Origin: Candidatus Hermodarchaeota archaeon
GTDB taxonomy: Archaea > Asgardarchaeota > Thorarchaeia > Thorarchaeales > Thorarchaeaceae
Length of the DNA stretch: 64,000 nucleotides
Direction of reading: 5' to 3'
NCBI GenBank assembly: GCA_048885865.1
Contig: JBHLLF010000013.1
Location: 14,607-78,606 of the forward strand
The position numbers and the translations under genes were made by a program. The notes beneath the pieces are model-generated. The model saw nothing but the letters and a program-made list of their open reading frames with translations, did no database searches and was not told the DNA's origin. Shown here one piece after another: positions 1 through 64,000 of this stretch. The number at the start of each line of letters is the position of its first letter. Positions within the stretch are counted from its first letter, which is position 1.

Positions 1-408
1 CACCGCGAATTTGGATCTGCACGTATATGCATCAACTTGGGCAGTACAGAAACTGTTGAGAGAATATGGAAGCTATGGAATAGCCCAGAAACATATGCTA
101 GGGGATGGGCAGTATATTGGAACGCAGTTTACTCATACGTTCATGATAAGCTAGAATCCAATCCCAAGCTAGCAGATGCTGCACTGGTGTTTCGCTATGA
201 AGACCTCTGTGAGTTTCCTGAAAAGATAATCAATGAGATTGTAAACCACGTAGAGATCGACTCTGCGAGCTTTCGTCATATTAAGGAGCACTACAAATCT
301 CGTCTAACTATGCCCACCTATTACAGGACTGAGTACACAGAGCAAGAACAGAACGACATTCTTCAAGAAACGGAGGAAACAGCCAGCAGATTTGGCTATT
401 CCCTCTGA
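1..408 (+). CDS. Sulfotransferase-family protein, C-terminal part (5' end outside window)
   Basis: Frame is open from base 1; RYEDLCEFP..I..I motif and ending TASRFGY typical of P-loop sulfotransferases. Confidence 0.6.
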   Translation, partial: HREFGSARICINLGSTETVERIWKLWNSPETYARGWAVYWNAVYSYVHDKLESNPKLADAALVFRYEDLCEFPEKIINEIVNHVEIDSASFRHIKEHYKSRLTMPTYYRTEYTEQEQNDILQETEETASRFGYSL

Positions 409-482
409 TATCCACCGGTAGCTCTATGTGTATTTCAGCTTCACAGTAAATTACTATCTCTTCAACAAGGACGCCAATAAAC

Positions 483-2576
483 ATGAGAAGAAGGGTAAAG
501 GGGCTCTTAGCTTTAGCCATCGTGCTTTTGATAACAATCCCTGTGGTATATATTGTCTTCAACGTGATTCTAGCACCGCCTGAGGCTGAGCCTTTCAGTC
601 TTGATGATGCACCGCAGTACATCAGGGATTCACAAGAAGAACTCAAGGCGAAATTAGAGGACGAAACTCTCTCTTGGGATGACATGCCCCAGTTTGTTGA
701 ATTCTCACAATACTTAGCAGACAACAGTCCCGAGATTCAAGAGTTAACCGAAGGGTGGGATGTGACCGTCCTATTTGAAATAGGAGACACGGATTATATG
801 TGGTTCCTTGTTGAAGACGGCTCAATAGACATTCACATTGGGACTGAACCGCCTCAGAATTATGGAATTCGTGTGACTCTATCATTTGAAACCTTTGCCG
901 ATATAATGAAACAGGATGAAACCCCGTTGTCGGCCTTCCAGAAGGGGACACTGCAGTTTGAGGGCCCGTTCGGTCAGGTCCTGACCATAGCTCAGATAAC
1001 GGGAATTGTCAGTGCAACCATAATGGAAACTCATGGCGGCAGTGTAGGTGGGCCCGAGTTCTCCATCACAGTGAACCAAAGAGACAAATACTTGGATGGC
1101 GGCCTTACTATATTCTCTCTCTTTGAAGTGACAATCGTTCCTGAGTTTATTGGGCAACACCATATGTCGCAAATAGGACCTGGCTCTGTTTATGTTGTGG
1201 ATGAATACGGTACGGTGGTAGCACAGCTCGAGAATTCAGCACACACCGTCACTGAATTCCTCAATTCAACTACAGTCTTGATGGGCGGACAAGAGGGTTC
1301 TATGCAGCTATGGAATTATGTGACAGATACACTCGAAACTCTGGCAGTACCAGCAGGGCATCACGAGATAGACTACAATCCGGTTACTGACACATTCATG
1401 GTTTTGGAATATGCCCTCTCTGACGAGTTGTGGGATGGCAAGAATGTGACATATGATGTCATCTCCGAATATGATAGGGAAGGGCAACTTGTATGGCAAT
1501 GGGATGGTCGTGTGTATTTCCCATTCAACTCAACGCGTCATACTAGTCTAGGACTCAACGAAACCTTCAGAGGCGGTGCTGACTGGATGCATTCCAACAG
1601 TTTCGCGTGGGACAAGAGTGGTGGTTTCATCTATCTCAACGTTCGGAATGTTGACACCATCCTCAAGATCGATTATAATACTAAAGCCGTTCTATGGGAT
1701 GCGGGTCGCATTGGTGAATTTACACTTCTTAATAGGGATGGAATGGAGGTAGAGTCGCTCTTTCATCATCCTCACAGTCTGGAACAGATAAGTGGCAATC
1801 GGTTCATCATCTATGACAATGACTTGTATAACTCCTCAAATCCCTCCACTATGACTCTTGAGAACTCGACAGGGCACTCAAGACTATTGGAGTTAGAGAT
1901 TGACGAGGCGTCTCAAACCATGAGGGAAGTGTGGTCTTGGACTCCTTCCAATGATTCATACTATTTCCCTGAGTCAGGAGGGGATGCAAATCGACTTCCA
2001 AACGGAAACACCCTTGGAACTTTTGGAAATAAAGGTCTGATTCTCAATGTTCGGGATCCAGTTATTCTCACAGAGGTCACAGCTGAAGGGGAAATTGTGT
2101 GGGAACTACAGATTCCATGCATTAACAATACATGCTACTGGGTACAACGAGTAGACCGATTCTACGAAGCTCCCATAATAGAGGTCAATGATTATACACT
2201 TGATCTTGATAGTAACGATTTGTGGCTCAATGTGTCAGCTTGGAATATGTTCAAGATAGATGCCACTTCAGCTGCTACAGTGAAGGTGGTTGCAGACGGA
2301 CAAGAAGTCTATCAGGATTCATTCGAGTTCCTACGACAATGGCAAGATGCAAGCCTCCAGTTCACTCTGAGCGGACTCTCTTCGAGTACGAAATTCATTG
2401 AGATAATAGTTGAGAACAGTGATGGGTTTGAGGGCCATTTCACTCTTTACGATGAGAGAGTGCCGGCACCTCCGTTGAGCTTGGCTCTGCTCTTAGTCAT
2501 AGGGTCAGCAGTCGTGGCAGTTCCGGTAGTCATCTGGTACGCGAGATATCGAAGGCCTCGAGCTCAAATAGAATAG
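483..2576 (+). CDS. Membrane-anchored SCP2 lipid-binding domain / arylsulfate sulfotransferase (ASST) fusion
   Basis: N-terminal signal/TM; SCP2-like TFADIMKQDETPLSAFQKGTLQFEG; ASST motifs HHEID, DWMHSNS, HHPH, GDANRLPNGNTL; C-terminal TM followed by RYRR. Confidence 0.75.
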   Translation: MRRRVKGLLALAIVLLITIPVVYIVFNVILAPPEAEPFSLDDAPQYIRDSQEELKAKLEDETLSWDDMPQFVEFSQYLADNSPEIQELTEGWDVTVLFEIGDTDYMWFLVEDGSIDIHIGTEPPQNYGIRVTLSFETFADIMKQDETPLSAFQKGTLQFEGPFGQVLTIAQITGIVSATIMETHGGSVGGPEFSITVNQRDKYLDGGLTIFSLFEVTIVPEFIGQHHMSQIGPGSVYVVDEYGTVVAQLENSAHTVTEFLNSTTVLMGGQEGSMQLWNYVTDTLETLAVPAGHHEIDYNPVTDTFMVLEYALSDELWDGKNVTYDVISEYDREGQLVWQWDGRVYFPFNSTRHTSLGLNETFRGGADWMHSNSFAWDKSGGFIYLNVRNVDTILKIDYNTKAVLWDAGRIGEFTLLNRDGMEVESLFHHPHSLEQISGNRFIIYDNDLYNSSNPSTMTLENSTGHSRLLELEIDEASQTMREVWSWTPSNDSYYFPESGGDANRLPNGNTLGTFGNKGLILNVRDPVILTEVTAEGEIVWELQIPCINNTCYWVQRVDRFYEAPIIEVNDYTLDLDSNDLWLNVSAWNMFKIDATSAATVKVVADGQEVYQDSFEFLRQWQDASLQFTLSGLSSSTKFIEIIVENSDGFEGHFTLYDERVPAPPLSLALLLVIGSAVVAVPVVIWYARYRRPRAQIE

Positions 2577-3066
2577 GAAGAGTACTGTTTGTGAGAGAGG
2601 TAGGCACCTTCTTCTGACAAACAGGACTATTACGACTACAATCGCGAGAGCAGACGCGGTGCCAATTAATTAGTGGAAATTGACCAAATGTAACTGCATT
2701 ATCGACCACGAAACTGTCGACGTTGAGTTTCGGACCCGGTATCAATATCCGAACCTGTTTCTTCGGTTTCTTGCCATTTTGTAGGGTCAGGGTGCACAAA
2801 TTGGAAATCAACGGCTAACGCCAATTGATATTCTTTCCGAGCAATACCAATCTTGGTGTTAGAAAGTTGGCATTCGCTAAGATTCGTCGGAAACCAAAAC
2901 TTGAGCCCTCCTTTGATGATTATAATCGTCTGAAATCACAAGTGAGGCTTGAGTTGTACAGAACCTCTTTCCGGAGGTAGAACCCGTGCCGCTATCTGCG
3001 CGTACGGATTCAACTTCTCTCCTTTTGGCCGTGCCTGAGGCGCGGCCCATCTCCTTTTTCCACTGA

Positions 3067-3681
3067 CTATTTCCAGCTGATTCTACTGACGAATGACTTC
3101 AGCGCCATGGGTGGTTTTACTTTCTTGAGTTTAGCTGATGCGGTCATACTCACGTCTGAATCAAGACCTAGTTGGACAAGCCGGCGACAATAATAGAGCG
3201 GAGATAAGTCGGCAGATGTGATTTCGTTCTTTGTTAGAGTGATGTTCCGCATCTTCTTGCATTTACGGAGAGGGGAGAAGTCAATCGTTTCAATCTTATT
3301 CTCGTAGAGATGGAGCGCTTTCAGTTCTGGGCAATAGGTTAGGGGCGTGAGGTCAATCGAATGCAATCTGTTGAAGGAGAGATCTAGATGCATCAGACTT
3401 GCACATCCTTCAAGAAATGACAAATCAATTGTTTCGAATTGATTTCCGCCAAGGTAGAGCTCGAGCAACGTCGAATTGCCTTGTAGTTTAGAAAGATCAA
3501 CAGATTGTATCTCGTTGCCAGAAAGAGTAAGCACCTCTAGGTTTTGAAACTGATCAAGTGACGAGAGGTCTGTTGTAGCAATCCGTCTATCACTGAGGTT
3601 AATCTCTGTTGTATCTGTATCAAACTGCTCTACAACTTTACCGCCCGTCTTTGTTTCACTCCAAATAGTAATCTCCGTCAT
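3067..3681 (-). CDS. Leucine-rich repeat protein
   Basis: Repeated LxxLxLxxNxIxxIDL units. Confidence 0.9.
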   Translation of the reverse strand: MTEITIWSETKTGGKVVEQFDTDTTEINLSDRRIATTDLSSLDQFQNLEVLTLSGNEIQSVDLSKLQGNSTLLELYLGGNQFETIDLSFLEGCASLMHLDLSFNRLHSIDLTPLTYCPELKALHLYENKIETIDFSPLRKCKKMRNITLTKNEITSADLSPLYYCRRLVQLGLDSDVSMTASAKLKKVKPPMALKSFVSRISWK

Positions 3682-3743
3682 CTATGACAAATCCTAGAGT
3701 TGCGTACGAGTTCTTCACTTAATAACTACGATTGCAGGCTCAA

Positions 3744-4562
3744 CTATGATTTTGGAGGGACCTCAGCCATCATTCGAAACAATCTGTGATGAAGCTTGTA
3801 TCCTCGACTATGGCAAAGGTTTGCAAGATCCTCATTATCTGTAAATGTAAGTCGAATATAGTCATATTTCGGCAAACTGTGTTCTTCTAGACCATGAATG
3901 AAATCATCAACTCCATCGAGGTTGTCAATCCTAAACGGCATGCATCCTGGGAATGAAGGAGTATAACGGCATGCCCCAACAATATCCGAATCCCTATTCT
4001 TCAACACAAAGACTAGGAAGTCCTCCGATTCAAGAAAACGTCCTATCTGTGCGGCAGGAAGATAGTCATGGTATTTTCGACCAACGAAGTCTATCTCTTC
4101 ATCGTGAATTGGCTCACATCTATACTCTCCAGTCGGGGTCAAGGTCTTGAAAGGAACAAAGTAATGCCAAGTAGTACCAATTATCTCAAAGCCGAATTTC
4201 CTGTAGAGGTGCTGAGCGTGTTTGTTGTGATCTTGTGTGTATAGTATAGCCTGAGTGAGATTCTCATTTCGAAACCAATCCATGGCATATTCCATGAGTA
4301 TAGTTCCAAACCCCTTGTTCTGCATAGACTTGGAAACTCCTATTCTCCCAAGATGCCCTGCGCCTTCTCCGAACTTGGAGACCACGAGCATTCCTATTAA
4401 TCGAGTGTCTGATTCCAGAGCAAAGAAGGCACCACGTGAGATAGCTCTAGAAAAGGATTCATTGGACATCAAGTCATCCGGGAATAGTTCTGCATCAATG
4501 ACTTGAAACTCAGGCCAGTCATCCTCTCTGATCAACCTGATTTTGAATTGGCTCACTGACAT
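3744..4562 (-). CDS. GNAT acetyltransferase
   Basis: QNKGFG acetyl-CoA motif, NKHAQHLYRKFGF; start moved to ATG 4562 after a GGAG SD. Confidence 0.85.
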   Translation of the reverse strand: MSVSQFKIRLIREDDWPEFQVIDAELFPDDLMSNESFSRAISRGAFFALESDTRLIGMLVVSKFGEGAGHLGRIGVSKSMQNKGFGTILMEYAMDWFRNENLTQAILYTQDHNKHAQHLYRKFGFEIIGTTWHYFVPFKTLTPTGEYRCEPIHDEEIDFVGRKYHDYLPAAQIGRFLESEDFLVFVLKNRDSDIVGACRYTPSFPGCMPFRIDNLDGVDDFIHGLEEHSLPKYDYIRLTFTDNEDLANLCHSRGYKLHHRLFRMMAEVPPKS

Positions 4563-4763
4563 GCTGATTACTCCAATCATCACATGATAATGATGGCTAG
4601 CATTCCAACCATGAATATTACAAAGACGAAGAAGCAAAGACAGGTCCTTCTAGCAGATTGTGGATAGTCATTCTCTTCTTCATATTCGTTCATGCTACAC
4701 GCCTGAACCTACTCGGTGGATAGTACTGCACTTCAGTCTATTGCCACTCGAAGTGCTGCAAGA

Positions 4764-5291
4764 CTACGAGAGTTTGAGCTTGAATACCTTCTCAAACTTG
4801 TCAAGTTTCGGTCGGATCACGTATCGACAATACTGCTGGCTTGGGTTATTCTTGTAGTAATTCTGATGATAGTCTTCTGCACGATAGAACTTGGTGAAGG
4901 GAACTATCTCAGTAACCACCGGATTCTTCCAATCTCCACTTTCATCGACTTTCGACTTGAATTGCTCTGCAGCCTTCTTCTGTGCATCATTATGATAGAA
5001 TATGGCTGAACGATATTGAGTTCCTATATCGTTTCCTTGGCGATTGAGAGTTGTAGGATCATGAGTTTCAAAGAACACCTCAAGCAGATCTTCGTATGTT
5101 ATTTGTTCTGAATCGAATTCTATCTGGCATGCCTCAGCATGACCAGTCTTTCCTGTAAGGACATCTTTGTATGTAGGATTGTCAGTGTGTCCGCCTGTAT
5201 AGCCAGATACAACCGAAGCAACACCTCTGAGTTGCTGGAACACGGCCTCAACACACCAAAAGCAACCTGCTGCAAACGTGGCGGTTTCCAT
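4764..5291 (-). CDS. msrA: Peptide methionine sulfoxide reductase A
   Basis: GCFWC active site, [24 protein letters not shown]. Confidence 0.97.
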
Positions 5292-5353
5292 GCACTATCA
5301 ATGTAGCGAATGTAAATCAATAGCTAGGAAGAGGCACAACACCTCTCTGCCAG

Positions 5354-5749
5354 TCAACCTAGGTTCCTTAATCTGAACCAGTGTTCAAGGAAGAGAATGC
5401 CAAGCAGAAGGTCACCTGCAACGAAAGCAAGTACCAAGATGGACGCCTCTCCGATTATGTAGTAGTAGAAGCCCACGACAAATACCATGGCTTTCTCGAA
5501 TATCACAACGGGAATGAACCCTTGGCTGACCTCGAAGTTAATGCTGATGACATAGAGAAGTAGTCCCACAACGAATATCAACAGGAAAAAAGAATCGGCC
5601 CATAACAGTGTCGGCGGAGGAGGCACATCACCTGCTAAGGAGAAATAGGCAATATCAATTCTAGGCAACACTGCAAAAGAGATTGCCAGTATGCAGTTCC
5701 AAAACGCAGCTAGTTTGAACAATAGACTGTGATATCGTTCTCTGTCCAT
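5354..5749 (-). CDS. Small multi-pass membrane protein
   Basis: About four hydrophobic segments; GGTGTGA SD before ATG 5749. Confidence 0.7.
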   Translation of the reverse strand: MDRERYHSLLFKLAAFWNCILAISFAVLPRIDIAYFSLAGDVPPPPTLLWADSFFLLIFVVGLLLYVISINFEVSQGFIPVVIFEKAMVFVVGFYYYIIGEASILVLAFVAGDLLLGILFLEHWFRLRNLG

Positions 5750-5848
5750 GGAATTCACACCTTTGCACCTTCTGCATATGTTGCACATATAACTCCGACG
5801 GCACTAACCAAGGAAGCTCCTATATGGAGCGGTATGTCTTGGTTCAGT

Positions 5849-7003
5849 ATGCGAGTCAAGCCCAATTACTCTGGTAAAGGAATCACAAACCTGATGAGCT
5901 CGATTGCATCCGCTGTTGGGACAGAGAGCCCATATCCAGAGATATCTGAAAGTTGGTTATCAGGGATAGAAGAATCCAAGAATATAGTTCTGATAGCAGT
6001 GGATGGTCTAGGGTACGATTACCTCATGAAGAATGGAAAGGACACAGCGCTTGCATCATCAGTGAAAGGTCCGCTTACGTCGGTATTTCCGCCATCGACA
6101 GGCTCTGCGATAACGACGTTCATCACAGGATTGCCGCCTCAACAACATGCTGTGACAGGTTGGTACGTCTTTCTCAAGGAATATGGGATGATGTCACGCA
6201 TTCTTCCATTCACTAGTGTAGTTGACTGGAATGTGCTGGACACAGACATCGCCAATGTGGTTAATGTCGAGTCCTTATTCTGGCAGATAGAGCGAGAGCG
6301 CATTGTTGTAGCCGGTAAACAGATAGTTGACTCTACGTTCTCACTCTACACTATAGGTCTCTCTGCCAAGAGAATTGCATATGAAGGACTTCAAAGCTTC
6401 TTCACTGGTTTGGAACAGGCTATCTCATCATACGAAAAGGCAAGCTATATCTACGCATATTGGCCGGAGCTTGACTCAATCGCTCACATACTTGGGATTG
6501 AGAGTAATGAGGCACTCGATCATCTTCAGGAGTTTGATCATGCCCTGAAAGAGTTCATTGAGAGGATTGAAGGCACTGATACCACGCTAATAATCACAAG
6601 CGATCATGGATTGCAAGATGTGACTCCTGATGATCTTATCCTGACCGGTGATCATCCGGATTTGGTCGAGTCTCTCACCCTTCCGCTTTGTGGAGATACG
6701 CGCTCCGTCTACTGCTATGTACGACCATCGAGAGTAGGAAGATTCGAGGATTACATCACCTCAGAATTCGGGCACGCTTGCACGCTTCATAAAAGTGAGG
6801 ATCTGGTCAACGAAAATTGGTTTGGCCTCTACGAGGAAAATCCAAGGCTATCTGGTCGAGTTGGAGATTATACATTGATCTTCAATGATGGGCATGCTGT
6901 TCTAAATAGCTTCCCAGGACAAGAACCCCCATCTCTTACAGGACATCACGGAGGGACATCCAGCGAGGAGATGAATGTTCCACTCATTGTTATCAACTGT
7001 TGA
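5849..7003 (+). CDS. Alkaline phosphatase superfamily / nucleotide pyrophosphatase-type protein
   Basis: VDGLG, SVFPPST, ELDSIAH, TSDHG and GHHGG metal-binding motifs. Confidence 0.9.
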   Translation: MRVKPNYSGKGITNLMSSIASAVGTESPYPEISESWLSGIEESKNIVLIAVDGLGYDYLMKNGKDTALASSVKGPLTSVFPPSTGSAITTFITGLPPQQHAVTGWYVFLKEYGMMSRILPFTSVVDWNVLDTDIANVVNVESLFWQIERERIVVAGKQIVDSTFSLYTIGLSAKRIAYEGLQSFFTGLEQAISSYEKASYIYAYWPELDSIAHILGIESNEALDHLQEFDHALKEFIERIEGTDTTLIITSDHGLQDVTPDDLILTGDHPDLVESLTLPLCGDTRSVYCYVRPSRVGRFEDYITSEFGHACTLHKSEDLVNENWFGLYEENPRLSGRVGDYTLIFNDGHAVLNSFPGQEPPSLTGHHGGTSSEEMNVPLIVINC

Positions 7004-7196
7004 CTCATCTTTTTGTAGGTGCTTATAAGGGTCCCAAAGGACGCATGTTTGATGTGATGAGCCCGATGTCATGGGGTTGTAGGCTGTCCCTTGTTGGCAT
7101 CGGGACTCTCCTCCTAATTCTCTGACACTAACTTGCTCTGTAAGACATATTCTTCTCCTGATTAGGATTCGCTGCCAACGGGCTTGGAAGGTCACC

Positions 7197-8090
7197 CTAC
7201 AAGAGGACCTGCATCTCTTTCGCAGTTTCCAGGTTCTTCTTGACTATATCGAGCTCGGAATCCAGTTCTAGGGCTTTTTGATAGCACTCAACAGCCCGTT
7301 TAACATCGCCCTTCTCTCTCAAAGCAACTCCAAGATTATTCCATCCGCGCGGATCGTTAGGCGACAGTTCAGTGTACTTCTCAAGTATTGGTATCGCTTC
7401 CTTCCAGTTGTCAAGAAACCAAAGAGTAGTTCCATATTTGAATAGAATCTCGGGCTGCTTCCTCTTCACTGACAGACTTGACTCGTAGAACTCAGCTGCT
7501 CTCTCGTAATTTTGGGCATCATAGCAGAGATTCCCAACTGTGTTTATTGAACTTAGAGCTCTAGGATTCAAGTCTATAGCAGCGTTAAGGCTTGTACATG
7601 CGGCATTGTACCGGCCAAGTTGGGCTTGGCACATTCCTAGCATTTCCCATACTTCATAGAGGCCAGGATGGGTTTCTAGAATATAGGAGGTGACAGTGAG
7701 CACGCTTTGGCAGTCATCAGCTTGGACAGCAGCCTTAGCCATTGCCAAGAGAGTATCCAGCTCGCTACCCCCAAGCTCAAGATATTTAGTGAGGGTTTCT
7801 ATTGCCTCCTCATACATCTCTTCAGAGTATTGAAGCATCCCCGCATTCTCAATCGGTTCAATCCATTCCGAATCGATTTCCATGGCCTTGATGAAACACT
7901 CCAGTGCTTCTGCAGACTTCTCGGCATCTTGATAGACTAGTCCCAGAAGGTTCCATGCCATCACAAATGATTCGTCCATCTCAATAGCTGCCTTGAGGGA
8001 TTCTTCTGCAGCGTTGAACTCTCCAAATCTCTGAAAATGCTCACCACGACGATATAATGACATTGCTTCGTCAGATGGGGCATTTGGCAT
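7197..8090 (-). CDS. Tetratricopeptide repeat protein
   Basis: Multiple TPRs (AWNLLG, WNNLGVAL..KG...A..CYQKALELD). Confidence 0.9.
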   Translation of the reverse strand: MPNAPSDEAMSLYRRGEHFQRFGEFNAAEESLKAAIEMDESFVMAWNLLGLVYQDAEKSAEALECFIKAMEIDSEWIEPIENAGMLQYSEEMYEEAIETLTKYLELGGSELDTLLAMAKAAVQADDCQSVLTVTSYILETHPGLYEVWEMLGMCQAQLGRYNAACTSLNAAIDLNPRALSSINTVGNLCYDAQNYERAAEFYESSLSVKRKQPEILFKYGTTLWFLDNWKEAIPILEKYTELSPNDPRGWNNLGVALREKGDVKRAVECYQKALELDSELDIVKKNLETAKEMQVLL

Positions 8091-8192
8091 TGTAGTCCGC
8101 TTCCATGAGGTATTCAATTATGGATTTTCCCTTGGAAAACAAGAAGCCCAGTGTCTTTTGAATCCTTATCGGTCATACTGTGATATTTTATG

Positions 8193-8271
8193 AGAAGAAA
8201 AAAGAAGGGGATTGTCCACACATTTGCGACATAGTGGACTCTCACCCTCAACCGGATTGGTCACGTTGAGG
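8193..8271 (-). terminator. Two hairpins plus U-rich tract after the small ORF
   Basis: CCTCAAC/GTTGAGG (8246-8271), GTCCAC/GTGGAC (8214-8239), then CCCCTTCTTTTTTCTTCT on the minus strand. Confidence 0.55.
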
Positions 8272-8272
8272 A

Positions 8273-8443
8273 TCATGCTATATAGTACCTCCAGAACGTT
8301 TCCAATTCTGATACATCTACACCATGCTTTTGTGGTTCATACTTCTCTTTGGAGGCATCCTTCTTGTCAACATCCTCTCCGTCAGAGGACAGGCAATTTG
8401 GATGCTGGTTTTTTATTCCTGGCTTGTCGGTTTCTTTTACCAC
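8273..8443 (-). CDS. Putative 56-aa small protein
   Basis: GAGGTGG SD before GTG 8443; followed by two hairpins and a U-rich tract. Confidence 0.5.
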   Translation of the reverse strand: MVKETDKPGIKNQHPNCLSSDGEDVDKKDASKEKYEPQKHGVDVSELETFWRYYIA

Positions 8444-8840
8444 AATCTCCACCTCTAGAGAGGGACTGCCTTTATTGCAGTCCATGTGTTGCAGGATGAC
8501 TAAGCGAATCTGCTAAGATAGACTTGCAGTCATCCGGATTCCTTGTCGTTGCTGACTCACTTCATGTCAATCTTGATGTCTGACTGAAGCGATGATAGAT
8601 GATAGGTGTCGAAGCGGGGAGTCAGACTGATTTTCATTCGTATGGAATGGGCATCACATCACACTGTAAACTAGATCCACGCACAATTTAGCTGACCTCC
8701 TCGACCTGACTATCATGCTAGTTGATAGAAGTCATCTTTAGTGACCTGAGTTTCTACAGAAGCAGTATTATACCTTTCCAACTACGCCATGTGAAAATGC
8801 ACATAAGCGCCGCCTTGAATATGAAAAAAGGAGAGGACAA

Positions 8841-9308
8841 ATGTCAAAGACAATCATTATCTATGAAAGCATCTATGGAAACACAAAGAAAGTGGCAGAT
8901 GCAATAGCAGAAGGGATTAGAGAGTCAGGTCAGATTGATTGTATCATTGCCAAGACTGGAGAGGTGCATCATACCGATGACCTGGCAAAATATGATGCTG
9001 TCATTTTCGGTAGCCCCAATCACAATCAGGAACCGTCACGTAACATGCTGAAGTTCATTGAACGAGTAGGTATTGTGGACCTTGATACCAAAATGGGCGC
9101 GGCATTTGATACTTACACTGGCGGGAACAAGGGAATTGCCGTGAGGAAAATGGAGCAGGCAATTCGCCAGAAAATAGCTTGTATCACATTTGTCATTGAT
9201 GGCTTTTCAGCCAAGGTGGAGGGCAGAAAAGGCCCCTTAGCAGAAGGAGAGATTGATAGGGCTATTGAATTCGGGAAACAAGTGGCAGCCAAGATTCAGG
9301 GCAAGTGA
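8841..9308 (+). CDS. Flavodoxin-family protein
   Basis: IIYESIYGNTKKVADAIAEG FMN-binding loop, GSP, AFDT. Confidence 0.92.
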   Translation: MSKTIIIYESIYGNTKKVADAIAEGIRESGQIDCIIAKTGEVHHTDDLAKYDAVIFGSPNHNQEPSRNMLKFIERVGIVDLDTKMGAAFDTYTGGNKGIAVRKMEQAIRQKIACITFVIDGFSAKVEGRKGPLAEGEIDRAIEFGKQVAAKIQGK

Positions 9309-9323
9309 TGAATTAGTCCATTA

Positions 9324-10514
9324 TCAAATCTCATATCGGTTGGGAGCACTCGATAATGAACTATTGCCAGAACTTGTGATGGCGTACGTGTCTTCGATTC
9401 CTAGGACTTCGCGGCCAGGCGTGATGATTTTTGGCTCACATGCAAGAACATTGCCTTGCTCCAAGTCAGGACCTCTGGAGTAGAACACGGGTAGCTCATC
9501 CAACTCAAGTCCAACTCCATGGCCAATGAAAGAAACTTTGTTATTGTCAACGCCCATGAAATTGTCCTGAATTCCCAGCTCCATGCTGAGTTCGATCACT
9601 TCGCCATAGAGAACTCCTAGATTGACTCCTGGTTTCATTTTCTTGAGAAGGAGGTTTTTAACTTCTGACAGACTGTCAAGCTTTGCACTTAGATCTTCAT
9701 CGAACTTGCCACAGATGAAAGTGCGAGTCGTATCAGAATGGTATCCTCTCATATTTCCACATGAATCAACGAGAAATGGTCGGTTTCTGCCAAGCTTCTG
9801 ACGTGTTGGTCCTAGCGGATATTTCAAAGAGAGTCCAACTCCAGATACAGGAGTGAAGAAGGTGTTCAGTGTAGAGCCTCCACTGGAAACAACATAGGAA
9901 TAAATCAGCATTTCAGATGTGAAGGATCGTGTTGTGATAAAGCCGGCATGTCCATTCTCCACCATATAGGCATCTAGACGCATTGATAATTCAATCTCGG
10001 TCATTTCAGGAGTAGCTATCTCTGTGCAGTACTCGTAAGATTGGTCGACAATTTTAGCTGCTCCTTCAAGCAGTTCGATTTCATAGTCTGATTTCCTAGC
10101 ACGTATCTGTCTAAGCAAATCACTGCCATCAGAGAGGGTAATCCCATCCACTCTTGATTGAAGGAAGGTCAAAAATGAATAGGGCACTACATCCGCCTCC
10201 ATCCCTATTGTGGTGCCAGACGGTACATTGAGCGTCTGGAATATTTGTGACATACGACCCATTGGCTTGATATCAGGTATCAACGAGTATGACTCTACCA
10301 AATCCAAGTTACGCTCAACCAAACGAATTGGCTCACCCTCAACTGGTATGTAGACGACACCGCCAGTACCAATTCCTGAGTAGTAGTATAGCTCAACGGT
10401 AGTCATTAAGAGCGCACCATCAAGCTCAGCACTCCTCAGGTGGTCCTTGAGTCTAGAAATACGGCTATCGATCTCCTCTTGTGGAAGTCTGGAATACACC
10501 TCTGACATAGTCAT
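9324..10514 (-). CDS. Xaa-Pro peptidase, M24 family
   Basis: Creatinase-like N-terminus; D..GYHSDTTRT, HGVGLELDE, EP, IED. Confidence 0.92.
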   Translation of the reverse strand: MTMSEVYSRLPQEEIDSRISRLKDHLRSAELDGALLMTTVELYYYSGIGTGGVVYIPVEGEPIRLVERNLDLVESYSLIPDIKPMGRMSQIFQTLNVPSGTTIGMEADVVPYSFLTFLQSRVDGITLSDGSDLLRQIRARKSDYEIELLEGAAKIVDQSYEYCTEIATPEMTEIELSMRLDAYMVENGHAGFITTRSFTSEMLIYSYVVSSGGSTLNTFFTPVSGVGLSLKYPLGPTRQKLGRNRPFLVDSCGNMRGYHSDTTRTFICGKFDEDLSAKLDSLSEVKNLLLKKMKPGVNLGVLYGEVIELSMELGIQDNFMGVDNNKVSFIGHGVGLELDELPVFYSRGPDLEQGNVLACEPKIITPGREVLGIEDTYAITSSGNSSLSSAPNRYEI

Positions 10515-10657
10515 CAGTCATTCATAGCACAATATGACTCCTCCGCCAGTGACCCCAAAAGAAGAAGAAACGGACTTAATAGGGGAATTAAGGCAAGAAT
10601 ATAAACATAATAGACCACCGTATAATATATTAGGGTATACTATGTATTCATATCTGA

Positions 10658-11032
10658 ATGTGTTGTGAAAAAGGGGCCGAGCCAATGACAGACGTCATAC
10701 CAACCGCCAAAAACTCCATGAAGACCTCATGCGGACGTTGCGGATGCATTATAGTCTACACAGGGAAATTATGCTTGTTCTGCGATGCTGCAAAAGAGAT
10801 CATCGGAGAAGCAATCAACCAGTATGGTGTTTCTGATGACGTAATCTGTCAGATTGATGTAGACGAGGGTGAAGGAGTAGGATGCGGATGTGAGGATGTG
10901 GTGACAAGCCTGCCCACCATTCGAATCTGCGAGATTGTCCTCGAGGGTCTTCCAGATGAGGGCCAGGTGACAGATGCTGTTCTCCGGGCACTCATGATGG
11001 ACTGTTTCTGTGATAGCCCGGCTATGCTGTAG
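10658..11032 (+). CDS. Cys-rich thioredoxin/glutaredoxin-fold protein
   Basis: IIVYTGKLCLFC (CxxC), IDVD, cis-Pro motif SLPTI. Confidence 0.7.
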   Translation: MCCEKGAEPMTDVIPTAKNSMKTSCGRCGCIIVYTGKLCLFCDAAKEIIGEAINQYGVSDDVICQIDVDEGEGVGCGCEDVVTSLPTIRICEIVLEGLPDEGQVTDAVLRALMMDCFCDSPAML

Positions 11033-11049
11033 GCAATCTCTCTTATCCT

Positions 11050-11532
11050 CTATTTCAATTCCATTAGAGGACTTGCGGCATGGGCCTTGATGCTGTCTTC
11101 TTGCCCTGCTGTTTCAATGGCACATGGCCTACTCTTCCGTACAGACTCGATTGCATCAAGGCCGTCCCTCTGCCCATAGAGATAGACCTCGGCGATAGCA
11201 AGCATTGTGCCTGTTCTGCCACATCCAGCAAGACAGTGAATTAGCACGGGCTTCCTTTGGTTTAGGGCATTCCTCACAATCTCTACGAACTCCCTCACAT
11301 TTTGTTCTGAAGGAATATCGAAGTCTGGAATTGATATCTGGTGGTGCTCCAGGTCGAACTCTGAAAAGTCTGGAAATCCAAACCTTGATTCCAGCGAAAT
11401 GACCACTTTGATGCCAGCATCAGAGATTTGCCGAAGGTCATTGATGGTTTCAGGCAGTGAAGCCCCCCACAGCTCACCTGGCCTATGTTCGAATAGCTGA
11501 AACAACAAATTGGCACGACCTGCAAGGACCAA
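11050..11532 (-). CDS. Dual-specificity protein phosphatase
   Basis: IPDF general-acid loop; HCLAGCGRT (CX5R); RPCAIETAGQ. Confidence 0.92.
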   Translation of the reverse strand: MVLAGRANLLFQLFEHRPGELWGASLPETINDLRQISDAGIKVVISLESRFGFPDFSEFDLEHHQISIPDFDIPSEQNVREFVEIVRNALNQRKPVLIHCLAGCGRTGTMLAIAEVYLYGQRDGLDAIESVRKSRPCAIETAGQEDSIKAHAASPLMELK

Positions 11533-11533
11533 T

Positions 11534-11989
11534 TTAGAGGTCTACTCTAATAGTTTCCCATTTGACTCTGCCAGATTCCACAGCCTCTTTGATCCTGCGT
11601 TCGGTTCGGTTCAGTTTTGCGTCACCCGTTTTTATGTCAGCTAGAACTACTGTAATGGGACGTTCAAATGGGCTGTCTTTCACTTCAGTATAGCCATCGA
11701 AGATCAGATAGTCAATGGGAGCCCCTATGAAACGTGCATCTGCAGGATTGTATCTAAATACATCACTCATCATTGGGACCATATGTTCTGCAATCTTCCC
11801 CTTGATGACATAGCGGCTTCTCTGCGCTGCATCCTTTCTGATGTCACCCTCTTGTTCAGCCCAAGTCTTCTCAAATTCAGCAGTCACAATCTCGATTCTG
11901 TGTCTAAGACGCCAGTTCATAATCAGATATACAAACACTGTAACAAGTAGTCCGATCCCAAGACCAAGAAGCACATCCTCTAATGCCAT
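11534..11989 (-). CDS. Membrane-anchored Holliday-junction-resolvase-like endonuclease
   Basis: N-terminal TM; GKIAEH..P, ARFIGAPIDYLIFDG, DIKTG. Confidence 0.85.
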   Translation of the reverse strand: MALEDVLLGLGIGLLVTVFVYLIMNWRLRHRIEIVTAEFEKTWAEQEGDIRKDAAQRSRYVIKGKIAEHMVPMMSDVFRYNPADARFIGAPIDYLIFDGYTEVKDSPFERPITVVLADIKTGDAKLNRTERRIKEAVESGRVKWETIRVDL

Positions 11990-12037
11990 AGAAATCTATT
12001 CATTCTATAGGATATATGCACGGGTAATCGCCGGGTA

Positions 12038-12396
12038 TTGCGTCATAGACGACGATCGAATCGCTTGGGCCGAGGCTGTGTAGTTCCATTCCAAAACTAT
12101 CAAATGAACTGGAGAAAGCCTGATAGACGGATTCGCGGCATTAGCTCGCTTATCGAGAATCTGGGACATGGACTAAATAATGAGGTCTCAAACGGTGGCT
12201 GGAGAAAGAGATGTCATTCTTCGCATGCCTATGTGTTGCAGGAGGCCGTTGGATCACTAGCTTTGGCCCGGTCCAAGCTGATGACGCATTGGAGTTCTAT
12301 GTGACTGCATATGACAGCTCCCCTCTTGCGAACCCTGCTGACACTCAGCCGTTCTCATTTCAGATAGGCCGTGTGGACCTACAATTACCGGGATAA
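12038..12396 (+). pseudogene. Possible decayed fragment of an extracellular Ig-like domain gene
   Basis: Disconnected peptides VIDDDRIAWAEAV* and FGPVQADDALEFYVTAYDS resemble archaeal surface beta-sandwich domains. Confidence 0.3.
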
Positions 12397-12458
12397 GAAT
12401 GCTAATAGAGGCCAATTCTTGAGCAATTAGACAAGCAACGCTTGGGTAGGCAGTCCTT

Positions 12459-14006
12459 ATGCCGAACACTCGTAAGTTCCTCTATGCCTTGATTACAATT
12501 GGCCTCATTCTTGGATTCACTAAGACTACTGTTCTGGCCCCTGCAGAAATAAGCCGGACTCCTGCTAGTGTGGCCTATATTTCAGACGGCACAATTGTGG
12601 GTTTCACAGAGAATCTGCTTCTATCAACAGATGATAGTTCTTACAATCACCATATAGAAGTCACAATGGTCATTAGTGACAATGGGACTCTCTTCGCAGG
12701 TTGGAAAAACTCTGAAACTCACAATGGAGGCGGGGCAAGGGTCAGCTTTGTCAAGTCAAGCGATGGCGGTGAAACGTGGTCATACCCCTATCATATGCCA
12801 ATGTTCTGGCAGGATTTTACCTCAAGACAGTCCGACCCTTGGATGGCTTGGCATGACGGAAAGTTATACTATGCGTATCTCGAGTTCACAGATACAGAGT
12901 CGCAAATCACTGTAGCAGTTAGCCACGACTATGGAACATCATGGGACACCGTACAATCCACTTTTGGATCCGGTTTTGCTGACAAAGAAACCATTACCGT
13001 CAGCAATGATGGTGTTGTCTACGTTGCATACGATGATTTGGTCAATGGCAATTCCACCATCAGACTCACACGTTCTCTTAATGATGGAGAGTCATTTGAG
13101 GCTGCTAGTGTGATTGCAGAGTCAGACCCGGGAAATGTCGCACCCTATCTTGAAGTTGATTCGGCAAATGATGTCTATGTGGTATGGACATACCTCAATG
13201 ACACAGCAGGTGACCTGTTTCTGGATGCGAGCTATGACCAAGGTCTTACTTTTGGAGAGGAGGAGTTCATCAATCAAGATGGTAACTATGCTGCATGGAC
13301 AACTGCTGGAAATCTGCCAGCAAAAATCACTCTTCCAGTGATACATTTCGAAGAACGTTCAGGACAAAATGACAGAATGTATCTTCTTTGGGCGGACTTG
13401 TTTGACGGAACTCATGATAATTTCGACGTGTATCTTCGGTATTCAGACAACTATGGCGAAACATGGAGTCCTAGAATTCTGATTAATCCTGAAACGGAGG
13501 GGGACCAGTGGAACCCTGAGATGGCTATTGACTCAACCGGACGGATTCATATTGGATACTATGATGAGCGCGATGGCTTCTATCGACCATACTATCGGTC
13601 ACTTGTCTTCACCGGGATAGACAGATCATTTCCTGTGCTCGGACCAGTGATTCCTATAGCTGAACAGAACACCTCGAGCGCGTTCACAAGACCCGGGGAG
13701 TATTTTTCAATAGAGGTGGATGCGCACGACATGCCGCATATTGTGTGGGCAGATGGAAGAAATGGCGAGATGGACATCTACTATGCGAGGGGAACACAGG
13801 TTCAGCAAACAGAAACGTCAGGCACTGCCACAGATACGACACCCACCACGACCACCACTGGGGGAAATGTTGAGCCAACAGATGGCTTCTGGTCAGATAT
13901 AGGCCCACTTGCAATCACGACTCTGCAGGTTGGAGCTGTCGCACTACTAGTAGTTGTACTCTATGTGCTTATGCGCCGCAAGCCATGGCTATTGGAGGAT
14001 CATTGA
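12459..14006 (+). CDS. Membrane-anchored BNR/Asp-box (sialidase-like) beta-propeller protein
   Basis: Signal peptide; five Asp-boxes (SSDGGETWS, SHDYGTSWD, SLNDGESFE, SYDQGLTFG, SDNYGETWS); Thr-rich linker; C-terminal TM. Confidence 0.85.
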   Translation: MPNTRKFLYALITIGLILGFTKTTVLAPAEISRTPASVAYISDGTIVGFTENLLLSTDDSSYNHHIEVTMVISDNGTLFAGWKNSETHNGGGARVSFVKSSDGGETWSYPYHMPMFWQDFTSRQSDPWMAWHDGKLYYAYLEFTDTESQITVAVSHDYGTSWDTVQSTFGSGFADKETITVSNDGVVYVAYDDLVNGNSTIRLTRSLNDGESFEAASVIAESDPGNVAPYLEVDSANDVYVVWTYLNDTAGDLFLDASYDQGLTFGEEEFINQDGNYAAWTTAGNLPAKITLPVIHFEERSGQNDRMYLLWADLFDGTHDNFDVYLRYSDNYGETWSPRILINPETEGDQWNPEMAIDSTGRIHIGYYDERDGFYRPYYRSLVFTGIDRSFPVLGPVIPIAEQNTSSAFTRPGEYFSIEVDAHDMPHIVWADGRNGEMDIYYARGTQVQQTETSGTATDTTPTTTTTGGNVEPTDGFWSDIGPLAITTLQVGAVALLVVVLYVLMRRKPWLLEDH

Positions 14007-14233
14007 TGACTACAATAGCATACTCAGGCAAAGAATTGAATCCAGACCAAATGGCTGCGCCATTGAGGAGAATCAGCATAAGCCATCTGATAATGAAAGC
14101 TTGTTCCTATTTAGCAAATAGAAGCGTTACCAGCCCATCTCAAGACTAGCTTTCCAGCCTGAAACTGCAACTCCTCACCATTGATGCGGGACATTCATTA
14201 AGTGCTAGCTCAGATTCAGAGAAGCTGAGAGCG

Positions 14234-15271
14234 ATGATGAAACGACTGTTCGATATGCTCAAGACATTGAGTGAAATCCCAGGACCCGTTGGACGAGAAA
14301 GCCTTGTTCAAGAGGAGATTAAGAAACACTTGGTGAACCTTGGATTGGAGGTTTCACAGGACAGAATTGGGAATCTCACAGCAACAATGGCCGGGACCAA
14401 CAAACACTATGCTTTGGTCTCTCATGCTGATGAGGTGGGATTCCTTGTAAGCAACATCGACTCTTCGGGATTCATTCGTGTCAAATGGAACACTTCAGGA
14501 CACATGCCTGATCTAAGACTATTGCCCGGTCAACATGTGGTGCTTATGACCGACGATGGAATGATCCCGGGAGTCTTCTGTGTGAAGACTGCGCATATTG
14601 CAGGGCCAGAAGGCAAGAAGAGGATACCAGAATACAGCGAGATATTCTTGGACATCGGTGTTGCTTCAGCTGAAGAGGTGGAAGAGAGAGGAGTAAACAT
14701 CGGTACGCCTGTGCTCTACGATACCACACTAAGGCAGAATGGTCGCAATGTTGTTGGTAAGTCAATGGATGATAGAGTAGGCCTCACAATGATGATGGTC
14801 ATAGCAGAGGAGTTTTCCAAGATTTCTGAGAATAACCGCCCTACGCTGACATTCGTTTCCACTGTCATGGAAGAGCTAGGAGCCAAGGGAGCTGCCGCCG
14901 TTGCGAGTAAATTGGATGTGGATGGAGTGATCATTCTCGAGATTGGACTGGCTGACGACTATCCGGGAACCGCCGGAGAAGCTGGCGTGGCTCTTGGAAA
15001 AGGTCCAGTGGTTGTTGTAAAGGACACACAGCTGCATTATTCTCAAGATATGATTGAGAAATTCGTTGAAATAGCAGGGAAAAAGGACATTCCTATTCAG
15101 CGAGCGGTCTATCACAACTATGCTACGGACGGTCTTCAGATGGTAATGCAAGGACTACTGGTTTCAACTCTGGCCATTCCTTGTAGATATTCCCATAGTA
15201 GCTTCGAAACTCTGAATCTTGAAGATGTGGATAACGCTATTCTACTACTCATAGCGTTTCTGAAGGAATAG
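14234..15271 (+). CDS. M42 family aminopeptidase (TET-like)
   Basis: SHADEVG, KSMDDRVG, MEELGAKGA, RYSHS. Confidence 0.93.
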   Translation: MMKRLFDMLKTLSEIPGPVGRESLVQEEIKKHLVNLGLEVSQDRIGNLTATMAGTNKHYALVSHADEVGFLVSNIDSSGFIRVKWNTSGHMPDLRLLPGQHVVLMTDDGMIPGVFCVKTAHIAGPEGKKRIPEYSEIFLDIGVASAEEVEERGVNIGTPVLYDTTLRQNGRNVVGKSMDDRVGLTMMMVIAEEFSKISENNRPTLTFVSTVMEELGAKGAAAVASKLDVDGVIILEIGLADDYPGTAGEAGVALGKGPVVVVKDTQLHYSQDMIEKFVEIAGKKDIPIQRAVYHNYATDGLQMVMQGLLVSTLAIPCRYSHSSFETLNLEDVDNAILLLIAFLKE

Positions 15272-15276
15272 AAAGG

Positions 15277-15675
15277 TCATTCGTTATCCATCCCAGTTGG
15301 GGCCACTACGACTCTCATCATATCCCGAGAAACTATTGTGACATCAATTCCTACCTCAATGCTACCTGCATCACATCGAGCATCCCAGATCTCAGCACCG
15401 ACCTTGATCTTGCCAGAGCTGATGGTGACTTTTTCAATGACTTTTCCCCGTAATCCTTCAAGTTCATAGAACGAGTATGAGCTTTCTTGCAGGCTGGGGT
15501 ATACCAAGTAGTACTTGGCAACAACAAAGATGGCAGCTCCAATTATCAGCAATATCGTGAGGGGAATAAACCATTCGGGAACGAAGAAGTAGGCCAATGC
15601 CATTGCAACTGGTACTAGAAAGAGCTCGTCTATTGTAATTGCTATAAACTTGACTCTAGGTGAAAGTGTAACCAT
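15277..15675 (-). CDS. Short NfeD-family protein
   Basis: N-terminal TMs plus OB-fold GKIKVGAEIWDARC. Confidence 0.85.
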   Translation of the reverse strand: MVTLSPRVKFIAITIDELFLVPVAMALAYFFVPEWFIPLTILLIIGAAIFVVAKYYLVYPSLQESSYSFYELEGLRGKVIEKVTISSGKIKVGAEIWDARCDAGSIEVGIDVTIVSRDMMRVVVAPTGMDNE

Positions 15676-15818
15676 CCTTTTCTACAGCCACCCTTTTTCA
15701 AGTGTTAATTGGTTCCTAGGCTGAAAAGCCTTTGCTAGTTTTTAACCTCCTTTTCAATTGTATCACACAGGACTATTAAAAAGCAGATTGAAGGGCTCGA
15801 GTCAAGAGTGACCACCTT

Positions 15819-16958
15819 TTGAAGACAGAAACCATTCAAGTAATGGCCGGAGCAGCTATGCTCTCGGCATTCACATATATTCCAATATTGGCGCGTGACT
15901 ACTTGAGTGCAGACGAACTCTTCGTAACGCTACTGGTTGGTGCCTACTCAGCGGCCTCATTCATTTCCAGCTATATCTTTGGCAGGGCTGGAGATATCTA
16001 TGGTCGACGAATTGTCATAAGGATAGGTCTTCTTATTTCCGTAGTTACTTTTGGACTTCTGATGTTTATCCAAAGCCGTGAGGTCTTGCTCATTGCTAGG
16101 ATACTTGGTGGTTTCTCAATGGGCACGTATCCTGGAGCCCTTGCGGCCTATGCATTCGAGTCAAAGATGAAGATGGGCAGATTCGCATCTTTTGGCGCAG
16201 CTGGATGGGGAATTGGAACTTTCCTTGCTGGCTTTGCGGCGGGATACAATATCTACTATGCTTTTCTGATGTCGACTGTATTTCTGATTGTCGCATTTGC
16301 TAGCGCGATGACATTGCCACCTGTCGAGAGAAAGAAGATCTCTGTGCCTCTCTTTCCAATCGAAACCATTAGGCGGAACTGGTCGGTCTACACTGCAGTA
16401 CTAATTCGCCATAGCACAGCATCTGCTGTCTGGACTTTATGGCCTCTATTCTTGACAGATCTGGGTGGAGATCCCTTCATAATCGGGATTGTTCAAATGT
16501 CTAACGCAATCCCACAGGTCATTGTAATGATAGCCATCACAGATCGATTCGACTGCAGGCTCTTGATATCTGCGGGAATGATAAGCTCTGCATTGACTTT
16601 CTTCTGGTTCACACTAGCCACCAACATACTAGAAATCATCCCGACACAATTCCTCTTGGGCTTTTCGTGGGCATGCCTCTATGTTGGAGCGTTAAAGTAT
16701 GTGACAGAACGAAATGAGGACAGGTCGACTGCCTCAGGGCTGCTCAGTTCCGTATTGGCACTCTCAATGGTTATTGGACCAATCATTGCCGCGGCAATTT
16801 ACTCAATCTGGCCAGGGTACATTCCAATCATGTATAATGCAGTCTTGTTCTCGTTGATTGGTTATGTGATATTTGTGATAGCTAGTCGACGGGAAGTAGC
16901 AAAGGAATTGGCTATTGAGAGATCTTTGGAAAAAAACCACAACCACATTGACCTGTGA
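15819..16958 (+). CDS. MFS transporter
   Basis: Motif A GRAGDIYGRR; about 12 TMs. Confidence 0.9.
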   Translation: MKTETIQVMAGAAMLSAFTYIPILARDYLSADELFVTLLVGAYSAASFISSYIFGRAGDIYGRRIVIRIGLLISVVTFGLLMFIQSREVLLIARILGGFSMGTYPGALAAYAFESKMKMGRFASFGAAGWGIGTFLAGFAAGYNIYYAFLMSTVFLIVAFASAMTLPPVERKKISVPLFPIETIRRNWSVYTAVLIRHSTASAVWTLWPLFLTDLGGDPFIIGIVQMSNAIPQVIVMIAITDRFDCRLLISAGMISSALTFFWFTLATNILEIIPTQFLLGFSWACLYVGALKYVTERNEDRSTASGLLSSVLALSMVIGPIIAAAIYSIWPGYIPIMYNAVLFSLIGYVIFVIASRREVAKELAIERSLEKNHNHIDL

Positions 16959-17001
16959 CACTAGAAAGAAGAAAGGAGAGGGAGCGACCCCTCTGCTTTC
17001 T

Positions 17002-18381
17002 TTATGCTGCCAACTCAGAAACCTCTTCATCTCCAACTTCGCCAGACTTAATGGCCAGTGTCAGCAGAAGGGCAATAATGAGAAATCCAATTGAAACCGG
17101 GAATAGAAGTGCAACCGAGGTGAGGTCGAATATCACCCCAGTAATGAGGGGTCCAAAAATGGCCGCACTCATACTGAATGCATAATACATTCCAGTTCCG
17201 GCACCAAGTCGGGATTTCCCAACCAATTCCCACACAATGACGATTGAGTTCACATTAATCATTGCCCAGAAGAACCCTCCAATGCCTAGGAGACCGAAGA
17301 GTATCCAATAGTCAGTCATGAAAGTAGCGATGACCAGAATTGCTATGAGCCCCACAAGTCCCACAAGGATTGTGTTTCTTCGGCCTAGACGTCCAGCCAT
17401 GAACCCTGCTGGTACAGCAAATAGGACAAAGGTAAGTGAGAATGCCGTCATGAGGAAAGTAGCCTGATTTGTTTCGAACGAAAGGATCAGATTCCCATAG
17501 GTTGTGAACCAAGTTTCAAGCGCATTGAATCCGAAGAACCAGAACATGATTGCACCAAGCACAGCGAGGGCGGACTTATCGGCCATCGATGCCACCTGTC
17601 GGAATGCTTCGATAATGCCAATCTCTTTGGGCTTATCGAGGTCTACCGGAGGCACCTCAGGTTCCTTCACGACCAAAAACAGGATTAGCACTGAAATCAA
17701 CATGATTATTGAAGTTGTCATGAAGGCTAGTACCGGACCAGCCTGTGCCGCTGACACTCCTAGCATTGCTCCAATGTTCGCGTCATCTATGCCATAAAGC
17801 CATGGAGATACTCCAAATGCATAGATTGCTCCAACACCCCCCATGAGGTTGATGACGCCATTCGCCTTGGAACGTTGTTCTGATGAAACAACATCGGGCA
17901 TCAACGCTACTACAGGACCTCGATAGAATGCCATTGCTACATTGAATATCGTAATCATAGCTAACATGAACCAGAAACCGAAGAGCGCCCAGCCATATGC
18001 GATTAGTGTAAAGAACAGAGCAGCTATTGGAGTCCCAATCATGATATAGGGCATTCGTCGCCCCCACTTCGTGCGTGTCTTGTCCGATCTTGCAGATATG
18101 TAGGGCTGCATGACAAAAGCGAACACATTGTCAAGAACCATTATCGCTCCGACAATTGTACTGACAATAGCACCGTATCCCATATCGATGATGAACGGAC
18201 GGAGAAAATCAATCGGAAGATAGCTGTTGTATACACTCCAACTGACTCCTGTCGTGAAAAAACCGAGACCTATCACAAAGACATAGAGCCATCTCATTGG
18301 AGCAGGCCCTGTTTCTTGAATCGCTGGTTCATCATATGTTCGAACATCTTCATCCTCTGACAAAAAACCTCTCTCCTTCAA
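17002..18381 (-). CDS. MFS transporter, GPH/SLC45-like sugar symporter
   Basis: SDKTRTKWGRRMPY, ALMPD, RSKANGVINLMGG. Confidence 0.9.
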   Translation of the reverse strand: MKERGFLSEDEDVRTYDEPAIQETGPAPMRWLYVFVIGLGFFTTGVSWSVYNSYLPIDFLRPFIIDMGYGAIVSTIVGAIMVLDNVFAFVMQPYISARSDKTRTKWGRRMPYIMIGTPIAALFFTLIAYGWALFGFWFMLAMITIFNVAMAFYRGPVVALMPDVVSSEQRSKANGVINLMGGVGAIYAFGVSPWLYGIDDANIGAMLGVSAAQAGPVLAFMTTSIIMLISVLILFLVVKEPEVPPVDLDKPKEIGIIEAFRQVASMADKSALAVLGAIMFWFFGFNALETWFTTYGNLILSFETNQATFLMTAFSLTFVLFAVPAGFMAGRLGRRNTILVGLVGLIAILVIATFMTDYWILFGLLGIGGFFWAMINVNSIVIVWELVGKSRLGAGTGMYYAFSMSAAIFGPLITGVIFDLTSVALLFPVSIGFLIIALLLTLAIKSGEVGDEEVSELAA

Positions 18382-18533
18382 GATGAATTAGGCAACAGTT
18401 GCTTACAGAACCAGTATTAGAAGTATATGGAGGAGTGACTTCTGAAGAGGTAACTAGATTAATGTCGAATGAATACTCTGATGAAACAACAGCTTGATAA
18501 CGAGAAAACCATGATGCGCCGAATGGAGGTCAT

Positions 18534-19373
18534 TTGTTGGAAATAAGAGAGATGCAGTCTTCCGATATCGACTTCGCGCTCAGTCTGACTGAGGAGGAGG
18601 GTTGGTCGAGCACTAGGAGTGACTTTGAAGAGCTCCGTCTCTTTGATCAGCATGGATGCTTCATTGCGGAAGAGGATGGCATCTCAATAGGTATGGCTTG
18701 TGCACTCTCTTATGGACCATTTGGAACTCTCGGGAATCTGATACTCGTGCGAGAGTATAGAGGAAAGGGCTATGGGATTAAACTGATGGAGCATGGAATG
18801 GAATATCTCAAAAGCAAGGGCGTCGGATTCACAATGCTTGATGCAGTACAGAAAGCGGTCCCGCTTTACGAAAGGCTAGGATTCAAGAAGGTTTGCCGCT
18901 CCCTTAGACTACGCGGTCGTGTCGAACCAGTTGTATCGGCCAGAGTTAGAACGCTTGAAGACAAGGATATGCTCAGGGTTCTTTCTATCGATCGTGAACA
19001 GTTTGGTGCGAATAGGTTTCTATTCCTGGGAAGTACCTTATCAGCAAATCCCAATCTTGGAAGATTGCTTGAAGTAGATGGTCAGATTGCAGGATTTTTG
19101 CTGGGAAGTAGGCGTCACGGATTTGTACGCCTTGCACCATGGGTTATGTGTAGTCACTTTGAATTAGCCAAATCCATTCTGAAGGACTTCGCAGTTCAAG
19201 TAGGAGGCGCGGAGATTAGAACAGGCGTTCTTGAAACAAGTAGAAAAGCTATAGCAGTCCTCAAGGAGTCAGGACTTTATCAAGAGAGCTTCTCATGGAG
19301 AATGGTCCACGGAAAGGACAGATTGGAATTCTCTGACGGCCTCTTCGCAATTGGCTCTCCTATGAGAGGCTAG
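18534..19373 (+). CDS. GNAT acetyltransferase with C-terminal YitH-like domain
   Basis: YRGKGYG, AVPLYERLGF. Confidence 0.85.
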   Translation: MLEIREMQSSDIDFALSLTEEEGWSSTRSDFEELRLFDQHGCFIAEEDGISIGMACALSYGPFGTLGNLILVREYRGKGYGIKLMEHGMEYLKSKGVGFTMLDAVQKAVPLYERLGFKKVCRSLRLRGRVEPVVSARVRTLEDKDMLRVLSIDREQFGANRFLFLGSTLSANPNLGRLLEVDGQIAGFLLGSRRHGFVRLAPWVMCSHFELAKSILKDFAVQVGGAEIRTGVLETSRKAIAVLKESGLYQESFSWRMVHGKDRLEFSDGLFAIGSPMRG

Positions 19374-20544
19374 TCCTTTTTCTGCGCCTCTGGCGTATCT
19401 GCTCAATTCTGCTTACGAAATCAATCCTTGCTATTCTCTCAGCCATTATTGGCGAGATTACGAGAAGCACAACAGAAAAGGACCATATCACCGATAAGTC
19501 TACCATGATGTGTGTATAGGTCCCCTGCACAAACATCTCTATTGCTGTGCGGTAAACATTGGAAAACGGGGCGTACTCGTTGAGCATTCCAAATCCCATT
19601 CCAACCAGTGATAGTGGGGCGATACCGCCGCCTACTATCCAATAGAATAGAGCGCCCAAAGCACAGAGTGGCACAACATAAACAGAATTTCTTGCCAGTG
19701 CTCCGATAATCACGCCCAGTCCTGCTGAGTATAGAGCAAGGGGTAGTGTCAGTGCAAAGAACGTCAGTACATCTCCCTGTGGCCAGAGTCCATAGAAACC
19801 CCATCCCATAAGCAGTACCGCTGGGACAGAGATATAGCTCAGAATGACTCCACTAAGCATCTTCCCCATGAAAATTGCATGAGCTGATTGATTGGACATC
19901 AATAGCTCATCCAGGGTGTCTTGTTCGAACTCATGCGTTGTTGCGGAGGCTGACAGAAATAGCCCGCCAAAAGAAACACCAAAGATTATGACAGTCCAAG
20001 CCATGTAGGCCAATCTTGGAGGAGTAAACTCGCTCAGTAACTCGACTTCGAAGTTGGCAACTGCTGCATCAGGCAGGTAAGTCTGGTAAAAGATGTCTAG
20101 TTTGCGTATCACAGGCATTCGCAGATTCTTTGTCATGTCCTCGTGTGCATTATTGACCTGAATGTGAATGCTGGTGGAAACATTGTTCATGATTGCTTGC
20201 TCGAACCCATCAGGAATTATAATGACAATGAGGATTTCACCGTTCTCAAACAGAACTTCCGCGGTTTCCGCATTCATTTCAATGAGCTTCAGGCTTGGCG
20301 GAATTGGATCGTGCTCTCCGAGTATCTGCACCAGTCCATTGGTATAAACGCCAGGATTCTGCTCCTCTATGACGAGAGCCGTTTCAACACCGGGGCCCGC
20401 ATAAACACCCCCCATGAGGAGCACAAAGGCAGAATAATAGAGAAGAGGAAACAAGACGACGAAGCCAAGCCGCCTTTTATTGCGGAGCCACACCTTCAGC
20501 TCCTTTATGACCCCGGCACGAAAGATTCTCAGGAAGCCGCTCAC
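19360..20544 (-). CDS. ABC-2 type exporter permease
   Basis: IIIPDGF extracellular domain, EFEQDTLDELL; six-TM layout. Confidence 0.9.
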   Translation of the reverse strand: MSGFLRIFRAGVIKELKVWLRNKRRLGFVVLFPLLYYSAFVLLMGGVYAGPGVETALVIEEQNPGVYTNGLVQILGEHDPIPPSLKLIEMNAETAEVLFENGEILIVIIIPDGFEQAIMNNVSTSIHIQVNNAHEDMTKNLRMPVIRKLDIFYQTYLPDAAVANFEVELLSEFTPPRLAYMAWTVIIFGVSFGGLFLSASATTHEFEQDTLDELLMSNQSAHAIFMGKMLSGVILSYISVPAVLLMGWGFYGLWPQGDVLTFFALTLPLALYSAGLGVIIGALARNSVYVVPLCALGALFYWIVGGGIAPLSLVGMGFGMLNEYAPFSNVYRTAIEMFVQGTYTHIMVDLSVIWSFSVVLLVISPIMAERIARIDFVSRIEQIRQRRRKRTSLS

Positions 20545-21674
20545 GCACGCTCAACCTCCCGTTTCATCAGTTGCGCGGCGACCATTGACAGCACAATCCA
20601 GACTGACAATAGGGCTACAAATCCAGGTAGTAGGCCAGATATCGTGTCTAGAAAGAAGACCCGAGTCCACATGCCGATGGAATGAGTCGTTGGTAGTAGC
20701 AAAGCGAGCGCTCTCAGCTCTGCTGGCATGAGGCCAATTGGGGCAAGGCCACCACCTGCTAAGAAGCCAAACACGGCAAAGAGGACCGAGAAAAGAATAG
20801 CCTGTTCCCTCTGTTTTGTACGGATGCCAATCAGTTCTCCTACAGGTGCCAATGCCAGAAGAGTGAGAAGCAAGATCAGTCCAAGCACAAACACATTTCC
20901 GACTGGTAGGGTGCCCGTACCCAACAAGAGTATAGGGATTGTGATGATCATTACTGCTAGAGAACGAGGAATTGCTGCAATGGTATGTCCAATAATTATG
21001 GACATTCTGCTGGCTGGCGAGTTCATTGTGTCATAAATGGCCTGTGTTTCGAAGTCAGCAGCGGTAGCCATTGCTTGACCTGCAACAGCGCAGACGATCA
21101 TGGACAGAATGATGCCTACTGCGTACATGTACGCGGTATTTGATGGGGTTTCTGTGTGATTCAGGGTTTCCTCTAGGGCAACTCGTGCATCTGACTGATT
21201 GAACTCTGGATACACCGCCAGCTGGTTGTAGAGAAGCACACCTGCTTCTATCCTATGGACATAGTTCTTCACGATGTCGTCATTTAGATTGACAATGTAA
21301 ATCACAATGGTGGCTTTGACTCCAGATGTGACATTGGCACCAAAACCTTCTGGTATGAGGATATAGGCTATCAGGCTGCCACTCCGAAACAGTTGTGATG
21401 CAGATTCTGAATCGTATCTTGTCATCTTGAACCAGGGGAAATCCGTTGTGGAAACCATGTTCTCTAGAATCTCAGCCATTTCATCAGCCTGAGATGATTG
21501 ATCCTCCACCACAAGACCGCAGACAAAAGACTCACCGCCCCCAACCTGCGCCCACATGATTGTATACACGAACGCCAATACAAACGGGACGATTAGACTT
21601 GGAGCAATGAAACGGGGATCACGCTTAGCCTGCTTAAGGTCCTTCTTTGCCACTGCAAGTATCTCACGTAGCAT
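20541..21674 (-). CDS. ABC-2 type exporter permease
   Basis: KKDLKQAKRD, LIPEGF, LPTTH; 4-bp overlap with the next gene. Confidence 0.9.
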   Translation of the reverse strand: MLREILAVAKKDLKQAKRDPRFIAPSLIVPFVLAFVYTIMWAQVGGGESFVCGLVVEDQSSQADEMAEILENMVSTTDFPWFKMTRYDSESASQLFRSGSLIAYILIPEGFGANVTSGVKATIVIYIVNLNDDIVKNYVHRIEAGVLLYNQLAVYPEFNQSDARVALEETLNHTETPSNTAYMYAVGIILSMIVCAVAGQAMATAADFETQAIYDTMNSPASRMSIIIGHTIAAIPRSLAVMIITIPILLLGTGTLPVGNVFVLGLILLLTLLALAPVGELIGIRTKQREQAILFSVLFAVFGFLAGGGLAPIGLMPAELRALALLLPTTHSIGMWTRVFFLDTISGLLPGFVALLSVWIVLSMVAAQLMKREVERA

Positions 21675-21676
21675 GC

Positions 21677-22651
21677 CTAGTCCCTCAGCGTTGACCCTGT
21701 GATAGTGAGGAAGACATCCCCCAGAGATGGTTCTCTTAGCGCAGCCTGTTTAACCTTCAGGCCTAGCTCTGTCAGTTTCTCAATGACGCGTGGAAGGTCA
21801 GCGTGACCAACCTGACTCTTAATCCATGCAGTCCTCGGACCGCTGTCTAGAGGCTTGCTTAGTTTCTCAGCTTCCATTCCCAGCTGCTCACCAAGCCAAG
21901 CTGCATCACTATCTGGTTCTAGACCTTCCAGCAAGACCTCAATCAGATAGTTGCCCACATGTTTGCGCTTCAGCTGATCAGGTGTCCCCTCTGCAACTAG
22001 TTTCCCATTGTCAATTACAATGACTCGGTCTGCTAGCGCTTCGGCCTCGTCCATATAGTTGGTGCAGAAGAGGACAGTTAGACCCTCATCACGCATCCTT
22101 CTGACCTGATTCCAAATCAGATTCCGACTGTGCACATCTACCCCAAGTGACATCTCATCGAGTATCAATAACTCTGAGTCATGAAGAATTGTACGAACAA
22201 GTGCAAGTCTGCGCTTCATGCCTCCCGAGTACGTCTTAATGCGGTCGTTCTTTCTATGAGTCAAACCGGCAAGATCAAGCATCTTGGCCACACGATCAGA
22301 CACCTCTTCCTTGGGAACGCCATAAAGGTCTGCATGATACTCTAGGGCTTCTTGAGCAGTAAGGTCCTGATAGAGAGATGTTTCTTGCGGCATGAAACCA
22401 ATACGCCTTCTGACTTCAGTAAGATTCGCTGAAACCTCGAATCCAGCAACCTTGATGCTACCTGATGTTGGACGTAAGATTCCCGTGATCATCTTCACGG
22501 TCGTAGATTTTCCTGCACCATTGGGGCCCAGTAGACCTACCACCTCTCCACGCTCGACTGAGAACGAGAGGCTATCCAGGGCTTTGGTATCTCCGCTGTA
22601 GACATGGGAGAGGTCCGAGATTTCTATCATCAGATCCAGACTAACCACCAT
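21677..22651 (-). CDS. ABC exporter ATP-binding subunit (DrrA-like)
   Basis: GPNGAGKST, YSGGMKRR, LILDE; the ORF-track start at 22837 overlaps the divergent gene, so the start is more likely 22651 or 22630. Confidence 0.92.
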   Translation of the reverse strand: MVVSLDLMIEISDLSHVYSGDTKALDSLSFSVERGEVVGLLGPNGAGKSTTVKMITGILRPTSGSIKVAGFEVSANLTEVRRRIGFMPQETSLYQDLTAQEALEYHADLYGVPKEEVSDRVAKMLDLAGLTHRKNDRIKTYSGGMKRRLALVRTILHDSELLILDEMSLGVDVHSRNLIWNQVRRMRDEGLTVLFCTNYMDEAEALADRVIVIDNGKLVAEGTPDQLKRKHVGNYLIEVLLEGLEPDSDAAWLGEQLGMEAEKLSKPLDSGPRTAWIKSQVGHADLPRVIEKLTELGLKVKQAALREPSLGDVFLTITGSTLRD

Positions 22652-22684
22652 TTGATACATGTAGTCACAACGATATGAAATTCG

Positions 22685-22703
22685 TGTCACCAGAGGAGTT
22701 ACA
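22685..22703. promoter_or_regulatory. Operator-like inverted repeat TGTCAC-N7-GTTACA
   Basis: Lies in the divergent intergenic region; near-identical copy at 23040-23058. Confidence 0.6.
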
Positions 22704-22750
22704 GCGAGTGATTCATATCTAGCGCCTGTAATCCTTCTCAGGATGTAAGA

Positions 22751-23032
22751 TTGAATCTGCAATTTCTCCTTCAGCCTAGAGTATGGGCGGTCCTGAAAGA
22801 ACTGAACTGGGGAGACCGGTTCGAAAGTGATCTTCAAGGGAAGATAGATCAGCTAACTGGAGGGCCCGATAACCTAGCGGAAATAAAGGACCGACTTCTT
22901 GAGATGGGTCTAATCTATCAATTGAAGGGAGGAAAGGGTAGTCCGTATCTTGCATTGACCTACAAAGGTCAGGAGATTGTAGGTCGTCTCATGGAAACTG
23001 AAGAGATTCTTGATTCAGACAATGAATCATAG
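22751..23032 (+). CDS. Small winged-helix protein
   Basis: RLLEMGLIYQ...LALTYKGQEIV wing/helix signature. Confidence 0.6.
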   Translation: MNLQFLLQPRVWAVLKELNWGDRFESDLQGKIDQLTGGPDNLAEIKDRLLEMGLIYQLKGGKGSPYLALTYKGQEIVGRLMETEEILDSDNES

Positions 23033-23039
23033 ATGCCAC

Positions 23040-23058
23040 TGTCACCTCAAAAGTGACA
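23040..23058. promoter_or_regulatory. Operator-like inverted repeat TGTCAC-N7-GTGACA
   Basis: Perfect 6-bp arms just upstream of the TrmB-family gene. Confidence 0.6.
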
Positions 23059-23091
23059 AGGGATTGAAAAGATTTTGATCTACTAGATTGC

Positions 23092-23931
23092 ATGGGTGCA
23101 ATGTTGTCAGGTGATGCAATCGTATCCGATATGATGAGTCTTGGCTTACATCTCAATGAAGCAAAGGCATACAAAGCTCTCGTCGCATTGGGGCAAGGAA
23201 CAGCTAGAAAGGTTGCGGACCTCTCAGGAGTCCCTCGGAGCAAGGTGTATGATGTCTTGTATTCCCTCGAAGATCGAGGCCTAGTTCGAAAGGTCTTGGG
23301 GAGTGACCCCACTGAGTTTAGAGCTTATCCTCCTAGAGAGGCAATTCCATTTCTTCTGGAGAAGATACAACAATCTGGTGTGGCCGTCCAAACTGCTCTA
23401 GAGAAGTTGGAGAATGAAAGAGAGCTGGAGAAAAGAGAGTATGTCTACACTGTAGAGGGTGAAGACCAAATCAAAATGGAATTGCGAGGGATAATTAATG
23501 GTGCCAAGAATGAAGTCTTCATAGCTACATTGGACCCCAAAGTCTTGAGCGCAGCACGACCTTCGCTAGCCAATGCAAAAAAACGAGGTGTTGACATAAA
23601 GCTGGTCACATCAAAATCATTCATGGATGAATGGCCCGAATTCGCACATTACGCGAGCATGATGGATGTCGGTGGGTTGAGTCCTCCAGATTTGGCTGAA
23701 CAGCTGAGCAAAGTAGTACAGGACAGCTCCATCCTTGAAGCATGGAATCCAACTCAAATGGGAATCATCATTGCTGATAACACTGATAGTATTGGAATGT
23801 TTGGAAGCCATCCGGACCAGGCTAAACCCTGGGCGCTAATAGTGAGGGTTCCTCTAATTGCAATTCTACAACGCCAAGTAATATCTGCAGTCTTATCACA
23901 AGTGCTTCGTGTTATCGAGAGCGGATGCTAG
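23092..23931 (+). CDS. TrmB-family transcriptional regulator
   Basis: LGLHLNEAKAY..L...TARKVADLSGVPRSKVYDVLYSLEDRGLV; PLD-like effector domain. Confidence 0.92.
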   Translation: MGAMLSGDAIVSDMMSLGLHLNEAKAYKALVALGQGTARKVADLSGVPRSKVYDVLYSLEDRGLVRKVLGSDPTEFRAYPPREAIPFLLEKIQQSGVAVQTALEKLENERELEKREYVYTVEGEDQIKMELRGIINGAKNEVFIATLDPKVLSAARPSLANAKKRGVDIKLVTSKSFMDEWPEFAHYASMMDVGGLSPPDLAEQLSKVVQDSSILEAWNPTQMGIIIADNTDSIGMFGSHPDQAKPWALIVRVPLIAILQRQVISAVLSQVLRVIESGC

Positions 23932-24023
23932 AAAACCCCCCTCCTAGGATAACCTATCCTAGAACATGCATGAGATTAGATTGATAACTAGGAGGTGTTG
24001 ATGAGTTCAGAGGAGGATGCGCA

Positions 24024-24833
24024 ATGAAAAAGCCCCTTCTGAAGTTCATAGTATGTCCAAAGTGCCACAAAGATCTCTTCATCACTGAAAATGAATCAGA
24101 TGACGAGATAGAAAGTACAACCTTAGCATGTGAAAAGGGGCACATCTGGAAGGTCGAGAATGGCATTCCATCGCTGGTATATCCAGCCATAACCAAGGAA
24201 GACGCAAAGTGGATTGCAGAGTATGACGAGATGGCTGAGAATTATGATGATATTGTCAAGCAGTACGACGATTGGCTTGGCATTGAACTAATGAAGGAGC
24301 GAGAGAAGCTTGCACAGTTCATTCCTAGTGAGGGGCCCGTCAAGATGCTTGATGTGAGCGTTGGAACTGCAGCCAATTTTGTAGCTCTGCATAATGCATT
24401 CAATGCCAAGGAGATGGGCCGCCTCAATCTCCATGGACTAGATCTATCACAGGGAATGCTCAATGTTTCGAGAAGGAAGATGATGGCAATTGGGCTTGAT
24501 GTAAGTCTTGTCCATGGAAGCGTCTTTAACATACCCTATAAGGACAAGTCTTTCGATATCGTCAACCATAGCGGCGGGATTAACACATTCTCTGATATTC
24601 CAAAAGCATTCGATGAGATGCTGAGAGTGGCAGCACCAGGGGGGATAGTGATTGTAAATGACGAGGGGCTTTCACCAGATATGAGGGAGTCTGAGAAGGG
24701 AAAAGCCATTATGAAATCAAACAGCCTCTTTGCGGCTAGACCCCCGCTCGAGCATATACCAGATAAGGCGAAAGATGTCGAGATCGACTATATCATGAAC
24801 GGGACATTCTATCAGATTGTCTTCAGGAAATGA
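24024..24833 (+). CDS. Trm112-like domain fused to a class I SAM methyltransferase
   Basis: IVCPKCH...LACEKGHIWKVENGIPSL; LDVSVGTA, GLDLSQGML, EMLRVAAPGG. Confidence 0.85.
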   Translation: MKKPLLKFIVCPKCHKDLFITENESDDEIESTTLACEKGHIWKVENGIPSLVYPAITKEDAKWIAEYDEMAENYDDIVKQYDDWLGIELMKEREKLAQFIPSEGPVKMLDVSVGTAANFVALHNAFNAKEMGRLNLHGLDLSQGMLNVSRRKMMAIGLDVSLVHGSVFNIPYKDKSFDIVNHSGGINTFSDIPKAFDEMLRVAAPGGIVIVNDEGLSPDMRESEKGKAIMKSNSLFAARPPLEHIPDKAKDVEIDYIMNGTFYQIVFRK

Positions 24834-24887
24834 GGGATATCTTGGAAAACGAGTATAGGAACGAAGCCGATGAAGTGAGTCAAGCAC

Positions 24888-25010
24888 TCAGGTGGCTTCC
24901 CACATGAGCACTTCCTCACGTGTCAGTCGACGAGTCTTGGCGCTTTCGTCGGGTGAACTGTACTTCTTTGGGCGGATTCGCTTGGTCCCATTCCTATGAG
25001 CCATGGTCAT
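24888..25010 (-). CDS. Small peptide sORF4, 40 aa (MTMAHRNGTKRIRPKKYSSPDESAKTRRLTREEVLMWEAT)
   Basis: ATG abuts the sORF3 stop (TAG ATG); hairpin TGAGT-N5-ACTCA overlaps the stop. Confidence 0.5.
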   Translation of the reverse strand: MTMAHRNGTKRIRPKKYSSPDESAKTRRLTREEVLMWEAT

Positions 25011-25100
25011 CTACCTGTACAGATATGCATGGGCGATAGCCCTTGTTGAGATCTTCTTTCGAAGCCTCTTCTTCTTGGTGATTCTCTCTGTTAGAGCCAT
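25011..25100 (-). CDS. Small basic peptide sORF3, 29 aa (MALTERITKKKRLRKKISTRAIAHAYLYR)
   Basis: AGGAGGT SD at the end of sORF2; C-terminus similar to sORF2. Confidence 0.65.
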   Translation of the reverse strand: MALTERITKKKRLRKKISTRAIAHAYLYR

Positions 25101-25107
25101 TTTTCGA

Positions 25108-25218
25108 TTACCTCCTATATGTGTAGGCAAATCCGATGGCTTGGGTCGACTTGACCTGTACCATCATCTTGTTCATCTTCACAGACTTGTTCTTCGTGTT
25201 CTTAGCCACAGCCAACAT
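25108..25218 (-). CDS. Small basic peptide sORF2, 36 aa (MLAVAKNTKNKSVKMNKMMVQVKSTQAIGFAYTYRR)
   Basis: GGAGGT SD at the end of sORF1; C-terminus similar to sORF3. Confidence 0.65.
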   Translation of the reverse strand: MLAVAKNTKNKSVKMNKMMVQVKSTQAIGFAYTYRR

Positions 25219-25221
25219 CTG

Positions 25222-25311
25222 TTACCTCCAGGCACAGTAGTCGTAGTATAGCGACTCATGGGTGTCAGGTCCGTGACCAGAGCACTCGTATTCAGTAGCA
25301 TCATGAGTCAT
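25222..25311 (-). CDS. Small acidic His/Cys/Tyr-rich peptide sORF1, 29 aa (MTHDATEYECSGHGPDTHESLYYDYCAWR)
   Basis: First ATG after the TATA box at 25346-25353; its stop overlaps the SD of sORF2. Confidence 0.5.
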   Translation of the reverse strand: MTHDATEYECSGHGPDTHESLYYDYCAWR

Positions 25312-25345
25312 TGGTTTAGCACCAAACTATTAGACACACCATTTC

Positions 25346-25369
25346 TATATAAACGTTTGGTCACCAAAC
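25346..25369 (-). promoter_or_regulatory. TATA box (TTTATATA) with adjacent palindrome GTTTGGT-C-ACCAAAC
   Basis: TATA at 25346-25353; perfect 7-bp inverted repeat at 25355-25369 over the BRE position; related site GTTTAGCACCAAAC at 25314-25327. Confidence 0.7.
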
Positions 25370-25564
25370 CATTCGGTTTTGTGCGGTTAATACGACACGC
25401 TATTTTTTGAGCATAATAGTACAAATCAGATGTCTGACAAACTATCTAACGCAATATGGTTCCAACATCAAAACGTTTTTATCTACTCCTGTGCCTAAAT
25501 TAGCTACAGTTCTGCATTAAATGCAGGGGATTCAGACATAAGCAAAACGAATTCGGGTGATACA

Positions 25565-26317
25565 TTGACGACTGACGAGATTACTGATGACTTAGCAGGG
25601 ATTGAACCCCCTGAAGAAACTGGTAAGTTTCCAGAACCCATGAAAGAGATTGTTTTTGTAAATGATCCCGAGAAAGCTACAATACTTGATGAACAAGTAA
25701 GGTACATGATAATTCAGGTACTCAGGCGGGGCGTTGATGATACTTCTACTACGCGGGACGTTGACAGTACGACAGGCGAACGTATTATCCGTCAACGAGA
25801 TGTAAAGAGATATGCTATGTCAGTAGTAGAGATTGTCAAGTATTCTGAAACCTATGATGACATTGACAATATAACAAAGAATCAAGTCTACCATCACCTT
25901 CCTAAACTGATTGAGGGAGGTTATGTTGTCAAATTTGGCACCGTGACAACTGGAAAAAGAACGACGGACTACTATAGGCGCACGGCCAAAGGATTCGTCC
26001 TAACAGTTGGTGATTTTGCCGTTGATCAGAAGCTGATAAAGCAGAAGTCTAGCATCTATGTTGAAAAGTTCACGGAAATGTTTGATATTGATTTGACGGA
26101 GAAAGATAAGAAAGAACTCGCAGACCTCATGGTAGAGTCCATGAGAATGGAGCATCAGGGACGTGCTAAGATCGGTCAGCTGGTCAAGGGAGATGTTGCC
26201 GATAAGAAAGTGCTGAGCATGTATGAAGACCTAGTCAAGCTCTATGCCCTAGGCGATGATGAGTGGATTAAGATTCAGAAAAAGATGCGTGAAATCCTAC
26301 TCCCAAAAAGCCTGTAA
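25565..26317 (+). CDS. ArsR-like winged-helix transcriptional regulator
   Basis: GGTGA SD with TTG start; RYMIIQVL, MSVVEI, NQVYHHLPKLIEGGYV, YYRRTAK. Confidence 0.8.
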   Translation: MTTDEITDDLAGIEPPEETGKFPEPMKEIVFVNDPEKATILDEQVRYMIIQVLRRGVDDTSTTRDVDSTTGERIIRQRDVKRYAMSVVEIVKYSETYDDIDNITKNQVYHHLPKLIEGGYVVKFGTVTTGKRTTDYYRRTAKGFVLTVGDFAVDQKLIKQKSSIYVEKFTEMFDIDLTEKDKKELADLMVESMRMEHQGRAKIGQLVKGDVADKKVLSMYEDLVKLYALGDDEWIKIQKKMREILLPKSL

Positions 26318-26331
26318 AAGCTACACACAGT

Positions 26332-26568
26332 CTAATCACAGGTGGCGCAGACGTTGGTCTGAGTCTCTCCAACACCATCGATTTCTCTTAGTTTCTCAAC
26401 GACATACACACTCATGTCATCGTTAGTCTTGAAAGATGCTTTCACGATAATGTCAAAGGCCCCAAAGATGATGTAAGCCTCCTCGGTTCCATCAAGAGCC
26501 ATGATTTCAGCCAGGACTTCTCTGTTAGTCATGCCTTCAACCTTTACCATAATGAACGCCGTGATCAT
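26332..26568 (-). CDS. Stand-alone Lrp/AsnC ligand-binding (RAM) domain protein
   Basis: AFIMVKV...AYIIFGAFDIIVKA...LREIDGVGETQT. Confidence 0.9.
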   Translation of the reverse strand: MITAFIMVKVEGMTNREVLAEIMALDGTEEAYIIFGAFDIIVKASFKTNDDMSVYVVEKLREIDGVGETQTNVCATCD

Positions 26569-26634
26569 TGCGTAGCACCTCTAGAGGAACTAGAAGACAA
26601 ATGGCGAGCTCCTCTTATCCTTTGCGAAACGACA

Positions 26635-27009
26635 TCAAAGTCTACGCATGAACTGGACAGCAGTCTTGGAGAGATCAATAAGTGTCAGCTCAGGAATAGA
26701 ATCATGCGTGGCCCAAGCGATTAGCCAAATGCCTATTTCAACGCGGGACATAAGCAAATGGCCTTGGTCTTGGTCGGCAGTTCCAATGTATGATTCTTGA
26801 TTTGATTTGATCCTGTTGTATTTGACTCCACCAATCTCTACACTCTCTCTTGCTGAAGCAGGCGCATCAGTGAGGGCTGCTGCGGCTGGTACACAGTCCC
26901 AGTTGCTTGTCTGCCAAATAATCTCGCCATTCTTCAGAATGGCAAATGCCTGAATTTTGGGATTGTGCGAGTAAAGCAGATTCCATTCGTTGTCAATAGT
27001 CATATCCAT
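26635..27009 (-). CDS. Asgard profilin-like protein (paralog 2)
   Basis: AFAILKNGEIIWQTSNWD, IGGVKY, GHLL; matches the Asgard profilin pattern and paralog 1. Confidence 0.75.
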   Translation of the reverse strand: MDMTIDNEWNLLYSHNPKIQAFAILKNGEIIWQTSNWDCVPAAAALTDAPASARESVEIGGVKYNRIKSNQESYIGTADQDQGHLLMSRVEIGIWLIAWATHDSIPELTLIDLSKTAVQFMRRL

Positions 27010-27100
27010 TTCACAGTCACCAGAATATCATCATGGCTCGTTAAGAAGTAGTCGTTAGAGGGACATGAGGGGGAAACCCTCAGTCCATCTAGGATTTTAG

Positions 27101-27481
27101 CTAGATTTTACCCTTTAGGGATTTTGCGGCTCGGTCTACGTCGACATAAATGCCGTCTGGAGCTGCTTCTGCTGCGGCCCAGGCAACCACAAACTTCTCA
27201 CCTTCAATCTTGGCTAGAACAAGGGTTCCATTCCCCGCCACATTTCGAGCAACTAGACTGTCCGGTGTGGTTCTTATTGTGGAGTACTTGATTTGATTCT
27301 GTGTAACTGAGGCAGCGCCAGAACTGACTGCTCTTCCAAGCTGAGCTGCGTCAGCCTGTAAATCCCAGTTATTACTCTGCCAGAGAACCTGTCCACTGGC
27401 TGTGATCACTCCAAATGCCTGAACCATGTTCCCACTACTATTATACGCCTGTGTGTATGCATCCATGACTGGATCTGACAT
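27101..27481 (-). CDS. Asgard profilin (paralog 1)
   Basis: AFGVITASGQVLWQSNNWD, QIKYSTIR, VARNVAGNGTL; 126 aa. Confidence 0.85.
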   Translation of the reverse strand: MSDPVMDAYTQAYNSSGNMVQAFGVITASGQVLWQSNNWDLQADAAQLGRAVSSGAASVTQNQIKYSTIRTTPDSLVARNVAGNGTLVLAKIEGEKFVVAWAAAEAAPDGIYVDVDRAAKSLKGKI

Positions 27482-27612
27482 GATCGTTCACCCCGTGTTT
27501 TGCACGGCCTCAAGAAGGATGAGGAAATGATTCCATAAAAAGGAACTCTTGATAGCTCCTTCCCGAAGTAAATGGGTCACACTCATATGGCGAGGTGTTG
27601 CAAGCGTCTTGC

Positions 27613-27930
27613 ATGGATAAGACTGTGATCCGGGAAACAGAAGACGGGGTGTTACTGAGGGTTATTGTTAAACCGAAGTCCACTCTGAAGCGGATATTCT
27701 TCGATGTAAATCAAGACGCTTTGGTTGTCAACTTAAAATCACCAGCCAGAGAAGGAAAGGCCAACGCGGAGCTGCTCAAACGCGTGTCTAAGGTGTTTGG
27801 AATCTCAACTGGAGATATCAAGTTAGTTTCAGGGCAAAAGTCCAGAGAGAAGACATTGCTTATTACCGGATTGGAAATGCAAGCAATCAGAGCGATGGTT
27901 GCTGAGATTGCAGGGGCAGAATCAGAATGA
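27613..27930 (+). CDS. DUF167 / UPF0235 (YggU-like) protein
   Basis: VIVKPKS, SPAREGKANAEL, VSGQKSREK. Confidence 0.9.
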   Translation: MDKTVIRETEDGVLLRVIVKPKSTLKRIFFDVNQDALVVNLKSPAREGKANAELLKRVSKVFGISTGDIKLVSGQKSREKTLLITGLEMQAIRAMVAEIAGAESE

Positions 27931-28183
27931 AATATTCACGCGAAGGTCAGAAATCTTATTTTGCCCTATTGGACCACTGATAGCCAAAATAGACTGAAAC
28001 TGATACTAGATTTGCTTCCACTTGGTAAAACAGGTTGAGTTGGCAATCAGGTGACTACGAAATGTGATCTCTGAGTCTCAAAGATGACATAAACGATAAA
28101 TGACGACGATTTCATGACACGTTCCACCCATTTATCACAACCAGACCTAGGACGCATTGAGAACGCAAGACGGAGGATAGCCA

Positions 28184-30427
28184 GTGACCAGAATCCCGAG
28201 ACCAACAAGAGGACTTCTAGTGGGTCTTTTCGGAGCTGGCTTGTTCTATGCACTGGTTGTGGCAGCAGAAGGACGGTGGGCGGATATCGATGTTCATACT
28301 GCTATTGCGGTAGAGATACTCCTGATTCTTGGAGCTCTCTTCCGAGAGCCAATAGACAAGAAGGGGCTCATCTTTGTCAGTTTCGGGATACTCGGTATTC
28401 TGCTTGCTACAATGATTCTTGGCGTGTTCACTGAGATGGTCATAATGGCCACTAGTGGAATGGCACTATACGCCTTTGGTATGAGTGAGCCAAAGTTCCC
28501 AATGACAAAACGGGCGATGGTCACAGGTATAATTGTAGGCACAATCATCACGTTTTTGGGAATTTACCTGAACCTGAAGCTCGGTGTTGTCTATTTCATT
28601 GGTGCGGAGATGCTCGGTGCAATCATTCTTGGTACCATGGGACTATATACTCCAGAAGAGAACACAATCGTCGTGGCAATTGCCAATAGCTCGGGAATGA
28701 TATCAGTTGGAGTCCTAGTGACCTTTCCAGCAATTGCCATTTGGTTACCTACCATTGATCCTGCATTGACGGCGCTTGTCGACCAGATTGTCACAATACC
28801 ATTCATTATGCTAGTCATCGCGATGAGTGGGATATTCGGTATGATTCTTCTCTTGCCATGGCGTGACATCTTCGAAGATGAGCCATGGCCACAAGTCCAA
28901 CCACAGGCAGAAACCATTCTAGCCTTGGGAGCTGACCCATCATCAAAGAAGGCTGTTTTGACAGGAATGGCAGCATCCGGAGCATGGATGGGAGTCACAA
29001 AAGCAGCCGAGGAACTCACTGGAGGGAGCCTTGAAGCATTACCCAATGCTCTCGCTCCTGCAATCCCTATGGCAGGAAATGTACCGGAATGGATAGGCGT
29101 TTCGAACTCTCCACTCATTGCAGGCGTTGGTTATTTCGTCGGCTGGAAGAGAGTGCTCATCATAGCAGGAGGCTCCGTAATTTCACTTCTTGTATGGATT
29201 CTCCTGGAAGGAGCGGCGCCCATTCACTACGGGGATCATCTTCATCGTGCTGAGATCATATACATGGTCCTTGGGATTTTCGTTGCTGTTATAGCTAAGG
29301 ATCTTCTATCAAGCAGAGATGAGGATTTGAAGCCTGACCATTTCAAAAGGCTGCTTGAGAGGGAAATCAGTGGGAAGGATGAACGGGGTGATGGACCTCA
29401 GGTAATTGAAGACCCACACAAGACGCGAGACGTACCCAGGCTTATGAGAGTACAGCAGGAGCTATTCTCAATTGAAATGATTAAGGAAGAGATTCGAGAA
29501 ATTGCTGAAAATCCTCGAGCCTACCTTCGAAGTCGAAGAGGCCAGCTACCCCCATGGGTCGCTTTTGCTTCTCTTGGCCTTTTCATCTTGGCCGGCATAA
29601 TCATATTCTGGTTTCTGACGCCGTTTCCCGAACTTCGAATAAGTTGGCTGCTTTTTGTACTGGGTTCTCCATTGGCAATGGTTTCAGCTTACTTTACTGC
29701 GAGAGCTGTGTGTGAAACAGGCATGCTAGCAGGATATATCTCAGATATCATAGCAATTCCCGCCATTCTTTTCTTTCGAGTCACGTTTCAAGCCATCACT
29801 ACATTCATGGCTATGCTGGGAGGGCTTCAGGATGCCGCACTTGCGCTACTAGTACATCTCAAACTTGGAAGACTTACAGGTGTGAGAGGACGCGATATTG
29901 TCAAAGCCGTCCTCATCGGGATGATTCTGGGCTCGCTAGTTGGATCTGTAGTGACCTTTGGCTTGTTCAAGAACCCCGGATTTGGAGGCAGCGAGCTGCC
30001 AAGCCCAGCAGCTCAACTGTTTGGTTTTCTCGTCATCAGCCTTTCTCAAATAGGCGAGTTCCAATTGCCCGGAGTTGGAGATCTTCCGGGAGTGCATCCA
30101 ATTCTCGCTTTCCTCTACCTTCTAATCTTTGCAATAGCTGGCTTCTTAGCAGCCAGAGAATTAGGTAAGAGAGGTTATAGTGCCATCAGTCTAGGCGTGG
30201 GCGTTTTGATTCCTCCAGCCACAGCAGTTACTATGCTCTTTGGAGCTTACATCAAATATAGAACAGAAAAGAAGTATGGGTCTATAGCTAGCCCCATTGA
30301 TGGGTGTGAACCTCCGACTGAGCAGGTCAGAAGTAGAATCACACAGGTGCTCAGTGGTGTCGTTGCAGGAGAGGCTGTAGTCACGATAGCTTGGGTCATT
30401 TGGAGCGTTCTTTTGCGTGGAATCTAA
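28184..30427 (+). CDS. OPT-family oligopeptide transporter-like membrane protein
   Basis: YLNLKLG, EENTIVVAIA, LPSPAAQL; many TMs; GGAGG SD. Confidence 0.8.
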   Translation: MTRIPRPTRGLLVGLFGAGLFYALVVAAEGRWADIDVHTAIAVEILLILGALFREPIDKKGLIFVSFGILGILLATMILGVFTEMVIMATSGMALYAFGMSEPKFPMTKRAMVTGIIVGTIITFLGIYLNLKLGVVYFIGAEMLGAIILGTMGLYTPEENTIVVAIANSSGMISVGVLVTFPAIAIWLPTIDPALTALVDQIVTIPFIMLVIAMSGIFGMILLLPWRDIFEDEPWPQVQPQAETILALGADPSSKKAVLTGMAASGAWMGVTKAAEELTGGSLEALPNALAPAIPMAGNVPEWIGVSNSPLIAGVGYFVGWKRVLIIAGGSVISLLVWILLEGAAPIHYGDHLHRAEIIYMVLGIFVAVIAKDLLSSRDEDLKPDHFKRLLEREISGKDERGDGPQVIEDPHKTRDVPRLMRVQQELFSIEMIKEEIREIAENPRAYLRSRRGQLPPWVAFASLGLFILAGIIIFWFLTPFPELRISWLLFVLGSPLAMVSAYFTARAVCETGMLAGYISDIIAIPAILFFRVTFQAITTFMAMLGGLQDAALALLVHLKLGRLTGVRGRDIVKAVLIGMILGSLVGSVVTFGLFKNPGFGGSELPSPAAQLFGFLVISLSQIGEFQLPGVGDLPGVHPILAFLYLLIFAIAGFLAARELGKRGYSAISLGVGVLIPPATAVTMLFGAYIKYRTEKKYGSIASPIDGCEPPTEQVRSRITQVLSGVVAGEAVVTIAWVIWSVLLRGI

Positions 30428-31392
30428 TTTCGTTCATCTACATACTCAGCTAGTCTTTGTAGGAACTTTGGAAAGTCATTCTTGTACATGCTTGCACCAG
30501 CAGCAGCTGGATGACCGCCACCTTGAGCACCCTCCATCTCAGGCAGTATGCTATCAAGTGCCTTGTTTAAATCAACACTGGACTGTCTCCGTCGTAGGCT
30601 CATGTCTACTTCATCATCAGTTGATCTGGCGCTTATGCCAACATTGGCATCTGTCACATAGGCTGCAAACTTTGCACTCTTTCCTCGGTAGCCATTTATT
30701 GGCATGTCAAGGACATAGCCAATTGGGCCTAGCTTTCGGGCATTTCCTTGGACATAGCGAAACACTTGATGCTCGATTCTGGTGGCCTTCAGTGCCAGGG
30801 TCACTATGTCATTCATTGAACTTGGCTCTATTCCAAGAGTCAATTGACGAACAATATCCTTAGCTTCCTTTCGATAGTCAATCTCCTGAAGGGCTTGAAC
30901 GAGCAAGCCAGCTTCAAGATAGAGTGTGCGTTTGTCATAATTGTCGAACTGCTGCCTAGCAAATTCTGTGTCATCACAGTAGTCACCAATTGCTCCATAA
31001 AGCGCAAGGCGAAGAGCATGTTCTGGAAGCTGTCCTTTGAACTCTCTAAATACAAGCTCTGCTGCTGAAGGGCCAACTTCGTGAACTAGATGTACTCGCT
31101 TTGAAAGCTCTCGTCTTTGTTTGGTGGTAATTGGATGATGGTCCATCCAGTAGATTGCAGTTGAGTCAGGAAATCGATCAATTGCGTCCAAAATCTCATT
31201 GAATTTCTTGCTATTTATGGCGATATCACTAATGGTGACTTTTGTAGGTCTGTCTTTTGCGACTCTATAGAGATCCTGATGAAGCTGCGATGGTCTCGTG
31301 AAATAGAAGTCAGAGCCGGGAAATGCTAAGAGTGCAATCGCTCCTGACACGATGCCGTCGAGGTCTCCATGACTGAGTACAACCGTTGTCAC
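30424..31392 (-). CDS. DHH/DHHA1 phosphoesterase
   Basis: HGDLDG, SD, MDHH, GGGHPAAAG. Confidence 0.93.
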   Translation of the reverse strand: MTTVVLSHGDLDGIVSGAIALLAFPGSDFYFTRPSQLHQDLYRVAKDRPTKVTISDIAINSKKFNEILDAIDRFPDSTAIYWMDHHPITTKQRRELSKRVHLVHEVGPSAAELVFREFKGQLPEHALRLALYGAIGDYCDDTEFARQQFDNYDKRTLYLEAGLLVQALQEIDYRKEAKDIVRQLTLGIEPSSMNDIVTLALKATRIEHQVFRYVQGNARKLGPIGYVLDMPINGYRGKSAKFAAYVTDANVGISARSTDDEVDMSLRRRQSSVDLNKALDSILPEMEGAQGGGHPAAAGASMYKNDFPKFLQRLAEYVDERN

Positions 31393-31416
31393 AATGATAC
31401 TCCTCCTGGGGACTAT

Positions 31417-32805
31417 CTATGTCTTGTACGCTTCCTCTAATGCTTTGTCCCACTCATCTTTCTCCTCAGGTTTGGCCTTCATTTTCTTGCGGGCTTTCTC
31501 ACGTTCCTTTCTTTTCCTAGCCGCGTCTTTCTTCTTCTGAGAGAGTTCTTTCTTTCGTCGCTTCAGCTCTTCCTTCTCTTCTTTGGTCAGCTTGACATCT
31601 TCTTCTCGCTTCGAGAACCAACTGATGACCATTGCCGCAAATGGAAATAGCAACACAATGGGCACTAGGAACAGAAGGACTATCTCTGGCTGGAGCACCT
31701 CTATACTGGTCTGAATGCCAACAGGAGGATTCAGAAGGAGCAGGAAAACAGCAGGGCTCATCATCATAAAGGATATCGCCACTACACTCAGAAATCGGAA
31801 TATCGAGCCCATTATTGTAGAGCCTATGACATAACTTGAGGAAGGCGCTGCTGCTTTTGCTGTGAGTTCATCCCGAGCTCTTGAGTCAGTCTGGAGCAGC
31901 TCATCCACGAAAATCTGCAGACGACGAACATCAGACACTGCATCAAGGTTCTCCAGAGCATCTTGACTACCAACAACCTTTCGTTCTATTGCTTCTCGCA
32001 AAAACGAGAATGCGGTCGATCCCGAAGACCTGCTCATCGCCGTTGTGCTAACCTTCTCCCCTCTTTCAATGGCATCCTGCTTTCGGGTTGCCTGTCTCAA
32101 TGCCAACAGTTGTTTCTTTAGGGTTTCCTCCCTGTCCTCTACTGGTTTTCCAACAGAATAGCTATAGATCATTTGATAGCTGAGTTCGAGATAAGCAAAA
32201 GAAACTAGAACAAGAACTTGAAGATCGCTGAAAAGGAATTCTATAAAGTCCTCTGGAAAGGTTTCATAATCGAGTATGGCATGCTCATTGGCAAAGAAGG
32301 GGAGATTAATTCCAAAGTCGCCAAGGATTGCTACAATTGTATTTCGGAGTACTGCGATAAGCAGAATCATCTGCAAAGAGATGAAGGCACCGCCTACGAA
32401 TTTGTGTTCCATTTTAACTAGGGACTGTAGGAAGAGCGCCACTCCAATGCCAGCACATAGAAAATAGAGGAACAGGAATGTGTTTTCGAAGAGAGAAGTC
32501 AACACCTCGAAGATATCCACTGAAAACCGTGCAAATACCTCATTCACATTAGTAATGGGACCGGATACGCCGTAGGGCTGCATATACCATGTTCGAAGGG
32601 TGATTGTGTTATAGAGCCCTACAACAAGCTCGTTCGGTACTGTGCCAGTTATTGCAGTTGATAGTCCAGTGACGAGGACAAATGAGATGAAGAAGAATAG
32701 GAGTGATAGGAGACGAAACACCGTAACCACAAAGTCATAGGGAGCGTTCCAGTGCCAGACATCGTTAGGATCCATGGTTGTGTAAATCAGGAAAGCCATG
32801 GCCAC
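31417..32805 (-). CDS. Multi-pass membrane protein with charged C-terminal tail (MoxR operon); may start at CTG 32853
   Basis: Several TMs, cytoplasmic helical insert, K/E-rich tail. Confidence 0.75.
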   Translation of the reverse strand: MAMAFLIYTTMDPNDVWHWNAPYDFVVTVFRLLSLLFFFISFVLVTGLSTAITGTVPNELVVGLYNTITLRTWYMQPYGVSGPITNVNEVFARFSVDIFEVLTSLFENTFLFLYFLCAGIGVALFLQSLVKMEHKFVGGAFISLQMILLIAVLRNTIVAILGDFGINLPFFANEHAILDYETFPEDFIEFLFSDLQVLVLVSFAYLELSYQMIYSYSVGKPVEDREETLKKQLLALRQATRKQDAIERGEKVSTTAMSRSSGSTAFSFLREAIERKVVGSQDALENLDAVSDVRRLQIFVDELLQTDSRARDELTAKAAAPSSSYVIGSTIMGSIFRFLSVVAISFMMMSPAVFLLLLNPPVGIQTSIEVLQPEIVLLFLVPIVLLFPFAAMVISWFSKREEDVKLTKEEKEELKRRKKELSQKKKDAARKRKEREKARKKMKAKPEEKDEWDKALEEAYKT

Positions 32806-32849
32806 AAACGAGGCTGTGGAGGCAATGCGAAGAATCCAAGTAGTGACTC

Positions 32850-34193
32850 TCAGAACAATGCCACCCCCCTCTGCTTTGCCTGTTCATAGGTCTTGATGAT
32901 TGCTGGAAGGAAATCCTCAGGTCCTACATTGACAACACTAATCCCAAACTTCGCTAACGCACGTGCAATCTTCCTTCGGCGTTCCCATAGCTCTTCAGAA
33001 ACGGCTTCCGCTAGAACCTTCTCAACCGGTCCAAACTGTCCCACAGGAGCCTCAAACCAGGGTCCAAACGGGCTAATGACCATCGCTCTGTGACCATTTG
33101 CAACTAAAGTCTTCATAGCATTGAGTAGAGGACCAGGACTCTCCTCAAGATCAGTCAACCAGATGACGAGTGTACGTTTCCTTGTTTGTGAAACGACGTG
33201 GGCAATTGCAGACTCATAGTCGCTCCAGCCTTTTGGCTCAGCCATTGCGAGAGACTCCAAAACATTATACATGTGATTTGGATGAGTACTTGGTGGCACA
33301 AATGAATGCACGAATTCACTAAACACACATGTGCCAACCAGGTCTTTTCGTTCGAGTCCAAGGTGAGTCAGTAGAACCGCGGCGCGGATGGCGTATTCCA
33401 GCTTGGTGTTCTCTGGGTACCCATTGCCCATGCTCCCACTTGTGTCCACCATACACATGATTTGGACGTTCTTCTCTTGCTCATACTGCTTTATTACCAT
33501 GTCACCGCGTTTTGCACTGGTCTTCCAATCAATCAGTCTGAACGAGTCCCCAGGCATGTACTCACGAAATCCTGTGAAGTCGGTCCCCATTCCGACTATC
33601 TTTGTACGATGGGATCCAAACATAAGTCCCAGTTGTCGTTGTTTCCCAATGGCATCCAATCGTCGAACATCTTTCCATGTTGGATATACCAAGACCTCTG
33701 TTTCGGCCTTCAGAGACCTTTTGTAATAGTGCAATCCAAGCCGGTCACGCATAATTACCTCAGTCGGGCCAATATTGTAGCGGCCACGCATTCTCGCCTG
33801 TAGAATATAGGAGAAGGTGATGCTACTTCCTGGCTCTATACGAGTTGCGATGAAGTTCTCACCTATGGCAAGAATCCAAGTCTCGGGATATTGGTCATGC
33901 ACCTCTATGAAGTCGAAGTGTCGACGCGAGGTGTTCCTGATTGTGACTCTGACACGGAGAAAGTCACCTGAAAACAGCTTGAGTTTGTCAATCTGGCGGT
34001 CAACCTCAATACCAGCGATGTTGGCAGTAAGTGCAAAGAAAGGCAGAGAAACGACTAAGCCGATGATAAGATACACGCCTAGAGTTGTGAGGTAGAAGTT
34101 CCCTCCTAGGGCAAATCCACTAGTGAGGAATGTTACTGCTGCAAAGATTACGACAAAGCCTCTCTGCGTGATCACAGTTGTTCTTCTCCGCAC
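32850..34193 (-). CDS. DUF58 / vWA protein
   Basis: FREYMPGDSFRLIDWKTSAK; MIDAS motif DTSGSM; TD. Confidence 0.92.
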   Translation of the reverse strand: MRRRTTVITQRGFVVIFAAVTFLTSGFALGGNFYLTTLGVYLIIGLVVSLPFFALTANIAGIEVDRQIDKLKLFSGDFLRVRVTIRNTSRRHFDFIEVHDQYPETWILAIGENFIATRIEPGSSITFSYILQARMRGRYNIGPTEVIMRDRLGLHYYKRSLKAETEVLVYPTWKDVRRLDAIGKQRQLGLMFGSHRTKIVGMGTDFTGFREYMPGDSFRLIDWKTSAKRGDMVIKQYEQEKNVQIMCMVDTSGSMGNGYPENTKLEYAIRAAVLLTHLGLERKDLVGTCVFSEFVHSFVPPSTHPNHMYNVLESLAMAEPKGWSDYESAIAHVVSQTRKRTLVIWLTDLEESPGPLLNAMKTLVANGHRAMVISPFGPWFEAPVGQFGPVEKVLAEAVSEELWERRRKIARALAKFGISVVNVGPEDFLPAIIKTYEQAKQRGVALF

Positions 34194-34212
34194 TTACATT
34201 GCTTATAGCCGG

Positions 34213-35202
34213 TTATCGAGGACAATCAACTTCTCCAAGTATCTTTGAGACCAGTCTCTCTACGGACAGGCCCTCAAGTTCAGCTTCAGGCTTCAAGACC
34301 AGTCGATGATTCAGACACTGAACTGTCAATCTCCGAACATCTTCAGGTATCACATAGTCACGCCCATCCATCGCGGCTCGTGTCTTGGATGCACTCATGA
34401 GAACCAATGATGCACGAGGCGATCCGCCGAGGAGAATTTGGGGATCATTCCTTGTCCGTATGACGATATCGCGGATGTAATTGATAATGTCCTCCTCGAT
34501 GTACACAGTTTTACACGCATTCTGCATTCGTGCAATAGTTGTAGGATCTGCAAGGATCTGAAGGTCAGAAGCCTCTCCAATGTGCTTCCTTCGAATGACC
34601 TCTGCCTCTTCGGAGTCAGTGGGATAGTCCAGAATCAGCCTAAACATGAATCTGTCAAGCTGAGCCTCGGGAAGAGGATAGGTTCCTTCCTGTTCTACTG
34701 GATTCTGTGTCGCAATGATCAGGAAGGGTCTAGGAAGTTTCCTTGTGACTCCTTCTATCGAAACCTGTCGTTCCTCCATCACCTCAAGCAAAGCACTCTG
34801 AGACTTTGGGGGGCATCGATTGATCTCGTCTGCAAGCACAAGATTCGAAAATACTGGACCCTTTCGGTACCAGAACTCTCCTGTCCTCTGGTTGAACACA
34901 TTGCTACCCAGCAGGTCCGCTGGGAGCGTATCAACCGTGAGTTGTATTCTCTTAAACGCACAACCTAGAATGGACGCGAACGTGCGTGCCATGTAGGTCT
35001 TCGCCAAACCAGGCACGCCCTCCAGCACAACATGTCCGTTTGATAGGAATGCTATGAGCACATCACGGAGTATATCCTCCTTGCCGACGATGATTCTCCC
35101 ACACTCACGGATGATTTCTGAGCTTAGAGTGTAGACCTCATCGATGCTCATTGGCTGAAGCACCTCAGCTGGTTCGGCACCGGTTGCTTCTTCTGTTGTC
35201 AT
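34213..35202 (-). CDS. moxR: MoxR-family AAA+ ATPase
   Basis: GVPGLAKT, LADEINR, ATQNPVEQEGTYPLPEAQLDRF, GGSPRAS. Confidence 0.96.
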   Translation of the reverse strand: MTTEEATGAEPAEVLQPMSIDEVYTLSSEIIRECGRIIVGKEDILRDVLIAFLSNGHVVLEGVPGLAKTYMARTFASILGCAFKRIQLTVDTLPADLLGSNVFNQRTGEFWYRKGPVFSNLVLADEINRCPPKSQSALLEVMEERQVSIEGVTRKLPRPFLIIATQNPVEQEGTYPLPEAQLDRFMFRLILDYPTDSEEAEVIRRKHIGEASDLQILADPTTIARMQNACKTVYIEEDIINYIRDIVIRTRNDPQILLGGSPRASLVLMSASKTRAAMDGRDYVIPEDVRRLTVQCLNHRLVLKPEAELEGLSVERLVSKILGEVDCPR

Positions 35203-35220
35203 TTTTTTCTACCTCACAAT

Positions 35221-36630
35221 TCACTTAGTGTCGATTAATTTGGTTTGAATGTCACGAAGTATGAAGAAGAGTGACATCATCTCGTTCTCCTTCACCTTCA
35301 TTCCAGGATTAGAGGAGATCTCCTCAATCCTAGCGAATATTTTTTTGAAATTCTCCAAGCTGATTCCAGGGTCCTTGTACTGGAGGAGCTCATACAGCTT
35401 CCTCAGATCGAACTCGCGCCATTGATACTTCTTCACCATGGCCCTTTTCAGCTTACGGTATAACATCTTCACGACCCGCCCATAGTTGCCCTCACTACGG
35501 TAATACGACATCCGTTCGCTGAAGTAAGTTTGACCTCTTCTCAGAAAGACATCAGATACACTCTTCACTTCAGGCTTCTTGGGATCGGGCAGGTACTTAC
35601 GAATGCCTAGTACTGTTACCAGAGGATATAGAGGAGCAAGAATTGGCATGCCAGACAGCCACAGCGCTCTTCCAAGATAGAGTCCAAAGAAGAACTCAGG
35701 CGATGACCAGGGCACCTCAAGAAGATTCTCACAAAACACAATGGGTCTATTCTCATCAGTGTCGCCACGTGCAAGCCAGTTGATTATGTTCAATCCGAAT
35801 CGTAAATTGCCGCCAAAGTCCTCCACCATGTCATTGATGAAAATGCTGGGATCGCTCACAGCAACCAAGCGACCACCGCCAAGTCCCATCGCATCTCCCA
35901 AGTCGATAGCACCAGCTACCGGCAATACGCCAGCCCACTCATCTGGATCAGGCCAAGCCTCGCCTGTTTCAATTGAGGTAAGATTCTTCTCGCACCACGC
36001 ACGTCGTGTGGTCCATGCGAATCCCATATACCCCAGCAGACTCGTGGGGGTGATGACTGAGGCATAGTTTAGGTGTAAGGAACCAACTCCTTGAGTCAGA
36101 GTAGTGCCATAGCCTGTGACGCTATGAAAATCTGTCACAATGGGGAGGAGAGGGTTAGGTCCGTATGAGTCTAGGTCATAGAGAACTCCCTGTGGGAAGT
36201 TCAGTAGTCCCGTAAGGTTGACTGGGCCTGCCTGCATAGCTCCTTGCAGAAGGAGGTTGAGTATTGTAAATGAGCTGTTTGCTGTGCCAAAGTCATCCGC
36301 AATTAAGACTCCTCCTCCTCTACTCAAGTGTTGAAATATCACTAATATTGTATCCACACTGAAGTCCACAACAGGACCTGTAATCACTAATGTTGCATTA
36401 CCTTCATAGCGTCCTAGTGTACTCATCGATGCCTGGATTGTCTTTACCGTGTATCCAAGACCCTCAATAGCATCACGATATATACTGAGGCCATCATATT
36501 CCTCATTGTAGATGCTGAAATCGTGCTGGTATGTTGCCTCTACATTGAATACACTAGTCCCTATTAGAACACCAACTGGTGCCCAGCTTAGAATGAAGAG
36601 GATAACCTGCAAGTATTCTTTCCAGCCCAT
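35221..36630 (-). CDS. DUF4350-like membrane-anchored protein
   Basis: FSIYN..YDGLS, GGGVLIADDFGTAN, GRLVAVSDPSIFINDM; two TMs. Confidence 0.8.
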   Translation of the reverse strand: MGWKEYLQVILFILSWAPVGVLIGTSVFNVEATYQHDFSIYNEEYDGLSIYRDAIEGLGYTVKTIQASMSTLGRYEGNATLVITGPVVDFSVDTILVIFQHLSRGGGVLIADDFGTANSSFTILNLLLQGAMQAGPVNLTGLLNFPQGVLYDLDSYGPNPLLPIVTDFHSVTGYGTTLTQGVGSLHLNYASVITPTSLLGYMGFAWTTRRAWCEKNLTSIETGEAWPDPDEWAGVLPVAGAIDLGDAMGLGGGRLVAVSDPSIFINDMVEDFGGNLRFGLNIINWLARGDTDENRPIVFCENLLEVPWSSPEFFFGLYLGRALWLSGMPILAPLYPLVTVLGIRKYLPDPKKPEVKSVSDVFLRRGQTYFSERMSYYRSEGNYGRVVKMLYRKLKRAMVKKYQWREFDLRKLYELLQYKDPGISLENFKKIFARIEEISSNPGMKVKENEMMSLFFILRDIQTKLIDTK

Positions 36631-36645
36631 CGGTCACACCTAGAA

Positions 36646-37035
36646 CTATTCTGGCATTGCTCTTCCTTCAATTCGCGGGTATAGATCGCTGAATGTCTTG
36701 ATTGCTAGCTCGTATCTTTCACGTGTAATCACATGGTTTGAGAAGCGAGCCTCTTCATAGGATCTTATGAAGTCGTCAACAGCCACACCATCTAGCGGAA
36801 TCACCTTCAAAACACGTTCTAGGAACTCGCGTGCAGTTTCAGACTGAGCGCGTTCAGAGCCCGTCTTCATGCCGCACATCTGTTCGAAGGTACGATAAGC
36901 CAGGGTAATAGCTGCATTGTACTTCCCAGCATCTGCAAGCTTCTTGATGTTGCGGAGTTTCGCTGGAATATCAACACTTGCGACCTTCGGCGTTCCTCCG
37001 CGGAAGAGCCTGCCAATCGATTCTCTAAAGCCCAT
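36646..37035 (-). CDS. Stand-alone DUF4129 protein
   Basis: SETAREF...YEEARFS; paralog of the giant protein's C-terminal domain. Confidence 0.85.
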   Translation of the reverse strand: MGFRESIGRLFRGGTPKVASVDIPAKLRNIKKLADAGKYNAAITLAYRTFEQMCGMKTGSERAQSETAREFLERVLKVIPLDGVAVDDFIRSYEEARFSNHVITRERYELAIKTFSDLYPRIEGRAMPE

Positions 37036-37048
37036 ATTTCATCACCTT

Positions 37049-40000
37049 CTATTCTGTGGTTGGTATCGCGTCAATACGCGGGTAAAGATCTGTAAACACG
37101 CGCATCGCCCCATCATAGGTCTCCTCTGTTATCTCATGATGGGAGAACCGCGCTTCTTCGTAAGCCTGAAGCAGCTCATTCACAGAAGAGCTGTCCAATG
37201 GAATCTCCTTAAGAATTCGTGTTATGTAATCCCTCGCTGTTTCCGAATGGCGTCGAGGCTGTCCAGTCCTGGATGCACACATGTCCTCGAATGTGTGATA
37301 AGTCAGCGATATCGCAGCGGCATATTTGCCAGCATCAGCAAGCCTCTTGATACTCCTCAGCTTGCTAGCCAGATCTCTTGCCACTGAAACAAATGCACCT
37401 TTGCCAAAGCCTCTAACAAAGTACAGGTAAAGGAAAAGGACTGCCACAGCAGCGCCTATTGCAGCTAACGGTAGGAGCAAGTCTAAAGCATTTGGAAATC
37501 CAATGCCAGGAGGACGGATGTTAATGTAAATCGAGTTTGAAACCAAATCAGGGACACCACTATCGAGGGAAGTGAGTGTCACAAATACAGCAATCCTAGC
37601 CTCGTGGTCAATCCCTGCTTGGTTCATCGAAACTACGCCGCTTGCCTGAGTACTGACTAGATGCTCAGTTCCATTTACATTGATTATTGCATTTCGTATT
37701 CGAATAGGAATCCCAAGATCATCTGTAAACGCCACAGTGATTGTGAAATCAGTTGCAAGATTGACTTGCTGCGGAGTGCCTCCAAAATCAAATCTAACAG
37801 CAGTGAATATGTGGATATTGCTAGGCGCGATGCCAGTCGAACCTAGGACGTAGTTCGCATCATTCCCATAGCATTCGACTACTAGCTGATAGAGACCGCT
37901 CGTCGCCCAACCAGCTGGAATTGTTATGGGAATGTCGTTCCAATCACCTGAGGCCATCCCTCTTTGGAAGAGGAAGGTAGTATTGAGATAGATTCTGATG
38001 GTCGTTACTTCTTCTAGAATGCCATCATCATCCATGAGTTGAGCACTAAAAGTGAATGTTTCACCTGGCTGATAGTCTACAAGTCGGGGGACAGTCACAG
38101 TGGTTGTAGAACTTATGTACATCTCGAGGAGCCATGAGTCTGCAGGACCAGAGAGCACATAGTAGGACCCAGGCTGCACGTCAAGTGTGATGTAGAACAA
38201 CCCACGTGGGTGAGTATCCGGAAATGTATAATCCACACTGAAGATTCCGGACCCACTTGATATACCACTCTCGGCCCAGGTTCCATCATCGAAGATATCA
38301 ATGGGAACATCAGCCACACTGCCACCACCGTTGGAAACAGTTCCAGATATGGTGATCTGTTCACCTCTTGCAAATTGCGGTCCTGGCGCCGGAGCCAAAC
38401 TTAGAGTGACCTGATCCCATATCTCGACTATCTCAGGAGCTGTGGAAGCCGCCTGAAATGCTGCGTTTGGTCTGACAAATCGGACATAGTACCGACTATC
38501 TCCAACATCATGCGCCCAGCCTATGTCATGGAGGTATGCAAATCCTCCCCCTAGATCTGTAATGGTTATGGTGGCTACTGTCCAATCTCCAGTATTATTC
38601 ACCCAATGAATTGCAACCTGATAACCCACCATTGGCGTACCATTGGTGAACGCAAGAGAGCCAGATATTGTACCAGAGTTCCCTCGGAAAATCGTGTAAG
38701 TGTCAATAGATGCAGATAGATTCACGGTATACTGTAAGAAGTCGACAGATGAAGTTGGAGTCGTGTAGTCTGCAACCCAATTCATCGGAGAGAGAAATCG
38801 AACGCTGATTTGGTGTGTGCCTGGAGTGGCGGATTCTGGGATTTGCCAATTGAACAAGAATGAGCCATCTGACGCGGTGAAAGTATTGCCAACTGGGTTG
38901 CCATCAACGAGAAGGCCAACCGAAACACCTCCAATCGAATATGGACCAACTACGTAGGTCAATGTGCCGGTGATTGGTATCGTCTGGAGAATATAGTAAC
39001 TGGCAGCACCAGTGCTAAACCCGGAGATGATTGTCTGCCATTGCGAAAGAGTGAGAGTATCGTGAAATGACTCTGCAGGTTCCAGCAATAATGACCCATC
39101 ATAATACACATAGACCTCTATTCCAGTTCTAATAGTGTCCATAGCCATTCTGGAATAGTCAATCACAGCCCACCCGCTTGCATTAGTTAGAATTGGTGCG
39201 CTATCAAGGCGTCCCAGAGTTCCATTGAACCAGTAGAATCTGATAGTCGCTCCGCTTATGTTGGTACCATTGATAGTGAAATACAGGTGCGCGGAGATAG
39301 TTAGCGTATCGTTCTGGTAGATTGGATTTGATGAAAGGAACATATCCAAGGTGACCTGATATCGTTGAGCCGTCACTTGCATGGCACCTGTTATTGCATC
39401 AGCATTGAGAGAACTTGTGCTGTTGTAGAAACACAGAAAGTAGTAATCTCCCTCCGAGTCCGGCGGGACCGTGAAGTAATGAGTGTATGAGAAGTAGCCC
39501 GTACCATCAGTTGTATCACTTCCAATGTAGCTCCAGGGGCCAACTGCGCTTCCAGAGATGTAGACATCCACCACTTCTCCTACAAGAGGCGGTGCTCCTC
39601 CCAAATATGTAAGCCAACCATCGATGACTACGCCTTGGTCAAGGTATACGAAGCCGGGCGCGAATGCGGTAAGCTCCAACTGGTACAGCTCAACATTGGC
39701 ACTTTGACTTCCTGAGTTTGCATTAGACCATAAGGGATCAGTACTAGTATACTCGCTCCAAATCATAATGCCGCCAAGAAGATCAGCCAGAGTGAAGTTG
39801 TATTGGAAGCTGAACCAACCAGACGCGTCTGTTACCTTTAACCAAGTACGTTCTCCGTTGCCATCTACGAAATGAATTACAACTGTGGCACCAGGAATTG
39901 GATTTCCATTGTGGGGAAATGTGAGCTGACCAGCATAGTATAGCACCTCATCCAAATGATAGGTACCATTGATTGCCATAGCCATGATGTCCGTCTGATA

Positions 40001-43000
40001 GAGTTGTGTAGTGATGGCAGGTACAAGATTGGTGAATGCCGGATCATAAGGACCACCTCCTGTATAATTAACACTGACTACTATAGTGCCAACTCCATCG
40101 CTCAGTGATAGAGGGTAGGTCAGATTATAGTACCCGGTTGAATTTGTGGTTCGAACGAATGATTGGAGGGTTCCATTGTTCCAGTATATTGTAACGTCTT
40201 CGCCCGCGATGGGTGTACCGCCATAAAACAGCTGACCGAAAAGGTAGACTGTTCCATTCACATAGTAAACTCTCACGCCTCCAATAGTGTTAACTGTCAG
40301 TATTGTGGGACGTGTCTGAATGTCAGGATAGGCGCGTGGAGACTCCGCGCTTGCAACATTGATGTATGGCGACTCGAATGATGTATAGATGGTGACATTG
40401 CCTAACTCATGCCCTGCAGGGATGACGTAATAGAACAAGTATCCGCCAGTCGAGTTTGTTATCGTCCATCCAATCTGGTGCAAGCCATCAGTCTGGTTAT
40501 ACCACCATATCGAGAGATTCGCGTTTGAGAATGGCCAGGCAAGCTCTGGGAATGTCACAATACCCTCGATCGCCACTGTATCCAAAATGTACAATGGATC
40601 AGGAATGGGCTCGAGTGTGATCTGAACATCCCACTTCTTGACCTCAACGCTACGAATTGGGGACTGTGAGTTGTCATAATATCCGTCAAGAGAGATGAAA
40701 TTCACCCAGAGATCCACAAAGCCTTCAAAACCAGCAGGTACAGTGTAAGTGAATTGGTACCAGCCACCTGCTTCGGTCACGTTTGACCCCAGCTGAACTG
40801 CGGATGTGCCATCGTCCCACCAGAAATCGACTGTTCTCCCCACGAGACCAGTGCCATTCACACCATCCAAAAGATGCCCATAGATTGTGATGTTCTCTGC
40901 AATATGGACAACCCCAGGAAGTACAGTTGAGTAAGCCATGTCACTGAGATCGGTCGGTCGCAGACGGATCTCCACTGGGATATTATCATTCATATTCACA
41001 ATGTCAGGAGAGGGTGAGCTCCATGTTACATTTGCATCAAACCAGCCTAGTGCATGGGCCAATGGTATTGGGAAGTCGTACTGGAAGAATCCTGTTGCAT
41101 CTGTCACTCTGCTGTCGAGATATGCGCCGTTGAAGTAGAAGTCAATACTCTCGAAAGAGAGTATCGTGCCGTTGAAGAGCTGCAAAGTGCCCTCATAATG
41201 TAGAGTAGCCCCACGATATGCGGGATTGGGAGTCACAACGAGGTTCGAGGTTGCGGCGCCATAGATTGTCACTGTAGAATTGTCACTTGACCGTGCAGGA
41301 AGATAGACGGGGTAGTATGGTGGGAGTGGGTCGTATTCACCGCGGTAGCTAGACCAGAGCTCATGAGCTCCCGGGGTCATAAGCCCCATTAAGGTGGCAT
41401 TTGCAGGATCAATGTACATGAGGTACCTGTAGCTCCCATTTGAGAGAATTAGTGCAGAACCTAGAGTCTGATCATCCCACATGATTTGCATCCAGGGATT
41501 GTTCAAAGTGGAACCATCAACACCATTGCCCTCTGAATCCGTCATGTTACCCCGGATATCCAGGGTGTCATTCCAGTAGGCAATGTAAGTGTCCAATCCT
41601 TGCTTGATGTCGATGTCAATTTCCTCGCTTAGGAAGAATCCGCTCTCGGGCTCATCAGCTGCATACCTTGGATTGGGCTGCGACACAGCATAAATGGCGG
41701 TCCAGTTCGAAACCACGTAAGTGGGACCATAATAGGTCGCAGTGATATTGTGCATTCCCACTGAAGATCCGCCCGGAAATGCATAGTCGAGAGTAGCATA
41801 GCCGCCGGGACCTATCACAGCGGAGCCCATTACAACACTATCTGTCCTGTCAAAGAAATCGATTGTTTCCGGTGTGGTTATTGGAACACCGTTGACAAAG
41901 ATGAATGCGTATATTTGGAAGGGCGTTCCAATAAGCTCGTACACATCTGGATACAGGCTGGACAAAAGCAGAAGCTCGACGTTTCCCTGCTGTGTGTTAG
42001 GAACTCCACCAGTATTAGGCAAAGGTAGAGGAAGGACTTGGATCCACTCGCCTCCATTTGGATGGCCCGACATGGGAATGAAGACCTCTGCCCAGAATAC
42101 CGTGTGCAGGACTTGGATTTCACGATAGCCGCCCATTGGTTCACCTACAGCATAACCAAGTGTTGGTCGGGCAGGAACGCCAAGATATCGCATAAAGACG
42201 CAGTAGGCGGTCACGAAGTCCACGGGTAGTCCGCCGCCGCGTTCCAAGAACCAGTCAGTGACCTCCTGAGCGCCTGGACGATTAGTGTAGTCATCAAGTA
42301 TGAGCGAGAAGTTGCTACGGAAGAACTGCTCCACTTGAACTGCAGTTTCGTACGCATTACCGGCGCCGCTGAACTGCGATGCATTCCCAATCACATTGGC
42401 ACTCAGGGCGACACCTACAGGAGAATACATATTCCAGATAGTTGGAGGAGCTTGATCACCATCAAGGGCACTACCTTGAACCGTGATGAGGTCTTGATTG
42501 TCGTACGTGACTTCATAGCTGAGGAGAACGTCCTCTCCACTGCCTTCAAAGAATGGGTTCAAGAGGGCTGTGCCATATTCATCAGTGAATATCTCATAGC
42601 TCGTCAGTCTGCTTGAACTATGAGAAACATAATGACCGGTTTCATTAATATAGCCAGTTTCAAATGACCCTCGAATGATCTTCATGTTTGGGAACAGAGT
42701 AGGAATCTCAAGGGGCTCAGTAGCGGGTCCAGTCGTGACATTGAGATACACTCGGTATATTTCATTGGTGGCTTCCCATGAATCGATAGTCCCATCGCCC
42801 ACTGACCACTGTGTGGTGTCTGTCTTAGCCCAACTAGAGCCATCGTAGTCATCATATGCCGTGCTACGCCATAATTGAGGTGGGTCCTCTGGCTCCACGT
42901 AGAACAACACGTTATATAGCTGATTAATGTAGTCCTCAGGAGGCGTTTCGTTGACGGGAGCGCGCGTATAGTTCCACCAGTCCGTCACACCACCTGCCCA

Positions 43001-43183
43001 GGGTATATCATAGCCAAAGACTGGTGCCTCGTCATACTCTATGTGCGCGTCGTAGTCACGGACTAATCCGAGGTGGACCAGGGCAAAAGACCAACCCGCC
43101 CATACTATCATAGCCACTAGAATAAGAGAGCTGATTACAGTCATTGCTCCCATTCTGCGCTGGTCTGTGGTTTTGGCGGCCAA
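37049..43183 (-). CDS. Giant surface protein: N-terminal TM, transglutaminase-like domain, about a dozen Ig-like repeats, TM, DUF4129
   Basis: LWRSTAYDDYDGSSW and RYLGVPARPTLGYAVG (TGase-like); repeated TxxxGxYxFxY units; YEEARFS. Confidence 0.85.
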   Translation of the reverse strand: MAAKTTDQRRMGAMTVISSLILVAMIVWAGWSFALVHLGLVRDYDAHIEYDEAPVFGYDIPWAGGVTDWWNYTRAPVNETPPEDYINQLYNVLFYVEPEDPPQLWRSTAYDDYDGSSWAKTDTTQWSVGDGTIDSWEATNEIYRVYLNVTTGPATEPLEIPTLFPNMKIIRGSFETGYINETGHYVSHSSSRLTSYEIFTDEYGTALLNPFFEGSGEDVLLSYEVTYDNQDLITVQGSALDGDQAPPTIWNMYSPVGVALSANVIGNASQFSGAGNAYETAVQVEQFFRSNFSLILDDYTNRPGAQEVTDWFLERGGGLPVDFVTAYCVFMRYLGVPARPTLGYAVGEPMGGYREIQVLHTVFWAEVFIPMSGHPNGGEWIQVLPLPLPNTGGVPNTQQGNVELLLLSSLYPDVYELIGTPFQIYAFIFVNGVPITTPETIDFFDRTDSVVMGSAVIGPGGYATLDYAFPGGSSVGMHNITATYYGPTYVVSNWTAIYAVSQPNPRYAADEPESGFFLSEEIDIDIKQGLDTYIAYWNDTLDIRGNMTDSEGNGVDGSTLNNPWMQIMWDDQTLGSALILSNGSYRYLMYIDPANATLMGLMTPGAHELWSSYRGEYDPLPPYYPVYLPARSSDNSTVTIYGAATSNLVVTPNPAYRGATLHYEGTLQLFNGTILSFESIDFYFNGAYLDSRVTDATGFFQYDFPIPLAHALGWFDANVTWSSPSPDIVNMNDNIPVEIRLRPTDLSDMAYSTVLPGVVHIAENITIYGHLLDGVNGTGLVGRTVDFWWDDGTSAVQLGSNVTEAGGWYQFTYTVPAGFEGFVDLWVNFISLDGYYDNSQSPIRSVEVKKWDVQITLEPIPDPLYILDTVAIEGIVTFPELAWPFSNANLSIWWYNQTDGLHQIGWTITNSTGGYLFYYVIPAGHELGNVTIYTSFESPYINVASAESPRAYPDIQTRPTILTVNTIGGVRVYYVNGTVYLFGQLFYGGTPIAGEDVTIYWNNGTLQSFVRTTNSTGYYNLTYPLSLSDGVGTIVVSVNYTGGGPYDPAFTNLVPAITTQLYQTDIMAMAINGTYHLDEVLYYAGQLTFPHNGNPIPGATVVIHFVDGNGERTWLKVTDASGWFSFQYNFTLADLLGGIMIWSEYTSTDPLWSNANSGSQSANVELYQLELTAFAPGFVYLDQGVVIDGWLTYLGGAPPLVGEVVDVYISGSAVGPWSYIGSDTTDGTGYFSYTHYFTVPPDSEGDYYFLCFYNSTSSLNADAITGAMQVTAQRYQVTLDMFLSSNPIYQNDTLTISAHLYFTINGTNISGATIRFYWFNGTLGRLDSAPILTNASGWAVIDYSRMAMDTIRTGIEVYVYYDGSLLLEPAESFHDTLTLSQWQTIISGFSTGAASYYILQTIPITGTLTYVVGPYSIGGVSVGLLVDGNPVGNTFTASDGSFLFNWQIPESATPGTHQISVRFLSPMNWVADYTTPTSSVDFLQYTVNLSASIDTYTIFRGNSGTISGSLAFTNGTPMVGYQVAIHWVNNTGDWTVATITITDLGGGFAYLHDIGWAHDVGDSRYYVRFVRPNAAFQAASTAPEIVEIWDQVTLSLAPAPGPQFARGEQITISGTVSNGGGSVADVPIDIFDDGTWAESGISSGSGIFSVDYTFPDTHPRGLFYITLDVQPGSYYVLSGPADSWLLEMYISSTTTVTVPRLVDYQPGETFTFSAQLMDDDGILEEVTTIRIYLNTTFLFQRGMASGDWNDIPITIPAGWATSGLYQLVVECYGNDANYVLGSTGIAPSNIHIFTAVRFDFGGTPQQVNLATDFTITVAFTDDLGIPIRIRNAIINVNGTEHLVSTQASGVVSMNQAGIDHEARIAVFVTLTSLDSGVPDLVSNSIYINIRPPGIGFPNALDLLLPLAAIGAAVAVLFLYLYFVRGFGKGAFVSVARDLASKLRSIKRLADAGKYAAAISLTYHTFEDMCASRTGQPRRHSETARDYITRILKEIPLDSSSVNELLQAYEEARFSHHEITEETYDGAMRVFTDLYPRIDAIPTTE

Positions 43184-43382
43184 ATGATTATACCTCTTCT
43201 ATGTGAGCTGCAACTCCAAACTCGCATTAGGTGGTGAGTTCTGTACTACCACAAACCGTCCGTTTCAAGCAATTAAAGGGTTTCTCGGGCCTTATGGCTC
43301 TCCCATAAATCGAAAGGTAACCAAACACCAATATATAGCTCCAATCAGCAAATTAGCACCTCAAACAAAGGACCTATTCCAG

Positions 43383-43967
43383 ATGTCATACTTTGATAGA
43401 ATTGACTCGTTTGTAAAGCAAGAAATGACCGGATCGGATCCAGGCGCACATGCCTACGACCATGTAAAGAGAGTGTTTTCCCTCGCGATGAGAATAGGGA
43501 CCATACTGGGAGCGGATCTGAGAATTCTGGGAGCAGCAGCTCTTCTGCATGATGTGGGGCGTGCAAATGAGGAGGAAACAGGAATCTCACACTCAATCGT
43601 GTCTGGTGATATGAGCACAGAGATATTGAAAGAAGTGGGATTCACTCAGGATGAGATACAGAATGTCAGAGATGTCATCAGAACTCATAGATTCAGCGAA
43701 GGGCTCACTCCCACAACTCTTGAGGGCGAGATTCTTAGCGATGCTGACAAGCTGGATGCGCTAGGAGCTATCGGGGTTTTTCGAGCTATTGCTCAAGCGG
43801 CAGCAACTGGTGATGGTGCAGAGGCATTTCTCAGACATGCAGATGAGAAGCTGCTGAAGTTGCACGAGTTGATGTACACTGAGGAGGGGAAAAAGATTGC
43901 AGAGGCCCGCCATTCGGTTCTCAGTGATTTTGTTACAGAGCTACGAAAAGAGATTGATAGTTACTAG
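43383..43967 (+). CDS. HD-domain phosphohydrolase
   Basis: H...HVKRV, ALLHDVG, HRFS, DADKLDALGAIG. Confidence 0.92.
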   Translation: MSYFDRIDSFVKQEMTGSDPGAHAYDHVKRVFSLAMRIGTILGADLRILGAAALLHDVGRANEEETGISHSIVSGDMSTEILKEVGFTQDEIQNVRDVIRTHRFSEGLTPTTLEGEILSDADKLDALGAIGVFRAIAQAAATGDGAEAFLRHADEKLLKLHELMYTEEGKKIAEARHSVLSDFVTELRKEIDSY

Positions 43968-43968
43968 A

Positions 43969-44559
43969 TCATATTGGGTTCTTTCCAAGATACATTTCAA
44001 GATATGAATCCCGAATAGACTCCTCTGGATTGAGACCGAGCTCTCTGACCACATCAAAGATGTCTTCTCTAGCTGAAGCAATCTGGTCCTCATGCTCCAC
44101 GACGCGCTCAAGCTCTAGGAATTTGCCAACATCAATCACGTCATCTATGCTGATTGTGATTTCTCGTACAACGTAGAATGACCGTATCTTGGTGACCTTC
44201 GCAATAGTTTTGAACCCAAGTTGGGTCAGTATCAATCCGGCCTCTCTGGAGTCGTCGAGCCCCACTGATAACTCGACTCTGGTCTTTGAGAGAGGATCGA
44301 CCTTCGGGCCCTTGTATGTCATCTCATTGAGAGGTCTATCATCCGTTACTAGTTGACGATCATCTGTATGTGGCTGTCGACTCCTGATTCGTATTGCCTC
44401 ATCAGTTTCTGGAAAAGACCTGCATGGATGATCGAAGTATGCATCGACTTGGGTTTCAGTGTTGAGTTTTCGCGCACCAATCTTGAGAAGAGCCGCCTCG
44501 AGCCGCTCAGACTCTTCCAGGGTGATCTTCACTTCAACCTCGAATCTACTCTCACTCAT
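43969..44559 (-). CDS. cyaB: CYTH / class IV adenylate cyclase-family protein
   Basis: EVEVK, DAYF, AIRIR, TYKGPK, FLELE, SYLEM. Confidence 0.85.
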   Translation of the reverse strand: MSESRFEVEVKITLEESERLEAALLKIGARKLNTETQVDAYFDHPCRSFPETDEAIRIRSRQPHTDDRQLVTDDRPLNEMTYKGPKVDPLSKTRVELSVGLDDSREAGLILTQLGFKTIAKVTKIRSFYVVREITISIDDVIDVGKFLELERVVEHEDQIASAREDIFDVVRELGLNPEESIRDSYLEMYLGKNPI

Positions 44560-44680
44560 TGTGCCTCATTATCTGCATCATCATATCTCCGAGTTAGGTG
44601 TTTCTCCTCGCTTTCATATTCACATAAGTTGCCACAACTCACATAACGGGAGATAGATTCCACTGCAATGGGTTGCCACC

Positions 44681-45931
44681 ATGTCAAGAGTCGTGAAATA
44701 CAAATGTGCAAAATGTGGCAAGGAATACAACGATGGAAATGTCCCACCCAACGATGGATGTGGTGGTAGAATCGACATCACCTTTGATCTCGAGGCTATC
44801 AAGGATTCTTTCTCGAAAACTCAATTGGAGAGCACAAGAGGAGGCCTCTGGAAGTACTTCGACTTGATGCCTCTCAGAAAGAAGGAGAGCATTGTAACAC
44901 TTGGTGAGGGTGACACGCCCCTTGTGCAGAGCAAAGGGCTTGGCAAGGAACTGGGGCTGCAGAGGCTCTACCTGAAGCTGGAAACATTATGTCCTTCTGG
45001 TTCTTTCAAGGATAGGCCAATATGTGTAGGTGTGAGTCGTGCAGCAGAAGATGGTGCTCAGACTGTTTCTGCAGCATCTTCTGGCAATGCTGCCGCTGCA
45101 ATGTCAACATATGCGGCGAGAGCAGGACTCAGAGCAGTAGTATTTGTTCCAGAGGATGCTCCTGCAGGCAAACTCATTCATCTGAGAACATTAGGGGCCC
45201 GTGTATTCAGGGTTCGCAAAGTAGAGGAGGGTGTTGACCCAACAACTACGCTCCTCAAGGCTGCATGCAGTGAGCTGGGATGGACACCCTCTCCATCATT
45301 CGGACCGTTCAACTGTTTCCAGTTTGAGGGTACAAAGTCACTTGGCTATGAGATTGCAGAGCAGCTATCATGGAATCCTCCTGATTGGATTCTTTTCCCT
45401 ACGGGAAGTGGAGGGCTGACAGCGGGTACAATGAAGGGGCTCTGGGAGTTTCAACAAATGGGGCTTATCGACAGACTTCCCAGACCTGTTGTGGTTCAGC
45501 CAGAAGGATGCGCTCCCATTGTAAGAGCATTCAATGAAAGTCAAGAACCATTGAACATTGTGCCCTGGGATTCCAATGAGACCATTGCGGGGGGACTTGC
45601 TGATCCTTTTCCATGGGATGGTGACGCTGCTCTAAAATACCTCAATCTGGCAGACGGAAAAGCAGTGGCAGTCGAGGACTCGCTCATTGAGAAATATCTT
45701 GTACTCCTAGGGAAACTGGAAGGTGTGTTCGCTGAACCGAGTGGAGTTGCGGCCCTGGCGGGTCTAGACGTTCTTTTGAAGGAAGGTGTTATTGATAGAT
45801 CAGACTCTGTGGTCGTTCCTATTACAGGCTCAGGATTCAAGGATCTCGGCACTCCAGATCGATTGACACCACCGGTCACACTCATTGGCCCTAGGGTTAA
45901 TGAGCTAAGGAGAGCATTGGAAGAAGGGTGA
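44681..45931 (+). CDS. thrC: Threonine synthase
   Basis: N-terminal Zn ribbon; LGEGDTPL, SGSFKDR (PLP lysine), ASSGN, EPS, TGSGFKD. Confidence 0.88.
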   Translation: MSRVVKYKCAKCGKEYNDGNVPPNDGCGGRIDITFDLEAIKDSFSKTQLESTRGGLWKYFDLMPLRKKESIVTLGEGDTPLVQSKGLGKELGLQRLYLKLETLCPSGSFKDRPICVGVSRAAEDGAQTVSAASSGNAAAAMSTYAARAGLRAVVFVPEDAPAGKLIHLRTLGARVFRVRKVEEGVDPTTTLLKAACSELGWTPSPSFGPFNCFQFEGTKSLGYEIAEQLSWNPPDWILFPTGSGGLTAGTMKGLWEFQQMGLIDRLPRPVVVQPEGCAPIVRAFNESQEPLNIVPWDSNETIAGGLADPFPWDGDAALKYLNLADGKAVAVEDSLIEKYLVLLGKLEGVFAEPSGVAALAGLDVLLKEGVIDRSDSVVVPITGSGFKDLGTPDRLTPPVTLIGPRVNELRRALEEG

Positions 45932-45935
45932 TGGA

Positions 45936-46901
45936 ATGGCCAGTAAGCAACTCCGCCAAAGAGCAAAGGAGATTGCAGAGCAATATGGCTATCTGCCGTA
46001 TATGATTGAACGCTACTTGGCATTGTGGGGCGAAGAGGAGACCATTCAGTTCATTGAAGCTTGTGAGGAGCAGATAACGACCTCTGTGAGGGTCAACACG
46101 CTCAAGATTGATCCTGATTCACTTCAAAAACGCCTGCGGCTCAAACAGGTAACACTGAGGGCTGTTGATTGGCTAGATGATGGCTTCTGGATGGACTTCG
46201 AGGGCGCTCCTGGATCCCTATTTGAGCATATGCTCGGTTACTATTATGTTCAAGGAGTGCCATCCATGACTGTGACTAAAGTCTTGGATCCCCAACCTGG
46301 AGAAACGGTCATAGACGTAGCTGCCGCTCCAGGCGGCAAAACCACGCATATTGCGCAATTGATGGAAAACGCTGGAACTGTGATTGCAGTAGAACAGGAC
46401 CGTCAACGTATAAAGAGCCTGGAGAGTAATATTCAGCGTTGCGGGGTGAGCAATGCCATAGTCCTCAGGGGTGATGCTAGGAAACTGGACAGATTAGAGC
46501 AAACACCTGACAGAATCCTACTGGATTCACCTTGTTCAGGAGAAGGTCTCATTCCGCTAGACCCCACGAGAAAGACGAGTACATCTATGGCTGACATTCG
46601 ATTCTGTGCGACCAGGGAGGATGAGCTGCTGGAGGCTGCAGTGAACGCACTACCTTCCGGTGGGACTATGGTATATTCGACATGTTCCATTGCACCGGAG
46701 GAGAACGAGTACATAGTTGACGAGGTTCTTGGCAGGCATCCGGATATGAGAGTAGTCCCCATAACGCTTGAGTTCGGCTCTCCGGGATACGCACGACCAT
46801 ATGGGGTTGAATTGAGTGAATCAATGACTCTGACAAGAAGATTCCTGCCCCATCTTCATGGAACAGAGGGCTTCTTCATATGCAAAATGGAGAAAGAATA
46901 G
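45936..46901 (+). CDS. NOL1/NOP2/Sun RNA m5C methyltransferase
   Basis: DVAAAPGGKT, DSPCSGEG, YSTCS..PEENE, EGFF. Confidence 0.95.
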   Translation: MASKQLRQRAKEIAEQYGYLPYMIERYLALWGEEETIQFIEACEEQITTSVRVNTLKIDPDSLQKRLRLKQVTLRAVDWLDDGFWMDFEGAPGSLFEHMLGYYYVQGVPSMTVTKVLDPQPGETVIDVAAAPGGKTTHIAQLMENAGTVIAVEQDRQRIKSLESNIQRCGVSNAIVLRGDARKLDRLEQTPDRILLDSPCSGEGLIPLDPTRKTSTSMADIRFCATREDELLEAAVNALPSGGTMVYSTCSIAPEENEYIVDEVLGRHPDMRVVPITLEFGSPGYARPYGVELSESMTLTRRFLPHLHGTEGFFICKMEKE

Positions 46902-46977
46902 GGGTTTCCAGCTGCTATGAAGCTCTAGCTTTTTAGGAGAAAATTCCAAGTTACCTCAAGGTTAGGCGTGGAGTGTC

Positions 46978-47751
46978 ATGGCGAGTGATGGAATTGACAT
47001 AAGAACCGAGGGTCTTTCAAAGAACTTCGGGACTATTCAAGCTCTCAAGGACCTGGATTTAGAGGTCAGGAAAGGAAGTACATTTGGATTCTTGGGCCCA
47101 AATGGAGCGGGAAAGACAACGACTGTCAGAATACTATCTGGGCTCCTCAGGCCCAGCGCGGGGAGAGCAACCGTCTGTGGATATGATGTGAACAAACAGA
47201 GAAATGAGATTAAGGCAGCAACAGGATTGCTGCCAGAGGCGCCAGGTCTGTATTCAAAGCTCTCAGCAGTCGAGTTTCTAGAGTTCATAGGCGCTCTAAA
47301 TGACATGAGTGGAGAGATACTGAAACGCAGGATTGACAGCCTACTTGGCATACTGGGACTCGAGGGTCGTCAGAATGACTTACTGGAGAGCTACAGCTCA
47401 GGAATGAAGCAAAAGGTGCTGGTTGCCTCAACAATCCTTCATGAGCCAAAGCTCGTGTTCCTTGATGAACCCACATCTCGACTCGATCCAGCTGCTAGTG
47501 CACTTGTGAAGGAGCTAATCTTGGCAATGGCCAAAGAAACAGAAACTACGTTCTTCATCTGCACCCACATGACAGACTTTGCAGAGGATGTCTGTGAGAT
47601 TATTGGCATACTGAACGAGGGTGTTCTCACAACTTTAGGCACCCCACAGGATATCATCAAGAATGTAGAAGCATCTGACCTTGAAGAAGCATATCTCAAG
47701 ATTGTAGGTGGGGAAGTAGACAGAGAGTCACTACTGTCCTGGAGGCAGTGA
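46978..47751 (+). CDS. ABC transporter ATP-binding protein
   Basis: GPNGAGKTT, YSSGMKQK, FLDEP. Confidence 0.93.
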   Translation: MASDGIDIRTEGLSKNFGTIQALKDLDLEVRKGSTFGFLGPNGAGKTTTVRILSGLLRPSAGRATVCGYDVNKQRNEIKAATGLLPEAPGLYSKLSAVEFLEFIGALNDMSGEILKRRIDSLLGILGLEGRQNDLLESYSSGMKQKVLVASTILHEPKLVFLDEPTSRLDPAASALVKELILAMAKETETTFFICTHMTDFAEDVCEIIGILNEGVLTTLGTPQDIIKNVEASDLEEAYLKIVGGEVDRESLLSWRQ

Positions 47752-47752
47752 T

Positions 47753-49399
47753 GTGACAAGGAAATGGCTGATCATAGCCAAGACTGAGTTTCTAGTTGCT
47801 ACATCAAAGTTTCACACAAAGAGAAAGGCGGTATCTCTAGGCATTGTAACTGTTGCTATGATTTGGGCACTTTTCATCGCCCCTACCATCATGTCAGCAT
47901 TTGTGAATCTCTTTGCTACTGAGATTCAACTGATTCTGGCCATTGCATTCCCCGGACTGATGAGATCAGTGATGCTACTTCTCTGGGTCATGGTGTTGTT
48001 CTACCCCATCTCATTTGCACTTCAAGAAATCAAGATAGGACAATGGGAGATAATGTTGAGTAACAATGTTAGGACTCGAGACATGCTCTTCGGAACCTTC
48101 CTCGGCAAATTACCAAGCTATGGATTATTTGTGCTATTCTTAGCACCTGTGCTTATCTCACCCTTTGCAATCATGTACGAAGTATCACTAGTTGGGCAGG
48201 CTCTCATGTATGGCATTCTGTATGGCGCAGTTGTTAGTACATTGTGGTTCTCGAATGTCCTTTCTACAGCAATCCAAGCTAAACTCGGTGATTCACCGAG
48301 AGGAAACGATATTGCAAAAGCCCTCAGCATGGTTGTTGCTGCTGTCGTCTTAATTCCCATGTATGGGCTCATATATATCGCAGGTCCATTAGGCGAAATC
48401 ATGGGACTGGATGTCTTCCTAATTCTACCCTCGACATGGGGTGCTGATTTAATCACTTGGACTGCCATATACTTCAATGGGATTGGACTGCCTCAGTCCA
48501 CTATCCTAGCCTTTGAGAGCATACTCCTCTTTGGGCCTGCAATTGATTTGCTCCTAATTTCTGTATTCTCTATCATCATGATTGGAATTGGATTCTCTGC
48601 GTCAGATCGGCTCTTCGCTATTCAAGCAGGAGCAAGAACAGAAGCAGTTACAACTGTTGGTCGAGAGAACTTGGTTCTTAGAGGAGTTAGGAGGCTGGTC
48701 GCTGGATCGTTCGGGGTGCTGATTGTCTCCTCAATGAAGGACTTTGGACGCAAAGCCCAGAATCTATCAAGAATAGGATATGGTGTGTTCATCTCTATTC
48801 TACTGCCCATTATCCTGAACTTTAGTGGCATAGGAGATCAAGTCGATGATCCTCTTTTCGTTCCTATGATGGCCATACTGATGACTGGAATGATACTAGC
48901 TATGGTGGGATCCATTGCCTTTGGAGGTGTTGGTTTTCTCGACTCAAAGGATCAACTTTGGATGCTCAAGGGGGCTCCAAATGGGGCGTCAAAATTCATC
49001 AAAGCAAGAATTGTTTCACATGTTCTCTTTGCGGTTCCAGTCGTCATGATCTCCACGACATCTGTCACAGTCATACTGGGATTGGGAATTGTGGAGTTCC
49101 TGATGATGCTGGTCTACGTCTATTCGGTACTTTGTGGTGCAATTCTCATAGCGACTGGGATAACTGCAAACAATCCTGCATATGAGGACACCAAAAGCAG
49201 TGCATTCCAAATCAACACAGGACTAACGGTAATGATTATCATGCTGTCATCGATTATCACTCTAGTTTGGGGAATGATTATCATATTGGAGGAGGGAAAC
49301 ATCTCTCTAGGACTGTTGGTTAACATATTCCCTCTCCTGATAATAGGATCCATCATGATTTTCATTGGCACTAAGCGGCTCTCAATGCCTGACTACTAA
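47753..49399 (+). CDS. ABC exporter permease-like membrane protein
   Basis: About 12 TMs; adjacent to the ATPase. Confidence 0.8.
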   Translation: MTRKWLIIAKTEFLVATSKFHTKRKAVSLGIVTVAMIWALFIAPTIMSAFVNLFATEIQLILAIAFPGLMRSVMLLLWVMVLFYPISFALQEIKIGQWEIMLSNNVRTRDMLFGTFLGKLPSYGLFVLFLAPVLISPFAIMYEVSLVGQALMYGILYGAVVSTLWFSNVLSTAIQAKLGDSPRGNDIAKALSMVVAAVVLIPMYGLIYIAGPLGEIMGLDVFLILPSTWGADLITWTAIYFNGIGLPQSTILAFESILLFGPAIDLLLISVFSIIMIGIGFSASDRLFAIQAGARTEAVTTVGRENLVLRGVRRLVAGSFGVLIVSSMKDFGRKAQNLSRIGYGVFISILLPIILNFSGIGDQVDDPLFVPMMAILMTGMILAMVGSIAFGGVGFLDSKDQLWMLKGAPNGASKFIKARIVSHVLFAVPVVMISTTSVTVILGLGIVEFLMMLVYVYSVLCGAILIATGITANNPAYEDTKSSAFQINTGLTVMIIMLSSIITLVWGMIIILEEGNISLGLLVNIFPLLIIGSIMIFIGTKRLSMPDY

Positions 49400-49446
49400 T
49401 TTCCGACATCTCCATAAGGAGTGGGTGGCGAATTAGCTTCAGAAAT

Positions 49447-49995
49447 GTGAAGAGAATGAAACCAGAGCTTGTAGATCCTGTTGAATGGAAAGAGCTTACA
49501 AACCAGCTCGATGATGAGTTTGGAGAGGGGGTGAGCAAGGCACTACTCGCAGATAGGGCGCCTGTGACAATGTCCAGAGGAGAAACCAAGTCATTCTATC
49601 TAGTCCCAATGGAATGGATGGCGAATATCGAAGAGGCGGGACAGGACTTCGAGATCCACTCCCTTGGCATCCGAATGGGAGATATGACCAAAGGGAGATT
49701 TAGACTCAGTCTCCAAATCCTGGATGCGCTTGCTGAAGTCACAGACCGGAAACTTGTAGTATCAAGACAAGGTGCAGAGGCATTCTCTTACGGTCGGAGC
49801 ATTCTCAAAGAGTCAGTCGTAAAACTGGACCCTAGTCTTAGGCGTGGTCAGCGTGTGATAGTCCTCAATAAGGACGGTGAGGTCTTGGGACTCGCTGCAT
49901 TGTCTATAGATGGGAACAAGCTGAAACGACTGGCAAGAGACCGCCTTGTTGGCAAGAACCTTGTCGATATTGGAGCCTATCTTAGAGGCGCTTAG
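49447..49995 (+). CDS. Nip7-like PUA-domain protein
   Basis: HSLGIRMG, AEAFSYGRSILKES, VIVLN..GEVLGLA, NLVDIGAYLR. Confidence 0.8.
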   Translation: MKRMKPELVDPVEWKELTNQLDDEFGEGVSKALLADRAPVTMSRGETKSFYLVPMEWMANIEEAGQDFEIHSLGIRMGDMTKGRFRLSLQILDALAEVTDRKLVVSRQGAEAFSYGRSILKESVVKLDPSLRRGQRVIVLNKDGEVLGLAALSIDGNKLKRLARDRLVGKNLVDIGAYLRGA

Positions 49996-50732
49996 ACAAA
50001 CATGTCACTCGAGCGATCAGATGCCTCAATAGACTGTCGCATCTTCTCAAGGCGTTCAATTTCTCTCGATTCCTTGAGTAGCTCTTCTACATTGGCCTCA
50101 ACGCCATAGACTTCATTGATCTTCTCAAGCATGGTTGCAGCAGACTTCGGGTCTGGTCGACCTCGGGTAGCATAGGTAAGCAGACCAAGTGCGGCCTGTT
50201 CTCGCATTTCAAGTTCCGCTAGCAGGAGGGCCAATGGTCCTGCCACAAAGAGGCCTTCTTCAAGTATTGGAACAGACCACTTCTCAAGTTGGTCGCTATA
50301 TGCACTAGTTGGTACACAACGCATTTCCTCTTCATCCTCTTTGAAGCTGGCGTCTAATCCGCCGAGCAGGAGTGACTCAGAGAACTTGCTAGCTGTTATC
50401 CACTCAGCCAAGCGATCAATCCACCCCCACTGCTCCGAGCTGTGGGGCTGAAATCTTGGAACAAGAAATACCAGCTTCTTCTCAGCATACCAATACAGTT
50501 CGAAAGGTAGTACCAGACGCTCGTTCTCCATAGAAACGAAGAGAGGCAGCATATCGCTCTTGATGAAGCCCACTCTCTCAGCGTCGAGTGCCCGTGTAAG
50601 ATGAGCAGTACTGAGGAAGCCAACTTCTCCAAGCCCATGGAAACCACAGACGAATGTTGAGCCAGGCTCAACTTTGAAGCCGTCCTTCAGGATTATCTCA
50701 AATGTTGAATCTCGTGTAGCGACAAACGCCAT
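49992..50732 (-). CDS. PAC2-family proteasome assembly chaperone
   Basis: GFHGLGEVG, LLGGLD, GPLALLL, PDPKSAA; C-terminus DMFV. Confidence 0.88.
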   Translation of the reverse strand: MAFVATRDSTFEIILKDGFKVEPGSTFVCGFHGLGEVGFLSTAHLTRALDAERVGFIKSDMLPLFVSMENERLVLPFELYWYAEKKLVFLVPRFQPHSSEQWGWIDRLAEWITASKFSESLLLGGLDASFKEDEEEMRCVPTSAYSDQLEKWSVPILEEGLFVAGPLALLLAELEMREQAALGLLTYATRGRPDPKSAATMLEKINEVYGVEANVEELLKESREIERLEKMRQSIEASDRSSDMFV

Positions 50733-50988
50733 TCCATTTACCTCAGTTTGAAGGGTGAAGTTAGTCGTAGCTGTAATTGACTTAGTTATCAAAGAAACCA
50801 AACTTTCAGCTGCTTTTGAGGCTATGTATGTGTCCCATATGACAAGGTTTGGACAGATTGAGGGGAAATATCATTCTCCCTAAATGCTCTATGACCCTGT
50901 TTACTGGACTTTATAAGCCTAATAATTAATAGGATAAGATAGCAGTTCATAGAATGAATGTATGGTTGAGATGACGGGGTAGGACATA

Positions 50989-53205
50989 GTGAGCACGCTC
51001 CGAGAACTTGAGCTTGCACAAGTGGCACCACGAGTCCTAGAGCTATTGCGCAAACGGGGTTTTGATAGGCTTACGGAGTTTCAGCTCGATTCAGTGAACA
51101 ATGGTATAATGCGCGATGTCAATCAGATACTTGCCACTTACGACTATGACGAGGCATATCAAATAGCTGAGATAGCGATTCTAAACAGAGTGGCTTCAGA
51201 CTATCGGGCACGGGTATTGATTCTCTGCCCCAATCCGCATCAAGCAGAAAGGAAATATGATTCCATTGGTCACAAATGTCGTCGACTTGGGATTGAATCA
51301 GCCGCCATCATTAGAAGAAGGGACGCCATAGAAGAAAAATGGCAAAGTGGTAGAGTGGTTGTTTCAACCTATCGGGCAATTGATATCGCTCTTAGAACCT
51401 CTCCGGATGCACTTGAGAACGTAGTCGCAGTATTGATTGATCGACTCGATCTTATTGGCCAGCCTGGCTTAGGTGCTACGCTTGAAACCGCCCTTGTTGC
51501 TTTGATGGGAATAGGCAAGCCCATCCAGTATATCGCAATCTCTCCGCCTGTGGCTGACATAGGAGAGCTAGCAAACTGGCTTAATGCCAGTGCAATCATT
51601 GACCAAAAGGCTGAGGTCAAACTAATCTTCAGTGTAAAGTCGTTTGACAGCGTAAATGAATCACTCGCAGACCTTACTGAGTTTGTGCACTATCAAAGAG
51701 GACAGGTCATGATTCTTTGTGCAAACGCTCCTACTTCAGAAGACCTGGCAGTTCGCTTGTCAGGTAAAAGCGGAGATAAGCATGCAGCACTGGACCTCAG
51801 ACTCACACCAGAACATCGTGACGATCTCAGGGAACTGTCTCTGGATGTTTCAAAGTCATATCGAGAATGCCAGACAACACCAAAACTAGGTTCTACCGTA
51901 TCACAAGGTGTTGCTTTCTTTCATGAGGGCGTATCAAGAACACAGAGAAGAAAAATCTCAGAGGCATGGGAAGATGGACTTCTTCCTGTCATCGTGATGC
52001 CGATGCGCTTCGCAATTGCCAGTGGGCTGAAGGCTACGGTGGTCTTTTTGATGGGCGTATTCATGCAAGAGTTGGGGAAGGATCTTTCCCACGAAGATAG
52101 CGTCACAATGCTTTCAGAATGGCAATTCAACGATTTACTACAATCAGCTGGTAGACGAGGAATAGACAACGAAGCATTCGGAGTGGTTGTTGTAGACAGT
52201 GAAGAAGAAAAGACGCGCATTCTAGCGAAATACTTTGGCGCTGATTCAGAAGGTAACATAAGCCCTAGAGAGGGTGAAGTAGACAGTGTCATGGATGCTA
52301 CAGAAAACATCCAGGACCTGGTTCTTGGTCAGCTATGCGGAAGCTCTGAAGAACCAGTGGACCCCTTCTCCATAATCAATCGGACTTTTTGGGCTACAAG
52401 TAACCGAATGACCGGCCCTATTCAAGATGGCACCTTGACTTCTGATGGCACAACTGTGGAGCAATTAGTTTCATTGAGGACGACTAGGTCTACAGAAAAG
52501 CGGGCAGAAGAAATCCCAGATGAAAGTGTCAAGGTTGTGTCCTTGAATCCATCCAAGATTGAGGGATTGATTCATAGTGGAAGTAGAGAGATGTGGCACT
52601 ACGTATCCCTGAAGGCATCCGATGGTGTCTCTTGCTCATGCGAATCATGGAAATATCAAGGCATACGAAGACATAGACTCTGCAAACATCTCGTGAAATT
52701 TGCAAAACATGCTTTGAAAGATGAAGTTACCAAGCAATACGCATCTAGCGTTATTGAACAGGCACTTCGAGGGCTTGAGGTAATTGGTGATCTTGAGAGA
52801 GCTGGGCTTGTTCAGCGTGTCAAGAAGACAATCAGGTGCACGGAACTAGGAGAGAATGCAACCTATCTCGGCGTTCCTGTCCCTGACGCCAAACGGGTCA
52901 TGAGGGCAATATCCGAGCGTAAGGAGAATCTCAAGGACATCCTCCTCAGCGTCGCTACAGCAAGAAGCAATCTACCGAGAGAAGTCGTTAGTCGGATTAT
53001 GGATGCGCTACCAGCTGAGAATATTGAGCAACTTGTGTGTGATAAGAATGAGATGCCAGGAATCGTCGAGAACTGCATCGAGGAGCTCGATTACATCAAT
53101 ATGATTTTACTAAGACTGATGGGAGATAAACGGAAGGACAAACTGAAGAAAGACAGCATTCAGATGGAGGACAATCTTCGAGCACTCATAGGTGCAATCA
53201 GATAG
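50989..53205 (+). CDS. Degenerate Hel308/Ski2-like helicase with SWIM zinc finger
   Basis: Colinear with Hel308 (Q motif, GATLE, ELANWLNA, GVAFFHEG) but Walker A/B and motifs III/VI altered; CSC...CKH. Confidence 0.8.
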   Translation: MSTLRELELAQVAPRVLELLRKRGFDRLTEFQLDSVNNGIMRDVNQILATYDYDEAYQIAEIAILNRVASDYRARVLILCPNPHQAERKYDSIGHKCRRLGIESAAIIRRRDAIEEKWQSGRVVVSTYRAIDIALRTSPDALENVVAVLIDRLDLIGQPGLGATLETALVALMGIGKPIQYIAISPPVADIGELANWLNASAIIDQKAEVKLIFSVKSFDSVNESLADLTEFVHYQRGQVMILCANAPTSEDLAVRLSGKSGDKHAALDLRLTPEHRDDLRELSLDVSKSYRECQTTPKLGSTVSQGVAFFHEGVSRTQRRKISEAWEDGLLPVIVMPMRFAIASGLKATVVFLMGVFMQELGKDLSHEDSVTMLSEWQFNDLLQSAGRRGIDNEAFGVVVVDSEEEKTRILAKYFGADSEGNISPREGEVDSVMDATENIQDLVLGQLCGSSEEPVDPFSIINRTFWATSNRMTGPIQDGTLTSDGTTVEQLVSLRTTRSTEKRAEEIPDESVKVVSLNPSKIEGLIHSGSREMWHYVSLKASDGVSCSCESWKYQGIRRHRLCKHLVKFAKHALKDEVTKQYASSVIEQALRGLEVIGDLERAGLVQRVKKTIRCTELGENATYLGVPVPDAKRVMRAISERKENLKDILLSVATARSNLPREVVSRIMDALPAENIEQLVCDKNEMPGIVENCIEELDYINMILLRLMGDKRKDKLKKDSIQMEDNLRALIGAIR

Positions 53206-53277
53206 CTTTTTACGGTGGGAACATCGAGCGGGGCTCCAGTTGGAGGGTTAGTATCCTTCGCATCCCGGTGAATATAC

Positions 53278-54423
53278 ATGAAGTTGTTCGAACACGAGGC
53301 AAAAGATGTCTTTCGAGCCTTTGGTATGCCTACGCCACCTGGTGGAGTAGCCAGAACCCCAGACGAGGCGAAGAAGCGAGCTGCTGAGGTCGGCAAACCT
53401 GTTGTTGTGAAGGCACAGGTTCTTGCCGGGAAGAGAGGCAAGGCGGGAGGAATCAAATTCGCGGACACGCCCGAAGAAGCAGCTAAACACGCTGAAGAGA
53501 TACTGAAGATGAAAATCAACGATTTGCCTGTTGAGGCAGTCTTGATTGAGGAGATGCTAGACATTCAGCAGGAGATCTATGCAGGGATAACCGTCGACAG
53601 GAATGAACGCAAGTATGTTGTCATAGGAAGTGGCGCAGGTGGAATGTCAATCGAGGAGCTTGCAGAAGAGAGCCCTGAGAAGATCATCAAACATCATGTT
53701 GAACCTGATTTTGGTCTCCAGCCCTTTGAAGCTCGTGAGATAGCAATAGCAATGGGTTTTACTGGAAAGAGTATCAACAAAGTAGCAGGATTCTTTCTCA
53801 AGCTTTGGCAGATAGTGAGAGATCGAGATGTAGAGTTGACTGAGATCAATCCTCTGATTCTCACCAAAGATGGCCGATTCCTTGCAGCAGATGCAAGGTT
53901 GAACATAGATGATAATGCACTTTACAGACATAAGACGCTAATAGAGAGCCTCAAGAGAGAACCCATTGAGCAGAACGAAAGGGAACGAGCAGCCACTCAA
54001 GAAGGAATGGCTTACGTTGAGTTGGAAGGGGACGTTGCATGCATCTGTAATGGCGCAGGGCTAACCATGGCAACATTGGATGCAGTATCACTCTATGGTG
54101 GTACAGCTAGCACCTTTCTAGACCTTGGAGGCGGGGCAAATGCAGAGAGGGTCGAGAAAGGAATAGAGATTGCCATGAAGTATGACAAGGTTAAGGCAAT
54201 ACTGGTCAACATCATGGGCGGAATAACCAGGTGTGATGAGGTTGCCAATGGCATTTTGGCTGCAAAAAGGGATGGTGACATCAAAGTGCCGTTGGTCATA
54301 AGGATGGTAGGCACCAATGAAGAGGAAGGACAGGAAATACTCAGACAGGCCGGAATCCCATTCCTGAAGACTATGGAAGATGCAGCTCAAAAAGTCGTAA
54401 GCTTGGTCAAGGAGGGAGCCTAG
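53278..54423 (+). CDS. sucC: Succinyl-CoA synthetase beta subunit
   Basis: MKLFEHEAK, KAQVLAGKRGKAGG, EINPL, NGAGLTMATLD, NIMGGITRCD. Confidence 0.97.
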   Translation: MKLFEHEAKDVFRAFGMPTPPGGVARTPDEAKKRAAEVGKPVVVKAQVLAGKRGKAGGIKFADTPEEAAKHAEEILKMKINDLPVEAVLIEEMLDIQQEIYAGITVDRNERKYVVIGSGAGGMSIEELAEESPEKIIKHHVEPDFGLQPFEAREIAIAMGFTGKSINKVAGFFLKLWQIVRDRDVELTEINPLILTKDGRFLAADARLNIDDNALYRHKTLIESLKREPIEQNERERAATQEGMAYVELEGDVACICNGAGLTMATLDAVSLYGGTASTFLDLGGGANAERVEKGIEIAMKYDKVKAILVNIMGGITRCDEVANGILAAKRDGDIKVPLVIRMVGTNEEEGQEILRQAGIPFLKTMEDAAQKVVSLVKEGA

Positions 54424-55293
54424 ATGGTCGTATTGGTTGACGAGGACACTAGAGTCATTATTCAGGGAATAACAGGCTCACAGGGCACCTTCCATTCTGA
54501 AGCTATGTTGAAATATGGTACGAAGATTGTTGCAGGAGTCACTCCAGGTAAAAGGGGAGATGAAGTGCATGGAATTCCAGTATATGACAGTGTCAAGAAT
54601 GCAAAGGATGCGCAAGGAGCCACTGCTTCGGTGATCTTTGTTCCAGCACCCTTCGCAGGAGATGCTGCACTAGAAGCAATTGCAGCAGATTTGAATCCAG
54701 TCGTGGTTATTACAGAACATGTTCCTGTACTTGATGAGATGAGAGTGATACATGCTGCAAAGCGAAAGGGAATCACCGTGATTGGCCCCAACACACCAGG
54801 CATCATCACACCCAGTGCTAAACAGAAACTTGGGATAATGCCAGGACATGTCTTCTCGGGGGGCAGAGTGGGCCTCATGTCCCGGAGCGGCACACTGACA
54901 TATGAGATAGCTGCTGGGATGACAAATGCAGGTATCGGAATCTCGACGGCAATCGGGTTGGGAGGAGACCCCTGTGTTGGTCTGACTACAATAGAGGCTG
55001 TGGAGATGTTCAACAAGGATGCTGGAACTGACGCCATGGTGTTGGTCGGAGAGATAGGTGGCGATGCAGAGGAACGTGCAGCAGCCTATATCAAGAAGCA
55101 TGTGAAGAAACCCGCAGTTGCGTTCATTGCAGGACGAACAGCACCACCAGGAAAGAGAATGGGACATGCAGGTGCAATCATAAGCGGGAGTTCTGGCACG
55201 GCTGCAGCGAAGATTGAGGCGTTCTCCAACGCTGGAGTTCCTGTGGCTGAGAAGCCTAGTGATATTGCGAAGCTTCTGAAGGATGTGCTCTAG
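54424..55293 (+). CDS. sucD: Succinyl-CoA synthetase alpha subunit
   Basis: QGITG, GPNTPG, SRSGTLTYE, KRMGHAGA (phospho-His). Confidence 0.97.
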   Translation: MVVLVDEDTRVIIQGITGSQGTFHSEAMLKYGTKIVAGVTPGKRGDEVHGIPVYDSVKNAKDAQGATASVIFVPAPFAGDAALEAIAADLNPVVVITEHVPVLDEMRVIHAAKRKGITVIGPNTPGIITPSAKQKLGIMPGHVFSGGRVGLMSRSGTLTYEIAAGMTNAGIGISTAIGLGGDPCVGLTTIEAVEMFNKDAGTDAMVLVGEIGGDAEERAAAYIKKHVKKPAVAFIAGRTAPPGKRMGHAGAIISGSSGTAAAKIEAFSNAGVPVAEKPSDIAKLLKDVL

Positions 55294-55392
55294 CGTCAGC
55301 CAGAGCACAAGCTTTTAAAACCCAACTCAGCAGGAAAGCGGGAGCGGGCTCGCAGGACGCTCTGTGTACCGCCATGAATTGAGGTCTGAGAA

Positions 55393-55551
55393 ATGCCAGT
55401 TGCTGACATTGAGAAACGCAGGCTTGCACAGCACTACTTGCTCTACAAGTCAGTATGCCGATATTGTGGAGCAACCAATCCATTGAAGGCGAAGAAGTGT
55501 AGGAAGTGCAAGACAAAAGACCTCAGACCCAAACGACGTGCACGTAAGTAG
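55393..55551 (+). CDS. rpl40e: 50S ribosomal protein eL40 (52 aa, absent from ORF track)
   Basis: [52 protein letters not shown]; GAGGT SD. Confidence 0.95.
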
Positions 55552-55657
55552 ATCCGCTAGACTAGGGACACCAATTCTTGGTCCAACAGGGATTTCTTTG
55601 CCTCTGAGAGAGCTTTTTGCATCATTCTAATGACTCTACGACTAACTCTCAGGCCAC

Positions 55658-55695
55658 CGTAATACTTATTTACGTAATATGTAATACTATTACAT
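55658..55695. promoter_or_regulatory. Perfect palindrome ATGTAATA-C-TATTACAT with upstream GTAATA repeats
   Basis: 17-bp palindrome at 55679-55695; three GTAATA copies. Confidence 0.55.
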
Positions 55696-55787
55696 GAGGA
55701 TTTCAATATGTGCGTTAGAAAGGTGATGGAAATTTGTCGATTCGAGTGTCAGAGTTCCAAAACCATCTTTAATGAAAAGGAGGCGAT

Positions 55788-55958
55788 ATGTTGAGAAGCC
55801 ATGAGATACAGCTGAAAGATGCCACCCTCAAAATACCAAATGTGGAAAGCCGTGATGGCACTGTCGTCTTCGGAGAGACAGTGTCTGCTCATATACTAAG
55901 AAACAATGGTGGCAAAAGATACAGCGTATATGTTTATGATAAGAGATCTGCGCCCTAG
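55788..55958 (+). CDS. Putative 56-aa small protein (MLRSHEIQLKDATLKIPNVE...YSVYVYDKRSAP)
   Basis: AGGAGG SD 4 nt before the ATG; beta-strand-like pattern. Confidence 0.55.
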   Translation: MLRSHEIQLKDATLKIPNVESRDGTVVFGETVSAHILRNNGGKRYSVYVYDKRSAP

Positions 55959-56033
55959 AAGATTAGAAGCCATTTTATTAGCCGGCCATCCATCATTCTT
56001 ATATCCAAATTATTATCCAGACAGCTCGTGCCT

Positions 56034-56145
56034 GGGCCGGTGATCTAGTCGGCTATGATGCCGCCTTCACACGGCGGAAATCCTGTTGAGTTACTATATT
56101 CAGTAGGACCGCAGATCGGGCGTTCGAGTCGCCCCCGGCCCACCA
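56034..56145 (+). tRNA. tRNA-Val(CAC) with a 35-nt intron at position 45/46 (56080-56114); encoded CCA
   Basis: Acceptor GGGCCGG/CCGGCCC; anticodon arm CCGCC-TTCACAC-GGCGG; T arm GGGCG-TTCGAGT-CGCCC; BHB helix GCGG/CCGC. Confidence 0.92.
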
Positions 56146-56216
56146 TCTTCTCTGATGTCAATCCGTCACTCTTATAACGATTTGAACTTCGGAGTGGTCG
56201 TTGCGGAGGCTCAAGA

Positions 56217-56432
56217 ATGCCAAAACAAATCTATGATGTAGAGAGATTCCTCGAGATGACCGAAGATGCGCAAGAATGCAGAGTAAAGAGAGGACCAGGT
56301 CAAGTCAAGCTGAAACTCCGAACAACCAAATATCTCTACACGATAATTCTGGAGCCACAACAGGCCGAGGAAGTCTTGACTCGTGTGAAGTGCCAGATAG
56401 TTGAGGCTCGCCCTGAACCTGAAGAGGCTTAA
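56217..56432 (+). CDS. rpl38e: 50S ribosomal protein eL38
   Basis: MPKQI.D...FL, CRVKR, KLKLRTTKYLYT. Confidence 0.92.
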   Translation: MPKQIYDVERFLEMTEDAQECRVKRGPGQVKLKLRTTKYLYTIILEPQQAEEVLTRVKCQIVEARPEPEEA

Positions 56433-57694
56433 ATCTCGATTCTTTCATTTACTTCTGGGACGTGTGCCTTTCGCCCCTTCTTTTCAAGAAGAGATTCAAG
56501 CTTATCACAAGATTCAGACTCTCCATGAACTATGTAGAACTCAGGGTCACCAGGAATCCTTGTCAGGAGGTCCAACAACCCCTTCGAGTCAGAGTGCGAC
56601 GAGAGATGGTGCATTCTGACATCAGCAGTAACTTCGAACTCGCGACTGCCAACAGTCACTCTTCCGGATTTTACAAGTTCTGCACCGGGAGTACCTGGAA
56701 TCTGGAAGCTTACCAATACAATCGAGTTCTTTGGATCATCATGAAGCATCTTGAAGTACAGATGTGATGCACCACCCTTCAGCATTCCAGCTGGGGAAAT
56801 GATTATGCCGCCGCTTCTAGCAGCCCTTGTGCGATCTTTGCTATCATGTATAAGACGGGTTCTTCCAACGGCCCGGCCGAAGGACTGAGGACTTTGAAGA
56901 TATTCTGGATGCCTTGTAAGAATCTCATTGACCTTGCGTGCCATTCCGTCTATGTATATCGGATACTTCTGGGGAATGTTGTTGCGTTCTAGAATGCACA
57001 TTATTTCTTGACTGCGACCCACAGCAAAAGCAGGAATTAACACTGTACCTCCTCGTTCCATTGTTTCAATAACAGTGTCAACCAGTGCTTGCTCAATCTC
57101 CGCCCTCTCAGGATTCGTTCTTCTTGCGTAGGTGCTCTCTGTAACAACGATATCATGCTTGGGAAGGTTCTTCCTAGCCCCCAGATTCAGCTGTGACTCT
57201 GTGGAATTAACGTCACCAGTGAAGAGCACCCTCTTGCCATTTACTCTCACAGACACCATCGAACTACCTGGAATATGACCGGCATTGAACAATGTCATCT
57301 CGAAGTGATGACCAAGCGGAATGGTTTCCTCATATGCAGTGGCCTGGCACTGTCTTCTCGCAAGTGGAATGTCTTTTCGAGTATAAGGCAGCCTTCCCTT
57401 TGAGATGTTATACATGTCGCGTAGAAGTAGAAGAGTCAGATCTCTTGTGGCAGGTGTGCAGAAGAGAGAGGCTTCGGTTTGGGATAGGACTAGCGGAAGG
57501 CCTCCGGAATGATCAAGATGAGCATGAGTAAGACTGATTCCCTGCAGATTGTCAAGTGGAACCATATCAGGGAATTCTGGAGGTGAAGAGAGTTTCGCCC
57601 CGTAATCAACAATCATACTCTCATCCTTATTCTCAAGATAGAACCCCGCTCGTCCAATCTCTCTACAGGAACCAAGAAACGTAAGCTGTGACAT
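56429..57694 (-). CDS. Metallo-beta-lactamase / beta-CASP ribonuclease (aCPSF2-like)
   Basis: THAHLDHSG, AGHIPGS, TGD, ESTY, PAFAVGRSQE, SSHSD, VHGE. Confidence 0.92.
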   Translation of the reverse strand: MSQLTFLGSCREIGRAGFYLENKDESMIVDYGAKLSSPPEFPDMVPLDNLQGISLTHAHLDHSGGLPLVLSQTEASLFCTPATRDLTLLLLRDMYNISKGRLPYTRKDIPLARRQCQATAYEETIPLGHHFEMTLFNAGHIPGSSMVSVRVNGKRVLFTGDVNSTESQLNLGARKNLPKHDIVVTESTYARRTNPERAEIEQALVDTVIETMERGGTVLIPAFAVGRSQEIMCILERNNIPQKYPIYIDGMARKVNEILTRHPEYLQSPQSFGRAVGRTRLIHDSKDRTRAARSGGIIISPAGMLKGGASHLYFKMLHDDPKNSIVLVSFQIPGTPGAELVKSGRVTVGSREFEVTADVRMHHLSSHSDSKGLLDLLTRIPGDPEFYIVHGESESCDKLESLLEKKGRKAHVPEVNERIEI

Positions 57695-57894
57695 TTATTC
57701 TAACATCCATGACGAGCCGTGATGGTGTCAAGAAAAGGCTTGCGTAATAATCACCGTATGGATTAGCCATGGATATTTTCAGATATTAACTGTGTCTGCC
57801 TTTTCGCTCAGTAAATCGAAATCTATATCAGTTGGGCATCGATACGTGCTATACCCTATACCTTAGCAAATCGTAGCGGGTGGAGAGGCTTCGG

Positions 57895-58206
57895 GTGACA
57901 GCAAAGAAGACCGACGATAAGTCGGGCGATCAGAGTCACGGCGACTCGGTGATACTAGTAGGTAACAAGAATGTGATGTCTTATGTCCTAGCCTGCGTGA
58001 CTTTGTTCAACAAGGGTGCCGAGGAAGTCATAATTAAGGCAAGAGGCCGGCTAATAAGCCGCGCCGTTGATGTCGCCGAGATAACACGGCACAGATTCAT
58101 CTCCGAACTCAAAGTCAAGAGCATTGAGATTGATACAACTACCGTTCAGACGGACAAGGGAAGCGACTTGAACGTTTCAACAATTGATATCACACTCACA
58201 AAGTAA
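57895..58206 (+). CDS. albA: DNA/RNA-binding protein Alba
   Basis: [36 protein letters not shown]. Confidence 0.95.
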
Positions 58207-58280
58207 TGATCTGGAACATATTGTAGTCCTCACCCAGAAGCCCAGTCATTGCTGCGGCTTTGTGGGGTGAAGACAAAAAC

Positions 58281-58868
58281 ATGAAACTGCCAGTCTGTGT
58301 GTTTGATATTGAGTCTGACATGTTGTGCCCAATTTGCCAGCAGAGATTAGACAGGGGCGAGATTACTGATTTTGACATTGAGTTTTCCAAGTGGATTTTA
58401 GACAGGTCCAAGGAGTATCCTGGAATTGATGATCTGAATCTTCTTAGAGCAATAGAAACAGATGAGCGTCTGATACTGGTAGTCAAGAAGAAGAACAAAG
58501 AGATCCTTCTTGCCGCAGAGGGACTCATAAACGAGTTAATTGAAACTCATGGAGAAGTAATGGTCTTTGAAGCACCCATAAAGCTTCGAAAGATAGTGAG
58601 AAAGCTGATAGAACCAGCATTGGAGGTGGGTGTCAACAGCCTATATCTCCCCGAAGGAACAAAGGAGAGTATTGTGATGTTGAAACCAGAAGATCGGGAT
58701 CGCATCGCATATTCAAAAGAGGACCTTAGAAAGATAGTTTCCGCCGTGATGGGCGAGTCTGTTCTCTTTCAATATCAGGATGAGAGAATCGAGAAAGAGG
58801 GGGATTCCAGCGATGAGATCTTTGAAGAGAAGATGAGGGAATTCGCTGGAAAGGGCCGCAGACGGTGA
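58281..58868 (+). CDS. Archaeal NusA-like protein with N-terminal Cys cluster
   Basis: MKLPVCVFDIESDMLCPICQ..L..GEITDFD; GVNSLYLPEG; follows albA. Confidence 0.75.
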   Translation: MKLPVCVFDIESDMLCPICQQRLDRGEITDFDIEFSKWILDRSKEYPGIDDLNLLRAIETDERLILVVKKKNKEILLAAEGLINELIETHGEVMVFEAPIKLRKIVRKLIEPALEVGVNSLYLPEGTKESIVMLKPEDRDRIAYSKEDLRKIVSAVMGESVLFQYQDERIEKEGDSSDEIFEEKMREFAGKGRRR

Positions 58869-58869
58869 A

Positions 58870-60207
58870 TCAGACTCTGTGGATAGGGTCATTCTTCATA
58901 ATGTCACGCAATACTACTGTTGCATAGGATCCTTTTCTCAACTGGAAATGCAAGACCAGCTCATCCTCTTCACACTCTCCTCTGATTTCCTTCAGCATGA
59001 TTGAAAGAAGATGATATCCTCCAGCTGAATCAATTGCCTTACTCTTTGGTTTTCGGAAGTCCTGAAATCGTACATCTTCCTCCAGCATCAATTTCCTCAA
59101 CATATCTGTCTGGGAGGATGGAGGTGTTTTTGTCGAATATCCGGGGAGAGGAGCTGAGAGTCCATATTCACCAGACTGGACAAGCTTGACTCTCTCCTCG
59201 TGGTTCCTTTCTGTTACAAAGAGCCACGAATCTCGACCCGAATGCGGCTCATCAAGTTTGATGAGGAAGTCTCCCGGCACAGGAAGGTCGAGGGGGAGGG
59301 AGGATTCAGCTCGCTGGCTTATCAGACGATTGAACAGGTAGGACTGAAATGAATGAACAAAAATGGTAAGGACACGCGAGGGTATCCTTAGGATTGCCCG
59401 CTCGAATTCACCGGGATGTTTCATGAGGAATTTCATCACATCACGTTCATATCTCAAATCCTCTGGAAAGGCAGCAAGAATGCGTTCATTCGGTGATAGG
59501 TCATCAGCCAACTTGCGTCTGGCTTCAGTGATTTCCTCCGATTCATACTCGCTGGTCACTGAAAGCATGAGTTTCGCTGCTTCTTCAAAGTCATCCCTCA
59601 CAAGTGCCTTGCCAACCAAGTGAGTGAAAGGTCGAGTCACCCCAAATCTCTGGACACCAAAATAGTTGAGCAGGGGCTTTTTTGTCAGGGAATCAACAGT
59701 TGCCATTGCTTGGTCGCAGTCGGCGTCAATATCAGAGAGGCGAATTCTGAAGCGGTTTCCCCAAAGATCCCCAATCTGCACAGGATGCCGTACAGACTCT
59801 AAGTTACGTATCTCGATGCGAGATAGTCTTGTGCTCACTAGTCGCTCAGCTGATTTGAATGGAACAGCCATTTGCTGTGCTGTGATTGCTCGTTTGTCCT
59901 TTAGGCCGGCGTACGTGACAAGATGCTGGGGTAAGCCAAGTTCTGCTGCAAGAATAGTGGCGACATCCATGGTTGAAAGACCCATCTTCTGCACATCAAA
60001 TCGGATGAACTTTGATTTCTTTTCAGGGATTTGTGGTACTGGAGTTTCATCAGACCACTCTTTGACTATGATCAATCTTCCATCAGTTGTAATCTCTTCA
60101 ACGATGAAGTCCTCAAATCGAACCTTGAGCCTACCTCCAACTCCAGGAGTACTTGTGCTATAGAGTTCCATCCCAATTGACGCCTCTAAATGATGCGTCG
60201 TTCTCAC
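58870..60207 (-). CDS. truD: tRNA pseudouridine(13) synthase TruD/Pus7
   Basis: EDFIVEE, YAGLKDKRAITAQ, GDLWGNRF, NYFGVQRFG, GSYATVVLR. Confidence 0.95.
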   Translation of the reverse strand: MRTTHHLEASIGMELYSTSTPGVGGRLKVRFEDFIVEEITTDGRLIIVKEWSDETPVPQIPEKKSKFIRFDVQKMGLSTMDVATILAAELGLPQHLVTYAGLKDKRAITAQQMAVPFKSAERLVSTRLSRIEIRNLESVRHPVQIGDLWGNRFRIRLSDIDADCDQAMATVDSLTKKPLLNYFGVQRFGVTRPFTHLVGKALVRDDFEEAAKLMLSVTSEYESEEITEARRKLADDLSPNERILAAFPEDLRYERDVMKFLMKHPGEFERAILRIPSRVLTIFVHSFQSYLFNRLISQRAESSLPLDLPVPGDFLIKLDEPHSGRDSWLFVTERNHEERVKLVQSGEYGLSAPLPGYSTKTPPSSQTDMLRKLMLEEDVRFQDFRKPKSKAIDSAGGYHLLSIMLKEIRGECEEDELVLHFQLRKGSYATVVLRDIMKNDPIHRV

Positions 60208-60224
60208 GAAGACCTATCCACTCC

Positions 60225-60593
60225 TCATAGCAATTTCAGGTCACCAGTCAGTCTGTCTATCTTCTCTGCAGATCCAGGACCTACTGCGATGACTGTAGTC
60301 GTTCCCGGGGGTAGCTCGGTCATCCCTGCATCGCGAATCAATGCAAATGGTAAGCCTAAGTCCACAGCTATTCTTCGCAGATCCAGAAGTTCCTCCTCTG
60401 ATGCCACTTTCACAGCAACCTTCTTCTGCCCCTCAGTAAACCAAGCCTTCCATATATGTTGGTGAGTGACACGAACTCTTTCAGAGGCACTTACAGCACC
60501 ATGAGCGACTTGAACCGCTAGCTTGCCCTTACTCATTCCTAGGTCGGTTCGCACAGCTATAACTTGCTTGAACTTGAATTTCCGTAGACTCAT
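60225..60593 (-). CDS. pth2: Peptidyl-tRNA hydrolase 2
   Basis: KQVIAVRTDLGMSKGKLAVQVAH, GQKK, IRDAGMTE.PGT.T. Confidence 0.96.
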   Translation of the reverse strand: MSLRKFKFKQVIAVRTDLGMSKGKLAVQVAHGAVSASERVRVTHQHIWKAWFTEGQKKVAVKVASEEELLDLRRIAVDLGLPFALIRDAGMTELPPGTTTVIAVGPGSAEKIDRLTGDLKLL

Positions 60594-60672
60594 GACAGAT
60601 GCCTTCTATTTGCAGCGACATCTCATCCCTTGGAGAGAGATAAAAAGGGTGCCATATGTTGTAGTATAGAAG

Positions 60673-61884
60673 ATGAATCATTCTGAATATGATGCAATTG
60701 TAGTAGGCGGCGGTCCATCAGGGCTCATTTCGGCTCATAGAGTGGCGTCTAGCGATCACCGAGTTCTCGTGGTGGAAGAGCATGAAACTGTCGGAGAACC
60801 GGATCATTGTGCGGGTCTTCTAAGTGTGTCAGGTTTAGATTCTCTAGAGCTTCACCCTCCAGAGGATGTGATTCAGAACCATGTCATAGGTGCACGGATA
60901 TTCTCACCATCAGGTCATCATATCTATGTTGAGAGGGGAAAGCGTGAGGCACTTGTGATTGACAGAAGAAGGTTCGATCGATGGTTGGCAAATCGGGCCA
61001 TTGATGCGGGCGCCCGCATCATCACCAGTACAAAGGTAAAGCATATTCGGCGGAAAAATGGGAGAATAGCTGGTGTTCAGGTGAGTGGGGATGAAGTGAG
61101 TGATATCTCCTCATTGGTGGTGATTAATGCGGAAGGCTCACGATGCCAGATTTCCAAGCAAGCGGAATTGCCTGTAGTGCCACGCTCTAGCAAATATCCA
61201 GCTTTTCAAGTCGAAGTCTCAGGTGCAGACATTGATGATGATTTAGTAGAGATGTACTATGGTCGCACAACAGCACCCGGATTCTTTGCATGGATTATTC
61301 CACTACGGGATGGAAGAGCTAGGGTGGGCCTCGCAGCAAAGAATCAAGCAAAAAGTCGGCTGATTACTGCAATGCGGCATCATCCAATCATGAAAGAACG
61401 ATTGAAGCATGCATCAATACAGCGAACTCTAGGGGGTGTTGTTCTTGTTGGAATGCCCATCAAGAGGACAGTGAAGGACAATTTTCTTGTGGTTGGAGAT
61501 GCCGCAGGAATGGTCAAGCCAACTACCGGCGGAGGAGTCATTGTAGGAGCAATGGCTGCCAATGTAGCTGGTAGAATCGTTGCAGATGCCTTGTCGGATC
61601 AGAATCAATCCAACATAGACCTCAGCGAGTATGAAACATCGTGGAGGTCGCTCTTGCTGAAAGAACTCAGGACAATGTACATGACACAGAAGATTCTCTC
61701 TCTATTCTCAGACAAAGGCCTGGATTCTCTAGTTAGAGATGCGGGGCAATATGGACTGGTTGAAACTATAAGACGAGCGGGCGACATGGACATGCAGCGC
61801 AGAGTCATTCTTCGACTTCTTTCAAACCCTCTGACAATACTTGCCGGTCTAAAAGCAGCCAGATTCATAAATCCCCTCTTCTAG
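60673..61884 (+). CDS. Geranylgeranyl reductase-family flavoprotein
   Basis: VGGGPSG, CAG, FAWIIP, VGDAAGMVKPTTGGG. Confidence 0.9.
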   Translation: MNHSEYDAIVVGGGPSGLISAHRVASSDHRVLVVEEHETVGEPDHCAGLLSVSGLDSLELHPPEDVIQNHVIGARIFSPSGHHIYVERGKREALVIDRRRFDRWLANRAIDAGARIITSTKVKHIRRKNGRIAGVQVSGDEVSDISSLVVINAEGSRCQISKQAELPVVPRSSKYPAFQVEVSGADIDDDLVEMYYGRTTAPGFFAWIIPLRDGRARVGLAAKNQAKSRLITAMRHHPIMKERLKHASIQRTLGGVVLVGMPIKRTVKDNFLVVGDAAGMVKPTTGGGVIVGAMAANVAGRIVADALSDQNQSNIDLSEYETSWRSLLLKELRTMYMTQKILSLFSDKGLDSLVRDAGQYGLVETIRRAGDMDMQRRVILRLLSNPLTILAGLKAARFINPLF

Positions 61885-61945
61885 GCTGTTAGAACACCTT
61901 TATGAGCGCGGCAGACCTCAATTCTGCAAGCTGAGGTCCGTACGA

Positions 61946-63313
61946 ATGGATGAGCCATATGATCGGAGCATTCTTGGGACATCCAAGAGATTACTTGAGA
62001 GCTATGCGATCTGCAATCACTGCCTAGGGCGTCAGTTCGCCTGGCTGAGCACAAATACGTCGAACGAGGAACGAGGTGCTGCAATCAAGTTGACGCTCTC
62101 CATGATGGCGGATGAGGACCTTAAAACCGGTAACAAGCAAATGGGAGAAGAATTGATTGGCAGTCTCGCCGGGAACGGGATGTTTGAACCGGCCAAGGTT
62201 CTTGCCACACAGAGAGCCCTTGAATACAAGGAGCAGACTTCATGCCACCTTTGCTCAGTTGATGGAATCTCTGTCTTTGACAAATTGCCTGACATTGCAG
62301 AGAGGGCTAGAATTGCTATTAAGGCCATAGAGTTCAACTCTTTCCTAGTAGGATGCGTTGCATCCGCCGGTCTAGATGAGCGTCAAGATGAGATTAGAGG
62401 GGCGTTTGGTCTGCTGCATGGCGAGGCATTGAAGGCTGATGTGAATAGAGAGCTGGGGAAGATTCTACAAGACCTTTTGAAGCGCTCGGTAGATTTCAAG
62501 AATCCTGACATTGTCATTGTTTACAAAATGGATGAAGACAGAATAGAGGTCAATACAAATCCAATCTTCATTGAGGGCAGATATAGGAAATTGAAGCGAG
62601 GGGTTCCTCAGAGTAGATGGGATTGCGGAGAGTGTCGAGGAAAGGGTTGCGAGGAATGTGGTGGAACCGGGAGAAAGTATCCTGATTCGATATCTGAATA
62701 CATAGGAGAACCCACACAACAAGCTGCTCAAGGTACGAAGTTCAAGGTGCATGCCGCGGGAAGAGAAGACATCGATGTTCTAATGCTAGGTGATGGACGG
62801 CCCTTTGTTGTCGAGATTTCTGAGCCACTTGTTCGAGCCCCTAATCTGCAATTACTGGCTAAAGACATAAACAAGAAGGCAAGTGGCATTGTAGAAGTTG
62901 TGGATCTCAAAATAACTACACGGAAAAGAGCTCAGAAAATAAAGGATGAAGCCTCTGAAAATGTGAAGGAATATTCAGCGATCATACGAACTGAGGAGGA
63001 TTTGACATCCAAAGCATTGCAGGAAGCGGCGAAGGCACTCAGTGGCATAGATATTGAACAGCGCACTCCAAATAGAGTTGCTCATAGAAGAAGTGACCTG
63101 GTTAGAAGGAAACACATCTATGAGGTACGCCTTATGAAGAAAAAGAAGAAACTGCTTGAAGGCTTCTTTAAGGTCCAAGGTGGGACCTATGTCAAGGAGC
63201 TGATTTCTGGAGACAATAGCAGAACAGTCCCTTCACTGACAGAGAAACTGGGAACCGCTTGCGAGTGCACTGAACTCAATGTAACAGCGATTTATGAAGG
63301 AAACAGACCATAA
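61946..63313 (+). CDS. pus10: tRNA pseudouridine(54/55) synthase Pus10
   Basis: CNHCLGRQF, GRYRK..RGVPQSRW, AGREDIDV, QRTPNRV, GGTYVKELISGD. Confidence 0.95.
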   Translation: MDEPYDRSILGTSKRLLESYAICNHCLGRQFAWLSTNTSNEERGAAIKLTLSMMADEDLKTGNKQMGEELIGSLAGNGMFEPAKVLATQRALEYKEQTSCHLCSVDGISVFDKLPDIAERARIAIKAIEFNSFLVGCVASAGLDERQDEIRGAFGLLHGEALKADVNRELGKILQDLLKRSVDFKNPDIVIVYKMDEDRIEVNTNPIFIEGRYRKLKRGVPQSRWDCGECRGKGCEECGGTGRKYPDSISEYIGEPTQQAAQGTKFKVHAAGREDIDVLMLGDGRPFVVEISEPLVRAPNLQLLAKDINKKASGIVEVVDLKITTRKRAQKIKDEASENVKEYSAIIRTEEDLTSKALQEAAKALSGIDIEQRTPNRVAHRRSDLVRRKHIYEVRLMKKKKKLLEGFFKVQGGTYVKELISGDNSRTVPSLTEKLGTACECTELNVTAIYEGNRP

Positions 63314-63407
63314 TCCTTAAGTGGCGACCCTAGAGGGGATGCTGGACCTCGGGTGACCAGTTGACTTCAGGTGTGCCGAGGTACAGATTTCAGTAAGATG
63401 ATGTCCC

Positions 63408-63704
63408 ATGGTCAAAAAGAGTCACGGCTACCGTGCTAGAACGCGAAGCCTGATGAGCAAGAGAGTGCGGCAGCGCGGGATTAGCTCGCTGAGTGGATTG
63501 CTCGTTGATTATGAGGTAGGCCAACGTGTAGACATAGTCATCAATCCTAGCGTACACAAAGGTATGCCGCATCGCAGATATCATGGGAGAACCGGCGTGG
63601 TCATGGGAAAACGGGGTCGAGGAATCATTGTCGATGTCGGGCTCGGCAATTCGACAAGGACTCTCATCATCCGACCCGATCATCTCCAACCAAGTAGAGG
63701 TTGA
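63408..63704 (+). CDS. rpl21e: 50S ribosomal protein eL21
   Basis: SHGYRARTR, KGMPHRRYHGRTG, RPDHL. Confidence 0.97.
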   Translation: MVKKSHGYRARTRSLMSKRVRQRGISSLSGLLVDYEVGQRVDIVINPSVHKGMPHRRYHGRTGVVMGKRGRGIIVDVGLGNSTRTLIIRPDHLQPSRG

Positions 63705-63710
63705 TGGAAG

Positions 63711-64000
63711 ATGCCCAAGGAAATTGTCAGTGAGGAGGAGGTCACTCTTCCAAGGGTGAAGAAGCTGCTCTCACAGAGAGCAAAAGAAAGTGAACTGTCT
63801 TTCCAACAGAATATCACTCTAGAGCATGCCTCTGGTTTCTCAAAGATGGCTCCAGCGGTTGCGGATAAGCTCCTGGTCCGCCTGATGAAGAACTTCAATC
63901 TTACTCGGGCACAAGCCGTCCAGGTGGTGAATATTGCTCCCACAACTCCTGAAGAAATGAGAACCATCTTGGATGCGAGGTCCACTGATATAACTGATGA
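63711..64000 (+). CDS. rpo4: RNA polymerase subunit Rpo4/F (3' end outside window)
   Basis: MPKEIVSEEEVTLPRVKKLL..R...ELSFQQNITLEHA..FSK...VVNIAPTTPEEMRTIL; directly follows rpl21e. Confidence 0.9.
   Translation, partial: MPKEIVSEEEVTLPRVKKLLSQRAKESELSFQQNITLEHASGFSKMAPAVADKLLVRLMKNFNLTRAQAVQVVNIAPTTPEEMRTILDARSTDITD

Follow-up and report, generated by a model that had tools for sequence, protein, structure and literature searches.

A methyltransferase gene and a winged-helix gene of a Thorarchaeota genome are separated by 731 nt. What does this gap encode, and what might its products do? The gap lies within the 64,000-nt stretch of DNA that was analysed as a whole (the window), and its minus strand carries four ATG ORFs, sORF1 to sORF4, separated by 3, 7 and 0 nt (Table 1). 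Both sORF1 and sORF2 end in codons that spell GGAGGT, a Shine-Dalgarno (SD) word for the frame that follows. Random shuffling of the gap's bases, repeated 3000 times, produced a comparable four-ORF chain twice. The initial annotation had described this tiling with its coordinates, gaps and GGAGGT words, and had placed a box upstream of the first ATG and a hairpin overlapping the final stop codon. We found all of these in the sequence, with 34 nt separating the box, TTTATATA, from the ATG. Across many genera, orthologous loci keep the frames, the SD words and the peptide motif described below, and the tests that we ran support the proposal of a regulated, polycistronic and unannotated peptide system outside known families.

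Two of the start codons are likely to lie downstream of those first drawn. The sORF2 ATG reads AGG or AAG in three close relatives, whereas the TTG codon that follows it is kept and gives sORF2 the N-terminus typical of its family, so that the TTG is the likelier start and 35 aa the likelier length. For sORF4, only the second ATG is present in most homologues, which makes a 38-aa product likelier. Comparative analysis of codons and frames confirmed the four sORFs as real, selected protein-coding genes that had previously gone unannotated.

Table 1. Features of the peptide cassette and its immediate neighbours, in window coordinates
Feature	Position	Strand	Remarks
Methyltransferase, Trm112-like/class I SAM	24024..24833	+	convergent; neighbour in most, not all, orthologous loci
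Hairpin across sORF4 stop	24872..24914, core 24911-24884	-	two-sided changes exceed shuffled
sORF4	24888..25004	-	family B; 38 aa from second ATG, 40 aa from 25010
sORF4 Shine-Dalgarno word	25016-25013	-	AGGT, weaker
sORF3	25011..25100	-	family A short form, 29 aa, net +9
sORF3 Shine-Dalgarno word	25115-25110	-	GGAGGT, upstream of sORF3
sORF2	25108..25215	-	family A long form; 35 aa from TTG, 36 aa from ATG 25218; net +8
sORF2 Shine-Dalgarno word	25229-25224	-	GGAGGT, upstream of sORF2
sORF1	25222..25311	-	acidic (net -5) family A subtype, 29 aa, ESLYYDY motif form; HMM E 2e-9
Operator 2, putative	25314..25327	-	imperfect copy near expected start site/first start codon
TATA box	25346..25353	-	TTTATATA, kept in orthologues
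Operator 1, putative (promoter class P2)	25355..25369	-	perfect palindrome GTTTG-N5-CAAAC touching TATA box
Winged-helix regulator, ArsR-type	25565..26317	+	250 aa; divergent, single-copy, helical C-terminal domain, PH1932-like; 1ULY E 1e-9

Two peptide families under protein-level selection

sORF1, sORF2 and sORF3 are members of a single family, A (26-37 aa; charge from -6 to +11, median +5), in which a start of the form MAL[AT][KT]N is followed by a polar linker and then by STxAIxYAYxYRR. sORF4 belongs to a second family, B (29-40 aa, mostly 38), which has an LTxEEVLx[LW]EAT C-terminus and a median charge of -2; comparison of the A and B profiles detected no homology. The motif had been recognised in sORF2 and sORF3, rightly, but it is not limited to these two, as sORF1 also falls in family A. 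The acidity ascribed to sORF1 held, whereas its His/Cys richness is found only in close relatives, and since these residues are not kept beyond them, a metal-binding reading of sORF1 is unsupported.

Codon usage was analysed in genes taken from fetched loci, 141 of family A and 45 of family B. Key motif residues carried ~1.5-2.0 bits at codon positions 1 and 2 and ~0.2-0.3 bits at position 3, and at conserved motif residues every synonymous codon is in use, including switches between six-fold codons. Among six close orthologues, pN/pS was 0.21 for sORF1 as a whole, and over the last 13 codons it was 0.04, 0.63, 0.24 and 0.11 for sORF1 to sORF4, with freer N-parts (0.4-1.0). This dN/dS-type check, which had been called for at the outset, thus showed protein-level selection in the sORFs. 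As judged from these alignments, selection is focused on the last ~13 residues and on an N-terminal A-hydrophobic-x-K/T-N word; the linker between these conserved ends is polar, mostly Lys/Arg-rich, and varies freely.

These data bear on the idea that the conserved entity is an RNA, made of repeated GGAGG SD-like motifs and a hairpin, with the peptides as by-products. SD-like words do overlap the last codons in 131 of the 141 A genes, the terminal R or RR of A peptides is a by-product of that overlap, and the hairpin at the B end covaries. However, the free third positions, the six-fold codon switching and the conserved starts, lengths and frames are those of proteins, and Rfam has no match for the cassette. 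The codon data already largely exclude an RNA-only reading, which we regard as scarcely credible.

The A peptides are hydrophilic (GRAVY -0.7, best 15-aa window median 0.06), with a polar N-part of ~20 residues, and we found no membrane-spanning or signal segment in them. AlphaFold modelled one 36-mer as all-helix (pLDDT 78, pTM 0.31), which is uninformative, and the alternating I-x-Y-x-Y-x-Y register of family A would also suit a beta-strand. Three further readings of the sequences were rejected. A proteasome-gating HbYX function would call for a C-terminal hydrophobic-Tyr-X, present in only 15 of 141 A peptides; the C-termini are dictated by the overlapping SD. Selenocysteine at the hairpin TGA does not fit homologues, which have TAA or TAG there. 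Finally, apparent A-B 'fusions' of 69-90 aa in the protein library show Q at a TAG stop and come from short contigs, and we read them as gene-caller read-through.

A multicopy system found in one archaeal family

We searched for the motif across Asgard genomes, as had been suggested, and found family A confined to the host family: it was present in 70 of 76 Thorarchaeota genomes and in 0 of 224 other Asgard genomes searched. Family B was found in 46 of 59 host-family genomes and in none of the 191 other Asgard genomes searched. Genomes mostly had 5-13 matches to family A, so the scale of the system had been under-called in the initial annotation: what lies in the window is a single instance of a system that is spread through the family in many copies and under several classes of promoter. 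Searching 1.84 billion representatives with a profile returned 60 matches, 59 of them relevant; those inspected were the same peptides and one unrelated repeat protein. No family in Pfam, NCBIfam, PHROG, PDB or Atlas matched the A or B peptides, the A motif was absent from viral contigs under one strict exact pattern, no phage family matched, and we found no description of the peptide family in the literature. The family has been missed so far because its ORFs fall below gene-calling cut-offs.

Besides the cassette in the window, the same genome has units on contigs C18 (A-A-B), C22 (A-B), C1 and C2. Among 128 distinct units, the gene orders were A (51), AAB (38), AA (15), AAAB (10), B (10) and others (4); B is always last in its unit, where it stands singly and with a weaker SD word, and more than half of the units have no detected B. 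Whole promoter-to-hairpin units that are 90-100% identical occur at separate sites in four genomes (G024, G023, G077 and G094). Gene conversion was rejected as a general rule, as copies cluster by genome in some lineages and by locus in the window's genus, where the nearest neighbour lies in the same genome for 14 of 34 copies; recent block duplication explains the identical units equally well. No target-site duplications, terminal repeats or mobile-element association were seen at the units. In a sub-lineage of the window's genus (L015, L147, L149 and L155), the syntenic locus carries strongly diverged A and B genes, and there are few A or B copies elsewhere. The window locus is the ancestral, family-wide syntenic copy, and inheritance of the cassette is vertical and near-universal in the family.

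Promoters, candidate regulators and a wider regulon

The P2 palindrome with its TATA box occurs at 1-3 sites per genome in 41 of 86 family genomes, against 3 sites in total for the backward control. The divergent regulator stands beside 39 of the 98 cassette loci, and its model matches the Pyrococcus PH1932/PadR-type winged helix. From this adjacency we infer that the PH1932-like protein is a candidate binder of the P2 operators; a complex prediction for the regulator dimer with an A peptide scored 0.00, which has no bearing either way. On one side, the syntenic block holds two profilins, DUF167 and an OPT transporter, the latter an importer found in 17 of 21 syntenic loci. The other side is less constant and holds the methyltransferase, a TrmB-like gene and an ABC-2 exporter, whose ATPase family is present in 10 of 21 and whose permeases are present in 7 of 21 syntenic loci; the exporter is absent from dispersed copies of the cassette.

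Several features of this neighbourhood were seen in passing. Two tandem profilin-like genes (26635-27481 in the window) keep synteny with the regulator at 18 of the 21 loci, and at locus L002 both are apparently fused or read through in a 187-codon frame. A small winged-helix gene and a TrmB-like regulator (the latter at 23092-23931) lie in tandem at 22751-23931, divergent from the ABC-2 exporter operon (19360-22837), and we speculate that this pair might regulate the P1 and P3 promoters of the dispersed copies.

Dispersed units have promoters of other classes. In some, a GTCAC-N5-GTGAC palindrome with further half-sites lies upstream of a TATA box (P1), and in others there are TGGTCAC repeats (P3). 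P1 was found in 41 of 43 family genomes and in 0 of 157 other genomes searched. Its palindrome is like the TrmBL1 site TATCAC-N5-GTGATA, which activates if upstream of the TATA box (PMC4158304), a likeness of sequence only. P1 also precedes paralogues of one MFS transporter family. In each of the 6 genomes examined, it lies upstream of a gene of ~415 codons with a bactofilin domain as well. A single conserved locus has a series of P1, P2 and P3 modules with A genes upstream of an MFS gene. These shared promoters define a small regulon of peptides, MFS transporters and a bactofilin-like protein, and they therefore offer one of few handles on a regulated cell-state change in an uncultured lineage.

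Other observations concern single sites. The bactofilin-like protein of genome G000 (C6; L240:1091-2341) is a beta-helix with VGG repeats. Upstream of the C1 peptide unit of this genome (C1:186452; L109:953-1000) is a fourth promoter type, TTCCAC ... TATA ... GTGGAA, and at the same unit a degenerate P1 on the opposite strand precedes a PCI-like winged-helix membrane protein. In G156, a genome of another Asgard family in which no peptides were detected, a P1-like palindrome array lies directly upstream of the same MFS family (C213; L183). At G047 C1:574025 (L221), a P1-driven A gene lies directly upstream of an S41 (tail-specific) peptidase gene. Lastly, a strongly folding stretch (z -6.2) precedes tandem MFS genes at G000 C2:99345-99730 (L108:846-1230; L186-L189). 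It contains a small ORF from a Cys-containing family as well as a conserved CTCCTATCTCCG word with a long hairpin after it, and no Rfam match was found for the stretch; the word and hairpin are a possible attenuator or anti-SD element. The idea of a 385-nt structured RNA under P2 at this site is not secure, because the stretch holds a palindromic P3 promoter, an ORF of ~75 codons and a hairpin before the MFS genes.

Expression signatures and possible roles of the peptides

The last codons of sORF4 double as the terminal hairpin, and a T-rich run follows in most homologues. In the hairpin alignment 77% of cells were paired, with 31 two-sided changes against 15.6 in shuffled alignments (0 of 500 reached it), a figure that is inflated by related sequences. 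The hairpin is probably the 3′ end of the transcript or a terminator. The cassette would form a self-contained transcription unit, with an operator-TATA-operator promoter, four translationally chained ORFs and a terminal hairpin. Compared with flanking genes, A genes have TAC, AAC, ATC and AAG in excess (the rows compared are related, which makes the p-values look too strong) and a lower four-fold GC (0.36 vs 0.41), and no high-expression codon bias was seen in B genes. Since this NNC/AAG preference is restricted to A genes, A looks highly expressed and B does not; codon bias and gene dosage together suggest that A peptides are abundant in the cell. Two sediment metatranscriptome libraries, one of them probably DNA, each had one ~155-nt contig over 25145-25313 (~97% alike) and nothing else on 2.5 kb, and these contigs are uninformative on strand, level or transcription.

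Do the peptides act in cis? As leader or arrest peptides, they would stall ribosomes near the stop codon and so control downstream genes such as MFS, in keeping with the near-fixed distance from the family A motif to the stop codon, the SD overlap noted above and a co-oriented large gene within 250 nt of 21 of 68 A-ending units. The window cassette and 55 of 60 B-ending ones, however, terminate with a hairpin and are not followed by a large gene in the same orientation (the other 5 of 60 are), which leaves most B-ending units without a gene that they could control in cis. Both the amplification of the genes and their high-expression codons indicate a product that acts in trans, and we judge a leader role quite improbable.

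The imbalance between A and B also bears on a chromosomal module of the toxin-antitoxin kind, with basic A as toxin and acidic B neutralising it. The opposite median charges, the last position of B in every unit and the duplication of units as blocks would suit such a pair. Yet A is both the more numerous and the more highly expressed partner, which inverts the stoichiometry usual for such modules; more than half of the units are without a detected B, and the signs of mobility sought at the units were not seen. We therefore consider this very improbable.

A role as precursor peptides had also been raised. The peptides could be RiPP precursors matured in trans, for instance by radical SAM cross-linking of Tyr, and multiplied for yield, as multiple pqqA copies are. 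The conserved N-terminal word and Tyr-rich C-terminal core would fit this, a methyltransferase adjoins most syntenic loci, and the genome encodes a PqqD(RRE)-radical SAM-SPASM enzyme that is an orphan, no precursor lying next to it (G000 C2:33752-35170, minus strand; L264:5753-7171). Against this, there is no maturase at the 98 cassette loci, and the Tyr positions of family A tolerate H, F, R or T. With the query used, the orphan enzyme was not found in the A-rich genera g7 (0/5) and g25 (0/2, single-contig G047 included); it is present in many Asgard genomes without A, and its gene has none of the P1, P2 or P3 sites scanned. YcaO was absent in the 5 genomes searched. Maturases are thus neither clustered nor strictly co-distributed with A, and a role as dedicated RiPP precursors is disfavoured and, in our estimate, improbable. 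The orphan enzyme itself is conserved in many Thorarchaeota and in other Asgard families.

An intracellular effector or an exported peptide?

As our leading explanation, held with somewhat less than even confidence, we propose that A peptides are intracellular effectors made in bulk, which act stoichiometrically by docking a helix on one conserved target as part of a stress or cell-shape programme, with B as a minor partner. A switch of the divergent PH1932-like regulator at this locus, or of P1/P3 regulators elsewhere, would lead to bulk A peptide inside the cell. The short C-terminal helix would then dock on a single conserved and abundant target through an S..A...A face flanked by Tyr, and the basic part might add an electrostatic grip on nucleic acid or an anionic membrane. 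The nucleoid or the ribosome seems a somewhat likelier target than a bactofilin-membrane scaffold, and B, made in smaller amount, may be a partner or modulator; within such a programme, the net role would resemble that of SASPs or hibernation factors. The codon bias, the hydrophilic peptides, the few downstream genes, the lack of a nearby maturase and the vertical, near-universal inheritance favour a core function exerted in trans and in bulk. That basic charge is not universal, as in the acidic sORF1, weakens a pure nucleic-acid-binding role.

Export is the main competing account. Here A would leave the cell through the co-regulated MFS or the ABC-2 exporter, B would be a helper or immunity protein, and the peptides would serve as antimicrobials or as a density signal sensed via OPT and the regulator. 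The layout is like that of multipeptide bacteriocin loci, with tandem cationic peptides of 26-37 aa, a divergent regulator and inverted repeats (10.64898/2026.09.04.749385). A genes precede a Thorarchaeota-type MFS at 14 loci and an MFS_3-type pump at others, MFS paralogues lie directly under P1, the syntenic block has both an exporter and an importer, and bulk production is compatible with export. MFS co-regulation, A–MFS co-orientation (14 of 98 loci) and the second MFS family found after some cassettes are as compatible with export as with an intracellular role. However, the hydrophilic peptides with their polar N-part, the lack of phage or viral matches and an inheritance that is conserved rather than patchy or diversifying speak against it. 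B is the sole immunity candidate, and many A units are without it. The MFS family is also present in 19 of 19 genomes of another Asgard family in which neither A nor B was found; no peptides were found upstream of MFS there, several of the regions being mis-anchored. The regulator is single-copy and has no TPR fold as in RRNPP receptors, and the transporter neighbourhood may be mere conserved gene order. On balance we consider export rather unlikely.

On a broader scale, we think it only slightly short of an even call that these loci represent a lineage-wide, multi-input programme which chiefly yields micropeptides that carry the motif and are amplified in dosage, induced together with a bactofilin-like filament and dedicated transporters. 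It would be either differentiation or dormancy machinery of a kind not recognised before or the first Asgard peptide signalling or antagonism. No prokaryotes are closer to eukaryotes than Asgard archaea, which, to our knowledge, are known almost solely through automatically annotated genomes. A gene family in more than 90% of one family's genomes, in up to 13 copies, regulated and probably highly expressed, is of note in that setting, and the peptides are short enough for synthesis, so that their function is testable without culture.

Comparison with known systems

In layout, the closest known systems are Firmicutes operons for leaderless multipeptide bacteriocins, such as aureocin A70, garvicin KS and the cereucins (10.64898/2026.09.04.749385). 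As in these, three or four tandem, related, cationic leaderless peptides of ~30-35 aa share one unit, with an HTH regulator nearby, promoter inverted repeats and a transporter in the wider system. The Thorarchaeota peptides differ in having no sequence similarity found to bacteriocins and in being hydrophilic, and their cassette is chromosomal, vertical, family-wide and multicopy. The linked transporter is an MFS, connected through promoters that it shares with the peptides, in place of a dedicated ABC exporter unit. Of the parts of a bacteriocin cluster, the regulator is present and the ABC-2 exporter accompanies 7-10 of 21 syntenic loci; no immunity gene was identified.

SASP, the Sul7d family and hibernation factors are multicopy, small, basic binders of nucleic acid or ribosomes. 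Family A is like SASP-type proteins in its scattered short paralogues, strong SD, terminal hairpin, high-expression signature, regulated promoters and basic charge. It is unlike them in being about half as long, polycistronic with family B and in having acidic members. Searches for homology to SASP, Sul7d, histones and small ribosomal proteins gave only matches with E>1, to the N-termini of eS1 and Pop7, and we know of no sporulation in Thorarchaeota.

Rgg/SHP, PlcR/PapR and PSM-PmtR are systems that combine a peptide gene with an HTH regulator. They share with the cassette a small peptide gene divergent from the regulator, a Lys-rich N-part, a conserved C-part and an exporter and oligopeptide importer in the neighbourhood. 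Unlike in RRNPP systems, the regulator here is ArsR/PH1932-like without a TPR domain and is single-copy against 5-13 peptide genes, and in contrast to Rgg/SHP and PlcR/PapR the mature part is conserved family-wide and not strain-variable. Leader peptides of the TnaC, SpeFL or ErmCL type have a co-oriented gene directly downstream, and the window cassette has none. The insect tarsal-less/pri gene gives a short transcript with several motif-sharing micropeptides that act in trans; it is eukaryotic and unrelated in sequence, and the analogy is one of layout only. The peptide family and the layout of the system are new, and their function may yet be of a known kind.
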